From Schmidtea polychroa (taxonomy: Eukaryota): DNA of 64,000 bases. The stretch is taken from NCBI GenBank assembly GCA_044892525.1, contig CM097886.1:26846001-26910000 (forward strand). Reading direction: 5' to 3'. A program made the position numbers and the translations under genes. Positions 1-64,000 of the stretch are shown one piece after another (position 1 is the stretch's first letter; each line of letters begins with the position of its first letter). The notes below the pieces were generated by a model. It worked only from the letters and a program-made list of their open reading frames with translations, was not told the DNA's origin and made no database searches.

Positions 1-240
1 GAACACAATCCAACCGGCGTCTGAGATTTACTAACAAACATACTACGTACTTTGCACGATTTTGAAACAATTCTATAATTTAATGTACCCAGCTGTTTAC
101 CAATCTTTATTTTGAAATCTTTATATCATTCAGAATACGACAATACCAATAATTTTCTCTTCCATTGCCTTTGTAAATATAATACCCATATTTATAAACT
201 TTACGAAATATTCTGTATGTTTCCTTTATTTGGCACTGTG

Positions 241-298
241 GGGTGTCGTGAGTGGGGTGACACTATGAATTACCGAACTGGGTGACACCAACCCTAGT
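241..298. mobile_element. Isolated end fragment of a non-autonomous DNA transposon (hAT-like subterminal GGGTGACAC motifs)
   Basis: GGGTGACAC occurs twice within 45 bp, followed by CAACCCTAGTG, in a GC-richer island. No partner end found. Confidence 0.35.
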
Positions 299-1289
299 GG
301 CAGAAATAATTTGGAACACATTTTTTGAATACAGAATTTAACGATTGCGATATTAGTGAAACTGACAAAAAGAATAAAAGATTTTACTGAAACTATTACA
401 ACTAAAATTCATGATTATTCTAAAATTGTGCGCTTTTTAAAAGTATTCAAATAAATTAAAAATTTAGTCATTCAGATTTTCTATCTTTTTGCATGAAGGA
501 GGAAAATATTGCATTTCCAAATCACTTTTTCTTCAGTATTCCCGCTAAATTTACAAAATTCTTTATAAATTCATCTTGTACAGGAATAAGCTAGGTAAAC
601 GGAAACAGGAATTTACATATGATCTTATTGAATTCTACTGATTCAATTTCAGAAACTGCTGGAATAATATTTTGTAAATAAATCTCGAATTTTATATTGA
701 AAACTGCTTCAGTAAATTCATTCGAAGGATACATTTGTTTGTTTTTTTATAAGAAATGGGGGCATTTGATAATTTTCCTAGAATATAAATTTTTTAATTG
801 AATTCTGCATGAATAAAAATCATAAACAAAACAAATTACTTTTAGATTATATACCGTTTTGATTGCAAATATTTAAAAAGTTCTATCCCAAGTATGATCG
901 AGTTTCTTACATGGTCTTGGTGGGAGTCAGATATACGCAAAATTAGTTGCATTTACAATATTGCAACACACTTTATTTAACTAAGACAGTAATTAAATTT
1001 TTTTATTTTAAATGAAAATAATATTTAACTAAAAAATTATCTTTACATTATACGGTATGTTTGGTAATTGTCAAATACTTTTAGAAAATAAATATATAAT
1101 TAAAATATATATATTAATTATAATCATATTACTATATTCGTATTTGTCTTATTATTTCGTAAAATAGGAATTTTGAATTTTTATTTGAATTTTGCATTTA
1201 ATTTTAATTTAGAGTTTCTGTGTTATTTTTTTGTTTTAATATTATTATTATTTTTGGGCCAGAAGGCCAGTAATTAAAATTAATTAATT

Positions 1290-1848
1290 AATAGTAATTA
1301 AAATAAGCCTGTTAGAGCAGCTAACATAAGCATATATACCGCAAAAAGTATATTTAAAATAATAAAAAATACACAAACACTTAATTAAACAATAAAACAC
1401 AAATAATTAAAATTAATGAAAAGCAAGAAGTTGCAAAAACAAAAGATAAAAAATAACATGCAATAATAAATAAAAAATTCTCTAAAAATCTAGTTTAAAT
1501 AAATAAGATTAAGTTAAATTATAAAGATCTTTCGATTGTTTAATCGAACTAAATAAATTAACCAGACCTGATCAGTGCAAATGGATATATCCGTACGGGT
1601 AGAATACCTGATTAACCGTCAAATCAAACAGGCGGAGGAAACTAAATGTACGATCCCTCTAGAATATTCCCGTTCTAATAAGCTAGCTAAACTCTACCGC
1701 TGTATACTGTACCAACGCGCTATACAGTTGGTTGTCTGAAATAGCCATATTTGGCCTTCTAGGCGTTACCCAAGCAACAGAATACCACCCCTAGATATAA
1801 CACCACCAGAAAGCCTTACTTCCTTTTTTGAGTCATGATAGGTAACTC
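1290..1848 (+). repeat. Dispersed repeat family R1 (A-rich segment plus GC-richer tail), approximate bounds
   Basis: Shares GCAG(G)CTAACATAA...GCAAGAAGT with 58138-58290, GGGTAGAA.ACC...CAGGCGGAGGA with 59678-59705, and CCGCT.TATAC.GTACCAACGCG with 61202-61224. Confidence 0.6.
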
Positions 1849-2083
1849 NNNNNNNNNNNNNNNNNNNNNNNNNNNNNNNNNNNNNNNNNNNNNNNNNNNN
1901 NNNNNNNNNNNNNNNNNNNNNNNNNNNNNNNNNNNNNNNNNNNNNNNNNNNNNNNNNNNNNNNNNNNNNNNNNNNNNNNNNNNNNNNNNNNNNNNNNNNN
2001 NNNNNNNNNNNNNNNNNNNNNNNNNNNNNNNNNNNNNNNNNNNNNNNNNNNNNNNNNNNNNNNNNNNNNNNNNNNNNNNNNNN
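1849..2083. other. Assembly gap (N run)
   Basis: 235 N bases. Confidence 1.
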
Positions 2084-2272
2084 TTATTATCAAAAGATAA
2101 AAATAGAAATAATTAAACGATAATTACTATTTCGCATAATTTTGGCTTATTGAATATTATATTTAAATTTTAAAAGTTCACCTGAAAATAAGTTTCCCAT
2201 TTTGAATTAATTAAGAACTTTTCAATTAAATCAATGATATCTTTTTGTACGTCTGTCACAGACAAGTGTACG

Positions 2273-2739
2273 TGTTAAACAGCTCTGCTTAGCCAAGTGG
2301 AAAAGGTCCTAAATAATTCTATTGGATCGTCAATCCAATGCATAAAAAAATAACTGACAGCAAGATCAATGTCGGGATTTTTTTGAGAATCTCCTTTAAT
2401 TCTTCGAAGTTATTTAGATTACATTTCTCATACTTTATTTCTATTGTTTAGCGAATTCAATGAAATGTTCAGACTATAATTCAGAAATTTAAAACAATAC
2501 AAAAAAGATATAATAATTATATTCACATTATCAATTCCAATGAAAGTTTCGGGTTTGAAAATTTCAATGAAAAAATCTGTTATAATTCCGTTTCCACAAC
2601 CGAGATCCAAAATCTTTCTGTAAACTTTTTGCTTTGGAATTACATACTCTGGTACGAGCTTGCTTACGTACTGTATCGTAAAGAATCCCCATTGATCATA
2701 TTCTTCACCGGTTAAAGTTGTGAAACTTATTACAAATCT
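2273..2739 (-). pseudogene. Class I SAM-dependent methyltransferase (Methyltransf_11/JHAMT-like), two exons, with frameshifts
   Basis: Exon 2739-2527 (acceptor TTTAG, donor GTGAAT) encodes motif I RKILDLGCGNG and FIGIDN. A 53-nt intron follows (2526-2474). The next exon reads SEHFIEFAKQ, then after frameshifts IKYEKCNL and NPDIDLAVSYFFMHWIDDP. One shift lies in a T7 run (2378-2384). Confidence 0.75.
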
Positions 2740-3565
2740 CTAAACCCCAGTGTAAAGTTTATATAATATTCGATTTGTTTATTTATTTATATATTCCATT
2801 TTTAAACTGATGACTGAATAAAAAAGTAAATTATTTACATTATAATTTTTATTTATATTAATTATAGTGGTATACTGATAATTTTTCAACACAATATTTT
2901 ATTATTAAAACTTTTACTTAGTTACTAGCTTTACTACCGTCTTCATCCAGGATTTAATTTCATATTCCTTTAGATGTCACTAATAAATTTTGAAAGTCAA
3001 GACTTTCGAGAAAGAAAAATTACTGAGAAATCAAGTAATTTGATTCATAATATTATTATTTCAATAATTGGTCATAGTAGGTAGTTAATGGCCCTCTAGG
3101 GCAGACCATCCAGTGTATCCTTCCCTCTCTTCTCTTACTCTTGGTGGGATTTCTTTAATTGCTCCAGAAGGGTAATTGGATTCACACTATTGTCAGGGTG
3201 TATAATTTTAAAATTAAGTAAATTAGGGCAATATTTAAAAAATAAGTAATAAGTTTAAACTTTTTGGTAAAATATTTTGATGAATCGAAGGCAATTGAGA
3301 AATGGAGGTTTTGGGTTATGATGTAAATAATTTTTCATTTCTATTTCTTGTTTCAATTAACTGAAAACAGGTAAATAGCCAACTGAGACACCTCATATAA
3401 CTTGTAAATCGCACAAAGAATAGTTAAATTACTATAAAACACTAAATAAAACAAAAATAAAAATATAACAAAAGTAAAAATAAGTAAAACAATAGTAATA
3501 AAATTAGAAAAAAGCAAAAGGTTTGCATATGAAACACATTATGAAAAGCATTAAAACAAATAATA

Positions 3566-3889
3566 AATGGCTGGAAAAATACAACAATCGTCAATGATTG
3601 GGCCAAGTTAAAAGATGCATTGGCTGCTAAACTTATTGGAGGATATATTAAGAGACTAATGCGTCAAAAGTTTTACAATAGAGTTCAAAATCCAAATGAA
3701 ACAGTGAACGAATTTGCATATCATTTATCGACCCTTGCCAGCAAATCCTTTGAAGAAGACTTGAAACAACCAAGATTAGCCCAACAGATGCAGGAGCTAA
3801 TTCAAGACCAATTTTTGTCAGGAGTAAATAAAGATATAAAGACGGCATTGTGCTGTGTAGACTATGATAATTTTGATGATGAATGGTGA
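3566..3889 (+). mobile_element. Retrotransposon Gag (Retrotrans_gag-like) relic
   Basis: Reads WLENTTIVNDWAKLKDAL...FYNRVQNPNETVNEFAYHLSTLASK...LIQDQFLSGV, matching the Q..ETV.EF...L..LA....DQF..G gag pattern. Confidence 0.7.
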
Positions 3890-5618
3890 AAAGTGAGCGT
3901 ACCTTTCTACACTATAATTGGAAGGTGCTTGAAAGGGTTCACGGGCTGCTGATAGAAGGTCTGTGTCCATCTGTCGTTTAGGTCCTTTCAATCACAACTT
4001 TCAACTAATATTAGGATGTTATTACCCTCTCACTACTTAATAAACGAAAATAACTGTTTAAATAAATGAATACCTTAATTTAAAAGAAATCGAGGTTATA
4101 CACATGTTCATTACAACTGATCCTTGGTCGAGATCAATTTTCGATGCAGCTTGAGCCGTGCTCGTTCGGTTTTCCCGGGGTGTTTCCTTTACTGTGCTGC
4201 CTGTCGTTTTTCGCTCTGTCACTTCCACTTCAACTGATCGGATTTGTCGAGCTAGATGCCGGTTGATACTGTCATGACTCATTTACGTTTCCAGCTGTCG
4301 TACTCGGAGTCGAAGCGCCTTCATCTTGACTTGATCTTGTGTGTCTTGAAGTTGCAGTTGGTGGATTGGCTTTAGACACTTCTACATGTCCATGGGACTA
4401 AACCAGGTGTTTTTACCTCTGTGCGCCGTCCCTGGGGCTTGATCACTCAAGGTTGCAACTCCTCTACCTGCTTCTGTGCAACTTCTTGCTAGGCTCTCAG
4501 GTTTTCCATCAATTTAAGCACTAAATAAAGAAAATAGCTTTAATTTTAGTCATGTTTGAGTCTATTTCACAACAATTTCGAAGATAAGCGTGCCTTATTC
4601 ATAGTGTCCCATCTAATTACCCTATTACGTATCATTGTTGATGATCTCACTTATTTTACCCGGAATTATTAGATTGCTGGTTTTAATTGAAACTATTATG
4701 TAATTATTAAGTTACTTATCATGTTTAATGATCTCCTAAATATTTCCATGATTGGAATTTTATCACCTTCAATGCTCTTCACTGTATTGTAAAATATTGC
4801 TGCCTAACTATGCATAAAATATAACCACCATTCTGAGCTATCTTTTTCGAAATATTCATGCAGAACGATGGACAATTGTCGATGGATAGGAAATATGATT
4901 TTAAAGGAAAATATAATTTTAAAATTCATTCAATAGTGGACATCATAGCCAACCTTGTAGTCTTACTGTAGCTTATCAAGCGCATGTATTCCACCTCTGC
5001 ATCCTCACAGAACTTTTTTAATAATTCAACCCTTTTTAATAATTCAATACTATATATAAAATTCTGCTCTTTCTTTTATTTATTATTCATTCACCAGACG
5101 TACCCATTTCGTGATTTGATTTCTTTGGTTTGATATATATATATATATATATTTACTCGTTATTTATTAGGACCTCTCCTAGTTCTTTATAAATATAAAT
5201 ATTTCGATGAGCTTTCTCCTGTTATCCAACAGGAAGAATAATATTATGATTTGACTGAGATGGGAACCAAGATAATCCACGACACATTTTTATAGAAATG
5301 ATTAAACGTTTCTGAATAACACTGACCAATGAAAATGACCAAACATTTTTATATCATCAAAACCAACCAAAGATAACAATGTCAAACTTTGTTGGGCGAT
5401 TTAGAAATTTACTTCTAATCAATTTATTTTTTATCAATAATTTATCTTTTTAAAATATTTAGTAAATAAGAAACCTAAAATTAATTTGAAACGATAAAAA
5501 AGTAATTAGAGTATGAAACTTTTTATTAAAAATAAAATTACTAAAAAGCTTTATCTTGTTTTCCTTTAAAATTAAGTTATATATATTTGTTTAAATAACA
5601 TGTTTTAAAATTTGAATA

Positions 5619-5642
5619 ATGGACATTATTAATGAAAATCAA
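5619..5642 (+). CDS. HAUS4: HAUS4-like gene, putative exon 1 (MDIINENQ)
   Basis: ATG at 5619 and donor GTAATT at 5643. A 54-nt intron ends TCACAG at 5696, and the join is in frame (phase 0). Confidence 0.5.
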
Positions 5643-5696
5643 GTAATTGAAATTTATATATTATTTATTGGTTATCGAATTTAATTTTTGTCACAG

Positions 5697-6104
5697 ATGA
5701 AAGATATTCAAGATTTTCAAAGAATATTAAATTTAAATAAACTGAAATATATGATATTTCAAAATTTTATGGAAAATCTAACTGTTTCAGAAACCAACGA
5801 AGCGTTGAAAAATAAAATTTCAAAAATACACACACGATGTTTTTTAACCATTAAATTCAATATGATTTTTGATAACAAAGTATTTGAAAATGATGAAATT
5901 CAGCTGAGAAATTTTGAAAAATGTGTATTCAGAGATTTTGTTAAGAATTATTTTGTTCAACGGAAAAATATTTTGACCTATTTATCAGACACCCAAGATG
6001 TTATGCAATTTTACAATTCATTAAATGATAAAATAATTTTGGCGAAGAAGAATAACGATCTTTTAAAAAATGAAATCATGGAAATGTATTGCAAAATATG
6101 TAGA
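5697..6104 (+). CDS. HAUS4: HAUS4-like gene, exon 2
   Basis: Open 136 codons inside track ORF 5688-6230, with a phase-0 donor AGA|GTAATT at 6104/6105. Confidence 0.6.
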
Positions 6105-6994
6105 GTAATTTTTGTTATTGCTAAAATTAATTTTTATATTTTGGGAAATTCTCTATCCGGCAACTTTATATTTATGATTTTGTTAGTCTGGTGTGTTTTG
6201 AATTTCTGTGTCAAAGAAGGTTATGAATAAATTAAAGTTGTCATTTAGGAAAAGTTAATTTTTGAAAATATATCAATATATAATTTTGATTGATCCTCGG
6301 ATAAAGTGGTCTAAACAAAATTTTAAATAGGGTGCGCAAGATGTTATTGATGAATATTAATGTTATGTGAATAGACCCATCCAGATATTTCATTAATACC
6401 ATTGTAGGATATTATTTATGGTTCGGGAGCAATATATTTCTTTATTAAAGGTTTCAGCTATTCTCTCAGGTACAGTTTCTATTAAAGACTTTCATTACAT
6501 AGGAACTTATACTACGCTGACATTTGCGTTTTTCAAAAATTAATTCATATATTTTCACTTCTTTTTGGATATTATACTATTCAAATTCATCATTGTTTTG
6601 ACATGAGGCTTTATGAGGCATTGTCGAACAACTTTTATGGCCCATACCCCTTGTTTCTCGAACATTCCACAATACCATTAAATTTTATTTAACTTAATAT
6701 TTTTAAAAGTTAAATATTTATTTTTATATATAATTTTCGATTCCGGTTCCCAAACAACATGGTACTTCTAGCCTCCGCATCCCACTATATCTAGGCATAT
6801 GTGTATGGAAAGTGAATGCGAAAGAAAAAAAAGCATAAAAGTGATTAGAATAGATTAGTAGTTATAATTTGGGTAATAATTATCAATTGAATCTGAATAA
6901 TCTAAATTAGGGTTGATCTTGAAATTTAAATAATGTACTTTTGATCACCTTACATGGATTTTTCACTTGTCCTTAGAATTTGAACAAGGCATAA

Positions 6995-7424
6995 AGTATA
7001 TTGCAGATTGAATAGTATATTGCATATTGAATAATATATTGCATATTGAATAATATATTGAATAGTATATTGCATATTGAATAGTATATTGCATATTGAA
7101 TAATATATTGCATATTGAATAATATATTGAATAGTATATTGCATATTGAATAGTATATTGCATATTGAATAGTATATTGCATTATTGAATAATATATTGC
7201 ATATTGAATAGTATATTGCATATTGAATAATATATTGCATTATTGAATAATATATTGCATATTGAATAGTATATTGCATATTGAATAGTATATTGCATAT
7301 TGAATAATATATTGCATATTGAATAGTATATTGCATATTGAATAGTATATTGCATATCGAATAGTATATTGCATATTGAATAATATATTGCATATTGAAT
7401 ATGTTGCATATTGAATAGTATATT
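6995..7424. repeat. Minisatellite, 19-bp unit TGCATATTGAATA(G/A)TATAT, about 22 copies, intronic
   Basis: Directly visible tandem array with G/A variants, two 12-bp partial units and occasional +T units. A degenerate tail runs to ~7490. Confidence 0.95.
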
Positions 7425-7706
7425 ATATATTGATTTGTATATTACATATTGATTATTACTATATTACGCATTGATTATTGCTATATTGATTTACAATTAA
7501 TATATATATTGCTTAAATAAAGATGATTTATCGATATTTTCAATAAATTTATTAATAAAATTCGAGTTTTTGATAAATATGATTCTTTTAAATGAATTTC
7601 ATTTGTCAAATACGAATTAATGCCTCGCCAAATGGACCCTTAGGTACGAGCTGTTATTCTTAAAACTTTTATCTAAACTATTTCATATTTTCTTTTACTT
7701 TTCCAG

Positions 7707-7906
7707 ATACTCAAAGAGTTTTTATCTAATTTAATTATAATTAAAGAATATGTAAGAAATCATGTGAGTAGATTAGACAGACTAATGTTTAAGCAACAAA
7801 CCATAAAATTAGATGCCTATATATCAACTGCGAAAGAACTTGTGGCGTCTATAAGAAAAACAGTTTATTTACACCCAAAAATCAAGATATATTTGAAAAT
7901 TGAAAG
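7707..7906 (+). CDS. HAUS4: HAUS4-like gene, exon 3
   Basis: Acceptor TTTCCAG at 7706 and donor AAAG|GTAATA at 7906/7907. Open 200 nt: ILKEFLSNL...SRLDRLMFKQQTIKLDAYIST...TVYLHPKIKIYLKIE. Resembles human HAUS4 SELDRINAQYLEVKCGAMIL...TYT as I recall it. Confidence 0.7.
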
Positions 7907-8507
7907 GTAATAATATAGTCTATAAAACTTTCTTTGATTAATTCCTAATGTTTCATTTATAGTTTTAACATTATAAACCTTATCACCAATATCTAATTCT
8001 TTATTTTATTAAATCCCAAATAAAATTTTCCTATAAAAACTTGCTAATTGATAGTTGTTAGAACATTTAGAAATACTCATAATTTTAAAAGTTTATTTTA
8101 TCACAATTGCGGTTATTGAAACAAAATGAGATTGGGCTCTAACTCTATAAATAAATAAAGATGAAAATTCTCCCATATGATAGAGCTCCCCACTGTCGGT
8201 CCTATGGTGCTGAAAATTTGCATGTGGCCCTCATTTGCCTCGGGACAGGTCTTAGGTTATGTTATGCCTACTATCATGCTTACGGTTCCAAAAAAAATCA
8301 CAATATTAAGTGGATCGTGATAATAACCGAAACTCGCTTAATATCCACATACGTGACATTAACCGAAAACTCGGTTATTATCATTATTTATGACAATAAC
8401 CGAAATTTTATTTCAATGGAGAATTTATTTATGAAAAAAGACATTTTATTGACTTCTTAATTATTTTCAATATATTGACTAGTAATAATTCATACACGCT
8501 CGCAAAT

Positions 8508-9758
8508 TTATTTGAACCATTTTGTTAATTGACGTGTTTTGGTTGCATTTTCTAATATATAGTGTGCTGAACTATTTAATCCGACTGATTTAAACAGTCC
8601 CAAGCTGCTACATTGTTATTTGTGAAACATTTGAATATTTTTAAAAGATTCTCAAGCAATATTGTTGGTTATAGTTGTTGCAGTTGATTCTGTTTCATCG
8701 TCGCTATCACTTGCCACATTAATATTTTCATTTTGCTTTTTTTGTTCCGCGAATCATTCAAAGGTTCTGAAATTCTTCATTGATATCCATTTCCTAATAT
8801 TCATTAAATCAAAATCCAGTTCATTTATATACAAAGTAAGTTCGTCACTTTCAATTAAATCTGGGGCATTATTACAAAATTTTGCCTTTTTGAAACAATT
8901 CTGTACAGTTATGTTAGTAACGTTGTTCCATGCTTCTTTTATGAAAAGTACCGCATCCAATAGATAAAGTTTTTCTACTATTTGCCCAGCTGCTAGTAAT
9001 TTCAATACAAGTAATCGACGATAATGGAACTTAAAATTGCGGATAATGCCTTGATTACACGGTTGAGCTAGTGATGTTACATTGGGTAGTTTACAGGTAA
9101 CTGTCTAACACCTCGAAAGCAACGCGGTGTTTTAGATTTGCCAATTAATAAAACTGGTTGCTTTTCACCATCCATACTGGCACAAAGTAAAATAGTAACT
9201 CTTTCTTTTGATACTTTACTCCCAGAAAGTTCAGTTCAGCCTTAAAGACATGTGAACCATTCGGCATTGCACGCCACAAATGCCAGTTTCGTCGGTGTTG
9301 AAAATATCTTTTGGTTGATAGCGGCGGAATACATCGACCAAGGTTGTAGATAACCATTCTGCTGCAGGAACATCTATATCAACTTTTTCCCCATTTTATA
9401 TACGATTCCAAATCTTTTCTTCCATCTATCTAACCATCCATTAGTGGCCACAAAATTTATGACGGATAGATCTCTAGCAAATGCTTCAGCTTTGACACGC
9501 AGTATTTCACCGCTGATGCTAATGTTGGTGGCTAAAGCACCCACAAACCATTTATACAATGTTTTATCTACATCTTCAGCTCTGGTATGCCGTTTTCTTT
9601 TTCTATTGCTGTTTAGGTTTACAACATCAGATAATGCACTTTTGTTTTTATAAATTTTCCTCACAGTTGATGAATCAATGTTGAATTTCTTAGCAACAAG
9701 TTGCTATAATATCCAATTTTTGTTTTACAGTTAATTCTGTTCGTTTACGCTCTGTCAT
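8508..9758 (-). mobile_element. Tigger/pogo transposase relic (frameshifts and internal deletion)
   Basis: MTERKRTELTVKQKLDII (psq HTH), CENP-B HTH ending ATNGWLDRWKKRFGI, then DIFNTDETG, IGKSKTPRCF, LPNVTSLAQPCNQGII and AWNNVTNITVQNCFKKA. The segment carrying the second catalytic Asp is deleted. Confidence 0.9.
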
Positions 9759-10766
9759 TTTAGAAATTATAAATTACATACATGTCTATTAAAACAAAAA
9801 TCAATTTAATCTCAAAAAAATTAAGAAAAGTTATTAAAATTTACCTCCATTATCTATTAAATTATCCATTTCATTATCAGTATCCATTAAAAACCAAATC
9901 AATTAACTAAAGAGTTATTAAATACAAACACTGCGTTTTGTTCCGCAAATCTCTTCGAGGCTATTCTTTTAATTTTGATGTTGATTTCAATACTGGCTAA
10001 TTTTTTAAATAAGTAGTAATATATATTTTAATCTTAATTTAATTTACTATTTTTTCAATCTTTTTCCTTTGAAAATTTTGCAAAATCCTAGTTAGGCATC
10101 TTATGTTTTCCATTGACTTCAATAGGATAATTATATTGTTTAAATAAGACTAAAAAATGTACAGGTTAATTTTTCCAAATATTTTACAATCAATTACAAA
10201 AAGATTTATCACAGTTCATTCTTCGTCCTTCCCAATATGGTCCTCAAAGTAACATCGTCTATAACGGTTGTTAGTTTGTTTGCATTTCTTAATATCGTTT
10301 CTATCTATTTCTTTACCAATTGAATTTTCATGGCTACTTTTCCTTTTTTCTCGGTCTCCAAGTAACACCGCTCGGTTATGTAAACAAGCGCAAATATCTT
10401 TTAACCCTTATATTACTTCTCCAATGTTTAGTGAAGAACGAATTCGCAAAGTTTACGACAGTTTTACTTGGGGTTTTCTATTCATTTATCGTTATCTCCA
10501 TCGCTTCATTTGTATATTATATATTCATCATATCAACTCATACTGATAAAAGCTCGGAAAATATGAGTTTACGCTTAATTCATAAGAGCGGTATAACTAC
10601 TTTGACCACATTCAGCTAGTCTACCAACTAAAATCGCTTAAAATGTATAATTTTTATTTGCGTTTATCAACCTATTTGAATATTTAGAGAAATTTTTAAT
10701 TTTAAGATATTTTAATTTAATTTATCATCATTTATGGTTGCTCTTTTACTACTAATTGTTACCTAG

Positions 10767-10947
10767 AGAAGATAAAGAATCTAAACTAAAGGCTAAAAAG
10801 AATGAAATTGAAACATTGCAAAAAATTTTACATGGATATCGTGAAAATTGCTCCGATGAATATTTGATAAGTTTGAAAAGATATAAAACTCTTATTGAAG
10901 AAATCGATAATGTGAAATGGGGCATTGATGAGTTCGGGTTACATTGA
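10767..10947 (+). CDS. HAUS4: HAUS4-like gene, terminal exon
   Basis: Acceptor CCTAG at 10766; its phase 2 matches exon 3. LHGYRENCSDEYLISLKRYKTLIEEIDNVKWGIDEF aligns with the HAUS4 C-terminus LNSYEVLGEEFDRLVKEYTVLKQATENKRWALQEF (recalled, not searched). Confidence 0.75.
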
Positions 10948-12612
10948 AACCATATTTCATAATATATATTTTTATATATTCTTCACTATTGATCAATTAT
11001 TTGCAATATTTTTTCTCCTCATTTCCATTAAACTATAGATCAATAAATTTAATAAATTGGTTCGGCTTTAATGAAGCGAATTCGGCTAATTTAGAAGTGG
11101 AGAGAATCATGGTTTGTTTTTGGTATTAATTCTGAGTACTTGAGTACTGCTTTTCTCGTGTTATGCTTGTACTGTTTTCGATAATATTGTGAAAATCAAT
11201 TATTATAGCTTTGAATATATTGATTCTAAATTATGACGAAATGCAGAAATTATAAATTACACTGGGACGAGATTTTAATCATTTTGTCATATCTACCGAC
11301 CAATCACGGTCGGCGGCATGATTCGCTGATAGATCATACCCCCGCCGTTCAATATCGAAAGGAATTAATCAATGATCTTACTTCCTTTTCCCTACAAACA
11401 CCACCATTTACACCATTGAAAGAGAGGGTAAATATAATTGTCTAGGATGGAGAAACAAATGAACATAAACATCTACATTTGAGGCTAAATTTGACGAAAC
11501 TTAATACCATTCAGCATTTGCAAATTCGAAATAATTGAAATAGTAAAAATACCCAAAATCAAACACATGTTTATATGACATCAGACTCAATCATTTCAAC
11601 GGCGATATATTTTTTTATTTTGACCCAATTTGCTACACCCGCATCTCATAGAAAGAAATCTGGAAGATTTGGATTTTTATGTAGATTGGGAATAGGAGTG
11701 CATCGCCAGCTGAAATTTTTCTTCGTTCTAATGGCTCTTAGCACTCGATATGCAATAGTTGTAATAATCTCTCCCGATTTTTTAGGAGCCATTGGCCGGA
11801 GGATAATTGGAGCACAGTCGATAAATCACAATATCCTTCAGCGTGTTCTTAACCTCTTCTACAAATTTTATAAGGTTATTTATTATAATAGATTTTAATT
11901 TTATACGTTTAATTATAAATTTTGAAATTGTTTGAATTTAAACAAATATATTTCGAACTAGTGCCGTTTTATCATTTTTGATAACTTTGGAGGGATGATA
12001 AAAATCTTTTGTTTGTCCTTAAATTATATTGAAAATTCCCGATAAATAAAATAAATGCAAGATCCCTCGAAACAAAACCAACCCCTTTTAAGTTTGATAA
12101 ACATCTTATGGCTTGCAACTATTAGATTCGTTGTAAAAAACTCATTAACAAAATTTTTCTGAAATAGAAGAGTGAAGGATAATTATAAAATATTCGTTAA
12201 TCTTGTCGATGAAGGGTGGTTTGGCTGGGCGAGTATGCTGAATGAATGCCGGATAGACTTGATAAAAATCTAAACTAACTCTATATGACACGAAGTAATG
12301 ACATAATCCATGTCCAATGCAAGGCTATGTGAAGGAAATTCCTCGGCAGGTCGCTATTGCGAAATCCGAGTCGCTGTCGAAAAGTCAACAACAAAGTTGA
12401 TTACCCGATTCTATATTATCGGTGTATCTTTATTTCCAATTGATATCGAAGTTCGATTAAAATCTGTATCTATTTCAATTAATTCGCTTTTTCCATTGAC
12501 ACGCTTGTCGACAATTTTTCTAAGGTCCAAATTATTTATGAGATACTGTAAAATTTATCTGTCTATTGTAAACGGAGTTGGACATTTCATTGCCGCCGTT
12601 TCAGTCCCACTG

Positions 12613-12988
12613 ATTCAGTCCTGGTCAAATCAATCCCGACTGTTTCAGTACTGACCGTTGCATTAGTCCCTGATTATCGCATCTCCAGAACTTCTTTTCT
12701 CCGTTTTCGCTCATTTTGTGGAAGTTGAAAGATGCCCTTCATCTACCAACTTCTTACGTCCTTCCTGTGACTTCAAATCATCAGTCATGACGGTTAGTTT
12801 AGTTAAAATTTAACGTTTTGCGAATTAATAAAAATATTAATAATTCCTAATATTTACTAATACTAATGTTTTTTTTACATTTGTCTAAGCGTGTTTTCTT
12901 TTCGTCACAATGTTTCATCCAAAATTAGGCCTTAGGACTTAAACGGTCAGTACTGAAACAGTCGGGACTGATTTGACTAGGACTGAAT
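12613..12988. mobile_element. Inverted-repeat (MITE-like) element, 47-bp arms
   Basis: 12613-12659 ATTCAGTCCTGGTCAAATCAATCCCGACTGTTTCAGTACTGACCGTT is the reverse complement of 12942-12988 with 2 mismatches. The true termini and TSD are not resolved. Confidence 0.7.
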
Positions 12989-14473
12989 AGTCACGGACCG
13001 TATTGTAAATATCAATATGTGCACATTTTTTGCAAGGAGTAAATTTATTCTGTGAATCTGTTGATGTCATTTAAACTCATTTTCTAAAAATAAATATACA
13101 ATAAGAATTCAATAAGGAAACGTTTATTTTCAAAATTAATAAAGAAAATCACACAAAAATTCAAAAATGGAACAACTTTCTTTCAAAATTCAAAAAAAAT
13201 AAGTTCGAGCAAACAAACGACGACAGTTTGTCTCGAAAGGTAAAAAAATAATTCTGAGCAAAGGCAAAATAGATTTAAATAAAAATACTGCCTCACATTT
13301 GTGTGCGCACCCAAGAAACAAAGGCAAAAAAACTATCGTGCACACAGACATGACAACTGAAATTAAATTGAACAGTTAGTGTTGTCTAGATTGGTGGTAA
13401 ATACACAGAATTAGGTATAAATCAATAAAAAATATGAGAAATTCAATAATTAATACATAAAGTACAAAAATTAATTAGAAATCACTATATTTAGGGTGGA
13501 AAAGTTTGAGCAGAAAGCAAATAATCAGATAAATACCAATATTATAATATAAAATCAATGGGGATCTCGAGAAAGAGTTATTGAAACAATTACAAATTAA
13601 TTAAGAAAAATTAATTAATTAATTCGTTCTTTATAAAAAAAAATAAATTAAATTAGTAATGTCAAAAGCAAAATAATAATTATTCCATGGAACAGTAATT
13701 TGATTTTGTCTTTTAGACGAGGTGTTATTTTCCCAATTTAATTTTTCTTTTTTAAATTGCCAAAGTGGGAAAAATTTGTATGAAAGCGAGTGTAGTCAGT
13801 GGCCAGAAAACAAGAAATATTAAAACCTTAGTAAAGTCGACAAACTATTTGGAAATAAAGAGTCAGTCAAATCAACCTAAGATTAGAGAATCTAAAGATT
13901 TTTTATTTTACCTATCTCGCGATTTCGTTGAAAAGTGCTAAAATTTAGAGGTTTTTAAAATAGTTATTGAATTTCAATAAATTTATTGTGTTGTGTCTTA
14001 TTTCGTTATGGAAACATCGAAGAATTATTGCCAACTTTATAATTATAACCCAACACAAATATAATTTTATTCACTCTTATTTTAGATCCAACAGAAAATT
14101 AGTGATTCATTTATGGGATTATAAGCATCATTTACAAATGAAAGAAACCATTTTCTAATATAATTTTAAGATTTTGCGAATTTATTAAAATTTTAATAAT
14201 AATTTAAATTTACATTAGAAAAATTTTGTGTTCTGCAGTGAAATAATTTCAAAATTAAATATTATTATTTTATTCATAACAAACGTCGGATTGTTTTGTG
14301 AATTTCTTTGTTGCAAGAAGTTTAGATAAGAAAATTTCAGCTACAGTATTGCATTTTGGATATAGAATCGATTTGAAATGCGCTTTTATTATTTTAAAAC
14401 CCCTTCAACAGTATTGTTGAAAATATTCAAACATTTAAGTTGAATACAATTTGATGATAAGTTAAAAGATTAA

Positions 14474-15049
14474 CCCCTTTACCGGTAGACCCGAGGATAC
14501 TCGGCTAAATGTAAATACGTCGTTCTAGGTCATTTAGAAACACCAAACCATAATAACCATGCACTCTACTACAACTCTAGCTCTGCTGAGGGCAAGAATG
14601 TATGACAGGGCTAAACAAAATAAAAAATTATACAAAAAACATTTCCCATGAAATCTCAGAAAACGTTTCAAACCTCAATGTAGCTGTATTACCTCATCGT
14701 TATAGGCTAAATCATCACAACTATTATTATGCTGTTCTAGTGTGTCAGATAAATAAAATTGAAGACAATACAAAAAAATTCTTACAAAAGGTTGGAGCAA
14801 AAGACATAAAAACTTGCAAAACAATTGTTCATCTTATTCAGAACCTTGTTATCCACTACTCATTACTTTACAACAATACTAAAAACTACTTTATTTGTTA
14901 TTAATTAGTTAACTGTTATTCATTATTAGTTGTTCGTTATTGTTGATAAAGAGGTTTGAAAAATAATTAAAAGATTAATTTTTTTATAGCCGCAAATAAA
15001 GTTTCCAATTAAGGGTCGATTTCAGAAAAAGAAGTTGACGGTAAAAGGG
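14474..15049. mobile_element. piggyBac-type non-autonomous element
   Basis: TTAA|CCCCTTTACCG at the left and CGGTAAAAGGG|TTAG at the right (one mismatch in the TTAA site). Subterminal CGAGGATACTCG. Confidence 0.7.
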
Positions 15050-16875
15050 TTAGTAGATTGATAGAATCATGTGATTGATCGTATGTTCTGTGAGGAGAAC
15101 CGTGCTGCTATTTTCATGGCCTGGTTGTGTATCTGGAGCTTTTGGATAGCAGATAAAATTGAAGTTGGTGTATTATTACTACAGCGTGCATTTTGAAGTT
15201 ATTAGATAGTCTATTTTTATTTGAGAAACATTGATTTCAAGCATTGATCGTTGAGTAAACAATTCTTCGCACTGTGAGTAATTTTTTGAATTCTTTTTGA
15301 GTAGTTGAAAAACGTGACAAAAAGATTTTAAATAATTAAAAACTTAATAAAATACATAATGTGCATGTTTCAGGCACTACATTTTTCTTAACAGTAGAAA
15401 AATTAAAAAAAAAATTTAATGATAATAACTTGAGCATAAAGGTGAAATGTCACCTGTATAGATATTTTATTTTGAAAAGTACTGTGATTATTCGAATTAT
15501 TTTTCAGAGTGAGTTTTGCAGTTTTGTGGATTTCTAGTACGAGAATAAAGAAAATTATTGAAATTGAACAAAAAGAGATCAAAGAATAATCAGACTTATC
15601 AAATAAAATTTGTAAATACAACTAGATTCAATATCCAAAAAAGGTAGTCTCCTGTTGAACCCAATTAGAAATTATAATTCTATAGAATAGTGCAGATCAA
15701 ATAAAAGTGTAATTGCCAATACTATAGCAAATTTTGTGGTTATTTAATAAAGCATTCTGGGTTTGGAGTAATTTTACTAAGCGAAACAAAGAACTCGAGA
15801 AGTAAAAATCAAAACCGACTTTTAAAAAATAATTCAACAACATATATTAATATATTTTTACTACTAAAATACTTTTTAGATAAAACACACTGCAAAAGAT
15901 TTCAGATAGATACGACAAGTGTCTAAATTACAATAATAAATGACGTTATCTGCTTAAATACATGTGTTACGGGTTTTAAGATTTTAGGAGTGTTGTGGCT
16001 CTCAACAGTGAAAAAAGCAAATTGAGCAAAACTTCGTTAAAGGAATATTCAGCTAAAAAATCTGCAAATCGTCTGGATTGGCTGATATTAAATCCAAAAA
16101 TAATATAAACAAGAATAAGTCCATTTTTGTTTCTACTTCTACTGTATTTATTTCTGTACCTTTGAGGGTATTAATACTTGCATCATTCAAAGTTTCTAAA
16201 TTAGGCGTAATTGTATGACATATTTTCCTGCCTGGATTAGATATAATTAAATTATTTTCTAAATATAAAGCATCTAGATCTAAAATTAAATTAGGTGAAA
16301 AAAGAAAGAAAATTAGGTGAATCATAAATCGGTTTTAAATCAGTTCTTCTATTAAAAATAAGAATTCCAATTATATTGTTTTTAAGATTATTATTAACTT
16401 TCAATTCTGAAACATTTATGAATTTGTATGGTTCTTCTAAAACTCGATTTTTGAAAGATTCAGAAATTAATTATTCAATTTATAAGATAGTAAGTTTCAA
16501 ATAATTAAACATCGAAATTGAAATAAGCAGACATATTCTTTATTTTAAATTTTAAAACACTAAAATAAACAAATATTATTTAAACCAAACTTTAAATAAT
16601 GTTTATTTAAAGTTTATTTAATTTTTTTAATTAATGAAAAACTCCATTTGGTGCAGAACCACCTTTGGAAGACCACTATAAAGATATTTATAATTGTTTT
16701 CGAAATTTTGAATTAGCGTGGAACAGTAGACTTAGTTAAAATTAGCACTCTAGAGTGATTTAATAAAATCATAAGTTTACTTTGATTTTCATTTGTTTTA
16801 ACATATTAGTTATATTTAATAAAATATAAATTCTATTTGACTAGAAGTACATTTACATACAATATTTTTTAAATT

Positions 16876-17086
16876 ATGCCTGAAGATAAATCAGAAAATG
16901 AATATATTATTAATGTTGATGGAATAAAGCTGTTTAGAATGATTTATCCATCTACATCAGGCACGACAAAAGCGATCGTGTTTCTTTGTCATGGATTATT
17001 TGAGCATTGTCAAGCCAGTTATTATGAACCGATAATTAAACATTTAAATGCTATTGACTGTATCGTTGTAACACATGATCATATGG
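16876..17086 (+). CDS. MGLL: Monoglyceride lipase family (alpha/beta hydrolase) copy 1, exon 1
   Basis: KAIVFLCHGLFEHC...VVTHDHMG; phase-1 donor G|GTAAGT at 17086/17087. Confidence 0.9.
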
Positions 17087-17520
17087 GTAAGTTTATTTTT
17101 TTTATTTGAAATTATTAATCTTAAACAGTATGTGATTAATTGTTGAATATCAAAATTTTTCAGCCAAATTTTTATATTTTTTATAATTTGTGAGGATTAG
17201 ATGACTTTTATTCTTAACTTCAATCAATTTTTCTTTATTTGTATATTTAACATGAAATTTGTCACTCTTTAACTATTGTCAGGCTATTTCGAGAATTATT
17301 TTGCAATTTAAAAATTGATTTATAGTTTGAAAGAAAGTTAAAGAAAATTCAAAATGACAATTGAACAATATTAGAAAGGAATTAAGATTTTACTTATAAG
17401 AATACGATATTTATTAATAAAAATGGAAAACTAATACAAATTCATATTTACTGTCTGTTATGAACTTCCAATGTCGTATTATGGATAGTGTGAGGTATAT
17501 AGGAAATTTGTGAGGATCAA

Positions 17521-17685
17521 GTAGATTCTCCTGTAAAAATAACTGTCTCGGAACAACTGGGGTGATTGTATGTTAATTAATTTGTGTATATTAGACAAAA
17601 AAATAAATAACGAAATAACCGAAAATATAACGTAATAGTTTTAATTAACTAAACTTTTATTCAACCCAAATAAAGACCTTAGAAT
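17521..17685 (-). mobile_element. LTR R/U5 fragment (family L1), antisense in MGLL copy 1 intron
   Basis: Core AACTGTCTCGGAACAACTGGGGTGATTGTATGTTAA is shared with 30560-30598 and (inverted) 40535-40570. AATAAA is present on the minus strand. Confidence 0.6.
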
Positions 17686-17705
17686 TCGGAATCAATTAAT
17701 AAAAT

Positions 17706-17977
17706 GATATTGTGGGATCCTTCTTTTGTCTATGACCTCATGGCGTGATCTCAGCGTCGACCCCAATTTGATTCAATTTTTGGGACGAAATAGTTTATAT
17801 TACTGAAGAAATAGTTCAACTGTCAACCTTCTTTGATCTTAGAATCCTAAATCGATTATTGAAACGATATTGTAGGATTCTTCTTTTGTTTATGATCTCA
17901 CGGTGTGATTTCAGAATCCACCGTAATTTGATACAATTTTTGGGATGAAATAGTTTATATTGTTGGAGAATTAGTTC
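17706..17977. repeat. Diverged direct duplication, two ~112-bp copies with 160-bp period
   Basis: GATATTGT.GGAT.CTTCTTTTGT.TATGA.CTCA.GG.GTGAT.TCAG...CAATTTTTGGGA.GAAATAGTTTATATT at 17706 and 17866. Confidence 0.85.
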
Positions 17978-18887
17978 GTTTATATGTAGATATCTTCTTG
18001 GATCTGGACAATGATCTACAAATTTTTTGGAAAAAGTAAAGGAAATCTGAGCATAATATCCTCGAAATACCTTTTTCGATCTGTAGAATTTTCTTTTCAA
18101 TTTTAGACTATCGATTTATTAATTGTTATTTTTCAAAATTCCCTATACTAACAATATACTATAGTGAATTACAAAATCTAATCACAATACAATAATATCA
18201 AAAATAGTAATTACTAATCTTAATAAAAAATACACTGTCATTTTCAAAGATTTCCACATTTAGCTTATTTTTAATTTTTACTAGATAACATTAATATTGA
18301 ACATGGCGAAGTTGAGAACAGCTGAACAAAGTATCGTTTGAGTGATATTTTTCTTTATACCTCTGTTTCCCAGTTTCAATCTCTCTGTTAGTATTATAAG
18401 ATTTTTCATTTTTAAGTCTTGAAAATTTTGATAAAACCTATCATTAATTGACATTTTTGTGGCTGAAATATCGGAAACGCACACTTTTCACCCTCTTGAA
18501 TTCACAGTTCTAAATTTAACGATCAGTAAACTGTCAGTATAAATTTTTCAAATATACACATTTTATATCATTATATAAGATATTATAATGTATACATTGA
18601 ATTATATCTCATAAAAGACACTTTTAAAGTTATAATCTCTGTACGCGTATCAATTCCTTCGCAGAACGGCTGAAGTCGAAAATTACCTAGTGTTTTTTAT
18701 CGATAATTTATTTTAAGGCTCTTAACAATAAAACAAAAACCTTGAAAACACCAAAAAGATTTTATGCACATTTTAATTAATTCATCATAATTCTTATCCG
18801 TTTATAAAAGAATGTCTGTATACACCCGATGATAAAGAAAAGCTATTTTACGACTCCTGGTTTTATTTCTTGATTTAGCGCTTTTAA

Positions 18888-19761
18888 TTTTATATATAAT
18901 TGATTTATAAATATATTTTAAATGAATTATCATACAAAATGACTGCAATGGATAAATTGAAAATAAGGAAAACATTTATATTATTTATTTCTGTATAGTT
19001 CAAAATAGATCATAACTTTCAAAAAGTCTTATTAACACAGTGAATTTTCCAAATAATATAAAACGATGGTTTCCTGGTAGCAGCATCAATTCGGAAAAAT
19101 AATCAGAGGTTTTTTGATATATTTACTGATTCATGGTCAAGCTTTTTAATAAATACATTACAAAGATTACTTATACGAACATTCAGAACTCAATTATTTT
19201 TAATTCAAACGTTTTAAATCAAACTCAAGCATTTCAAATCCAACAATTGCTAATTCAAGTATAAACAATAAATAGTCTAAAAACAAGGACTTGAACCATG
19301 AAAATACAGGTGTCACAAAAGACTCGAGTTTTTGACGATTTGGAACAAACTAAATAAATTCATCGAGTTAGAGATATTTATTATAATTGTGGCTTTACTA
19401 CACTCTCTATATGTGCTTCCAATGTGCATTTTCTCACATATAAATAAAAAATATCTGAAAAGTTTTATTTTCGAAATTAAATCAATATCCAATCAAAAGG
19501 TAAATAATTCGAATAAAAAACATCTTCAAATTTCAAATTCAAACTATATTAAAGATAACTATTTCATTATCGAAAATTCTCATTTTTTGTTTTTAATAAA
19601 CTTGAAACTATTTACTAATTATAATTATTTTCTATTAAAATGCTCTTAATATTCATAATAATATCAATATTTCAATTAATAGTGTTTTTGTCATTTAATT
19701 TCATATATAATTGATTTATAAATATAGTTTGGATGAATTATAAAACGAAATGATTGCAATG
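18888..19761. repeat. Degenerate local direct repeat (~65 bp at ~18888 and ~19699)
   Basis: TATATAATTGATTTATAAATATA.TTT..ATGAATTAT.A.AC.AAATGA.TGCAATG occurs twice. Confidence 0.6.
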
Positions 19762-19869
19762 TAAGTATAAATGTGTAAACGAGGGAGAATAATGAAAATA
19801 TTATTGTACTACATTATTTCTTCATGTAAAGTTATAAATAGTTAATAAGTATTAATATAGTACAAAGGT

Positions 19870-20702
19870 GTTCAAATGTCTCTTCTTCGAGTCAAGTGGA
19901 TTAATTGCGATAAATTGGATATCTGTGGGAACTCAGAGAATAAAACAGAAGTAAAAAGAAATTAAAACAAAGGTCATTGTTAATTAAGAAGTACAAATGA
20001 AGGTGGAATTTCAAATTCCAGAAAAAACAAAATAAGGAAAAAGCCGTATCTTGACAACCTGTCAAAGATAGCGAAATTGTCGGGAGAAGGTGGCTTAACA
20101 GAAAAGGAAAATGGAAAAATATCTTGACATCTGTCAGAGATAAGGCTGATGTAGAGGAAAAGAAAAATGGTAAACAAAAACTGTCGCCTGTGCCACAAAC
20201 AAAACAACTATATAAAGGAAAACTGGTGGCCGAGAAATCAGAACAGATTGAGAACAAATTAAGAGCCAATTTAGAACAAATTTAGAGCGAAAAGTAGAAC
20301 GGAAACAGAACGAAGTTGAGAGCAAAACGAAACGAAATTAGAGACAAAAAGTAGAGTAAAATTAGAGACGACAGAGAAAAAAGGGGAATCAAAACAGAGT
20401 GAAAAGAGAAGTGACAAGAATCTTTTATAAAATTGAATATAAAGTAAAAGTGGCGTAAATGAATTGTGTGGTCAAAGCAAATAGAACAATCGATCAACAT
20501 ATTCTGTAATTGAGTAGTTGACAGTTAGTGATTATTGCTGTGGTTACAGAAAGGGCTATTCTTCACGTAGTGTCGTAATAAGCTCTGTGTGATAAATTGG
20601 TTTATAGTTAATTAGTTGTAATTGAAATTTGTACTATAAAGCTTATTGTGTTCGAGAGTGTTGAATTGCGAATTAATAAACATGCTTTGGAGCCAGATTA
20701 CA
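19870..20702 (+). mobile_element. Possible solo LTR, approximate bounds
   Basis: Strand-biased purine-rich block ending AATAAAACATGCTTTGGAGCCAGATTACA. No TSD identified. Confidence 0.3.
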
Positions 20703-21957
20703 AGTTTGAATTTACAAATATTTTCACCAACTCAATAACCCAACACATAGTTCACAGTTCACCAATCAGCATCTCACAGAATTTATGCGGACTAATTTAA
20801 TCGAAATTTGAAAAATTTGACCAAAGATTGTGTTTTGATGTTGTAGGAACACAATTTCAGCATTCATAATATATTTGTATGTAAATCTGATAATTAGGTG
20901 AGCTTCGAAATGTATAAAAACAGAAATAGTGACATCGATAAAATAATACGTTTGGTGTAGGGACGAAGTAGTGTAGAGTTGCCGTAATTCTCGGACTACA
21001 GACCGGGACAATAAAAAATTTGCATGTATTTTATATTATGTGTGCTGTGTTTTTATGTAAAATTATATTTCTGACACTTTCTCAATTCCTATATAAAAAA
21101 GGGTACCCGACAATTATAGTTCAAGTAGTGCGCTCACTTTTTGCGAGTACTCACCCAGTTGATACATTACCAACGATGATCAGTCATCGGGTGTCAATTG
21201 GTAGAATCAACCTTGTATTCTGGGTTACGCTGGAAACAGCACGAAAGGGTAAGATGTCTGGCCACCTGTAACCCACCAGTATTTTAATTTACTTAATTTA
21301 AATTATTAAATTAATATATTTATTAATTGGAAAGACTGAGGCTCTACAAATGTTATTATATTTTTTAATAATACATATGTTTTTATTATATTTGAATTTT
21401 TTTACTAAAATTTTGAAATAATTATTTTCTTTTTCATAATTATATTTTTTACATGTGCTGTTATGTTCTTATGTGCGACTTGTGAAAATATTCGATTACA
21501 TTAAATAAAAAAATTGAATTTGTGTATCTAAGTGTGGTTTTTTTCTATATATTAAAAACCGTATTGCATTTTCCTTTTACCCTGATATAGTATAATAAAT
21601 GTTTTCTTAATTTTCTCTCTTTTGACCATTTTTACTTTCATTGTATTTTGTATTCTAATGCTTCTAAACTATAATCACAAAATTAATTAATTATTAAATA
21701 ATCATGACAATGATTTTATTATAAGAAAGCACCACTCAAAAATCGGTTTTAATAGAATTTTATCGAAGATTTTTCCTGACATAATTAAGTAAGTTTGAAA
21801 ATATATAGATATTATAAATGTAATCAACAAATTACAAATTTTTATTAATTAAGACACTTTAAATCAATTATTTTTTTAATTATAATCCATAAATTTTAAA
21901 ATAATTTAAAAACAATTATTGATCTTAATTATTTAATCATTCAATTTATAACCCAAA

Positions 21958-22191
21958 CTATTTAAAAATATTTAAAATCACAGCATTTTGCACAATAATT
22001 TCCGGTTTCAATGATCTTATCAAAAAAGCTTCACACATTATACGTTCCCAGTAATTATTATCAATTTCCATTAAAATTGCAAAATCAGACATTCTTATTT
22101 CACTCATACAGATCCCTTTATTGTGCTCGACAATATTCGATTTAGATATAATTTGATCAATAATTGCTTTAATTAAACCATACACCAACAT
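21958..22191 (-). mobile_element. Penelope-like element 3' end (GIY-YIG endonuclease C-terminus) relic
   Basis: SNIVEHNKGIC...SDFAIL...YWERIMCEAFLIRSLKPEIIVQNAVILNIFK, the typical PLE C-terminal pattern. Confidence 0.75.
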
Positions 22192-24292
22192 GAATTATAA
22201 ATTAGGAAGTTTGAAGTCGAATAAATAATTATAATTATCGATAGCGATAAAAATAATTTTTTAATTTAATTTTAAATGCAATATATACTCACTTGTAATA
22301 TCGCTGGTTAATTGGTCGTATGAAGATTGATTTGTGCAATTATAAATAAAAGTTTGATTTGTCAGTATCACATGGAATTGAGAATAATTGGAAGTTACAA
22401 AATATACTATTGTTAGTTTGAAAATTTAGAATCTAAAGTGTTTTAATAAAATTCCAATAACTGATTTGAAATCGTCTATCATTTTATAATTCGATCTAAA
22501 TAGTAGAATTTATGTAATTTACTAAATAATTTTTAGTTATTTGTTAGGATTATCTAAGGGTAAATAAATTGAAATGTGCAAAAATTAAATAAAAATTTGA
22601 AAAATCAATTTTTTCGAGTCGAAAAGTATTAGGAGATAACTAATTAAAGTTAAAGACGAATACAGTAATTAAAAATCCATATGAAGTTCCCTAATAATGT
22701 AATTACAAAATTGCAAGAAATTTAGTTGAATTAAATTTGGAATTTGGATCTTGTATTTGTGCTAAAAATGTCTTTTAAAATATAAAAGAATCGTAATGCT
22801 CTGTCAGTTTGGACCAGTGTCCCTCGTTTTTGAGTTTTAAAATAACTATTTGATATTATTGGTGGGAATTTGAACTGAAAATTGACTTTACTGAAAGAAA
22901 TTATCTTCAACCAACTATTTTGATCCTTAGACCGACATTTTTAAACTTAAAATGACTATGAACAGAATGTAGTGCTTCAGAACTGACACATTATTACAAT
23001 ATTTCAAAAGCCGAATAGAATTAGATGAACTCATTTAGGTTAAGAAATAGAAAATGCATATCAAATTTAAGAGTGCTTTTTTGTTGTATTTTTTTTTAAA
23101 TTTATTGGATCTTAAAATTTTTGTAAAATAAAGCAAATGTTTTCTTTTAAAGCATTTTTTTCGCTTCAACTAGTGATTACGATGCACAATTGTTAAATTT
23201 TGAGAAAATGTTTTCATTAACTGACTTTTAGATGCTTTGGCTAACTAAAATCACTGAACTGTGTGATTTACATTTTATTACAATACCAATATCAAAATTT
23301 GAGTACAATTAACGTTAAAATGTACAATATAATATTATAAATTATAAATTAACAAGGATGATTGTGATATTATTCATTTGAAAGGGATATTAATATTCGT
23401 TTTAAATTCAGGAAGTTTTGTTACCATAAATTTAGTAAATATAAAGCATGAAATTTATGCTTAAGTACTGCATTATTAGTCAACAGTAATATTTGACTGA
23501 CCGTTTAAATGGTACATTTTAATAATAATAATGATAATGTTAATCATAATAATAATAGTGGTAATAATAATTGAATAGTTTGAAATAACTAGAAAGACTT
23601 GCATATGAAATTTTGTTTAAACTGAACGTTATTGGACGACAATTGTATTGATATTTTTATAATAATTGAATGTCTCTGATTAATTGAACATTGAATAATC
23701 CTATTAATAGTGAAGATCAAGATGATAAAAAATGAGATAGAAACATGCAAAGTAGTCATCGATTAAATGAAGAAAATCTTTTAATATTCATTTCAAGAAA
23801 CTTTTCAATGAATCTTAAAACTAAAATGAAAATACTTGAAAACAAATTCATGAAAAAACTTAAGCGAAGATAGAGATATCAGTTGGATTAATTCCCATGG
23901 AAAAATTTTTAAATAACCAATCACATTTAAAGGTGTTAAAAAAATTCTAGAAAGAATTCGATCTAGTTATGTGATATTTTTAACTTTTTCGAAGTCGTTT
24001 TATTCATCATATAATAGAGATTCGTTTTAATTTCTACTTTACTACTTTATCAGTATACTACGAAATGTACGAAGAGGTTTTGACTCGCATAGCTTTGCTA
24101 GATACATTTGAAAAGAATTGATAATTCTATATCGGTAGATTTAGTCAATTGTATGGGTAAGAAACGGGTTTTAAAAACGTAGTGGCCTGTTGACCTGGAT
24201 CATAAGCATATGCAATAAAGGACAATGCCAGTATCAAAGAATTATTAAACAACATATCTATCCAGTTAAAAACAATAATTTATCATGGATGG

Positions 24293-24302
24293 ATTAATAA
24301 TA

Positions 24303-24345
<43 letters not shown>
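24293..24345. repeat. (AAT)n microsatellite
   Basis: Directly visible AAT run. Confidence 0.9.
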
Positions 24346-24347
<2 letters not shown>

Positions 24348-25173
24348 TATTTTTATACATTCATATAATTACAAAATTAATGTAATCTTTTAACCAAATA
24401 ATCCTTAAAATTAAAAGACTAAATAGTTTCAATCGCTTTTCTTATGGATTCTAACCTTTTTAATAATTTTTGAATCACACAACTTTTGGTTAAAATATTC
24501 CTTGATTTTTTACAATGCTCCAACACATTCTCGGTTTCTTCAACCTGTGTCCCGCGAAATTCGTAAAATAAATAGATGAATTAAATTTGAAATCTGATAA
24601 AATTCTTGGAACATTTGGATATAATAGTTTTGGCTTTGACTGAAAACGAATATTATGCATATCACTTCCATCGAATAGATATCCATCCTTATTCTTTGAA
24701 TCCTTAACCGTTCTATCTTCTTGTTTAATGTCTCTGTAAAGAAGTATAAAACCATTTCATCTGAAATAGTGGAATATTCTTTGAAACATCTTACTATTCT
24801 CAGTTTTTCAGCTAGAGATATAGTCTTTTATTTATTTTTTGTTTTCATTAGGTTAGGAAAATATCTTTAAAATATAATCTTATATTTTTTCAATTTGATT
24901 TTTGTTTAACAAATCTATATTTTAACTGTTCTTGTTTAATTTTACGATAGATTATGATTTTGTGAATAATTATGGTTTTCTTTAAAAATGTTTCAAAGCT
25001 ATGAATCCACAGGATATATAATTAACTTTTTTTATTTTTTCTCTGGTCCTTGATTTAGTTGAAGTTGTTAAGTGCGCGACAAAACCTGGTGCTCCAATTT
25101 AAATATCTTCCTGTATTTCATACAATTCACTATTATCAAATACATTTGTAAAATTTTAAATTTAAATATTTAG

Positions 25174-25835
25174 GTCACGGGCTTAGCAACGGTGATAGGG
25201 GAATGATTTATAATTTTGATTTGCTAGTACGCGATGTCCTTTCTGATATTGATGATGTCGTTAAAAAATTCGAAACCAATCCGAAACCTCCGATTTTTCT
25301 TTATGGTCATTCATTGGGGGGCCTTATTTCGGTTTATGCAACTTTACAACGCCCCACATTTTTCAAAGGTATTTGTTTGGAAGCTCCTTTTTTATTATTT
25401 CCAACAAACGTCAGTAATATAACTATTTATATGGGAAAGATGGTTAGTGTTTTGTTTCCAAGGATGCCTATTGGCTCTATAACATATAATGATATATCCC
25501 GAGACGTTGAGTATTTGGAAGATTTACGCAAGGATAAATTGAGAATTCATTCTGGAATCCCTGCCAAAACCATAATTGAAATATATAATGCTGTAGAAAG
25601 ATTAAAAGGACTAATGGAAAGTGTTACAACGCCATTTATTATTGGTCATGGTGAGGCGGATAAATTATCTGAAGTAGAAGGCAGCAAACTATTGATGAAG
25701 AAATCTCCAATAGCTGATAAAGTATTTATTCTATATCCGGATGCCAAACACCAAATTAGAAATGAAACCGGAAATGTTTCTTCAGATTTTATAAAACAAA
25801 TTGTTGAGTGGTTGCGCATCAAAATTCGCAATTGA
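25174..25835 (+). CDS. MGLL: MGLL-family copy 1, exon 2 (290 aa total)
   Basis: Acceptor TTTAG at 25173 completes HDHMG-HGLSNGDRG. Nucleophile elbow GHSLG, acid HGEADK, His AKHQI. Confidence 0.92.
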
Positions 25836-26108
25836 AATTTTCAACACAATTTTTTATTATATCGTTAAATTTTATATTTTTCGATCTTTTATTTTCGTGA
25901 GATCAACACATTGATATTTTTACAGTTTGTGTTCTTGTTTTCTTTATTATACTGTAGTAATTGAATATTTACAAAATTATTTAAATTGAAATTATATTAA
26001 AACTACTTAGGCACAGAAAACAGTGAAAATTGAACTACTTTCAAATATCAGAATTTGTTTAATTTATTAAATTTTCATCAAGTATCCACGCATTTGATTA
26101 TTCTAGAA

Positions 26109-26195
26109 CATTGGTTCCCAAACTTATTTGATCTACCGAACCCTTTCCACAAAAAATATTGGTCAGCGCCCCTGGATTTTTTTCAATTTTAATAG
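26109..26195 (+). mobile_element. hAT/Charlie-like left end, partner end not found
   Basis: TTCTAGAA (Charlie-type target site) immediately followed by CATTGGTTCCCAAACT. Confidence 0.45.
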
Positions 26196-26381
26196 CATTT
26201 AAGCAGAAATATATATTAGTTGCATATTCTAAAAGAATCTAATTGATCAGAAAAGGAAAATGATTCCCAGATGGGAATATTTAACAAATATGGAAAGTGA
26301 TGATCAAGATAGGTAATGATGGTACTAATAAGGAAGTTATTGATTAGTAAAAAAGGAGGTTATATAATATAAATATCTTTT

Positions 26382-26807
26382 TCGACGCTCAATCGTATTG
26401 AGCAAATTAGAACAAGTGTCGATGAACCAGCTGATTGCTACCGTATTGCTCCAATAGCGTTATTTAACAAAAACTTGTTACAACTTGATTTAGAATCTAA
26501 ATTAATGTCATTTTACACATCAATTATTAAATTTATTTTGTACACAAATTCATCTTGAAATTTTCATAGTCTAGATTTTGAAATTAAAATCATACAGGAT
26601 GATATACACTTAAATAATATTGATTACCTGGATCCCGACATTGAATTTGATTTTCCAGGTAATTTTAACGAATCAATACCAATGACACAAGGGCATAAAG
26701 TAAATATTGAGTTTTATGATATAGAGGGTAGCAGTATTAATAAAGTCAAATATATAAATAACTATGGCGAAAGATATAATAGTAAATATTCGAGATTTTT
26801 AAGATAA
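26382..26807 (+). pseudogene. Degenerate reading frame of unknown origin
   Basis: 141 codons with a single internal TGA (26556-26558) in very AT-rich DNA. No family recognised with confidence. Confidence 0.35.
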
Positions 26808-28329
26808 TTGAAAACAAAAAGGTATAACTACCATCGGTATTTTAAACTAATATTCGTATTTTTTTGGACAATATTTTCAGATTTTAAACTTTACAAAGGA
26901 AGTTGTCAAGAAATTGAATTGCTACGAACTGATTTATTTCATATTGAACTTGATGATTTAAGAGAATACTTCATAGTATCCCAATAGCAATTGGTAACTT
27001 CCATAATTTCACATATAGCTCGTTGACATTTTTGCGTAATGTTGAGTCTGTTAGGATATTTATATGTAAATTAGAGTTAGACCCAAATTTCAATAAACAA
27101 AATATAAAGTTTAATTATTTACTATGAAAATAAAAATAAGGTCCCGAATAAATAATTATTTACACAAAATAAGAATGATAAAGATAAGAGAAAAGTCATA
27201 AAATAAAGTGATAATGGATCATAGATGAGTCATTGTTCAACTGGATCTTGTTTGGGGAATTGCCCTTCTGCTAGAGCCATTTTTCTGCGTACACATTTAC
27301 TCTATATTTTCCTGGCTCTGTTCTGTACTATTTATTTAAGGTAAATATAGTAATGGACCTACCATCATCATCGAACCCATGGAGGGATCAGTTCCATAGA
27401 AGTTTTATAATATTATAAATAATAGAAAGTTTAGTTGTTTTTTATTTTGTGGCCAGAATATGAATTCTACGATATTAAAATTTATTGAGTATTTATTGAA
27501 TAATTAGAAATTGGATTTACTAATGAATAACATCAATCTAATAATGAAATGGTAATAAAATGTGACATCGAAAAACAAAAAAGAACTTATAAAACGCAGT
27601 TCGATATTTGAAGTAAATAATGTGGTAAATATAGTGAGCTAAATTGACAGATGAGAATAGAGGCTAAATATGTATTGAGATGTATAATTTTGCAGAAGTG
27701 TAAGGCAAAAATAGATTGAGAGAAAAATACATTTGAGAGTCGCAATCTAATGGTACTTACTGATATTGAATTTAGTTTAGATTCCTTTTTTCCATATATT
27801 CTCTTCTGTAATCTCCAGTTCTATTATCATCTCTAAAAGCTATCGAGATATATAATTTTTCGAAAACGTCATTTTTCGGCTTTTCGAACAGGCTATTGAG
27901 ATATGCAAATTAGATTTCAAAGTAACATTTAAATTTATCACCAACTCAATAACTCAACAAATTATGGGACTTTATTATTTAGGTATCCTCAGCAATAATT
28001 GCAAACAAATTGAATTTTTTTTAAATATAATAAATATTAGCAGTTGATTAGAGATGTTATAAATACTAAAAGTATAACAACTAACTTGACGACTACGATA
28101 GCAATTTTATTAACACTTTAGAAATTACGATATTAAAGCCGAAATTGAGTATTTTATGCAAGAACGTGAAAGATTTTCCGAGTTTATGGGCATATCATCA
28201 AACAAAGAACAAAAATACCCAGAAAAGTAACAGCCATATAGCAATTTGATGATGAAAATAGTTATTAAGTTTCGACGGCAGCCTGCTCATTTGATTGAAA
28301 AAAAGATGGATAGATTAATGAAATAGAGC

Positions 28330-28900
28330 GGTTTTGCAAGATAAAAGAATTTAATCCCCAATAGAATACATTATTAGTATATGTGATGAAGAAAGATAAA
28401 AATGACCTAAGAATACATATAGATTTTCGGGCGCTGAATAATATAACAGGGTGACCAATATTACCAATTCATTAAGTTCCAAGTTGAACTAGTAGAAGCA
28501 TCGAAATTGAAAACTGCATTTTCCACTAATTTAAACAATATTGTTTAAACCGTAGGTCATATGGAATAGCGCAGCCCAATCATCTTTCCAAATAGTATAT
28601 GAGCATAGTACTGGGAGAACTTAATTGAAAATTCGCCATTGCTTACTTGGACGATATTTTAATATATCAAAATAAATTAAAAGAGCTTTACAAAAGTATT
28701 CAGTGTAGTAGAAAATATCAGATTAAAATTAGTTAATGAAAAATGCCAATTTTTGAAAGGGGAAGTAAAGTGTTTGAGATATATTATAAGTAAAGTGATA
28801 TGAAAGTAGATGAAAATAAACCACAAACTATTAAAAGTTTGAGAGATTTAAATGTAAAAAGCAATTAAGGAGGTTTTTATGACTAATTAAGCGCATGATT
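28330..28900 (+). mobile_element. Ty3/gypsy reverse transcriptase relic (heavily degraded)
   Basis: Fragments VMKKDKNDLRIHIDFRALNNIT, KTAFST, AIAYLDDILIY and EKCQFLKGEVK. Confidence 0.8.
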
Positions 28901-29923
28901 TTGACCGGATTAGGTCAAAAAGTTAAACTGCAAAATCAAATTAATAAAGAAACTGCTGGAAGAGGATCAACAAGTGATACGAGATCTAAAATCACCATCT
29001 AAGAAAAGCTCAACTGCTAATTGGACTGAGAGCAATCATTCAAATGGGAGGAATCCTAACTATTCGGAGCATGAACTTTTTCCCGCCGATGTCTTTCATC
29101 ACGAAACTACTCCAAAGAATCAGATCGACATCTTCGAGGGGAGCAAGAAAAAATCTAACCCTCGTCTAGGAAAGTACTAGCGGATAAGGATCCGGCTGAA
29201 ATCCCCACAAATAAGCAAGTCCTATGGAAAATGATGACGATTTAATATTTAATATCAATTTCATTTATTCCTTTATGTTTTATCCCAAATGTTAAAGAAT
29301 TGAAATCACCAAATCCATCATTGAAAAGAATTAAAGATAAAATAAATTGCAAATAATTAATATAAAAATTATTGGTTACAAAAATAATTTGAAATCGCAA
29401 TAAAATCAGAAGAAATATTAAAAATTAAATTAAAATCGCAACTTTAATTTTTTCATTCAACTAAATTCACGAACAAGATAAACATGTACACCAAAACAGC
29501 TCTATATAGTATATACGATTGCGGAAAAAGCCCTTTTTTGAATAATTAATTTTTATTTTTGCAACAACTTTACCTGAGGCCTCCTTCAATTTTTAATTAT
29601 TATTTTCGTCATGAACTTTTGTTTTGAAAATTTTGATTCTAATTAATTTTTAATTAATTTTACTCTTAATTTAAACTTTTGTATTTTCCCTGCTTTGCGT
29701 TTGAGTTTTTACGCTCTTAAAGTTATTTGTTCATTTTTATGCAACTTCAACAGTTTGATTTGTTTTATTATTATAAATTGAACAATTAACCAATGTTGCT
29801 TATTTAATTGTAAAACTAATTTTTCTATTTATTTTAAAATCTTCACGTAGTCTCAATAATCAAAGTTTAATTTTATTTTCGTTTATATTAAAAGAAAAAT
29901 TTTTGAAATTTAATTTTTTCATT

Positions 29924-30131
29924 ATGGATAGTGAAAATACTGAAAATGATTATTTTTTAAATCCTGATAAAATTAAATTATTTCGATTAGTTTACAAACC
30001 AATCAATTCCAATGTGAAAGCATTTGTGTTTATCTGTCACGGTTTATTTGAACACTGCCAATCTGGTTATTTGAAATTAATCAATCCATTAAATGACATC
30101 GGTTGCTTGGTTGTCACTCACGATCACAGAG
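29924..30131 (+). CDS. MGLL: MGLL-family copy 2, exon 1 (GC donor)
   Basis: ATG at 29924; KAFVFICHGLFEHC...VVTHDHRG. The donor at the homologous position reads GAG|GCAAGT. Confidence 0.88.
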
Positions 30132-30529
30132 GCAAGTTCTATTATTAAAATTATATTTCACTAATTTTCATTATTAAATCCCACGTAGTTAAGTTTTATT
30201 TCAAAATATAACGATTAAATCTATGCTTAAATAATCAACGGTTCCAAAACATTTAACCTGGTGCCAGTAGCTATTTTCTCAATTTTTCCAAAAACTTGTT
30301 TATTACTAAGTATTTTTTAAATGAAATGACAGTGAATCTTCTAAACATTATTCTTAACAAAGAATTGTATAATTTATAAAGAAAATGTTTTAGGCGTCCA
30401 ACCGATATTAATTACTATTATGGTTGGTCCTATTTCTATAGTATGTTCGAGTGTATTATATTAGTATTATATCATACGTATTGTATTATATATTATGTTT
30501 ATATTTACGTTTGTTTGTGTGATAAGAAA

Positions 30530-30690
30530 TGTTGTAGTACCCAGCCGAGTCTCCAGTAAATAAACTGTCTCGGAGACAGCTGGGGTGAATGTATGTTAAA
30601 ATATATTAAAATACACTACAAAATTAACAATAACGGATATACAACATGAACCTTTATTCGAATAAAAATCGTAAAAACCTTATGGTTGGA
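30530..30690 (-). mobile_element. LTR R/U5 fragment (family L1), antisense in MGLL copy 2 intron
   Basis: AACTGTCTCGGAGACAGCTGGGGTGAATGTATGTTAA. On the minus strand it has AATAAA and ends ...GGGTACTACAACA. Confidence 0.6.
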
Positions 30691-31199
30691 GGTAGATTTA
30701 CTAGGATTTGAAACTTGGCCTTTGTCTGGATACTGAACTGAAAACTTGCAGTTTAAATGAGGAGTTGAATGTCAGACGAGAGATCGGCTCGCAATAATCA
30801 ATTGTCATTCAGATTTGAAAAGGAAAAGGTAAATCCGAGCAAATTGCCATTAGCCCCAGATAGGGATTTTAAGAAGAAATTTGAGAGTAGGCAAAGGAAC
30901 TCATTGAAAGGCTTAAAGAATTAAAAAGGTGAATATTGATATCGATTTTTACAGTGCATCAACACCGAGAGGAGAATCGGTCAAACTTATAAAACTTTGT
31001 TGAATCATTCTGTGTGGGGTACGATACAAATTGTAATTGAATATATGTTGAGCAGTATATTGTTTTTTTATTTGCAATTATAAAGGGGCACGCGGAGTCA
31101 GAGGTGACCGACCTGAATTAGAAAACCCATCCTTATTATTGTTATTATTATTATTCTCATAATAATAATTTTTATTATCAATTAGAATTATTAGAGGCA

Positions 31200-31850
31200 T
31201 GCAGGTTCGAAATTAAAGGGAATGGGATTTGTTGGGGTTCGATGAACGAGGTACAAAACAATATGAAAATCAATAAAAACATCAAATTCACAATAATAAT
31301 TTTAAGTACAAAAATCTTAATTAAAAATCACGGAAAATTGAAAATGAATATTTTCCGGGGAAAACTGGTATGGGCAGATGCCGAGCCATGAAACTAGTTC
31401 AAATATAATAAAAATTAAGTTAATTGGGGTCCATAGAAGGAAATAATTACAAAACACTAAAATTAATTAAAAAATTAATTAGCTAATGGAAAACATGAGC
31501 TAACGGGAAACCCGAGCCAATGGAAAACCCGAACAGTGTGAAAGGACTCGAGTAGTCACTCAAATTAGGTAGAACTGGCGAACGAGTAATTAAATTGGGG
31601 TAGGCTATAAAAAACGAATAAATTGCCCAAACCAATTTGGTCAGCAAGAGGAAGCCCGGAGGAAAGTATCAAAAGTAATTTGATGATAATATAATTACAA
31701 AACGGGTATGAAAGCCACCGGCAAGCAAACAGAATTTCCAGTTGGTCGAAGAAAAAAATGTGATATTACAGTGAATGGGAGTAAATGTGAATTTAACTAA
31801 TTGCTAACCAAATCGTTTTGAATCTAGCGTACCAAAAAGGGACATCTTCC
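31200..31850 (+). repeat. Dispersed repeat family R2 (longest copy), approximate bounds
   Basis: 31236-31500 is homologous to 53843-54090 and 31620-31845 to 50995-51205 (e.g. CCAGTTGGTCGAAGAAA, GCTAACCAAATC.TTTTGA). Confidence 0.8.
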
Positions 31851-33480
31851 GTTGGAAGATTTATCCCTGCTCAAGATTTAGGTTGGAATTGAAAAGTTTG
31901 CAGAGTAAATAGAGTTATTTAAAGGTAGCTTCAAGGTGAGTTCTGGGGGATTTATGGCGGCACAGAGCTGACTCAACGCAGCGGCTTTCCTCGCCCGTTT
32001 TTTTGTTTGCGCTCGATCTTTGATAAGTAGCGCCTCTTGGGCTTGTGTTATGGAGGTAAAGGTATAGTAGCATTCAAATCGATAATTGGTGTGGTCACGA
32101 GCGGTACGATTAATTTGGCCGGGGTTGGGACAGAAGACGTTGTCGCCAGCGAAGATCAACTTGCACAAAGTCCAGAGATACAAGTCACGAGCCCGAAATT
32201 GTTCTTTTATCAAGGTCTCCTGGCAGTGCTTTCCGTGATCAGGCTGTCACGGCAGGCAGTGAACTTTTTTAGTGGATTCTTTCATCAATAATATAAAAAA
32301 TATTCTTTATGTGGTTAACATGTTTTATCTGTCTTAGTTGGCTATTTACCCATTTTTAGTTAATTAAAACAAGAAATAGAAATAAAGCATGAATTATTTG
32401 ACTCATATGAGTCGATTTAAATAAAATTTGCTCAGCCCCCACAACCCACTGTACTTTAGTGGTGTCGAGCCCTTAGTGTCAAGACCTTGGTAACTACGAG
32501 CAAACTAAAAAGGTTGACGCAATTTCCAGATCCTCCTATATAAATTAATCCTTGTCCGTTAGCGTTCCGTAGTTGCTCGACTTATCAAGACACGAGCATT
32601 ATATCGTAACATTCCATTTCTATTTTCTTTTATCGCCATTAATTCGAATTTGTGTTTGTCATGTTATTTTTTCCTGTTATATTTATGTTTGTTTCGTGAA
32701 ATACTTATTCAATTTACTTTATTTTTTTTCTTCGTCATTTTGGTGTTGTTTTTCTCTTTTTATCGAGATTATTTAGTGTTTTTTGCGTCTTTTTTTGCGC
32801 ATTTCGATCATAAACTCACATTTATTTTGAGTTAGAATCAGATTTTACCTAACATAAATATTTTATTTTAATATGTTTTCTAATTTAATTTTTAAATTTT
32901 CATGAAATTTCTTAAACTTTTTTCCTGTTTTTAAACTGTTGACAAACTATTATAAATTTTTAAAATTCAACAGTGCATTTGGTAATAATTTATTAATTCA
33001 TTTCCAGATTTTTTTTACAGAGTAATACAGAAGAGCTTTGGTGCAAAACCCTCTAGGGACCCTTATATACACAATAAAGGTAAAAATTTGTAGTTTATAT
33101 TTTTAAAAATTTACAAAATTTAAACAGTTTAAATAGCATATCAAGATTTACAATGACTAAGAAAACATCATTCGGCTATTTGTGTTTAAATTATTACAGA
33201 AAAAATATGAGGCCAAATCACATTTTCCTTTCGTTACTTTTATAAATAAAAGGATTAAGCATACAAAATATAAACGTATAACATTCATATTAATGTATGA
33301 TGTTTATTATTATAGAACTTTATCCTGTGTTTTATCGTGGGCTGTTGTAGGGGAGAGGTGGCTCTAAATCACTTCTTTCATTTATTATCCCATTGTTACA
33401 TTCCTGAATATTCATTTTTGAATAATAAGTTTCATTTTAAACAAATCTCAGAGGTTCCTTAAATATTTGTCCTCAAATTA

Positions 33481-33672
33481 CCGTATTTTCCCACATATAG
33501 CCCGTGGGTTATACCGAATTTTACATACCCCTCAGGGGGGAGGGAGGGGTTAGTTCGGGGGTATATATGGGCGCAGGTTATATCTAACCTTTTTAGACAA
33601 AACTTAAAAACCCGCGGGGTAATGGAGGGTGCGGGTTATCTGCGTATACGGGCTGTATGCGGTAAAATACGG
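33481..33672. mobile_element. Tc1/mariner superfamily (Tc2/pogo-like) MITE
   Basis: TA|CCGTATTTTCCCACATATAGCCCGT...ACGGGCTGTATGCGGTAAAATACGG|TA: ~25-bp imperfect TIR with TA duplication. Confidence 0.8.
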
Positions 33673-33888
33673 TAATATAATATAATTAATTTGCATTTTT
33701 CTTAATAACTGTCACAATAAAATTAATTAATTAATTAAATTCTCTTTTAAACATGGATAATTAAATCTAATAACAAATTTATATTTTTTAAATTATTAAA
33801 AATACCAATGAATATTTTTCTTTGATATATAAAAAATAAGTAAATTTTATAAAATAAAAATAATTTACATCTATTAAAACTTTCTATG

Positions 33889-34009
33889 TGTAAGACTCAT
33901 AGTTACAAAAACATTCAAAACATTTATTTATTTCACAAACACAATATTCAAACAAATTAACTTGTTTTTTTTAAATATTGTTTTAAAATAATTAATTAAT
34001 GTCCCAACA
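33889..34009 (-). repeat. 3' LTR (121 bp); polypurine tract AAGGGGGAGTTG immediately upstream on the minus strand (34010-34021)
   Basis: Base-for-base identical to 37874-37994. Confidence 0.97.
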
Positions 34010-34019
34010 CAACTCCCCC

Positions 34020-36994
34020 TTAAGATTGCGGAGCCAATTCGTCCGTTCCAATCCATGGCTTGAGACGGTCGATGCTAACATTCTTTACTTGGTCTCCGAT
34101 TTTGATTTTTACCGTTTTACTGTCATCGGATCTTTCTATGACGTCGTATGGTCCCGTGTACGGATCTTCTAACGATTTCCTGAATTCAGATCGAAGTCAC
34201 ACTCTTTTGCAGTGAACTAATAGTTTGCTTACAAAACTATGTTCTTTTGGTTGGCTTGTTTGTTTGTTATTTAGTTGTGAGTCGATTTCCTCTTGAATCG
34301 ATGTCAACTTCTCTTCGATATCGGTTAATGTTGGTTCACTAATGACAAAATCTCCGGGTAATCTAGCTCGACAACCGAATGTGAGTTGCGCTGCTGATGG
34401 AGACCCATTGGACTTCGTGCAGTTTCTTAGACTGAGTAGAATCTTGGGGAGATCATGAGCCCACATCTTGGAGGAGTCTTCTGATGCGGCTCTTATTGAG
34501 TTTTTCATGGCTCTGTGCCATCTTTCTATCTTCCCATTGGATTGAGGGTGATAGGCTGTTGTTCGCCTCCTTTCGATTCCCATTACCTTGCAGAAATTGG
34601 AGAATTTTTCTGATTCAAATTGTGTTCCTTGATCTGTTATGACAATTTCTGGAACACCAAAGCGACTGATCCACTCTCTTTCAAATGTTCTTATGATCAT
34701 ATCTGCTGTGATATCATATATAGGAATTGCTTCAACCCATGACGTTCCTCGGTCTATCATTGTCATGATATATCTCTTGTTATCGACGCTCGGAAGGGGA
34801 CCCACTATATCTAGATGGACTGTAATGAACCTTCCTTTGGTTTCTATAGTGCCTAAAGGAGCATGTGTGTGTCTTGCTATTTTTGCACTTTGACATCTTT
34901 GACATTGTCTACACCACTCTCTGATGTCGCTTTTCATCTGAGGCCACACATATCTCGACTTGATCAGTTCTATCGTTGGTTTGGATGCTGGATGCGATAT
35001 GTTATGAATTCTTAGAAATTCTTGATGTCGGAATATTTTTGGCAGTACTACTCTGGTTTCCCCCGTAGAATTGTCAATGAGAATGTCATCCGTAGTACTA
35101 CATAACTGGAGACTTGCATTTTTCAGTGTAGATAAGGTCTGATCTTTCCTTTGTTCTTCTTTTAACCTTTCTTTCGTGAATTCGACGAAATTAATTTCCA
35201 CCGTTGATACTTGTAGGTTTTGATTACTGCATGGTCTGGACAAGAGATCGGCGACTACATTATCTTCCCCTTTGATGAATTCGATGGTAAAATCAAATTG
35301 ATCAAGGTATTCGATTATTCGCCATTGCCTTGGCGATGGATCTTTCATATGTCTAGCTCGTAGTAAAGGTTTGTGGTCCGTCATGACTGTGAAATGAGAA
35401 CCGTCTAAAAAATGCTTAAAATGTTTTATAGATAAGAATATTGCCAGTAACTCCCTGTCAAAGGTGGAATATTTCTGTTCGGTTAGATTTAATTTCCTCG
35501 AAAAGAAAGCAATTGGAAATGATTTATTTTCTTCGTTGATTTGACTTAGACTTGCTCCAATTGCTTTAGAAGATGCGTCAGTGCATAGTAGGAATGGCTT
35601 GGACGGGTTAGGATATGAAACGTTGCTGATTTCACGTACCGAATTTTTGGCACTCATGAAAGCGTGTGTATGGCAGTCTTGCCATAAGAGATCTTCCTTT
35701 TTATTGACCGACTCTTGTAACAAGTCATGCAGTGGACTCAGTGTATCCGACAGCCTTGGAATTAGCCAGTGATAATAGCCGATGCCACCAATAAAACGTC
35801 GTAAATCTTGACTGTTAGTTGGCTTCTTTAAATTGCTAATTGCCAACGTGCGTTCTTCAGAGGGTTTTATTCCTTGTTTTGTTAATTCAAAACCCAAAAA
35901 GTTTACCTTTTCGGTTTGGAATTCGCATTTGCTCTGGTTGATTGTGAGACCAGCGGCTTGAAGACTGGCCATCACCCTTGCCACGTGTTCTTTATGCTCT
36001 GCTTCAGTCTTGGAGAATATCAGAACATCATCAATATAGGATAAGGAATGCTCCTGGTGTTCTCGGAGTACGTTGTCCATGTGTCTCTGAAACGTTTGAG
36101 ATGCGTTTCGAAGTCCAAAAGGCATCTTCGTATATTCGAACAATCCAAAAGGTGTTATGACTGCTGTCTTTGAAATGTCTCCGTCACAAATCGGAATTTG
36201 ATGATATGCCTTTTCCAAATCTAATTTAGTGAATACATGAGGGTTGTTTATCTTGTTCAGTAAATCTTGAATTCTCGGAAGTGGATATCTGTCAGGCTGG
36301 GTTATTTCATTTAACATTCTGTAGTCTCCACAAGGCCGCCATGATCCATCCGGCTTCTTAACCACTACTAATGGAGATGCCCAGTCACTCTTGCTTGGCC
36401 GAATCACACCTTCATTTAAGAGTCTGTCAAACTCTTTCTTTGTTGCAACTAATTATTCTCCAAAAAGTGGTCTTTGTCTTTGAGCTACAGGGGAACCATT
36501 GGTGATTATTTGTAGTTTCGTGGTTAATGTGGTTTCTTTGTTGATTGTAGCACAGATCTTGGCACATTGGCTTCTCCGCGCTTCTGTTCTTTCGTTACTG
36601 CTAGAGCAACATATTGATCTGGAATGACAACTAACGTCGATTTTGTGATGGGCCAGGAAGTCTGCACCTAGAATTGGACGAGATATGCCGGCTATAGCGA
36701 AAGACCATATAAATTTAGTTCTGAATCCTTCAATAGTAAATTCAATCGTTTTCTGCCCGTGGTATGTGATTGATGAATTGTTGGCGGATACTAAAGATCG
36801 ATGTTCTCCATTTCTATCAGGCTTGAAACGGTTTGCGGGAAGGATGCTGAGATCAGCGCCTGTATCGATGAGAAAGTCAATTTGTTCTCCATTTATGATT
36901 GCTGGTATTTCGAATATTTGTGAGTTGTTTTGTCCCGAGAAAGAAGATATGATTTTGTAGGTTTCACTGTTCGGGTTCAATGAAACCTTCTCTC
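34020..36994 (-). pseudogene. pol (protease, RT, RNase H, integrase) interrupted by two in-frame stops
   Basis: PR LIDTGAD, RT WRPCGDYR/YIDD, RH TDAS/DRELLAI/DLLSR, IN HHCC plus DIVG/DQG/ERWH. TAA at 36453-36455 lies in PLFGE*LVATKKEF. TGA at 34197-34199 lies in CKRV*LR, after which PYTGPYDV...VSIDRLKP continues to TAA 34020-34022. Confidence 0.93.
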
Positions 36995-37001
36995 GTTTCC
37001 C
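36934..37001 (-). promoter_or_regulatory. Putative -1 ribosomal frameshift signal (G GGA AAC, 6-nt spacer, stem-loop/pseudoknot)
   Basis: Heptamer at 37001-36995 in the gag frame. 10-bp stem AGGTTTCATT/AGTGAAACCT (one G-U). Loop CCCGA can pair with TCGGG at 36938-36934. pol is in the -1 frame. Confidence 0.8.
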
Positions 37002-37885
37002 TGGTTCTCTCTGTGGTTGTTGCTGTTGAAGTTACCGTTTTTGTTGAAGTTGCTGTTTTTGTTGAAATTGTTGTTGTTGTTCCTTGACGATATGTTTGAC
37101 GGTTCGAAATTTTGATATTTCTCTCTGTTGTACTTCCCCGATTGATAGTTGTCGTTCTGATTTGCATTCCATTCACATGGCGGTTGACATTTCATCGCCC
37201 TATGCCCAAATTTACTATGATAAAAACATAACTTACCGGTGTTTTTATTGTTTAATTGTTGTCGTATTGCATTTATCTCTTCCTGCAGTTCCATGATTGT
37301 TCTCGTCTTGTCTCCTACTTCTTGATTATTGCAATATTCGTGTTCAATTGCCTTCACTGATTGACGCTTTGATATCATTATTCTGTCTGCTGTGATCGCT
37401 AATTTCCGAAGGTCCGTCGATGGCATCGATAATAGGATGTCTTGAACAGATCTTGGTAGTAGTCGCATGAATAATTCCCGAGATATAGGACTGTTGAATG
37501 GGTCCATGGATGTGTCTATTCTTTGTATTTGTCCTGTAATGTGTTGAAGCGCTTCTGATGGAGATCGATCTCCCAGGCAGTCGTCTCTCATCAGGTCAGT
37601 TAGTGATATTGTCCTTGATAGTTCAAAACCAGCTAAGATTGCTTCCTTCAGAGTAGTGTATGGAAGTTCGGTTTCTGAGTCCAGTAAGTGTTCGTACTTT
37701 GTTAGCAACGTTGTTGGGAGATTTGAAATTAAATGAAAATACTTTGTGGTCTCTTCTGTAATTCTGGATATCTTGAAGCTGGCCTCCACTTGCTTGAACC
37801 ATAGACTTTGATTTTGAAAAATGGCCGGAATTTTGACCGAGACATGGTCAACTTCGGAGTTTCTGACACCATTTGTAAGACTCAT
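36977..37885 (-). CDS. Gag (302 aa from the only in-frame ATG)
   Basis: KIPAIFQNQSLWFKQVEASF N-terminal motif and CFYHSKFGHRAMKCQPPC (CHCC-type knuckle), followed by an Asn-rich tail. Confidence 0.9.
   Translation of the reverse strand: MSLTNGVRNSEVDHVSVKIPAIFQNQSLWFKQVEASFKISRITEETTKYFHLISNLPTTLLTKYEHLLDSETELPYTTLKEAILAGFELSRTISLTDLMRDDCLGDRSPSEALQHITGQIQRIDTSMDPFNSPISRELFMRLLPRSVQDILLSMPSTDLRKLAITADRIMISKRQSVKAIEHEYCNNQEVGDKTRTIMELQEEINAIRQQLNNKNTGKLCFYHSKFGHRAMKCQPPCEWNANQNDNYQSGKYNREKYQNFEPSNISSRNNNNNFNKNSNFNKNGNFNSNNHRENQGNERRFH
37861..37871 (-). promoter_or_regulatory. Primer-binding site TGGTGTCAGAA (tRNA-Leu(CAA)-type 3' end complement)
   Basis: Lies 2 nt downstream of the 5' LTR. 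11-nt match to the ...UUCUGACACCA end of tRNA-Leu as I recall it. Confidence 0.75.
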
Positions 37886-37994
37886 AGTTACAAAAACATT
37901 CAAAACATTTATTTATTTCACAAACACAATATTCAAACAAATTAACTTGTTTTTTTTAAATATTGTTTTAAAATAATTAATTAATGTCCCAACA
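37874..37994 (-). repeat. 5' LTR (121 bp)
   Basis: TGTTGGGAC...GAGTCTTACA, contains AATAAA, identical to 33889-34009. Confidence 0.97.
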
Positions 37995-38085
37995 CTATGT
38001 CATTTTGTAAATTTGGTGTATAATATTTATGACTTTTCTTTTTTAAAAATCCTTATAAACTGATAAAATTAATTTTTATATTTAG

Positions 38086-38747
38086 GACATGGATTGAGTG
38101 AAGGAGAAAGGGGCATGATCTATAATATTCATTCTTTAGTACGCGATGTTCTTTTAGATATTGACGAGGTAATGATTCAACAAAATCTAAATACAAATAT
38201 TCCTATATTTATTTATGGACACTCAATGGGTGGGCTCATATCTGTTTTCGCTAGTCTCGAAAGAAAGTCATTTTTTACTGGAATGTGCCTAGAGGCTCCT
38301 GCTTTATCAATTCCAAAAGTGGTTGGAAAAGGAACTATTTTCGTGACTAAGATAATGAATAAAATTCTCCCTTCAATATCTATTGCTAAACCCAATAATA
38401 ATGATATATGTCGAAACTTGGAGTGCATTAAAGAAATTGAGAATGATAAATTAGTTATTCACAGAGGTCTTCCAGCAAGAACAGCAAAGTCTGCGATGAA
38501 AGCTCTTCGACAACTGAAATCACTAATAAAAGATGTTGACACTCCATTTATTATTGGACATGGAGATGCTGATAAACTGTGTGAAATTGTTGGTAGTCAT
38601 TATTTTGTGGAAAATTGTTCAGCAACTGACAAGTCGTTCATAACGTTTCCTCACGCTAAGCATCGGCTTCGAGATGAAATAGATAATGTTGATGTGGAAT
38701 TTACCTCTAAAATTATTAATTGGATAAATGAGAGAATGGAAAAATAA
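38086..38747 (+). CDS. MGLL: MGLL-family copy 2, exon 2 (289 aa total)
   Basis: Acceptor TTTAG at 38085 completes HDHRG-HGLSEGERG. GHSMG, HGDADK and AKHRL triad motifs are intact. Confidence 0.92.
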
Positions 38748-39251
38748 AATTTCACAAGATCACATCAATTTATTTTCTTATTATTCGACATTTTTTGTAT
38801 GAATTATATTTATATTATTAATAAAAGTTCTAATTTGAATCTATGAACTTTTTAATTGATGAAATATTGGAAATACATTGACTGAGGTCCAATGTTCTCA
38901 TCGTTTATATGAAATTCATTTATGCTAATTGTCAGCTTGATTAATGAAGAAATACAGTAAATTTCAGATGTCGAAATGTTGAATTCGCTAAAATTTCAAA
39001 TGCTTGTGAATTTTCACATTGAATATTACCTTTTAGAGGGAAACCGTGTACACCTAGAATTCAAACCGAGATATTCGAAAGTTAGAATATTATAAGCCAC
39101 ATTTTATTATTTCTAGACCAGTTTAAGAGGTGGTGGAAATTGAAATAGCCAATGTATTAAAATTTGTCTATAATTTACTACTTTGTAGTGGGTTACGAGT
39201 AAGGAAAACTTTTCGTGTTTGTATGCGCCCTGTACGGTCAATGTTTTAGAT

Positions 39252-39589
39252 CAATGTCTGCCAAACTGTATGCCGTGAAATATTTAGGATAATTTTAATA
39301 TACAATTGAAAAAATTAACCAGCAAGCATAAGGATAGGAAAACTACCATGCATAAGACAAAGTACGTGTGGACGTGTTTATATTTGAGGGCGATATATGT
39401 GCATTATATCTCAATAAAATAATATAAAGTTTTTTGTAATTACTACACTCTAAAAAATTTATATATTTTTGCTTATATTGATATTGATGTTATATTTAAT
39501 TTTTCCGATATTTTTTATTTAGTGTGCCACAAAATAAAAGGCCGTTTCTTAGTGTGCTGCGAACGAAAAAAAAAGTTTGGCAGATACTG
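39252..39589. mobile_element. hAT/Charlie-type MITE
   Basis: TIR CAATGTCTGCCAAACT / AGTTTGGCAGATACTG; 8-bp TSD TTTTAGAT / CTTTAGAT (7/8). Confidence 0.75.
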
Positions 39590-40389
39590 CTTTAGATCTA
39601 CTTTCACCTCAAAACTGACCATAATGATTTTATTCAACGATTAAATGGCCGTCACAAGCGACGTTGGTGATACGATTTATCGGGTGATATTCAAATTATC
39701 AAATTACACTATCTTCTGATATTAAAATAAGTTATTATATTACTCAAATGAATTCAACTCAAGCTGAAAGCAATTAGATTAAATCTATCAATTAAAATTT
39801 TATTTTTGGAGCTAGCTATTGTTATTAAATAATACACACTTGGAGTCAGATCAATAATTGATAATATTTAAATTGACTCTCAAGAACAGTTTTATTTTTA
39901 GTGTTTTGGTTATGTAGCACTGCTTTTTTATGAGTTAGATTGTGTGAGTTTTTAGTTTAATTTTGTGTGGGTTTATATACCTCCTTAAGCTCGGTTAGGT
40001 GTCTGCTGTTTCCAGGACCATATCGAGTTTTGTAATATAATTTTATTTTTATTTTGCGGGTGCTCTTGTTTCAGCAGTTACACTTCTGAAACAAATTTTT
40101 TAATATTCTAATTGTCTATATTTAGATTTGTAGTGTGTTGCTATGTTTTATTTTTATTACTAACAACTTGTCCGAGTTACTTGTCCGAGATCCACCGGAT
40201 AGAAATAATTAAACTATATAGTTAATTCTCTTTAGTAAATTATGACTATAGAGAATTTGAAAAAATAAATAAAACAATTACAAATAATCTTAAAATATAT
40301 TTAACGGTAAAAGACAATTTTGGAACTTTAAAAACTTAATTACTATATACATTTGTTGTGCTCGAATTTTATATTTTCCAAGTTCGAGA

Positions 40390-40599
40390 TTATCCATAAA
40401 TAAAGCATAAAGAAAATCTCAAAATCTTGCAGAAAATAACCAAGAACAAAGTGCGTATTTTCGTTATTTTATCTATCATAATAAAATTTGTATAATTTTA
40501 TATTGCTGTTAATTTAATAATTTTGAGTCACACATTACATACAAGCACCCCAGTTGTCCCGAGACAGTATTTTTAAAGGTGACTCGGGTGGGCTCTACA
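40390..40599 (+). mobile_element. LTR R/U5 fragment (family L1), upstream of and co-oriented with the pol relic at 40.9-42.6 kb
   Basis: ACATACAAGCACCCCAGTTGTCCCGAGACAGT...GGGCTCTACA is the inverted homolog of the 17.5 and 30.5 kb copies. Confidence 0.6.
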
Positions 40600-40899
40600 A
40601 ACTTCTTCATAATATACATTAGCTACTTTTAATATCACTAAGCTGGAAGCAGATTTTCTTTCAAACTTCAACCTATTAGTCGACTGTAAGAATGGAAAAT
40701 TCATCCCAAACAATTTAAACAACACAAACAACAAAGATAAACAATCCAAGAAACAAATCAATTGTGACATCGGTGTAAAAACATCTCAACACGGCAAAAC
40801 AAAAACAAACGAACAGAAACTAAAAACAGTAACAGACTGGCATATACCTAACGAAATCGCAAAACTGATACAAATTGTACTAAATATAACTAACAAACT

Positions 40900-42620
40900 A
40901 GAAGCAAACAATGAAGTAAAATGCATAACCGAACACGCAATAATTAGCAACGGAAACCCAGTCCATGCAAAAGTCAGACAATTGGACAAAAATAAACTCC
41001 AATAACTAAAAAAATATTCGACGAACTACTAGAAAATCAAATCTTCAAACATTCAAACTCAAATTGGTCATCAGCTCTCATACTTAAAGAATAGGCAAAT
41101 TGTGAATGGCGAGCCTGTGGAGACTACACAGCATTAAAGAACATCACAACAGCCAACAAATACCCGATTCTAATCATAAACGACATCATCAACAGATTCA
41201 ACAAACCAAAAATATTCAGCAAAATAGACTTAGAAAAAGCCTAGCATGAAATCCCTGTCAGAACGGAAGACATAAAGAAAACAGCAATCATCACACTCAT
41301 AGGTCTCTTCGAATATAAGAGTATGCCCTAAAATATGCAGCGGCCACTTTCCAACGCTTCATGAACCAAATATTTCGAAATCAACAAAATACAGTAGCAC
41401 ATCTTGATGACATCTTGATAGCATCAACAAACAAAACAGAACACTTACTAAACATTAAAAACGTGTTCAAAATACAAAACAAACATGAACTAAAAATTAA
41501 CATAAAAAATGCGAATTTTTGAAAACAGAAATAACATTTCTGGGACATTTGTTAAACGAAGCCGGAACAAAATCATTAGATGACAAAATTAAAGCCATCA
41601 AAAACTATTCTTTACCCAAAACAACAAAAAAGTTAAGATGTTTTCTTGGCATGATCAACTTTTATCACAAATACATACCAAAATGTCGTGAAATGCTCCT
41701 CTTAACGAACTGAACAAAACAAAGAGAAACATCAAAATAAATTGGAATAAAGAACTAATAACAGCTTTTGAACAGGCAAAACAAAAAACATAAGCATTCT
41801 ATCCCAACCAGGAATTACCATACATAGTCAGCACAGTCTGTTCGGGATTAGCAATGGGCGGAACAATATTCCAAGAAGAAAACAACGAAAAACGACCAAT
41901 AGCCTTCTCAAAGAAATTAAAAACGCTCCAAATGAGATGCTCCACTTTCGACAGGGAGTTATTAGCGTTACATGATGCAATCAGACACTTCCAATACTTA
42001 TTGGAAGAAAAGGAATTCGAAGTGTGTACTGATCATAAACCCTTAATAAACGCAATGAACATGAAAAACCCTTCACCGAGACAAATAAGACAATTAAACT
42101 ATACCTCACAATTTAATTGTAAAATAAAATATATAACAGGTTCAGCTTACATAAGTGCAGATGCATTATCAAGAATAGAAACCGATATTAATGCACTTAA
42201 TATACCACCTATCATAGAGTTAGAAAATTTAAAAGTTAAACAAAAACAAACAATAATCGAAATTCCAAGGTTGAACTCACTCCAATTGGAAGAAATAGGC
42301 GGCATATGGTAGACACTTCAAACGACAACAACAAAAGGATCATAGTACCACCAGAACTCTGTGATCATTACCTCCATAAATATCACAACATCACCCAGCC
42401 AGGAAACAAAGCAACATACGAACTTCTGCATTCCAAAGTCGCTTGGCCTTATATAAGAAGGGACATAAAAGCGTTCGTAAAAAACTGCAGTGTCAAAAGA
42501 ACAAAATGGCAACAAAACAATTCAAAACAACAGTAGTAGAATTTCCAAGTTCTGAACCATTCGAAATGATACATATTGACATAGTCGGTCCTCTACCCCC
42601 AAATAATAAACACAATGTTT
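40900..42620 (+). mobile_element. Degraded Ty3/gypsy pol, related to the element at 33889-37994
   Basis: EWRACGDYTALKNIT, SKIDLEKA, YLDDILI, STFDRELLAL, TDHKPL, PSPRQIRQL, ADALSR and MIHIDIVGPLP, with many stops and frameshifts. Confidence 0.9.
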
Positions 42621-42869
42621 ATTAACAAAAATTTTGCTTTTATTGGAATCTTCAGCGATAATTTTTATACTATTATTCGGTATTCTAGGAACTCTGTTTC
42701 AAAAGTGATAACGTTTATAGACAATACAAATGGTTCCATGAATTTGCAATGAATTTGTTGTAATGTATCAATTAATCCAATGAAACATCTATTATTATTT
42801 AAATTTATTTTCATCTAAATATTTAATCTAACACTACTAATATGCTTAAAATGTTTTGTTTACTTAAAA

Positions 42870-43080
42870 ATGACTGGAAAAATTAGAGATAAAGATTTTT
42901 TTGTGAATCCTGATGGAATAAAGCTCTTTAGATTGGTTTATCCACCAACTACTCGCCCTTATAGAGCAGTTGTTTTCATTTGCCATGGTTTATTCGAACA
43001 TTGTCAAGCTTCGTATTTTAAACCAGTCATACGACCTCTGGTTAACAGTGGATGCTTGGTTATCACTCATGATCACAGAG
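42870..43080 (+). CDS. MGLL: MGLL-family copy 3, exon 1
   Basis: RAVVFICHGLFEHC...VITHDHRG; phase-1 donor GAG|GTAACA at 43080/43081. Confidence 0.9.
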
Positions 43081-43630
43081 GTAACAATAATATTTCAGTG
43101 TTTCTTTTAATTAAAATAATGTTAATAACTTCGAATTAATTTTATAAAGAAATTAATTTGATTACATTCAAATTTTCCTTAAAATTGTTCTAGGTTATTA
43201 TTTTTAAATTAAGTAAAATTTCTTTTGTTATTTTATTGATATATAATATGATGCTTAATTTCTTTACATATATATAATTATATATATAAAAGAATATTTT
43301 ATTATACAAAATTATAAACTAATATTGTCCTGTTGGGTAGTCTAGAAATTTGGGGCAAATTTATTCTCATATTTTTTATAAATATAGTAAAGTTATTATA
43401 AATAAGAATTACGTGGATATTTATTATTAAGTAGTCACCATTATTGAAAATTGATATTTCTGTTTAACTTGATATTCCACCACACAAATGTTTCACATTG
43501 ACTTGAAGCAAATTTCATTGGTCAGTCAATAGTGCCGCAAAATATAAAGATTCGTATTATGAATGTCATTCTCAGTAATAAAAATATTTCATAAATGCTC
43601 AATGAGGGATAGATGCTGATAGGGTGACAC

Positions 43631-45044
43631 CAGTGGCGTAGCAAAGAGGTTCCCAAAGACAAACAATATTTTTTTGGAAATGTTTTATTTTGATCGATTT
43701 CTGATAAATATATTTTAAAATAATAGTTGTTGCGATATAATTAATTATCTAATTCATTTATTTGTCTGAAAAAATATGTTATAAAAAGTGTTTGCAGCAA
43801 ATCAATAAAATTTCCTCGTACACAAAACATTCTTTCGTCTTCCTGAACACTTTACTTTTCTAAGATTGTGATATATTTTTATTTTTTTAACGAAAAGTAC
43901 AGAAAATGCAACAACTGAGACACTCAGTTTAATTCCGTACGTTCTGGAGTTCAAAAATGAGTAGTGGATATAACACCCTCCCGGGCACGCCTACCCTGGA
44001 AAATCTACCCCCAGTCTCTTACATTATTGTAATAATGCCTCCGATTTTTTACGCTTTTACCCCTTTAATACCCTACATTTTCAGCACAAACCCAAGGTGC
44101 CAAAGGGAAGCTGAAGGAAACCTCTCAAAACCTCTCGAAACGGTGTTATTTGCTCAATATTAAAGCATCCGAAACTAGAAAACTCCAATAACGGATGCGC
44201 CTTCAGCTTCCCTTTGGCACCTTGGGTTTGTGCTGAAAATGAAGGGTATTAAAGGGGTAAAAGCGTAAAAAATCGGAGGCATTAGATTTTCCAGGGTAGG
44301 CGTGCCCGGGAGGGTGTTATATCCACTACTAAAATGTTGATTATTTAAAATTCAATAATAATCTTCAAATAATACCTAAATGATTATTCGTGGATTCCGC
44401 ATATTTCAGAACGAATCCAGTCTAAATGCAGTAAAATTTAAAGCGTAACATAGCCTGTGTTTCTATTTATCCCGAAAAAGTGTAGAAGTGTAGTTTATTA
44501 GTTACTATTCATAATATGTTATAGAGTATTTTAAGGTAGGTACTGCATTCTAGGGCATACCGGTTGTAATTTTCCTGCCGATCCGGATAGATCCAGTTAA
44601 ACATAGTCACACAAATTTGTATTTTAATATTAATTGTAGATGTTTTCTTTGATTAAAGGTCGCTAGATAGAAGCCTAAGAGTTAGAATATGAAGACATTA
44701 ATCGACGATCGTTAAACTAAAATTACGAACTTGTTTCGAGTTTTCAGTTTGTTGTTTAATGAATGTTGAATATCCACGAATCTTTTGTTTTATGTCTGCC
44801 GATTTTTATACCGTATTAACTACAGATATTTTTATGTTTCATTTTAACTGTTAAAAACACGTTTTTTTGTAAATTGGATCGGTCTTTCGCGTTGGTGGCG
44901 ATACCGATTAATCGATTTGGTCAAAATTCGGCTATACCCTACTGCATTCTATTATTATTTATATTATATTCTTATTACGAGTATACTTTATATATTGCTG
45001 TATTTTTTGAGTGGGGAATGCCAGTTATCCTCGCTACGCTATTG
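43631..45044. mobile_element. Old non-autonomous hAT-like element
   Basis: Ends CAGTGGCGTAGC / GCTACGCTATTG (10/12); 8-bp flanks GGTGACAC / GGTAACAT differ by two transitions. Confidence 0.6.
43960..44330. mobile_element. 371-bp foldback element with AGTAGT termini and 6-bp TSD (miniature Polinton/Maverick-like)
   Basis: 131-bp arms (43960-44117 including a 27-nt indel; 44200-44330) with one substitution. AAAATG is duplicated at 43954-43959 and 44331-44336. Confidence 0.75.
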
Positions 45045-45527
45045 GGTAACATTTAAAATTGAGAACCCCTGTTGTTTTGTTTTCTAGATTTTCCAAAAAT
45101 GTCACTACTTCTTTATCGATAATCATGTTGGAATTACTTTCGACGAATCGTTTAAACTCCTTTCTGATACCATACCTCGTAACAAGTTCATGTACCATGA
45201 TCATTTCATCATAAAAAATTCATTTAGTATCAACTCGTCCATCAATTGCATTGAAACTAAATTGACTTTGAACTCAAATGTTTTAAGATGCCATTTTAGA
45301 TGAGCATTGTAATATTGAATCGAGGCAAACAAAACCATCTTTCGTAACTAAGGAATTCCAGAGAGCTACCATTAAGAGTTATGTAATGCATCATTTGATT
45401 AACAAATCTCCCTCAATGATTCGCGATTCTCATTCTGTGTTAGTGCCTTGTTCAAAAAGGATTTCCAATCAATACTTGGCTCTGTTTCAATTCGTCTTTA
45501 AACGGAATAAGCAAGATTATACATATA

Positions 45528-46046
45528 CAGTGCATTTTTTCTAACAAAACACTCCGGAACGGCGTTCCGGCACCTTTTTCGCTGAATGATTTTAAAAAAT
45601 TGACATGTTTTGGTTTTTTGTCATATTTCTATTTCTGACATTTCAAATAGTCAATTACAATCAAATTAAAAGTAGTAGTCGTACCCCAAAGCGAGTGAAT
45701 CATAACTCCGTGCTTCCTATGTGTTATTACTATTATATAAAACACGCTCACGGGGAAGACATTCTGCTGTAGACACTAAGAGCAAGGAAAGGAGTCAAGA
45801 TGATTTGTCTGACGAAAATTGGAAAAAAAATATGGAAATTGCTTTAAACAACTTTACGATTTCATTTTTCTTTACATTTTTTCTACATTATAAAATTTAT
45901 CGGTAATAAGTTTTTAATAACTAATAAGTGTATATTTTGTGTCCTGCGTAATTATTTTATTTGTTAGCTAATTTCAGCGTCATTTTTTTGCATATAATGG
46001 ATAGTACAGATACGCTCCGGCACCTTTTTTCAGAAAAAAAGCACTG
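45528..46046. mobile_element. TIR MITE with CAGTG termini (Tc1/mariner-like or hAT; superfamily unresolved)
   Basis: TA|CAGTGCATTTTTTCT...AGAAAAAAAGCACTG|TA; internal TCCGGCACCTTTTT at both ends. Confidence 0.7.
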
Positions 46047-46066
46047 TATATAATTTACAACAAAAA

Positions 46067-46440
46067 TTATTTAAAAACATTTAAAACAAAAGTAATCACA
46101 GCATTTTACATATTAAAATTTTAATCCAACTTATATAACAGAGCTTCACAAATTACATCTTCTCAATAATTAATTGAAATTTTTAATTAAACTTCAAAAT
46201 TAGACATAAATATTTTTCTCGTACAGCTCTTATTATGCTCACTAATATTGGTCAATGCCTTCGGTCTATCATGTTCTCGAGCTCGAATACAGAGATGACA
46301 GGAAGTATATCATATGCATGTAGCATTACATCCATTACAAGTAAATTTATAGACGAGATTAGAACACAATCTTACCGGAGTTTTAGACTTATTAATAAAC
46401 ATATGACGTACTTTACATTAGTTTGACACAATCTTATAAT
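46067..46440 (-). mobile_element. Penelope-like GIY-YIG endonuclease relic, same family as 21958-22191
   Basis: SNLVYKFTCNGCNA...HLCIRAREH...NISEHNKSC...ICEALL...NAVITFVLNVFK; shares AATCACAGCATTTT with the 21.97 kb copy. Confidence 0.8.
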
Positions 46441-46959
46441 TTCAATTCCTCAGCTGCTTGCATATTTTTCTAAAAACCTTCAGAGTATCGCAATACCAAC
46501 ACAAATTTGCACGCACTATTTAATTTTTTTAACTCCATATTCAACTCATCTACGCCAGACATTTTCAAACATGGATTCTTAAGAGATATCTCAAAAGGAG
46601 ATCAATAAGTATGATATTCATACAGACAAAACCATCCCAAAATGAGTTCAAATATTAAGGTACAGCTACTGGGGTACTAATATAAATGAGGTCTAAAGGG
46701 TTATTTTTAATAAAATTAGTGGATCATTGATGCTTCACTAATTACAAATACAGCTTGATCGGGGATGTTAATATTGCGGTTAAAAATTTCTAATATTAGG
46801 GGTCATAAAATGAGAAGATATAGTTAGGTTATTTAGTATTATTAAAGTATCTAAGCCTGCTTTGGATGTACGAGTTATGTCTTTAACGTAATCAAGTGGT
46901 GGTTTGATGTCCAACAATGATATAGATCATGAAAATAAAAAGTGTACACATACATATTA

Positions 46960-47166
46960 NNNNNNNNNNNNNNNNNNNNNNNNNNNNNNNNNNNNNNNNN
47001 NNNNNNNNNNNNNNNNNNNNNNNNNNNNNNNNNNNNNNNNNNNNNNNNNNNNNNNNNNNNNNNNNNNNNNNNNNNNNNNNNNNNNNNNNNNNNNNNNNNN
47101 NNNNNNNNNNNNNNNNNNNNNNNNNNNNNNNNNNNNNNNNNNNNNNNNNNNNNNNNNNNNNNNNNN
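46960..47166. other. Assembly gap (N run)
   Basis: 207 N bases, flanked by CAT/AT low-complexity sequence. Confidence 1.
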
Positions 47167-47313
47167 ACATATGCATATTCTAACACTCATACATGTACAT
47201 GCATACATATTATAACATATGCATATAAGTTATATACTATTTATTTAAGTTATATACATTTTGGAGATCTTCTAAAATACTGCTTATTTCGAATGGTCGA
47301 TGTGTATCTAACC

Positions 47314-50300
47314 TAGGGTTGTTAATATCGGTTTTTCGAGCAATCCGATTATCGTTTGTATAAATCCGATTTTAAACCGATTATCGTTTGCACTTTGCAT
47401 AACCAAAGCTACTTACATTATTACTATTCACGCACGTGTATAGTATAATTAGTTTTATTCAAAGTTTATACCACACACAAGGAGAATATGAACTGACTGT
47501 TTATGTAGAAAGTTAAAGCATATAAGTAAATTTGTTTTCAATTTCTTCGGTAATTTTCCCTGTATATACTAAAGTATAAATCAAAATAAAACTTTCCGGT
47601 GCTGCGGCGGCCTTATTTTAAAATTAAACATAAACATATCGAAACCATAGATATCAAAAACAAAGATTCCAAAGTGTAAACATTTAAAAGTAAGTACTAA
47701 ATTCGATTTTATTTTTAAATATCAGACAAGTCCTGGTTCATATTCAAAAAGACCAAAGATTCTGCATGATCTGGAAGGAGCCGGTTACGAAGCTTGGTTA
47801 TCAGACGTCCAGTGGCCGAAAATAATCGTTCCGATTGCACTGAGGTTGCAGGAATGCATAAGAACTTCCGGGCAAGAATAGCTGTTTTGGGGAAAAGTTT
47901 CATATTATGTTTCCACCACTCCAGGGCTGTTTCACTTGAGTTTGTCGACCATGATGATTTGACGTAATATTCAAAGTCGGATTCCTCTGGCGCCTGTTGT
48001 GCTGCACTATCACCAAGGAGAAACATAACTGCATCATGATTTGGTCGTGATCTTTTAGTTGGTGGGATCATGTTATCTTCATCCCGACTCGTCTTCGGCT
48101 GTTCGGGGCAATCTGGCAGCTGTCTGATGAGATGACGGACATTTTCATACGCCAGCTTTTTGAAATCGTCCGGAAATCCAGGAAGATGCTTATACATCGG
48201 ATCGAGAATTGATGCAACAACGCATTCGTTTTTTGCTGTTTCATTATTTTCTAATCCAAAACGACGTGAAATATTCTTAGCAAGATCTCTCTTAAATTCA
48301 CCCATAATGTCAGAATCTTCTTCTTTAATGGTTAAATGATTTTTCACGAGTCCCCATAACATGGGAAAAACACAAGAGGCTGATGGCTGGCTTTCGGCTG
48401 ACATGACGAACGTCACGATCTGCAACGCTTTTAAAACCGGGAGCAATTCAGTCATCAGTTGCCAATAATCGTCCTTCATGCCCAACGTTTTGGCATCGTT
48501 CAATTTCACCACGTTTTTGTCGCTCAATACTGCAACTACTGGCCATCTCAGTTCTACTAGTCGTTCAAACATGTCATAGACGCTGTTCCAACGAGTCTTA
48601 CAGTGCTGAATAAGTTTTAGTGGCGTTTTATCCTTGTCCATGGACAACTGTCTTTTCAGGAGCTCCCCCGTTGCCATTGGGCTATGTGAGAAATGTCCGA
48701 CTAGTCGTGCTGCAGCTGATATACATTTGGAAATTTGATGATCCGTGACAACATGGGAGCCCATTGCATTATTGATGCAAAGTTGCAATTTATGCGCCGC
48801 ACAGTGAACGTCAAACCAACCATTGAGATTGCCTGCATGATTGATGTTGGATGCACCATCATGGACACATGCAACAATTTTTCTTTTATTGACCATTCAT
48901 CAGCTATACTACATAGATGGTCAGCAATGACGGCTTGTGTGTGGCGTTGAGTCATCAGAATTGTTCCAAGAACAGGCGTCATCATATTCCAGTCTGTATC
49001 AATGTAGCTTGCAGTGAAACTGAGATAAGCTTCATTGGTGACACTAGTCCAGATGTCGGTAGTGATCGCAATGTCCTTGACATTTTCATGGATATATTTC
49101 GACATTTTGACCACTAAATTATTTTTCATTGCTGTTAGTCGTGCTGTCATCGTCTGACGACACGGAGGACGATATCCTGGCTCCACTATCGCCATCAATT
49201 CACGGAAGGATTTCGATTCCACGAGCGAAATTGCCAACATATTTTCGGAAATCAATCTCGCAACAGCAGCCGTAATTTTTTCCTGTTTACTACTCGGACA
49301 ATTTCTTTGTGTTGTAATCAATGCAGTCAATCGTGTTTGAGTATTTGAAGATGTTGTTAATCCACCATGTTTGCTACGCAAATGTGCATGCAAACCAGTC
49401 GTAGTACCTCCACTCCTACTTATTTGCTGTGCACAGAGCTTACATTGTGCCATCGTCGCCGAAATTTTATCAAAATTGTCCCAGACGTCAGACTTATTTA
49501 TACGGAAACCCATAAATTTAAACTGATTTTGTATTGATTTAGATAATATAAAAAATGTTTATTGAATATTTCGTAATATTCAAACTAAACCGCAATTTTC
49601 AATTATATGGATTAATAACAGCTACTACAAGAGCAACTAACTGAATGAATGGAAATTATATAACAGTTTATATGTTTATAGTAGATTTGAACCATGGATT
49701 GGACTTTCCAAAATCTTGTCATAAATTAAAATCCCGAAAATCAATTTACTTCGACCTGAGCAGCCTCTTAGACATTGTCAAAAGATCAACAAACTGAATA
49801 AATTTGAGAATGGTCGTCACCCAAACTTGAAGTTTATCCTAGTGTCCAACTCTCTTCCATATTTCAATGGGTAAACAACTAAACATTATGATTCGAGGAA
49901 TGGCACATGTCTTTCGATCTCTTTACATCTGGCTTTCATGAAGATGATGCGGTATGCAATTCAGTTTATTCTGGTTTTAAGTTAAAACCAGAATAAACTT
50001 TTAACCGGTTCGCAGATGCAAGATATCAGATTGCAAAATAGACCTTCACGGACTAAACACAAAATCGCCGACCTCGGCCACATCTAGTCCCTGTCAAGGG
50101 GGTTAATAGCTAAGCTTCTGTTATGGACTGCAGTAATCAAATCTTTGGTGGCCGATTTCGGCAACAAATATCAGGTTGCCAAACAAAACCGGCAAAATGC
50201 AAATACTAAAACACACAACCACAACCTTGGCCTCAGCTGGTCCAGATTAAAAGATTTAATGGGCACAGTACCTGTCAGGGGCTGTATAAAACAAATCAGC

Positions 50301-50652
50301 GGTTGCCGATTACGGACATCAACTGACAAATAACTGGTCAGTCGGTGAGATATGTTGGAATACTAGAGCAACCTCTTGCCGTTGTTACAGGAATGGGATA
50401 ATTGAAAAGATTGACTCATGTACAAACACGTTGTAAGGAGTTTTGACGAGTTGAAAAAAACTGCCCCTTTCTGTCGGTAAAATTGAATGGATACAGTAGT
50501 AAACAATGAACAAAATTAAATTCCCGGCATTCAATTTATCTGTATAATATGTAAAAGACAAACAAAACCGATTATCGTTTTGTGAAATAAAGAAACCGAT
50601 AATCGTTTTCAAAATCGAAAATCGGATTTCCGATTTTCGTTTAACAACCCTA
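47314..50652 (-). mobile_element. Full-length hAT DNA transposon (Ac/ZBED1-like), 3339 bp
   Basis: 12-bp TIR TAGGGTTGTTAA and 8-bp TSD ATCTAACC (47306-47313, 50653-50660). Subterminal CCGAT(T/A)ATCGTTT repeats at both ends. Confidence 0.97.
47715..49513 (-). CDS. hAT transposase (BED finger, DDE, C-terminal dimerisation), ~599 aa if one frameshift is corrected
   Basis: BED CKLC...HLRSKH, TTDIWTS, VHDGASN, CAAH, TRWNS and SVQSERLFS. The two track ORFs join as DEWSIKEK-IVACVHD by adding one A to the A5 run (T run 48878-48882 on +). Confidence 0.9.
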
Positions 50653-50689
50653 ATCTAACCTATATAATATATAGGTTAGATACACATCG

Positions 50690-51420
50690 ACCATTCGAAA
50701 TAAGCAGTATTTTAGAAGATCTCCAAAATGAAATTCCATATTTCAAGAACATGTCAAGGAAAAGTTTGATTTTAGATTGTAACACAAGATGGAAAAGCAT
50801 TGTCATGATGAAAAAAAGATTTATAAAAATTATTGACTCAATTCGGATGAAAATAACATTGGAATATCATCATATATTTAACAGCGCACTTTAGCCAATT
50901 AAATTAGCTGCTGAAGCATTAGGTAGACAGCCGATGTGATTTTAAAATTTTTATTTGATTCTTTGCGTGTAAACAATAATAATATCTCAAAAGGCTACAA
51001 ACTCAAACCCAATTAGGTTGCAAAGGGAAGCCAGGAGAAAAGATACCAAAATTAATTTGATGAGGAAATAAAAGAACAGTCAAATCAACAGATTTGCCAG
51101 TTGGTCGAAGAAAGAAGATTGACAGTAAATTGGAAGTGATTAAAAGATGTATTTAACACTTAATGCTAACCAAATCATTTTGAGTCTTATCGTACCAGTA
51201 AAAATTAAGAGATGTGAAAAAAAATCTACAGGTGATTGAACAAAAAATTTGAAAAATAATTTTATATTGTTGTACAAGGAATATAACACTTAGTCACATT
51301 AATGACGATACAGCCTATCTCAGTCGAAAGCGAAAGGGTATTCTCTGCGTCGCCTAATTTTTGTACAAAGAAAAAGAAATTCCTTAAGCAAACACTGGCT
51401 TGAGTGTCTTTCTTTTTTAA
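50690..51420 (+). mobile_element. Older hAT transposase relic, interrupted by an R2 repeat
   Basis: YFRRSPK...LDCNTRWKSIVMMKKRF (50705-50825) and TIQPISVESERVFSAS (51302-51352). Confidence 0.8.
50995..51205 (+). repeat. Dispersed repeat R2, partial copy
   Basis: Homologous to 31620-31845; GCTACAAACTCAAACCCAAT also occurs at 54217-54236. Confidence 0.75.
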
Positions 51421-51968
51421 AAAAGTTATTTTTTAAACCGTTGGTGTTTAACCTTTTGAAATTTTTTGAAAGCAGATGGGCGCATAAAAAAGTTTACCGC
51501 ATTTAAAAGTTTATTTTCATTATGATATATAAATATATGCAAAATGCAAAAAGTTAAGCATAAGACCAAAATATTCGCTAAATAAAAAATTATGGACTTA
51601 TGTAAAATAAAAAATTAAATTGTAAAATTGCATATAAACTTTATGAGCAGTTTTAGAATTTTATATTTTATTAGTTACATACATTTTTTGTAAAATTCAA
51701 ATCATGTTGGCCACTACTGTTTTAAACAAAAGAATATAAAAAAGATATAAATAATATATATTTATTGAAAAAAAATTTATTTTAAAATTATTATTAAAAT
51801 TTTTTTTTTAATTTAAAAATTATAACTTTTTTCTCCTGAATCAAAATTTTAATAATATTCTCGCAAATCAGCAGAGAGTTGAGTCAACTGACTACATTAT
51901 GGGAATATGTTAAAGTCTTATTCATATTATTTATGGACCTTGGTTTTTTTTATTATTAGTTTTCTTAG

Positions 51969-52627
51969 GACATGGTCTTAGTGAAGGTAATCGAGGAATG
52001 ATTAATAGTTTTGATTCATTGGTGCGCGATGTTTTACTAGACATCGATGAAACATTAGTTAGAGAAAATATTCCACAGCAGGTTCCTTTATTTCTTTATG
52101 GTCATTCTTTGGGCGGTTTAATCTCTATCTATGCTAGTTTACGACGAGATAGGTTTTTCAAAGGATTATGCTTAGAAGCCCCATTACTCATATTCCCTTC
52201 GAAAATTGGAATAATAACACCTTCATTCGGAAAACTTATAGGCAGATATTTTCCTACATTCGAATTTAATAAGTTAGACTATGACGACATATGTAGAAAC
52301 AAGGACTATGTTCATACTTTGTATGGAGACCATTTAAGAATACATTCCGGTGTACCTGCAAAAACTGCTATGGAAATTTATCGGGCAGTTGATTATTTAA
52401 AAGGCTGTCTGAAGGAAATCTCCACACCATTTATCGTTTGTCACGGAGATGCCGACGAGATTGCCGATATACGAGGCAGTGAATATTTGATGGAAATATC
52501 TCCCGTTCAAGATAAAACCTTTATCATCTTTCAAAGAGCGAAACATCAACTAAGGATGGAGATCGAAAACGTGAATATTGAATTTTCTAAAAATATTCTA
52601 GAATGGATTCTTGCTAGATGTCTTTGA
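51969..52627 (+). CDS. MGLL: MGLL-family copy 3, exon 2 (289 aa total)
   Basis: Acceptor CTTAG at 51968 completes HDHRG-HGLSEGNRG. GHSLG, HGDADE and AKHQL triad motifs are intact. Confidence 0.92.
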
Positions 52628-53116
52628 AATATCAATTTAATACTTAAAGGAAATTATTTTTCACTTTATCGGTGATTTTATTAGTAGTTTGATTAACAAA
52701 TTTAAGTATCGGTCAAGAATTTTATTTATTATCAATTTATGTACCTTTTAGTGACATTAATCCTTTATTTTGTGATTTATGCAATATTCGTCTCAAAATA
52801 AACTTGGAAATTGATAAATTACCAACATTAAAACAATTTTAATAAAATATTTCCAGTGAACAATTGACTCGTGATGATTTTATATAAATTTCATAAAAAC
52901 TACTATAAAAATCAGTACCATTATTATTTCAGGTAAATTGAAAATATTCTCTAAAATAGGTGTTCTAAAATATAAATTAAATTATTATTGTATGTTGTCT
53001 GTATTTGGATTCTCATTCGTAAAAACATTAACCTCGGTTGGTAAATTACTAAATAACTCCATAAATTTTATTTAAGAAATTATGCACTCAAAGATTATCC
53101 GTCTTCTATTTGTTTG

Positions 53117-53471
53117 GGTACTTCCGTGTTATCTTACCCCCAAAAATTAAATTAAAAAAGAACACATAATTATTATATTTATTTTCTAAATCAGAGTTAC
53201 AACTCAGCAATTGTTTGTAAATGGTCATCCAGGTGGCCAGAAAACCACAATGTCGTTGAGAATAGTGTCGAACACATCGGCACTGTTGCTTAGAACACAT
53301 GTTTGCGCCATATAAACTCACATAATCACATAAATCACAGATAGTCTTAATAAATTCATGTTCAATAATGTTCAATAACGTCATTAATAATGTATTCTCT
53401 CATGTTTTATATTGTTATTTTAATTATATTTTATAATTTAATTTTTGGGGGTAAGATAACACGGAAGTACC
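53117..53471 (-). mobile_element. Merlin/IS1016-type internally deleted element, 355 bp
   Basis: Perfect 38-bp TIR GGTACTTCCGTGTTATCTTACCCCCAAAAATTAAATTA and 8-bp TSD TTTGTTTG. The internal minus-strand remnant LCEFIWRKHV...DVFDTILNDIVVFWPPG matches the Merlin transposase C-terminus. Confidence 0.85.
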
Positions 53472-53809
53472 TTTGTTTGTTATTTAAACAAATTTCAATC
53501 TTTCTTTTAAAATATTTTTCGATAAAAATATTTTTAAAATTTCAAAAAATTTCTAATTAAAACTTTTAGAATCTTTCAGCGTCCTCATAGCCTGTCTATT
53601 GAAATCCTTGCTTATACATTAATTTTTTTATAGAAACTACTCAAGCAATTTATGATTTGATTTCTTTAATTACTAATGTGATTAAATAATAAAACATTGT
53701 ATTCAAAATCTTGATATTAAATATATCCAATTAATACTAGAAGTTCTGTGGCTCTTAACAATAATTAAATTGAAAGATTTGAGTATAAATAACGCCTAAA
53801 ACACTCGGT

Positions 53810-54240
53810 TCCACTGGGCAACATTTCTAAAAATTATGTTGAGGTTCGATGAAATTGGCACAAACGTAAAGTGAAAATCAACAAAAACATCAAATTCACA
53901 ATATTAATTAAAAGTACAAAATATTAATTAGAAAATTAAAAATGAATATTTCCCTGAAGAAACTGATATTGGTGGATGCCGAACAATAAGATGAGTTCAA
54001 ATATAATTAAAATATAGTTAATGGAGTCCATAGAAGAAAATAATTACAAAAAATAAAATTAAAAATTAATTATCTACTAGAAAACCCGAGTAATCAACAT
54101 TATTATTCAATTAGGTAGAGTCAAACTAATAGTAAATCAGAAAAATAAAATTAGCCGACCTGAAATTAAATTCATACAAATTGTCAAAAATAAATAAATT
54201 GTCCGGAGGCCTGAATGCTACAAACTCAAACCCAATCAGA
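53810..54240 (+). repeat. Dispersed repeat R2, partial copy
   Basis: GGTTCGATGAA...AAAACATCAAATTCACAATA...GTCCATAGAAG.AAATAATTACAAAA shared with 31236-31460. Confidence 0.8.
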
Positions 54241-54679
54241 CTCATATTGCCAATCCAAGTTTCTTTACGTTTCGTTTTCCGTTGTTTTATTTTCTTCGGA
54301 GTTGAAATAATTGCATCCAGTCTGTTCTAAAAATCTCTTCATCATAGGCATGTTGTCCTACCTATTTTTAAATAACAATAAAAATTACAGGAGAAAATAA
54401 ATGAATCTATCTTGTGCGATTAAAAGAACTTTTGACAATAAGAACGATTTTTGAGGAATTTTCGATTTTTAATTATTAAGTTTTATTTTATAAAATATAA
54501 ACCGATTACGATAGATAGATAAAACATAAAAATTACATTATAATTATTATGTCAATTATGTTTATGAATTTATAACCTACACTGCATTAAAATAATCCGT
54601 TGTTACCCTGTTTACTTCACTTACTAAATATCTATTGCAATTAATCATTAATAATTACATACAAATTGATACAGATAAC

Positions 54680-55020
54680 CTCTCGGAGCAGTAAGAAAGC
54701 TAAAAAGTGTGCGATATGACTAAAGTCGAATACCAAACATGTAAGAACATGATTCACGTGCGTTAATCGTCGGAGAGATACGAAATATGCACGGAATATA
54801 CCGAGCAAGTGGATTCTCATTTTAAAGTAGGATTTGAACTCCTTTCCTCTTCGCTGGCATGTCTGCTCCATTATAATAGACTTAGGCACGTACATCTTCA
54901 AGTTATAAACAAATTTGAATTTATGCTCCTTTAATTTCTAAGGCAACGCTTTCTCTTGTTTTTTTCTTTTCCATGGAATTACCCCACATGACTATCGCCT
55001 TGAAATTATTCTCCTTAAAA
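54680..55020 (-). mobile_element. hAT (Tip100/ZMYM1-like) transposase relic
   Basis: LEDVRA*VYYNGADMPAKRKGVQILL*NENPLARYIPC corresponds to the GQ.YDGA..M.GK..GVQ..I...NP.A.Y..C motif. Confidence 0.7.
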
Positions 55021-57299
55021 TAGAAATTTAGATAATATTAAATTATAGGTTAAATATTTTACCAAAATTTAGAACTTTTCTGTGTAAGCTTCGGTGTTGA
55101 TACGAAAAAGCAAACAGATTTTTCAATAACTACATTTCTGGGTTATATATGAGTCTTGGGCTTTTTAAATGGAAATTATATCGTAAGAATTATTACAATT
55201 TTTCAAAACTTTGATTTTTGATCAACGGTTTTAAGATTTTTACAAAATTAATTTAAAATTTTAGTAATTTCGTAAATTTGGGAAACACCAACTTAACAAA
55301 ATTAAAAGAACTTACATAACACCAAAATTACAAAAGAGTAAAGTAAAATAGAACAAAAGCAAGAAGTGTTGCATGAGACTAACTCTAACATAACATAAAC
55401 ACATAACAGAAGTAAACAAATTTGAGTTAACGGTGATGGAAAAATAGGAACTGGAAATGAAGTAATTTCCATAATATAACTTTAAAAAACGAATAAAGAA
55501 CTAAAAGTGTAGTAAAAATTAGAAGAAAGGCTAGAATATCCTTAGAAATCGACGAAATCCGTCATCGCTGCCAAGAACTAGTGGAAACTAACAAAAATAT
55601 AAAAAAATTAAAAACTAAATTTTCAAAAAACTATGATAAAATATCATAATTAAAAGAAATAAGAATTATATAATAGAATCAATAAGTAGCATGGAATATT
55701 CTAGAAAATGGTTATATCCATGATGACGGTGAAATTAATTAAAATTAAATAAAATATAAGTCAGTAAATAAAATATATCATAAATTATAAAAATCGTCAT
55801 CAAAATTGATAAAAAGTAAAATTCAAAATTAATCAGAATAAAAATAATTCAAACTTTCAATGAATCAGTGCACGCACACCAAAATCACATTTTAAATACC
55901 GACCCATTTTATTCAATTCAATTCTGAAATTTTATGCAGACTAAATTTTTCTTAATTTGTGAAGAATTAGTATTGTTATTATGTAGATATAATCCCGAAT
56001 TTTTATGTGATTAAAGTCTTGAAGTGAATTTTGTTTTCTTTTGTATCTTCAAAATACGAAATCATTTTCATGCAATAAAATCATTAAACCTTCTTCGGCC
56101 TAAAGTCACCATAATAAAGTACAAGGTAGTTAATCATGAATGATATTGACCTACAAGGAGTTAGTAGTTGTCAATACACTGTTTATCAGTAATATCCTTG
56201 TGGCCTGTGTGGACGATGGCTAGAGTTAAAGTTGACCAGGTGCTAAAAATTTAAATCAGAACTCAAAACCGCAGAATAAGGGTGGATTCCTTCGCATAAT
56301 TTTTTAGGCATAGTATAACATCCAGTAATGAGAAAATCGAGTAGGAGCTTACCACTCCGAGGCACTTAAATTACCTTATAAAACCGAGAGTTACGCGTAT
56401 GGTAAAAATAATGTAACAATTTAGCTTAAAGTAAAATTGAGATAATGTAGTACCCAGGAATACCAATCAATTGGGTCAACAAAACGGATCAATAACCAAT
56501 ATTCAACCAAAATATCCGAGCCACCATCGACCAGAGCCTACACAGTAATAAATTACCGCCGTACTAATATGATAATCCACAATACTATGCATTAGTGAAG
56601 TACATTCGACATTTAATTAGACCTATACTTTGAATTTAAAAAAAGTGTGAATTACATTTAAATAAAAGCAAGGTGCATTAGTATATTATTAATAATTCGA
56701 AATAGAAACTGTTTCTTTTATTTCTTTTCAAATTAATAATTCCAAAGTGGATTTTTACTTATTAGTAATACTTTTTCTTAGAATTTGTATCTAACAATTC
56801 CCATTTTAATTACTTATATGTTTCTCTCCTAAATCATACTCGAACTCTTACTCATTTATATAATGCATATAAACTCACTCTCGCTTCCAACCAAACTAAT
56901 ATTTTCTAGTATCTTTATGTATTCGTGTTCAGAGTTGACTTCCTTATTTATTGAGATGTGTTTGAAATTGCCAATAATACAAAATAAAGAGATATCTGGA
57001 ATAATAATAATAAATAGATAAAATAAAATAATTAAGTTAAAGTAAAGAAAAGCATTAAAATCCAAATTAACTTTCATTTTCAAAATGCCATGAAAAGGTT
57101 AGAAATTTATTTAAAATTTTAAATACAAGGACCCCGGTTTGGGGCATCATTTTTGACGAAGTGTCCCAGAACCCGGGATGGATCAGAAGGTAAACATTAA
57201 ATAAGAACTTTAGATGTAAAATTAATAAGTTTCATGATAAAAGCATTTATTTTTTAATCAAAAAATTGATAATTTTGATTTCACGAGCTTTTCTAATAT

Positions 57300-58094
57300 C
57301 ATTAATAAGTTTTTTCTGAATGCATAAAATTCTTTAGCGAATCTGAACTAAATATTCTAATATTTTCCTTTAATTTTTTTAATTGTTTTAAAACATCTGA
57401 AGTTTCAACATCATTTATAAACTCTTCGCCATTGTAAAATTGAATGTTTTCAATACCATCAAAAAGGTTTCTTCTATTACTTCATTGATATTTTCTTCAA
57501 TTTACTCCTTTATAATGTCAGCAAGGTCTGATTTACGATATTCATTAATTTTATTCCAACAATTGTTGATAGTTTCAACCCTTAACATTTCCAAAGCCTA
57601 TGAAATTATAGCAATAGCTTGGCGTATTTTAATTTTGAAAGAAAATTCGATTATTCGCAATCATTAAGAAAACAATTCTTGGGTGTATTTACATAATAAG
57701 TTTTGAAAGTATTTATGATGCACATGTCAAGAAGTTGAATAGGTGAAGTTGTATTTTTAGGTAAAAAATAATAACTTGACATTTGAACAGTCCAATGATT
57801 TATGACAATTGGCATTATCAAGAAGGAGAACTATTTTTTCTATTTTGCTCGATCATTTCAGTATTTAACATTGTCGGCCATGTTTGAAAATTTTCTGTTG
57901 TCATCCACGCATATTTTGCTGAAAAAACATAAAACTCTGAAATCTTTAAGATTAACGTTCTTCAAACATTGGGGATTTTTAAAATTTCCATTAAGTGGTT
58001 CTAACTTTTCGCCTTCTGAACTACAACACAAAAATAAAGTAATTTTTTCTTTGATTTTTTTAACTCCATTACAAATGTTGGGCCAGAAATCCAT
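57300..58094 (-). mobile_element. Tigger/pogo DDE-domain relic
   Basis: KEKITLFLCCSSEGEKLEPL...KNPQC and KNTTSPIQLLDMCIINTFKTYY. Confidence 0.8.
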
Positions 58095-58393
58095 AAATTA
58101 ATAATTAATAAAATAAATTAAAAAATATGTCTGATTGAAGCAGGCTAACATAACATAAATAACACAAAAAGTTTATAAAAATCTTAATAAAAACATCAAA
58201 TAAACAATAAAGTAAACACACATTTAATTAAAAAATAAAAACAAAAATAATTAAAATCAGTAATGCAAGAAGTAGCAAAAAGAAACATATTGAAACCAAA
58301 GAATTTAAGTAACATGGATTAATTAATTTAAACATTTTACATAGAAATTAAATTAAATAAAAACTAAATTAAGATAATTAAATTAAATAAATA

Positions 58394-58950
58394 GGTCTTG
58401 TGACATTTCATCACGCGACAACCTGAGATCTTTAAGAGGATTATTTGAAGCCTTGGCTCGCTGTAATGTTCTTTTAAGAGATTGTTTTTTCGCAAGTCCC
58501 AGCATTATTTGAGGAGTTATCGTTTCGTTTACTGACCCAATAATAAAATTTAAATTTTCCGCAGTAGTTAATGCACGGTTTTTCATTTCTTGAACTGCAG
58601 TTCTTGCTAACAAACGCTCTATATTACCAGTGTGATTGAGAGCTGAATTAATTTTATTGACCACTCTGCTATCATCAGTTGTTATTATAGCCTTACAACC
58701 AAACTTTGGATAAAACTTACATCTCCACTGAATAGTACCATCTTTGTTGTTTCGATGCTTATTATATTCAAAATTTTCAAAAATTACTGTTTGTTTTCCC
58801 CTTGAAGAAACTCCAAATTCAGATGAATCCATTTGTAATCGTTTAATTAATAAAATTATATTTATTAATTAAAAATATATGAGGTGATAAGTTGTCGCGT
58901 GATAAAATGTCAATGTGATAAAATGTCGCGTGATAAAGTATCTGTACACC
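58394..58950 (-). mobile_element. Mutator/MULE internally deleted element retaining the FLYWCH N-terminus, 557 bp
   Basis: Ends GGTCTTGTGACATTTCATCACGCGACA / reverse complement GGTGTACAGATACTTTATCACGCGACA; 8-bp flank AATAAATA on both sides. ORF 58832-58383 has SSRGKQTVIFENFEYNKH...QWRC...GCKA...NH. Confidence 0.8.
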
Positions 58951-59437
58951 AATAAATAACAAAATTGTTTAAATAAATCATTAAAAACTCGCCATTAGCC
59001 AATGAGGTCGTGTCCTCATCTGATTGGTCGAGAAAAAATATATATAGGCTGGTCCAGAGCCTATCACAAATTTGAACTGAATTTTGAACTGAAATTTTTA
59101 CCAAAACTTAACCAAATTTTTCGAAATCGAAATATTAGGTAAATATTTTTATTTTTATCTCTTGTTTGATTTAAGTAACTTTGTTATGCGATTGATGATT
59201 CAATTTTATTTTCATGTAATTTATATGATAAAATAAACATTTAATTAATTATTCATCAAGATTTTACATACCTAAGATTGTATAAATTTATCAGTAGGCC
59301 AACTGGCTAATAGATCGGCCCGAGGGAATGCTTAGAGCAATCCCTCGTGAGTCTTGAAGTTAGTCGAGTGTGGCAGTGTGAATTGGCTTTTAGCAAACCG
59401 GTCTGGCGAATTCTAGAGTTGTGAGCAGGCGGCCCGT

Positions 59438-60599
59438 TGTGTTACTCTGGGATGGGATCCAGTCCATCAAAGCGGCTGCATGAGGTATCCTGGCTTCCAG
59501 CTCTGCGGCAGTATACATCTTCGCCAGTAAGTCATGCTGGCCCGTTGTCCCATTCCACCACATAGTATCTGCCAGGTTGGTCACTATTTGACGGCCGTAG
59601 CATGGTTCAAAATTTTTCAATGGTCGGACAGTTCGAACGGTTCGGTTTATCTGAGGCCTGACTACTGAAAAATGAGGGTAGAAAACCGGGTTGATCAGGC
59701 GGAGGACACCCTGCTAGAGCTTTCTAGTGAGTGGTAAGTAAAAGTTAAAATGTTTCAAAGCGCTTAATTGTCTTAATAGTTCATTATACAGATAGGGAAA
59801 TAACTGTCTCAGGAAGAATAGTGGTAGATAGAATTGTAAAATTGCGTAGAAAACCTAAGTTGTCAGAGTGAAGATAAGTCCTAATCACACATTATAAATC
59901 CAGATAATATTACAGGTCCCATCATTATATGGAATAAACGCTACACAGAGTCACCTACTGATACCTTTAGGAAAATGTTATCATCTAACAACAAAACGGC
60001 CTCAAATAAAATTGATAATAGGAAAGTAGCTCTAGAGTAAGAGTTCCAGTTGAGTCGGCCAATTACTAACCCCCATTGAAACATTTTAGATCATTCTCGC
60101 TTAGTTCCAGGCCAATTGTTTAATAAAATTGCTATTCAAATAACGATGGTTATCTCGTGCACTTGCTGAACAATATTTGCATTCATCACCCGTAGTTAAA
60201 TTAACCACAATTAGTTCAAACATTCGAAATTGATTACGAAGTAAAGTAAACAATATATTACGTCTCGAAATCAATCAACTGAGTGAAGTTGAACTTTGAC
60301 CACTATATCACCCATAGGTAAAAATACTAAATTATTATCACATTCCACCGAAATAAAAATTATCTTTCGAGAAATTAGATAATCCGAAACAATTTGGAAA
60401 TATATCAGATAATAGCAATAAAGGTAGTCACATTGATTTTTCTTAACTAACTTACATAAATTATATAAATCGAGCTCAATGATTGGTAATCCGCCGCCAG
60501 CATGACTTATTGGCGAAGATGTATACTGCCGCAGAGCTGGAAGCCAGGATACCTCATGCAGCCGCTTTGATGGGCTGGATCCCATCCCAGAGTAACACA
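59438..60599. repeat. Inverted duplication, 104-bp arms (59438-59541 and 60496-60599)
   Basis: Arms differ at 2 positions. The left arm is bracketed by direct repeat GGCCCGTTGT (59431-59440, 59539-59548). Confidence 0.95.
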
Positions 60600-61561
60600 T
60601 CGTAATAAATCTTCCACCGGTCGATATCTTACGTGCGACCCCACCTACTCAACCTGCTTCCAGGACCTCTCTTTCCACCTAATTGGCCGAATCATCGGCG
60701 AGAGATAGGCAGCATTGAACTAAAACCTGTCGATTTCTCCGAAAACGGACAAAGAACCGCTGGTTAGACGAGCTGGCCAGGCTCCCGTAATCCCAACCCT
60801 GGAACCGTATCGCCTTTTTAATGGCGATTTAGACGACCCAGATTTCTATGTACAGGCAGCCCAGTGAACATTATAGTTTACGGTTAACCAGTAAAATTTT
60901 CGTAAATAAATGTTTAGTTCTGATCTTCTCTGCTTCCATTAGCTCTATAAATTCTCATAATCAATTACATACAATTACCAACAAGGTTTGAATAAGATGT
61001 CACAGTATCAGTGCCGGCAAACAACGTTTATATCTACATTTCGTGTCCAGGCGTTGATAAACCTTCACTGCACATAGCCGACGTTTCAAAGGTTAGTCGA
61101 CATTCCATGACGTAAGACATTCTATTTGCAGTCCTGATTGTTGAGGAGTTTATGAGTCGAGCAGTCGGATTAAGCCAGCTCATCTTTCCTCATGCATTCC
61201 GCCGCTATATACAGTACCAACGCGTCTCACTAACACTGGTATATATTCGGTTGCTTTAAATAATCTTGTTAGGCTTTGCCACCAAAATCATATGCTTCAT
61301 CCCTAGTGGATACCCTATCGGAAAGCTTATCTAACACCGAGTGAAGCCAGGAAAAAGCCCTAGTGCGCCAACACAACTGTCACTTTTCTCAACAAAAGAT
61401 TTAGGTGAAAGATTTTTTAATAAATAACACCGTCTCATCACAGTTAAATATGTTACGTTGTTCATATTCTAAAACGTATTCATCATATGCAAAGTAAAAT
61501 TTCATCTACAGATTTGGTTTCACTACAGATGTTTTTGAACAACTTATGTCTTGATTTAAAT

Positions 61562-61880
61562 CTATCTAACCAACGCACAAAAATTTTTAATAGATATTTT
61601 TCCAATCGTTTTAAGTACTGTTCCATTTACACAAATATCATATTCTTTTAATTTTAAAAGAGCTTCGTATACCATTTTATTTAAATCACTAAAATTGTTT
61701 AATGAATTTAACTTATATTCCTTATCAGGAATTTTTCTGTTATTTTCTAAATGTGTAACAATATTTTTTCGAATTCTTGAAATAGTTCCTTTACTAGTTT
61801 GATACGTAATACAAAGCTTACTTTCTGACACCTTGTTTTTGCAAATTTTGCAATTTGTAACCTTTCTTCATTGTTATAAA
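61562..61880 (-). mobile_element. Tigger/pogo N-terminal (HTH) relic
   Basis: SESKLCITYQTSKGTISRIRKN...LNKMVYEAL...ICVNGTVLKT fits the psq plus CENP-B HTH pattern. Confidence 0.6.
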
Positions 61881-62211
61881 AAATTCAAACACCAAAAATA
61901 TAATTTTTTTAAATAAATACCCCAAAGTGAGGTTCTTTAAAATCATAACATAGAATAGAAAAATCGGCTTTTTTAATTTTCACCCCAAAAACGGAGCGTG
62001 CCCCATGTCACTGGTCTGCCCCAAATATATATTAATATTTTTAATGATTAATAAAATTATGCAATGTTTTCATGTCAGTTTACATAGCATATGAAAAATA
62101 TATTTCACAATTTTAATCAGGTAAAAATTGCAATAATTTAATTTATTTATCACAAAATTAATCCAACAAGCTTGGTAGAAATTCAGCTAATATGAAATTA
62201 TTACAGAAGCA

Positions 62212-62703
62212 TTACAAATAGACTTTGAAACTGTGCTCGATTTTTTTCCTGCAAGTAGGGCATAATATATTCCCATGCTCATTCATCAGATTATCTGCGC
62301 AAGCTTTGCAACAGCAAACATGACCACATGGAATAAATACATTATCTGGAACTGTATCTAAGCAAATAACACATTCAGGACCAGAGTTCATTTCCCTAGG
62401 TTTAGGTGAATTAACTTTTGGTAATTCTTGTCGAATAGATTCTTCTCTGATTGGAATATACTGGGTATCCTTAAGGGTTGGTCGTTTGATGTCACCGGTC
62501 GGCAATGTCGAACCTGCTCCTCTTATATCCAAGTCCAAAATATTCGGAATAGATGGCAGAATTGGTAACGGATATCGAGTTATTTTATATAGCCCAACAC
62601 TGGTTAAGTTTGTAAGACTGCAATTCATATCAGTCGCTATCCAATAAAATGAACCAGCGGATACTTTCCCTAATTCTTCAAATCTTTCTCCATTAACTGC
62701 CAC
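62212..62703 (-). CDS. Terminal exon of a RING-HC (C3HC4, IAP/Neuralized-type) E3 ubiquitin ligase; upstream exons not identified
   Basis: Acceptor TTTGCAG|GTG at 62704/62703 (phase 0). CVICLD...PCGHVCCCKAC...CPTCRKKI at the extreme C-terminus. Confidence 0.85.
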   Translation of the reverse strand: MAVNGERFEELGKVSAGSFYWIATDMNCSLTNLTSVGLYKITRYPLPILPSIPNILDLDIRGAGSTLPTGDIKRPTLKDTQYIPIREESIRQELPKVNSPKPREMNSGPECVICLDTVPDNVFIPCGHVCCCKACADNLMNEHGNILCPTCRKKIEHSFKVYL

Positions 62704-64000
62704 CTGCAAATTTAAAAATTTATAATTTGTTTCAGTATTTGATTTCATTAAACAAGTGTTGTCTAAACTTTTTTGAGCCACAGCACACTTGGCTGAATTT
62801 AAAATTTTCGCGGCACACCTAAATTTTTTTTTGCTTTATTTGCAATTTTTTATTGCACTTTTACTAATCTTTTAATAAGAAATGAAAAACTTATTTACTT
62901 GAAATAAATTTAATGTAAAAAATTTTAAATTTAGAAAAATTAGTGAATGAAAAATTCATAAAAAAAAATTCATAGTTAATGAGATTTATGTGCTTGATGT
63001 TCCGAACAAATAAGTTCCAATAGTGGTGGAATTTTTGACAAACTCTTAAAATTTAGATAGTCAATATTTCTAGTAAGAAATATAAATATTATTGTAAACA
63101 AATTTCGCACTTAATTGACTGATTAACATTTAAATTTGAAATAACTGTTAAAATATCCACAATTCAATTTCCTTTTATTAAGTTGTTTGGAAAAACAGGG
63201 TTTTTTTGACTTTTTAAAAAAATTTCACGGCATACAGTTTGGACAACACCGCATTAAAATATAGTTCGAAATATTTCGAACCAAACTATGAAACCCAAAA
63301 ATTTGATATTGTGAAAAATCAATTTTAATTAAATTTTGTTGAAAAAGTAAGATTATTAAGTTAAATTAAATTTCAACGGTTTACCTTTTAAAATAGTCGA
63401 ATCTCTGTGTTTAGACATGTTTGGTTATTTTAAATTAATGCTAGGCTTTATTTTTAGATATATTCCTAGGAGCAATGATCAGGCAATTATATACATTAAA
63501 AAAATATTTTAAAGCTGCGCATAAATTATCTGAAAGCCTGATTGTAGACTACTTAAACGATTGACTCATTTGTGAATGAAAAAAATGTCATATTTTATAT
63601 GGGCCGAGGAAAACGATATAACAGCTGCTAGATTTAAAAGTCTGTAACGTAATATTGAAGATGGATTGAATAACTAACTGTTGTACAATGTACATGGGTT
63701 TTTAATAATCTAATACCATACGATAATGAAAGCTTTCATTTGGTATTTATATTTTAATCTGCTTTGTTAAATTGCCAATTGGAGTGTATAAAAATTATTG
63801 AAATGAAGTTAAATAATTAATTTTGATTGACTATGAATCAGTAAAGATATCAATGTTTTTTTCATAGATGAATTTTCAGGCAGCCTTTCAAAATCATCGA
63901 AAAATCGAGATTATCAAAGAAATATCGATATCTTTACTGTATCGTAGTTAATTTTTTAATAAATATAATTTCAATTGAGTATAAAAAGTAAGTTAAATTG

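Follow-up and report, generated by a model that had tools for sequence, protein, structure and literature searches.

Non-autonomous Polintons (Mavericks) of several kilobases are present in Repbase, and the ends of adenovirus are said, in work attributed to Wang in 1991, to be repaired by inverted repeats. To our knowledge, neither the way in which Polintons replicate their ends nor their exit from the chromosome has been demonstrated. Polintons carry 5'-(AGT)2//(ACT)2-3' ends, and intact vertebrate Polintons measure 12.7-24.6 kb with an average TIR of 402 ± 276 bp, according to the available sections of PMC8097293. Adintoviruses whose virion module is of the Mayetiola class and bears PLA2 are described in the part of PMC8502044 at hand. 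MITEs are presented in an excerpt of PMC1636448 as defective, high-copy, and homogeneous elements. Among protein-primed systems, template switching in phi29 gives subgenomic molecules, as stated in a section of PMC4974454, and copy-back or snap-back defective genomes are recorded for RNA viruses in the literature extracts available. In protein-primed genomes, re-initiation and end repair are commonly explained by a panhandle, a model that awaits direct proof even in adenovirus and PRD1, according to the pertinent passages of PMC11886824.

The window analysed here is the whole stretch of 64,000 nucleotides from Schmidtea polychroa, and it contains a single-copy, gene-less Polinton derivative of 371 bp, hereafter the mini element. 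Taken alone, the mini element is a dead-end, single-copy relic. The significance of the locus rests mostly on two features of the full-size relatives that were found by way of it, namely an inner inverted terminus that co-varies with the adjacent end, and full-length elements whose two ends are unlike.

The 371-bp element and its insertion site

The mini element occupies positions 43960-44330 of the window, with the termini AGTAGT and ACTACT seen on sequence inspection, and is flanked by one copy of the hexamer AAAATG on the left (43954-43959) and another on the right (44331-44336). It interrupts an older, abundant, and unclassified host repeat with approximate limits at 43651-44552, for which at least 39 other matches with 75-82% identity were found (40 of 152 candidates scored). 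All 19 paralogous copies of this repeat lack the mini element. The site is crossed cleanly in 15 of them with the hexamer present once, and the other four have small local deletions or divergence near the site. Since the hexamer is single at the empty paralogous sites, the AAAATG pair is a true target duplication (TSD), and the chance of such a 6/6 match is about 6e-4. The length of 371 bp, the AGTAGT ends, and the exact 6-bp TSD given in the first-pass annotation are confirmed by the sequence together with the empty paralogous sites.

The left arm (43960-44117, plus strand) corresponds to nt 1-158 of a Polinton TIR, starts with AGTAGT, and shows 73-82% identity to the TIRs of 14-15 kb Polintons. 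Its terminal 27 nt (43960-43986, plus strand) are the stretch that recurs as an inverted repeat inside each TIR of the full-length relatives. The 82 nt after the left arm (44118-44199, plus strand) represent TIR nt 159-240 and run collinear with the module loop of the relatives in alignments to L002, L003, L004, L006, and L010. The right arm (44200-44330, minus strand) is the inverted TIR from nt 158 to nt 1 and ends in ACTACT. The junction (44199-44201, plus strand) consists of a 2-nt microhomology, CC, and lies 1-3 nt into the start point of the relatives' inner inverted terminus. As a whole, the mini element is composed of TIR nt 1-242 and inverted TIR nt 158-1 joined via CC, and its nt 1-242, the whole spacer included, align collinearly with the TIRs of the five closest relatives.

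The arms are 158 nt long on the left and 131 nt on the right. A single substitution and a 27-nt indel bordered by TA distinguish them, both of which the earlier annotation had stated. The left arm shares with the relatives 27 nt (44006-44032, plus strand; TA microhomology, borders ± 2 nt) that the right arm lacks. Both differences are derived in the right arm, because the relatives match the left arm at both. The annotation had also described an 82-bp spacer with a hairpin of its own. The hairpin is present, but the spacer is not a separate part, being a portion of the TIR, and the stem is at chance level: a stem of at least 7 bp arises in 200 of 2000 spacer shuffles. The GCATCCG/CGGATGC hairpin, which is not kept in the five aligned relatives, was rejected as a functional element.

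As single-stranded DNA, the mini element folds into one long hairpin of -171.5 kcal/mol (z = -32.5), and none of 100 shuffles was as stable. The GC content of the arms is 46-47% compared to 30% for the window. The longest stop-free frame is 67 codons; the mini element has no genes and shows neither the pPolB, integrase, ATPase, and capsid nor the 13-25 kb of an autonomous Polinton. A comparison with Rfam gave three matches (MIR447, MIR6027, and snR98), all under the gathering score, which are attributed to the long hairpin.

Parts of the mini element occur in contigs of six public runs from two studies, and one of these holders may be the assembly's own sample. The left junction between host and element is bridged in two runs of one study, a spacer contig is present in five of the six runs, and the other junction contigs span just 28-30 letters, below the bridging threshold. 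The junction of the 27-nt deletion is covered by contigs in none of the six runs, though the contigs collapse both arms and drop variants. The single 158-nt arm in these contigs, in which both arms are collapsed, has A in four runs and T in two. A contig joint that skips the mini element in two runs may stem from the host-repeat paralogues, and contig depth does not equal copy number.

The first-pass annotation had regarded the mini element as a MITE-sized parasite of a Polinton and expected many copies of ~370-400 bp with different TSDs. The corresponding search was run and gave no second copy: the mini element is single-copy, and its terminus occurs nowhere else in the assembly. Its first 29 nt, searched genome-wide with at most one mismatch, were found at its own two ends only, and its terminus is at least three mismatches away from all 22 sampled terminus types. 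The pattern searches for end pairs used exact 13-nt ends and pairs of up to 475 bp, a design that ends mutated in the first 13 nt escape. They returned the mini element alone at 276-375 bp, no pair at 376-475 bp, no pair at 115 bp or less, and two pairs at 116-215 bp (L103 and L104, discussed below). An internal query of the mini element gave nothing nearer than 70-84% identity (11 of 11 candidates scored).

The surroundings of the mini element in the window include coding stretches and other mobile elements. Alpha/beta-hydrolase (Pfam Hydrolase_4) stretches are found at 25152-25835, 38073-38747, and 51914-52627, about 13 kb apart; the three are likely tandem paralogues, and the mini element lies between the second and the third. 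An LTR retrotransposon with protease, RT, RNase H, and integrase is present at 34197-37912, and a hAT transposase with a BED finger at 47715-49558 (minus strand). Further frames of the window contain FLYWCH (58383-58868) and RING (62212-62835) domains.

Full-size relatives and their inner inverted terminus

A TIR search of the 781-Mb, AT-rich assembly gave at least 43 matches (40 of 82 candidates scored), and many of them form inverted pairs 12-40 kb apart. Six elements of 14-15 kb were taken for gene content, with 52 of 89 stop-free frames scanned. All six encode pPolB and a double-jelly-roll capsid, and the rve integrase, the A32 packaging ATPase, and a PLA2-like domain were each found in five of the six. 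The TSD is a perfect 6 bp in 11 of 14 end pairs of the relatives, a 5/6 match in one, and absent in two. These long relatives are Polintons by the criteria given in the available sections of PMC8097293, with the PLA2 mark described in the part of PMC8502044 at hand. The earlier proposal that the ends are of Polinton origin, and that long elements with like ends would encode pPolB, integrase, and capsid, is borne out: elements with TIRs of this type (72-82% identity) carry these genes as well as the ATPase and have 6-bp TSDs. In line with a non-autonomous Polinton, the mini element has (AGT)2//(ACT)2 ends, a 6-bp TSD, and a TIR homologous to those of elements with pPolB and integrase; no element with matching ends that could act as its parent or helper was found in the genome, of which the assembly may be incomplete.

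The relatives vary in several respects. The closest family (L002/L011, L003/L007, and L004/L008) has long TIRs of 555-1339 bp, which continue into AT-rich sequence where coding regions start elsewhere, and TIR length thus varies by extension beyond the module. The polymerase frame opens with a C2H2 zinc finger in L065:544-3801, L061:734-2881, and L067:579-2402. The PLA2-like domain lies upstream in the integrase frame of four elements, and in a fifth the two domains are on neighbouring frames with a stop between them. The ends of L009/L010 (G000:C2:124665686 and 124694039) are 28 kb apart and have the same flank in inverted orientation, matching over at least 1.6 kb, with no TSD; this is possibly a large palindrome or inverted duplication.

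An inverted copy of the end's own terminus (23-24 of 24 nt) is present in 25 of 28 TIR ends, ending 238-272 nt inside, and absent in three; the 28 ends had been picked solely by likeness to the mini element. Genome-wide, 128 such terminal modules were found compared to 0 for a reversed control. The module measures ~250 bp with a loop of ~190-215 nt. The covariation set consists of 46 distinct oriented modules (64 found, two unoriented) with 22 terminus types. Positions 11-27, which were unconstrained by the search, pair in 39-46 of the 46 modules, and position 28 in only 18. Moreover, two to four Watson-Crick pair types occur at 11 of the 17 testable stem positions (11-27) in this set. Between an inner copy and its own end there are on average 0.41 nt of difference over the 22 types, compared to 4.76 nt when permuted (0/10,000), a comparison uncorrected for relatedness. 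The inner 27-nt copy co-varies with the adjacent terminus in the full-size relatives. The stem formed in all four modules folded, on both strands. By pairing with the inner copy, each end is predicted to form a replication hairpin of its own. In IMG/VR, there were no matches to the module pattern and no capsid relatives.

Both ends are available for nine long elements, of which two are clearly unlike-ended and the other seven have just scattered private changes. The two are L098/L099, the same as L106/L107 (G000:C1:199333781-199348655), and L087/L088, the same as L108/L109 (C1:77222960-77237646), with TIR identities of just 70% and 86%, respectively. Both are full-length, with one gene set and perfect TSDs. 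In both, every inner copy matches the terminus beside it with 0 mismatches and departs from the opposite one at 5 or 2 positions. The match of inner copies to their own end suggests local end hairpins and not an end-to-end panhandle, although the ends could have become unlike by recombination or conversion after integration.

Possible origins of the mini element

The mini element is probably, at a rough probability of 0.55, a copy-back product of a protein-primed polymerase that was inserted in trans by the integrase of a full-size Polinton. Synthesis from a terminus would run to about nt 242 within the TIR, and a template switch would then lead to nt 158 of the strand being made or displaced, where the 2-nt microhomology would allow re-priming. 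Copying back to the end would give a self-complementary strand with two intact ends, which second-strand synthesis would convert to an integration substrate. A helper integrase would insert this product, and no multiplication would have occurred since. The mini element has the hallmark of copy-back, a terminal segment followed by an inverted and shorter terminal segment at a microhomology, in that nt 1-242 are collinear up to the relatives' inner terminus and are followed by inverted nt 158-1 via CC. Also counted for copy-back are a second case, L104, and the uniqueness of the mini element's exact terminus in the assembly.

This second TIR-only insertion (L104:1501-1675; G000:C3:90516823-90516997) is 175 bp long and has 48-bp arms with one mismatch and the TSD AGAATA. 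It is single-copy and ~93% identical to another full-length family, L067/L068. The insertion is independent of the 371-bp mini element and belongs to a different family. Its junction lies near nt 120-127, away from the start of the inner terminus. A junction at the foot of the stem was considered as a general rule and dropped, as it holds for the 371-bp mini element and fails for L104 (one of two). Larger internally deleted relatives also occur: L103 is a shortened end of a long element, and L058:380-3066 is a 2.7-kb element with both modules, 338-bp TIRs, and the TSD TTTATT.

Copy-back before integration and a later microhomology deletion between the TIRs would produce the same structure with the TSD kept, and sequence alone cannot separate them. 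In the case of deletion in place, a full-length Polinton would have integrated with its TSD, and host microhomology-mediated loss of the interior, from nt 242 of the left TIR to nt 158 of the right TIR, would have left the mini element as a scar that was never mobile. This account has a considerable chance, though one short of even. It fits the single copy of the mini element, the 2-nt microhomology at its junction, and the occurrence of internally deleted relatives such as L058 and L103, and a lone parent is plausible because there are many low-copy end types (22 terminus types in 46 modules). Less easily accommodated are the coincidence of the junction with the foot of the terminal stem and the number of small derivatives: two independent ones of at most 475 bp for modules that correspond to ~64 elements. 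With uniform breakpoints in a 15-kb element, such an outcome is expected at ~0.2% per deletion, although the count is raised by selection in favour of small size. The better survival of small insertions under selection likewise counts against inferring copy-back from two mini elements, and TIR-internal breakpoints are seen partly by construction, because the searches covered end pairs of up to 475 bp and required the 13-nt ends to be exact.

Two other explanations are far less probable. A MITE-like satellite family that depends on Polintons for its replication and mobility, as proposed by the first-pass annotation, would agree with the two intact ends, the Polinton motif, the true TSD, and the abundance of helper-type elements, and the arms, being one substitution apart, would make it recent. 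It is nevertheless very unlikely, given that a second copy was not found and that L104, likewise single-copy, belongs to another family. It is barely credible that the ~250-bp terminal module is itself a mobile or invertible unit, either cut out at its inner terminus or inverted in the manner of the parvovirus rolling hairpin, with the mini element as a variant solo module. Polinton ends on both sides and a junction at the inner edge of the module are compatible with this, whereas the right arm of the mini element is an outer-type 131-bp TIR and not the 27-nt inner copy. In the part of the 128 modules that was covered, a TSD was found around none of the 26 tested (best 4/6), on which count modules that are mobile on their own were rejected. 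None of the 50 modules placed is flipped, and a rolling-hairpin (AAV-type) end was discarded for this lack of flip and flop orientations.

In a displaced single strand of the full-size relatives, the inner copy is predicted to pair with its own end, and the resulting local duplex would serve as origin and as template for end repair. Such a duplex would replace the 15-kb end-to-end panhandle, and its stem foot would be the site of the mini element's junction. The tight covariation and the sharp edge at nt 27 would follow from templated repair. A broader account is more tentative, and we hold it to be somewhat doubtful as a whole. In this Polinton group, the 27-bp inverted terminus of every end may fold locally and provide a duplex origin and repair template without a panhandle, by which unlike-ended genomes could replicate and integrate. 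Mis-priming may in turn throw off copy-back genomes of 175-370 bp, which would be among the smallest Polinton integrase substrates, and the mini element would be a fossil of one of them.

The co-varying inner terminus provides a specific and testable alternative to an end-to-end panhandle, and the existence of unlike-ended full-length elements would be accounted for by it. In addition, if the mini element and L104 were integrated as such, they would limit the sequence that integration requires at one end to ~48 bp. For annotation, it follows that TIR finders will take the ~250-bp modules for MITEs or misplace the borders of elements.

Comparison with known systems

Neither sub-kilobase Polinton derivatives nor an inner inverted terminus appear in the titles or abstracts of the literature searched, a scope outside which the founding papers (Kapitonov and Jurka 2006) lie. 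Both are likewise without mention in the available text of PMC8097293, PMC10748475, PMC8502044, PMC3014272, PMC6431247, PMC5499653, PMC11886824, PMC4974454, and bioRxiv 10.1101/2025.02.07.637071; supplementary figures of TIRs in PMC8097293 may be relevant here. The newness of the TIR-only mini element and of the inner inverted terminus is provisional.

Similar to copy-back genomes, the mini element consists of one end followed by its inverted complement with a microhomology at the junction. In contrast to them, it is fixed in a host chromosome by integration. The ends of the full-size relatives presumably resemble the hairpin ends of AAV and other parvoviruses in that the terminus can be folded onto an inner inverted copy. 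They differ from these in the uniform orientation of the loop (flipped in 0 of 50 modules), in its length of ~190-215 nt, and in the protein-primed polymerase.

The mini element shares with MITEs its small size, the lack of coding capacity, the bounding TIRs, and the TSD. Unlike MITEs, which exist in many homogeneous copies, it is single-copy, and its ends are those of a self-synthesising element and not of a cut-and-paste transposase. With Polintons, it has in common the end motif, the 6-bp TSD, and the homology of its TIR to that of the gene-bearing elements of 14-15 kb. The inner inverted terminus of these relatives sets them apart from the Polintons as described in the available sections of PMC8097293, where no such feature is mentioned. 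The mini element itself departs from Polintons in being gene-less and, at 371 bp, shorter than one average TIR as given in the same sections.
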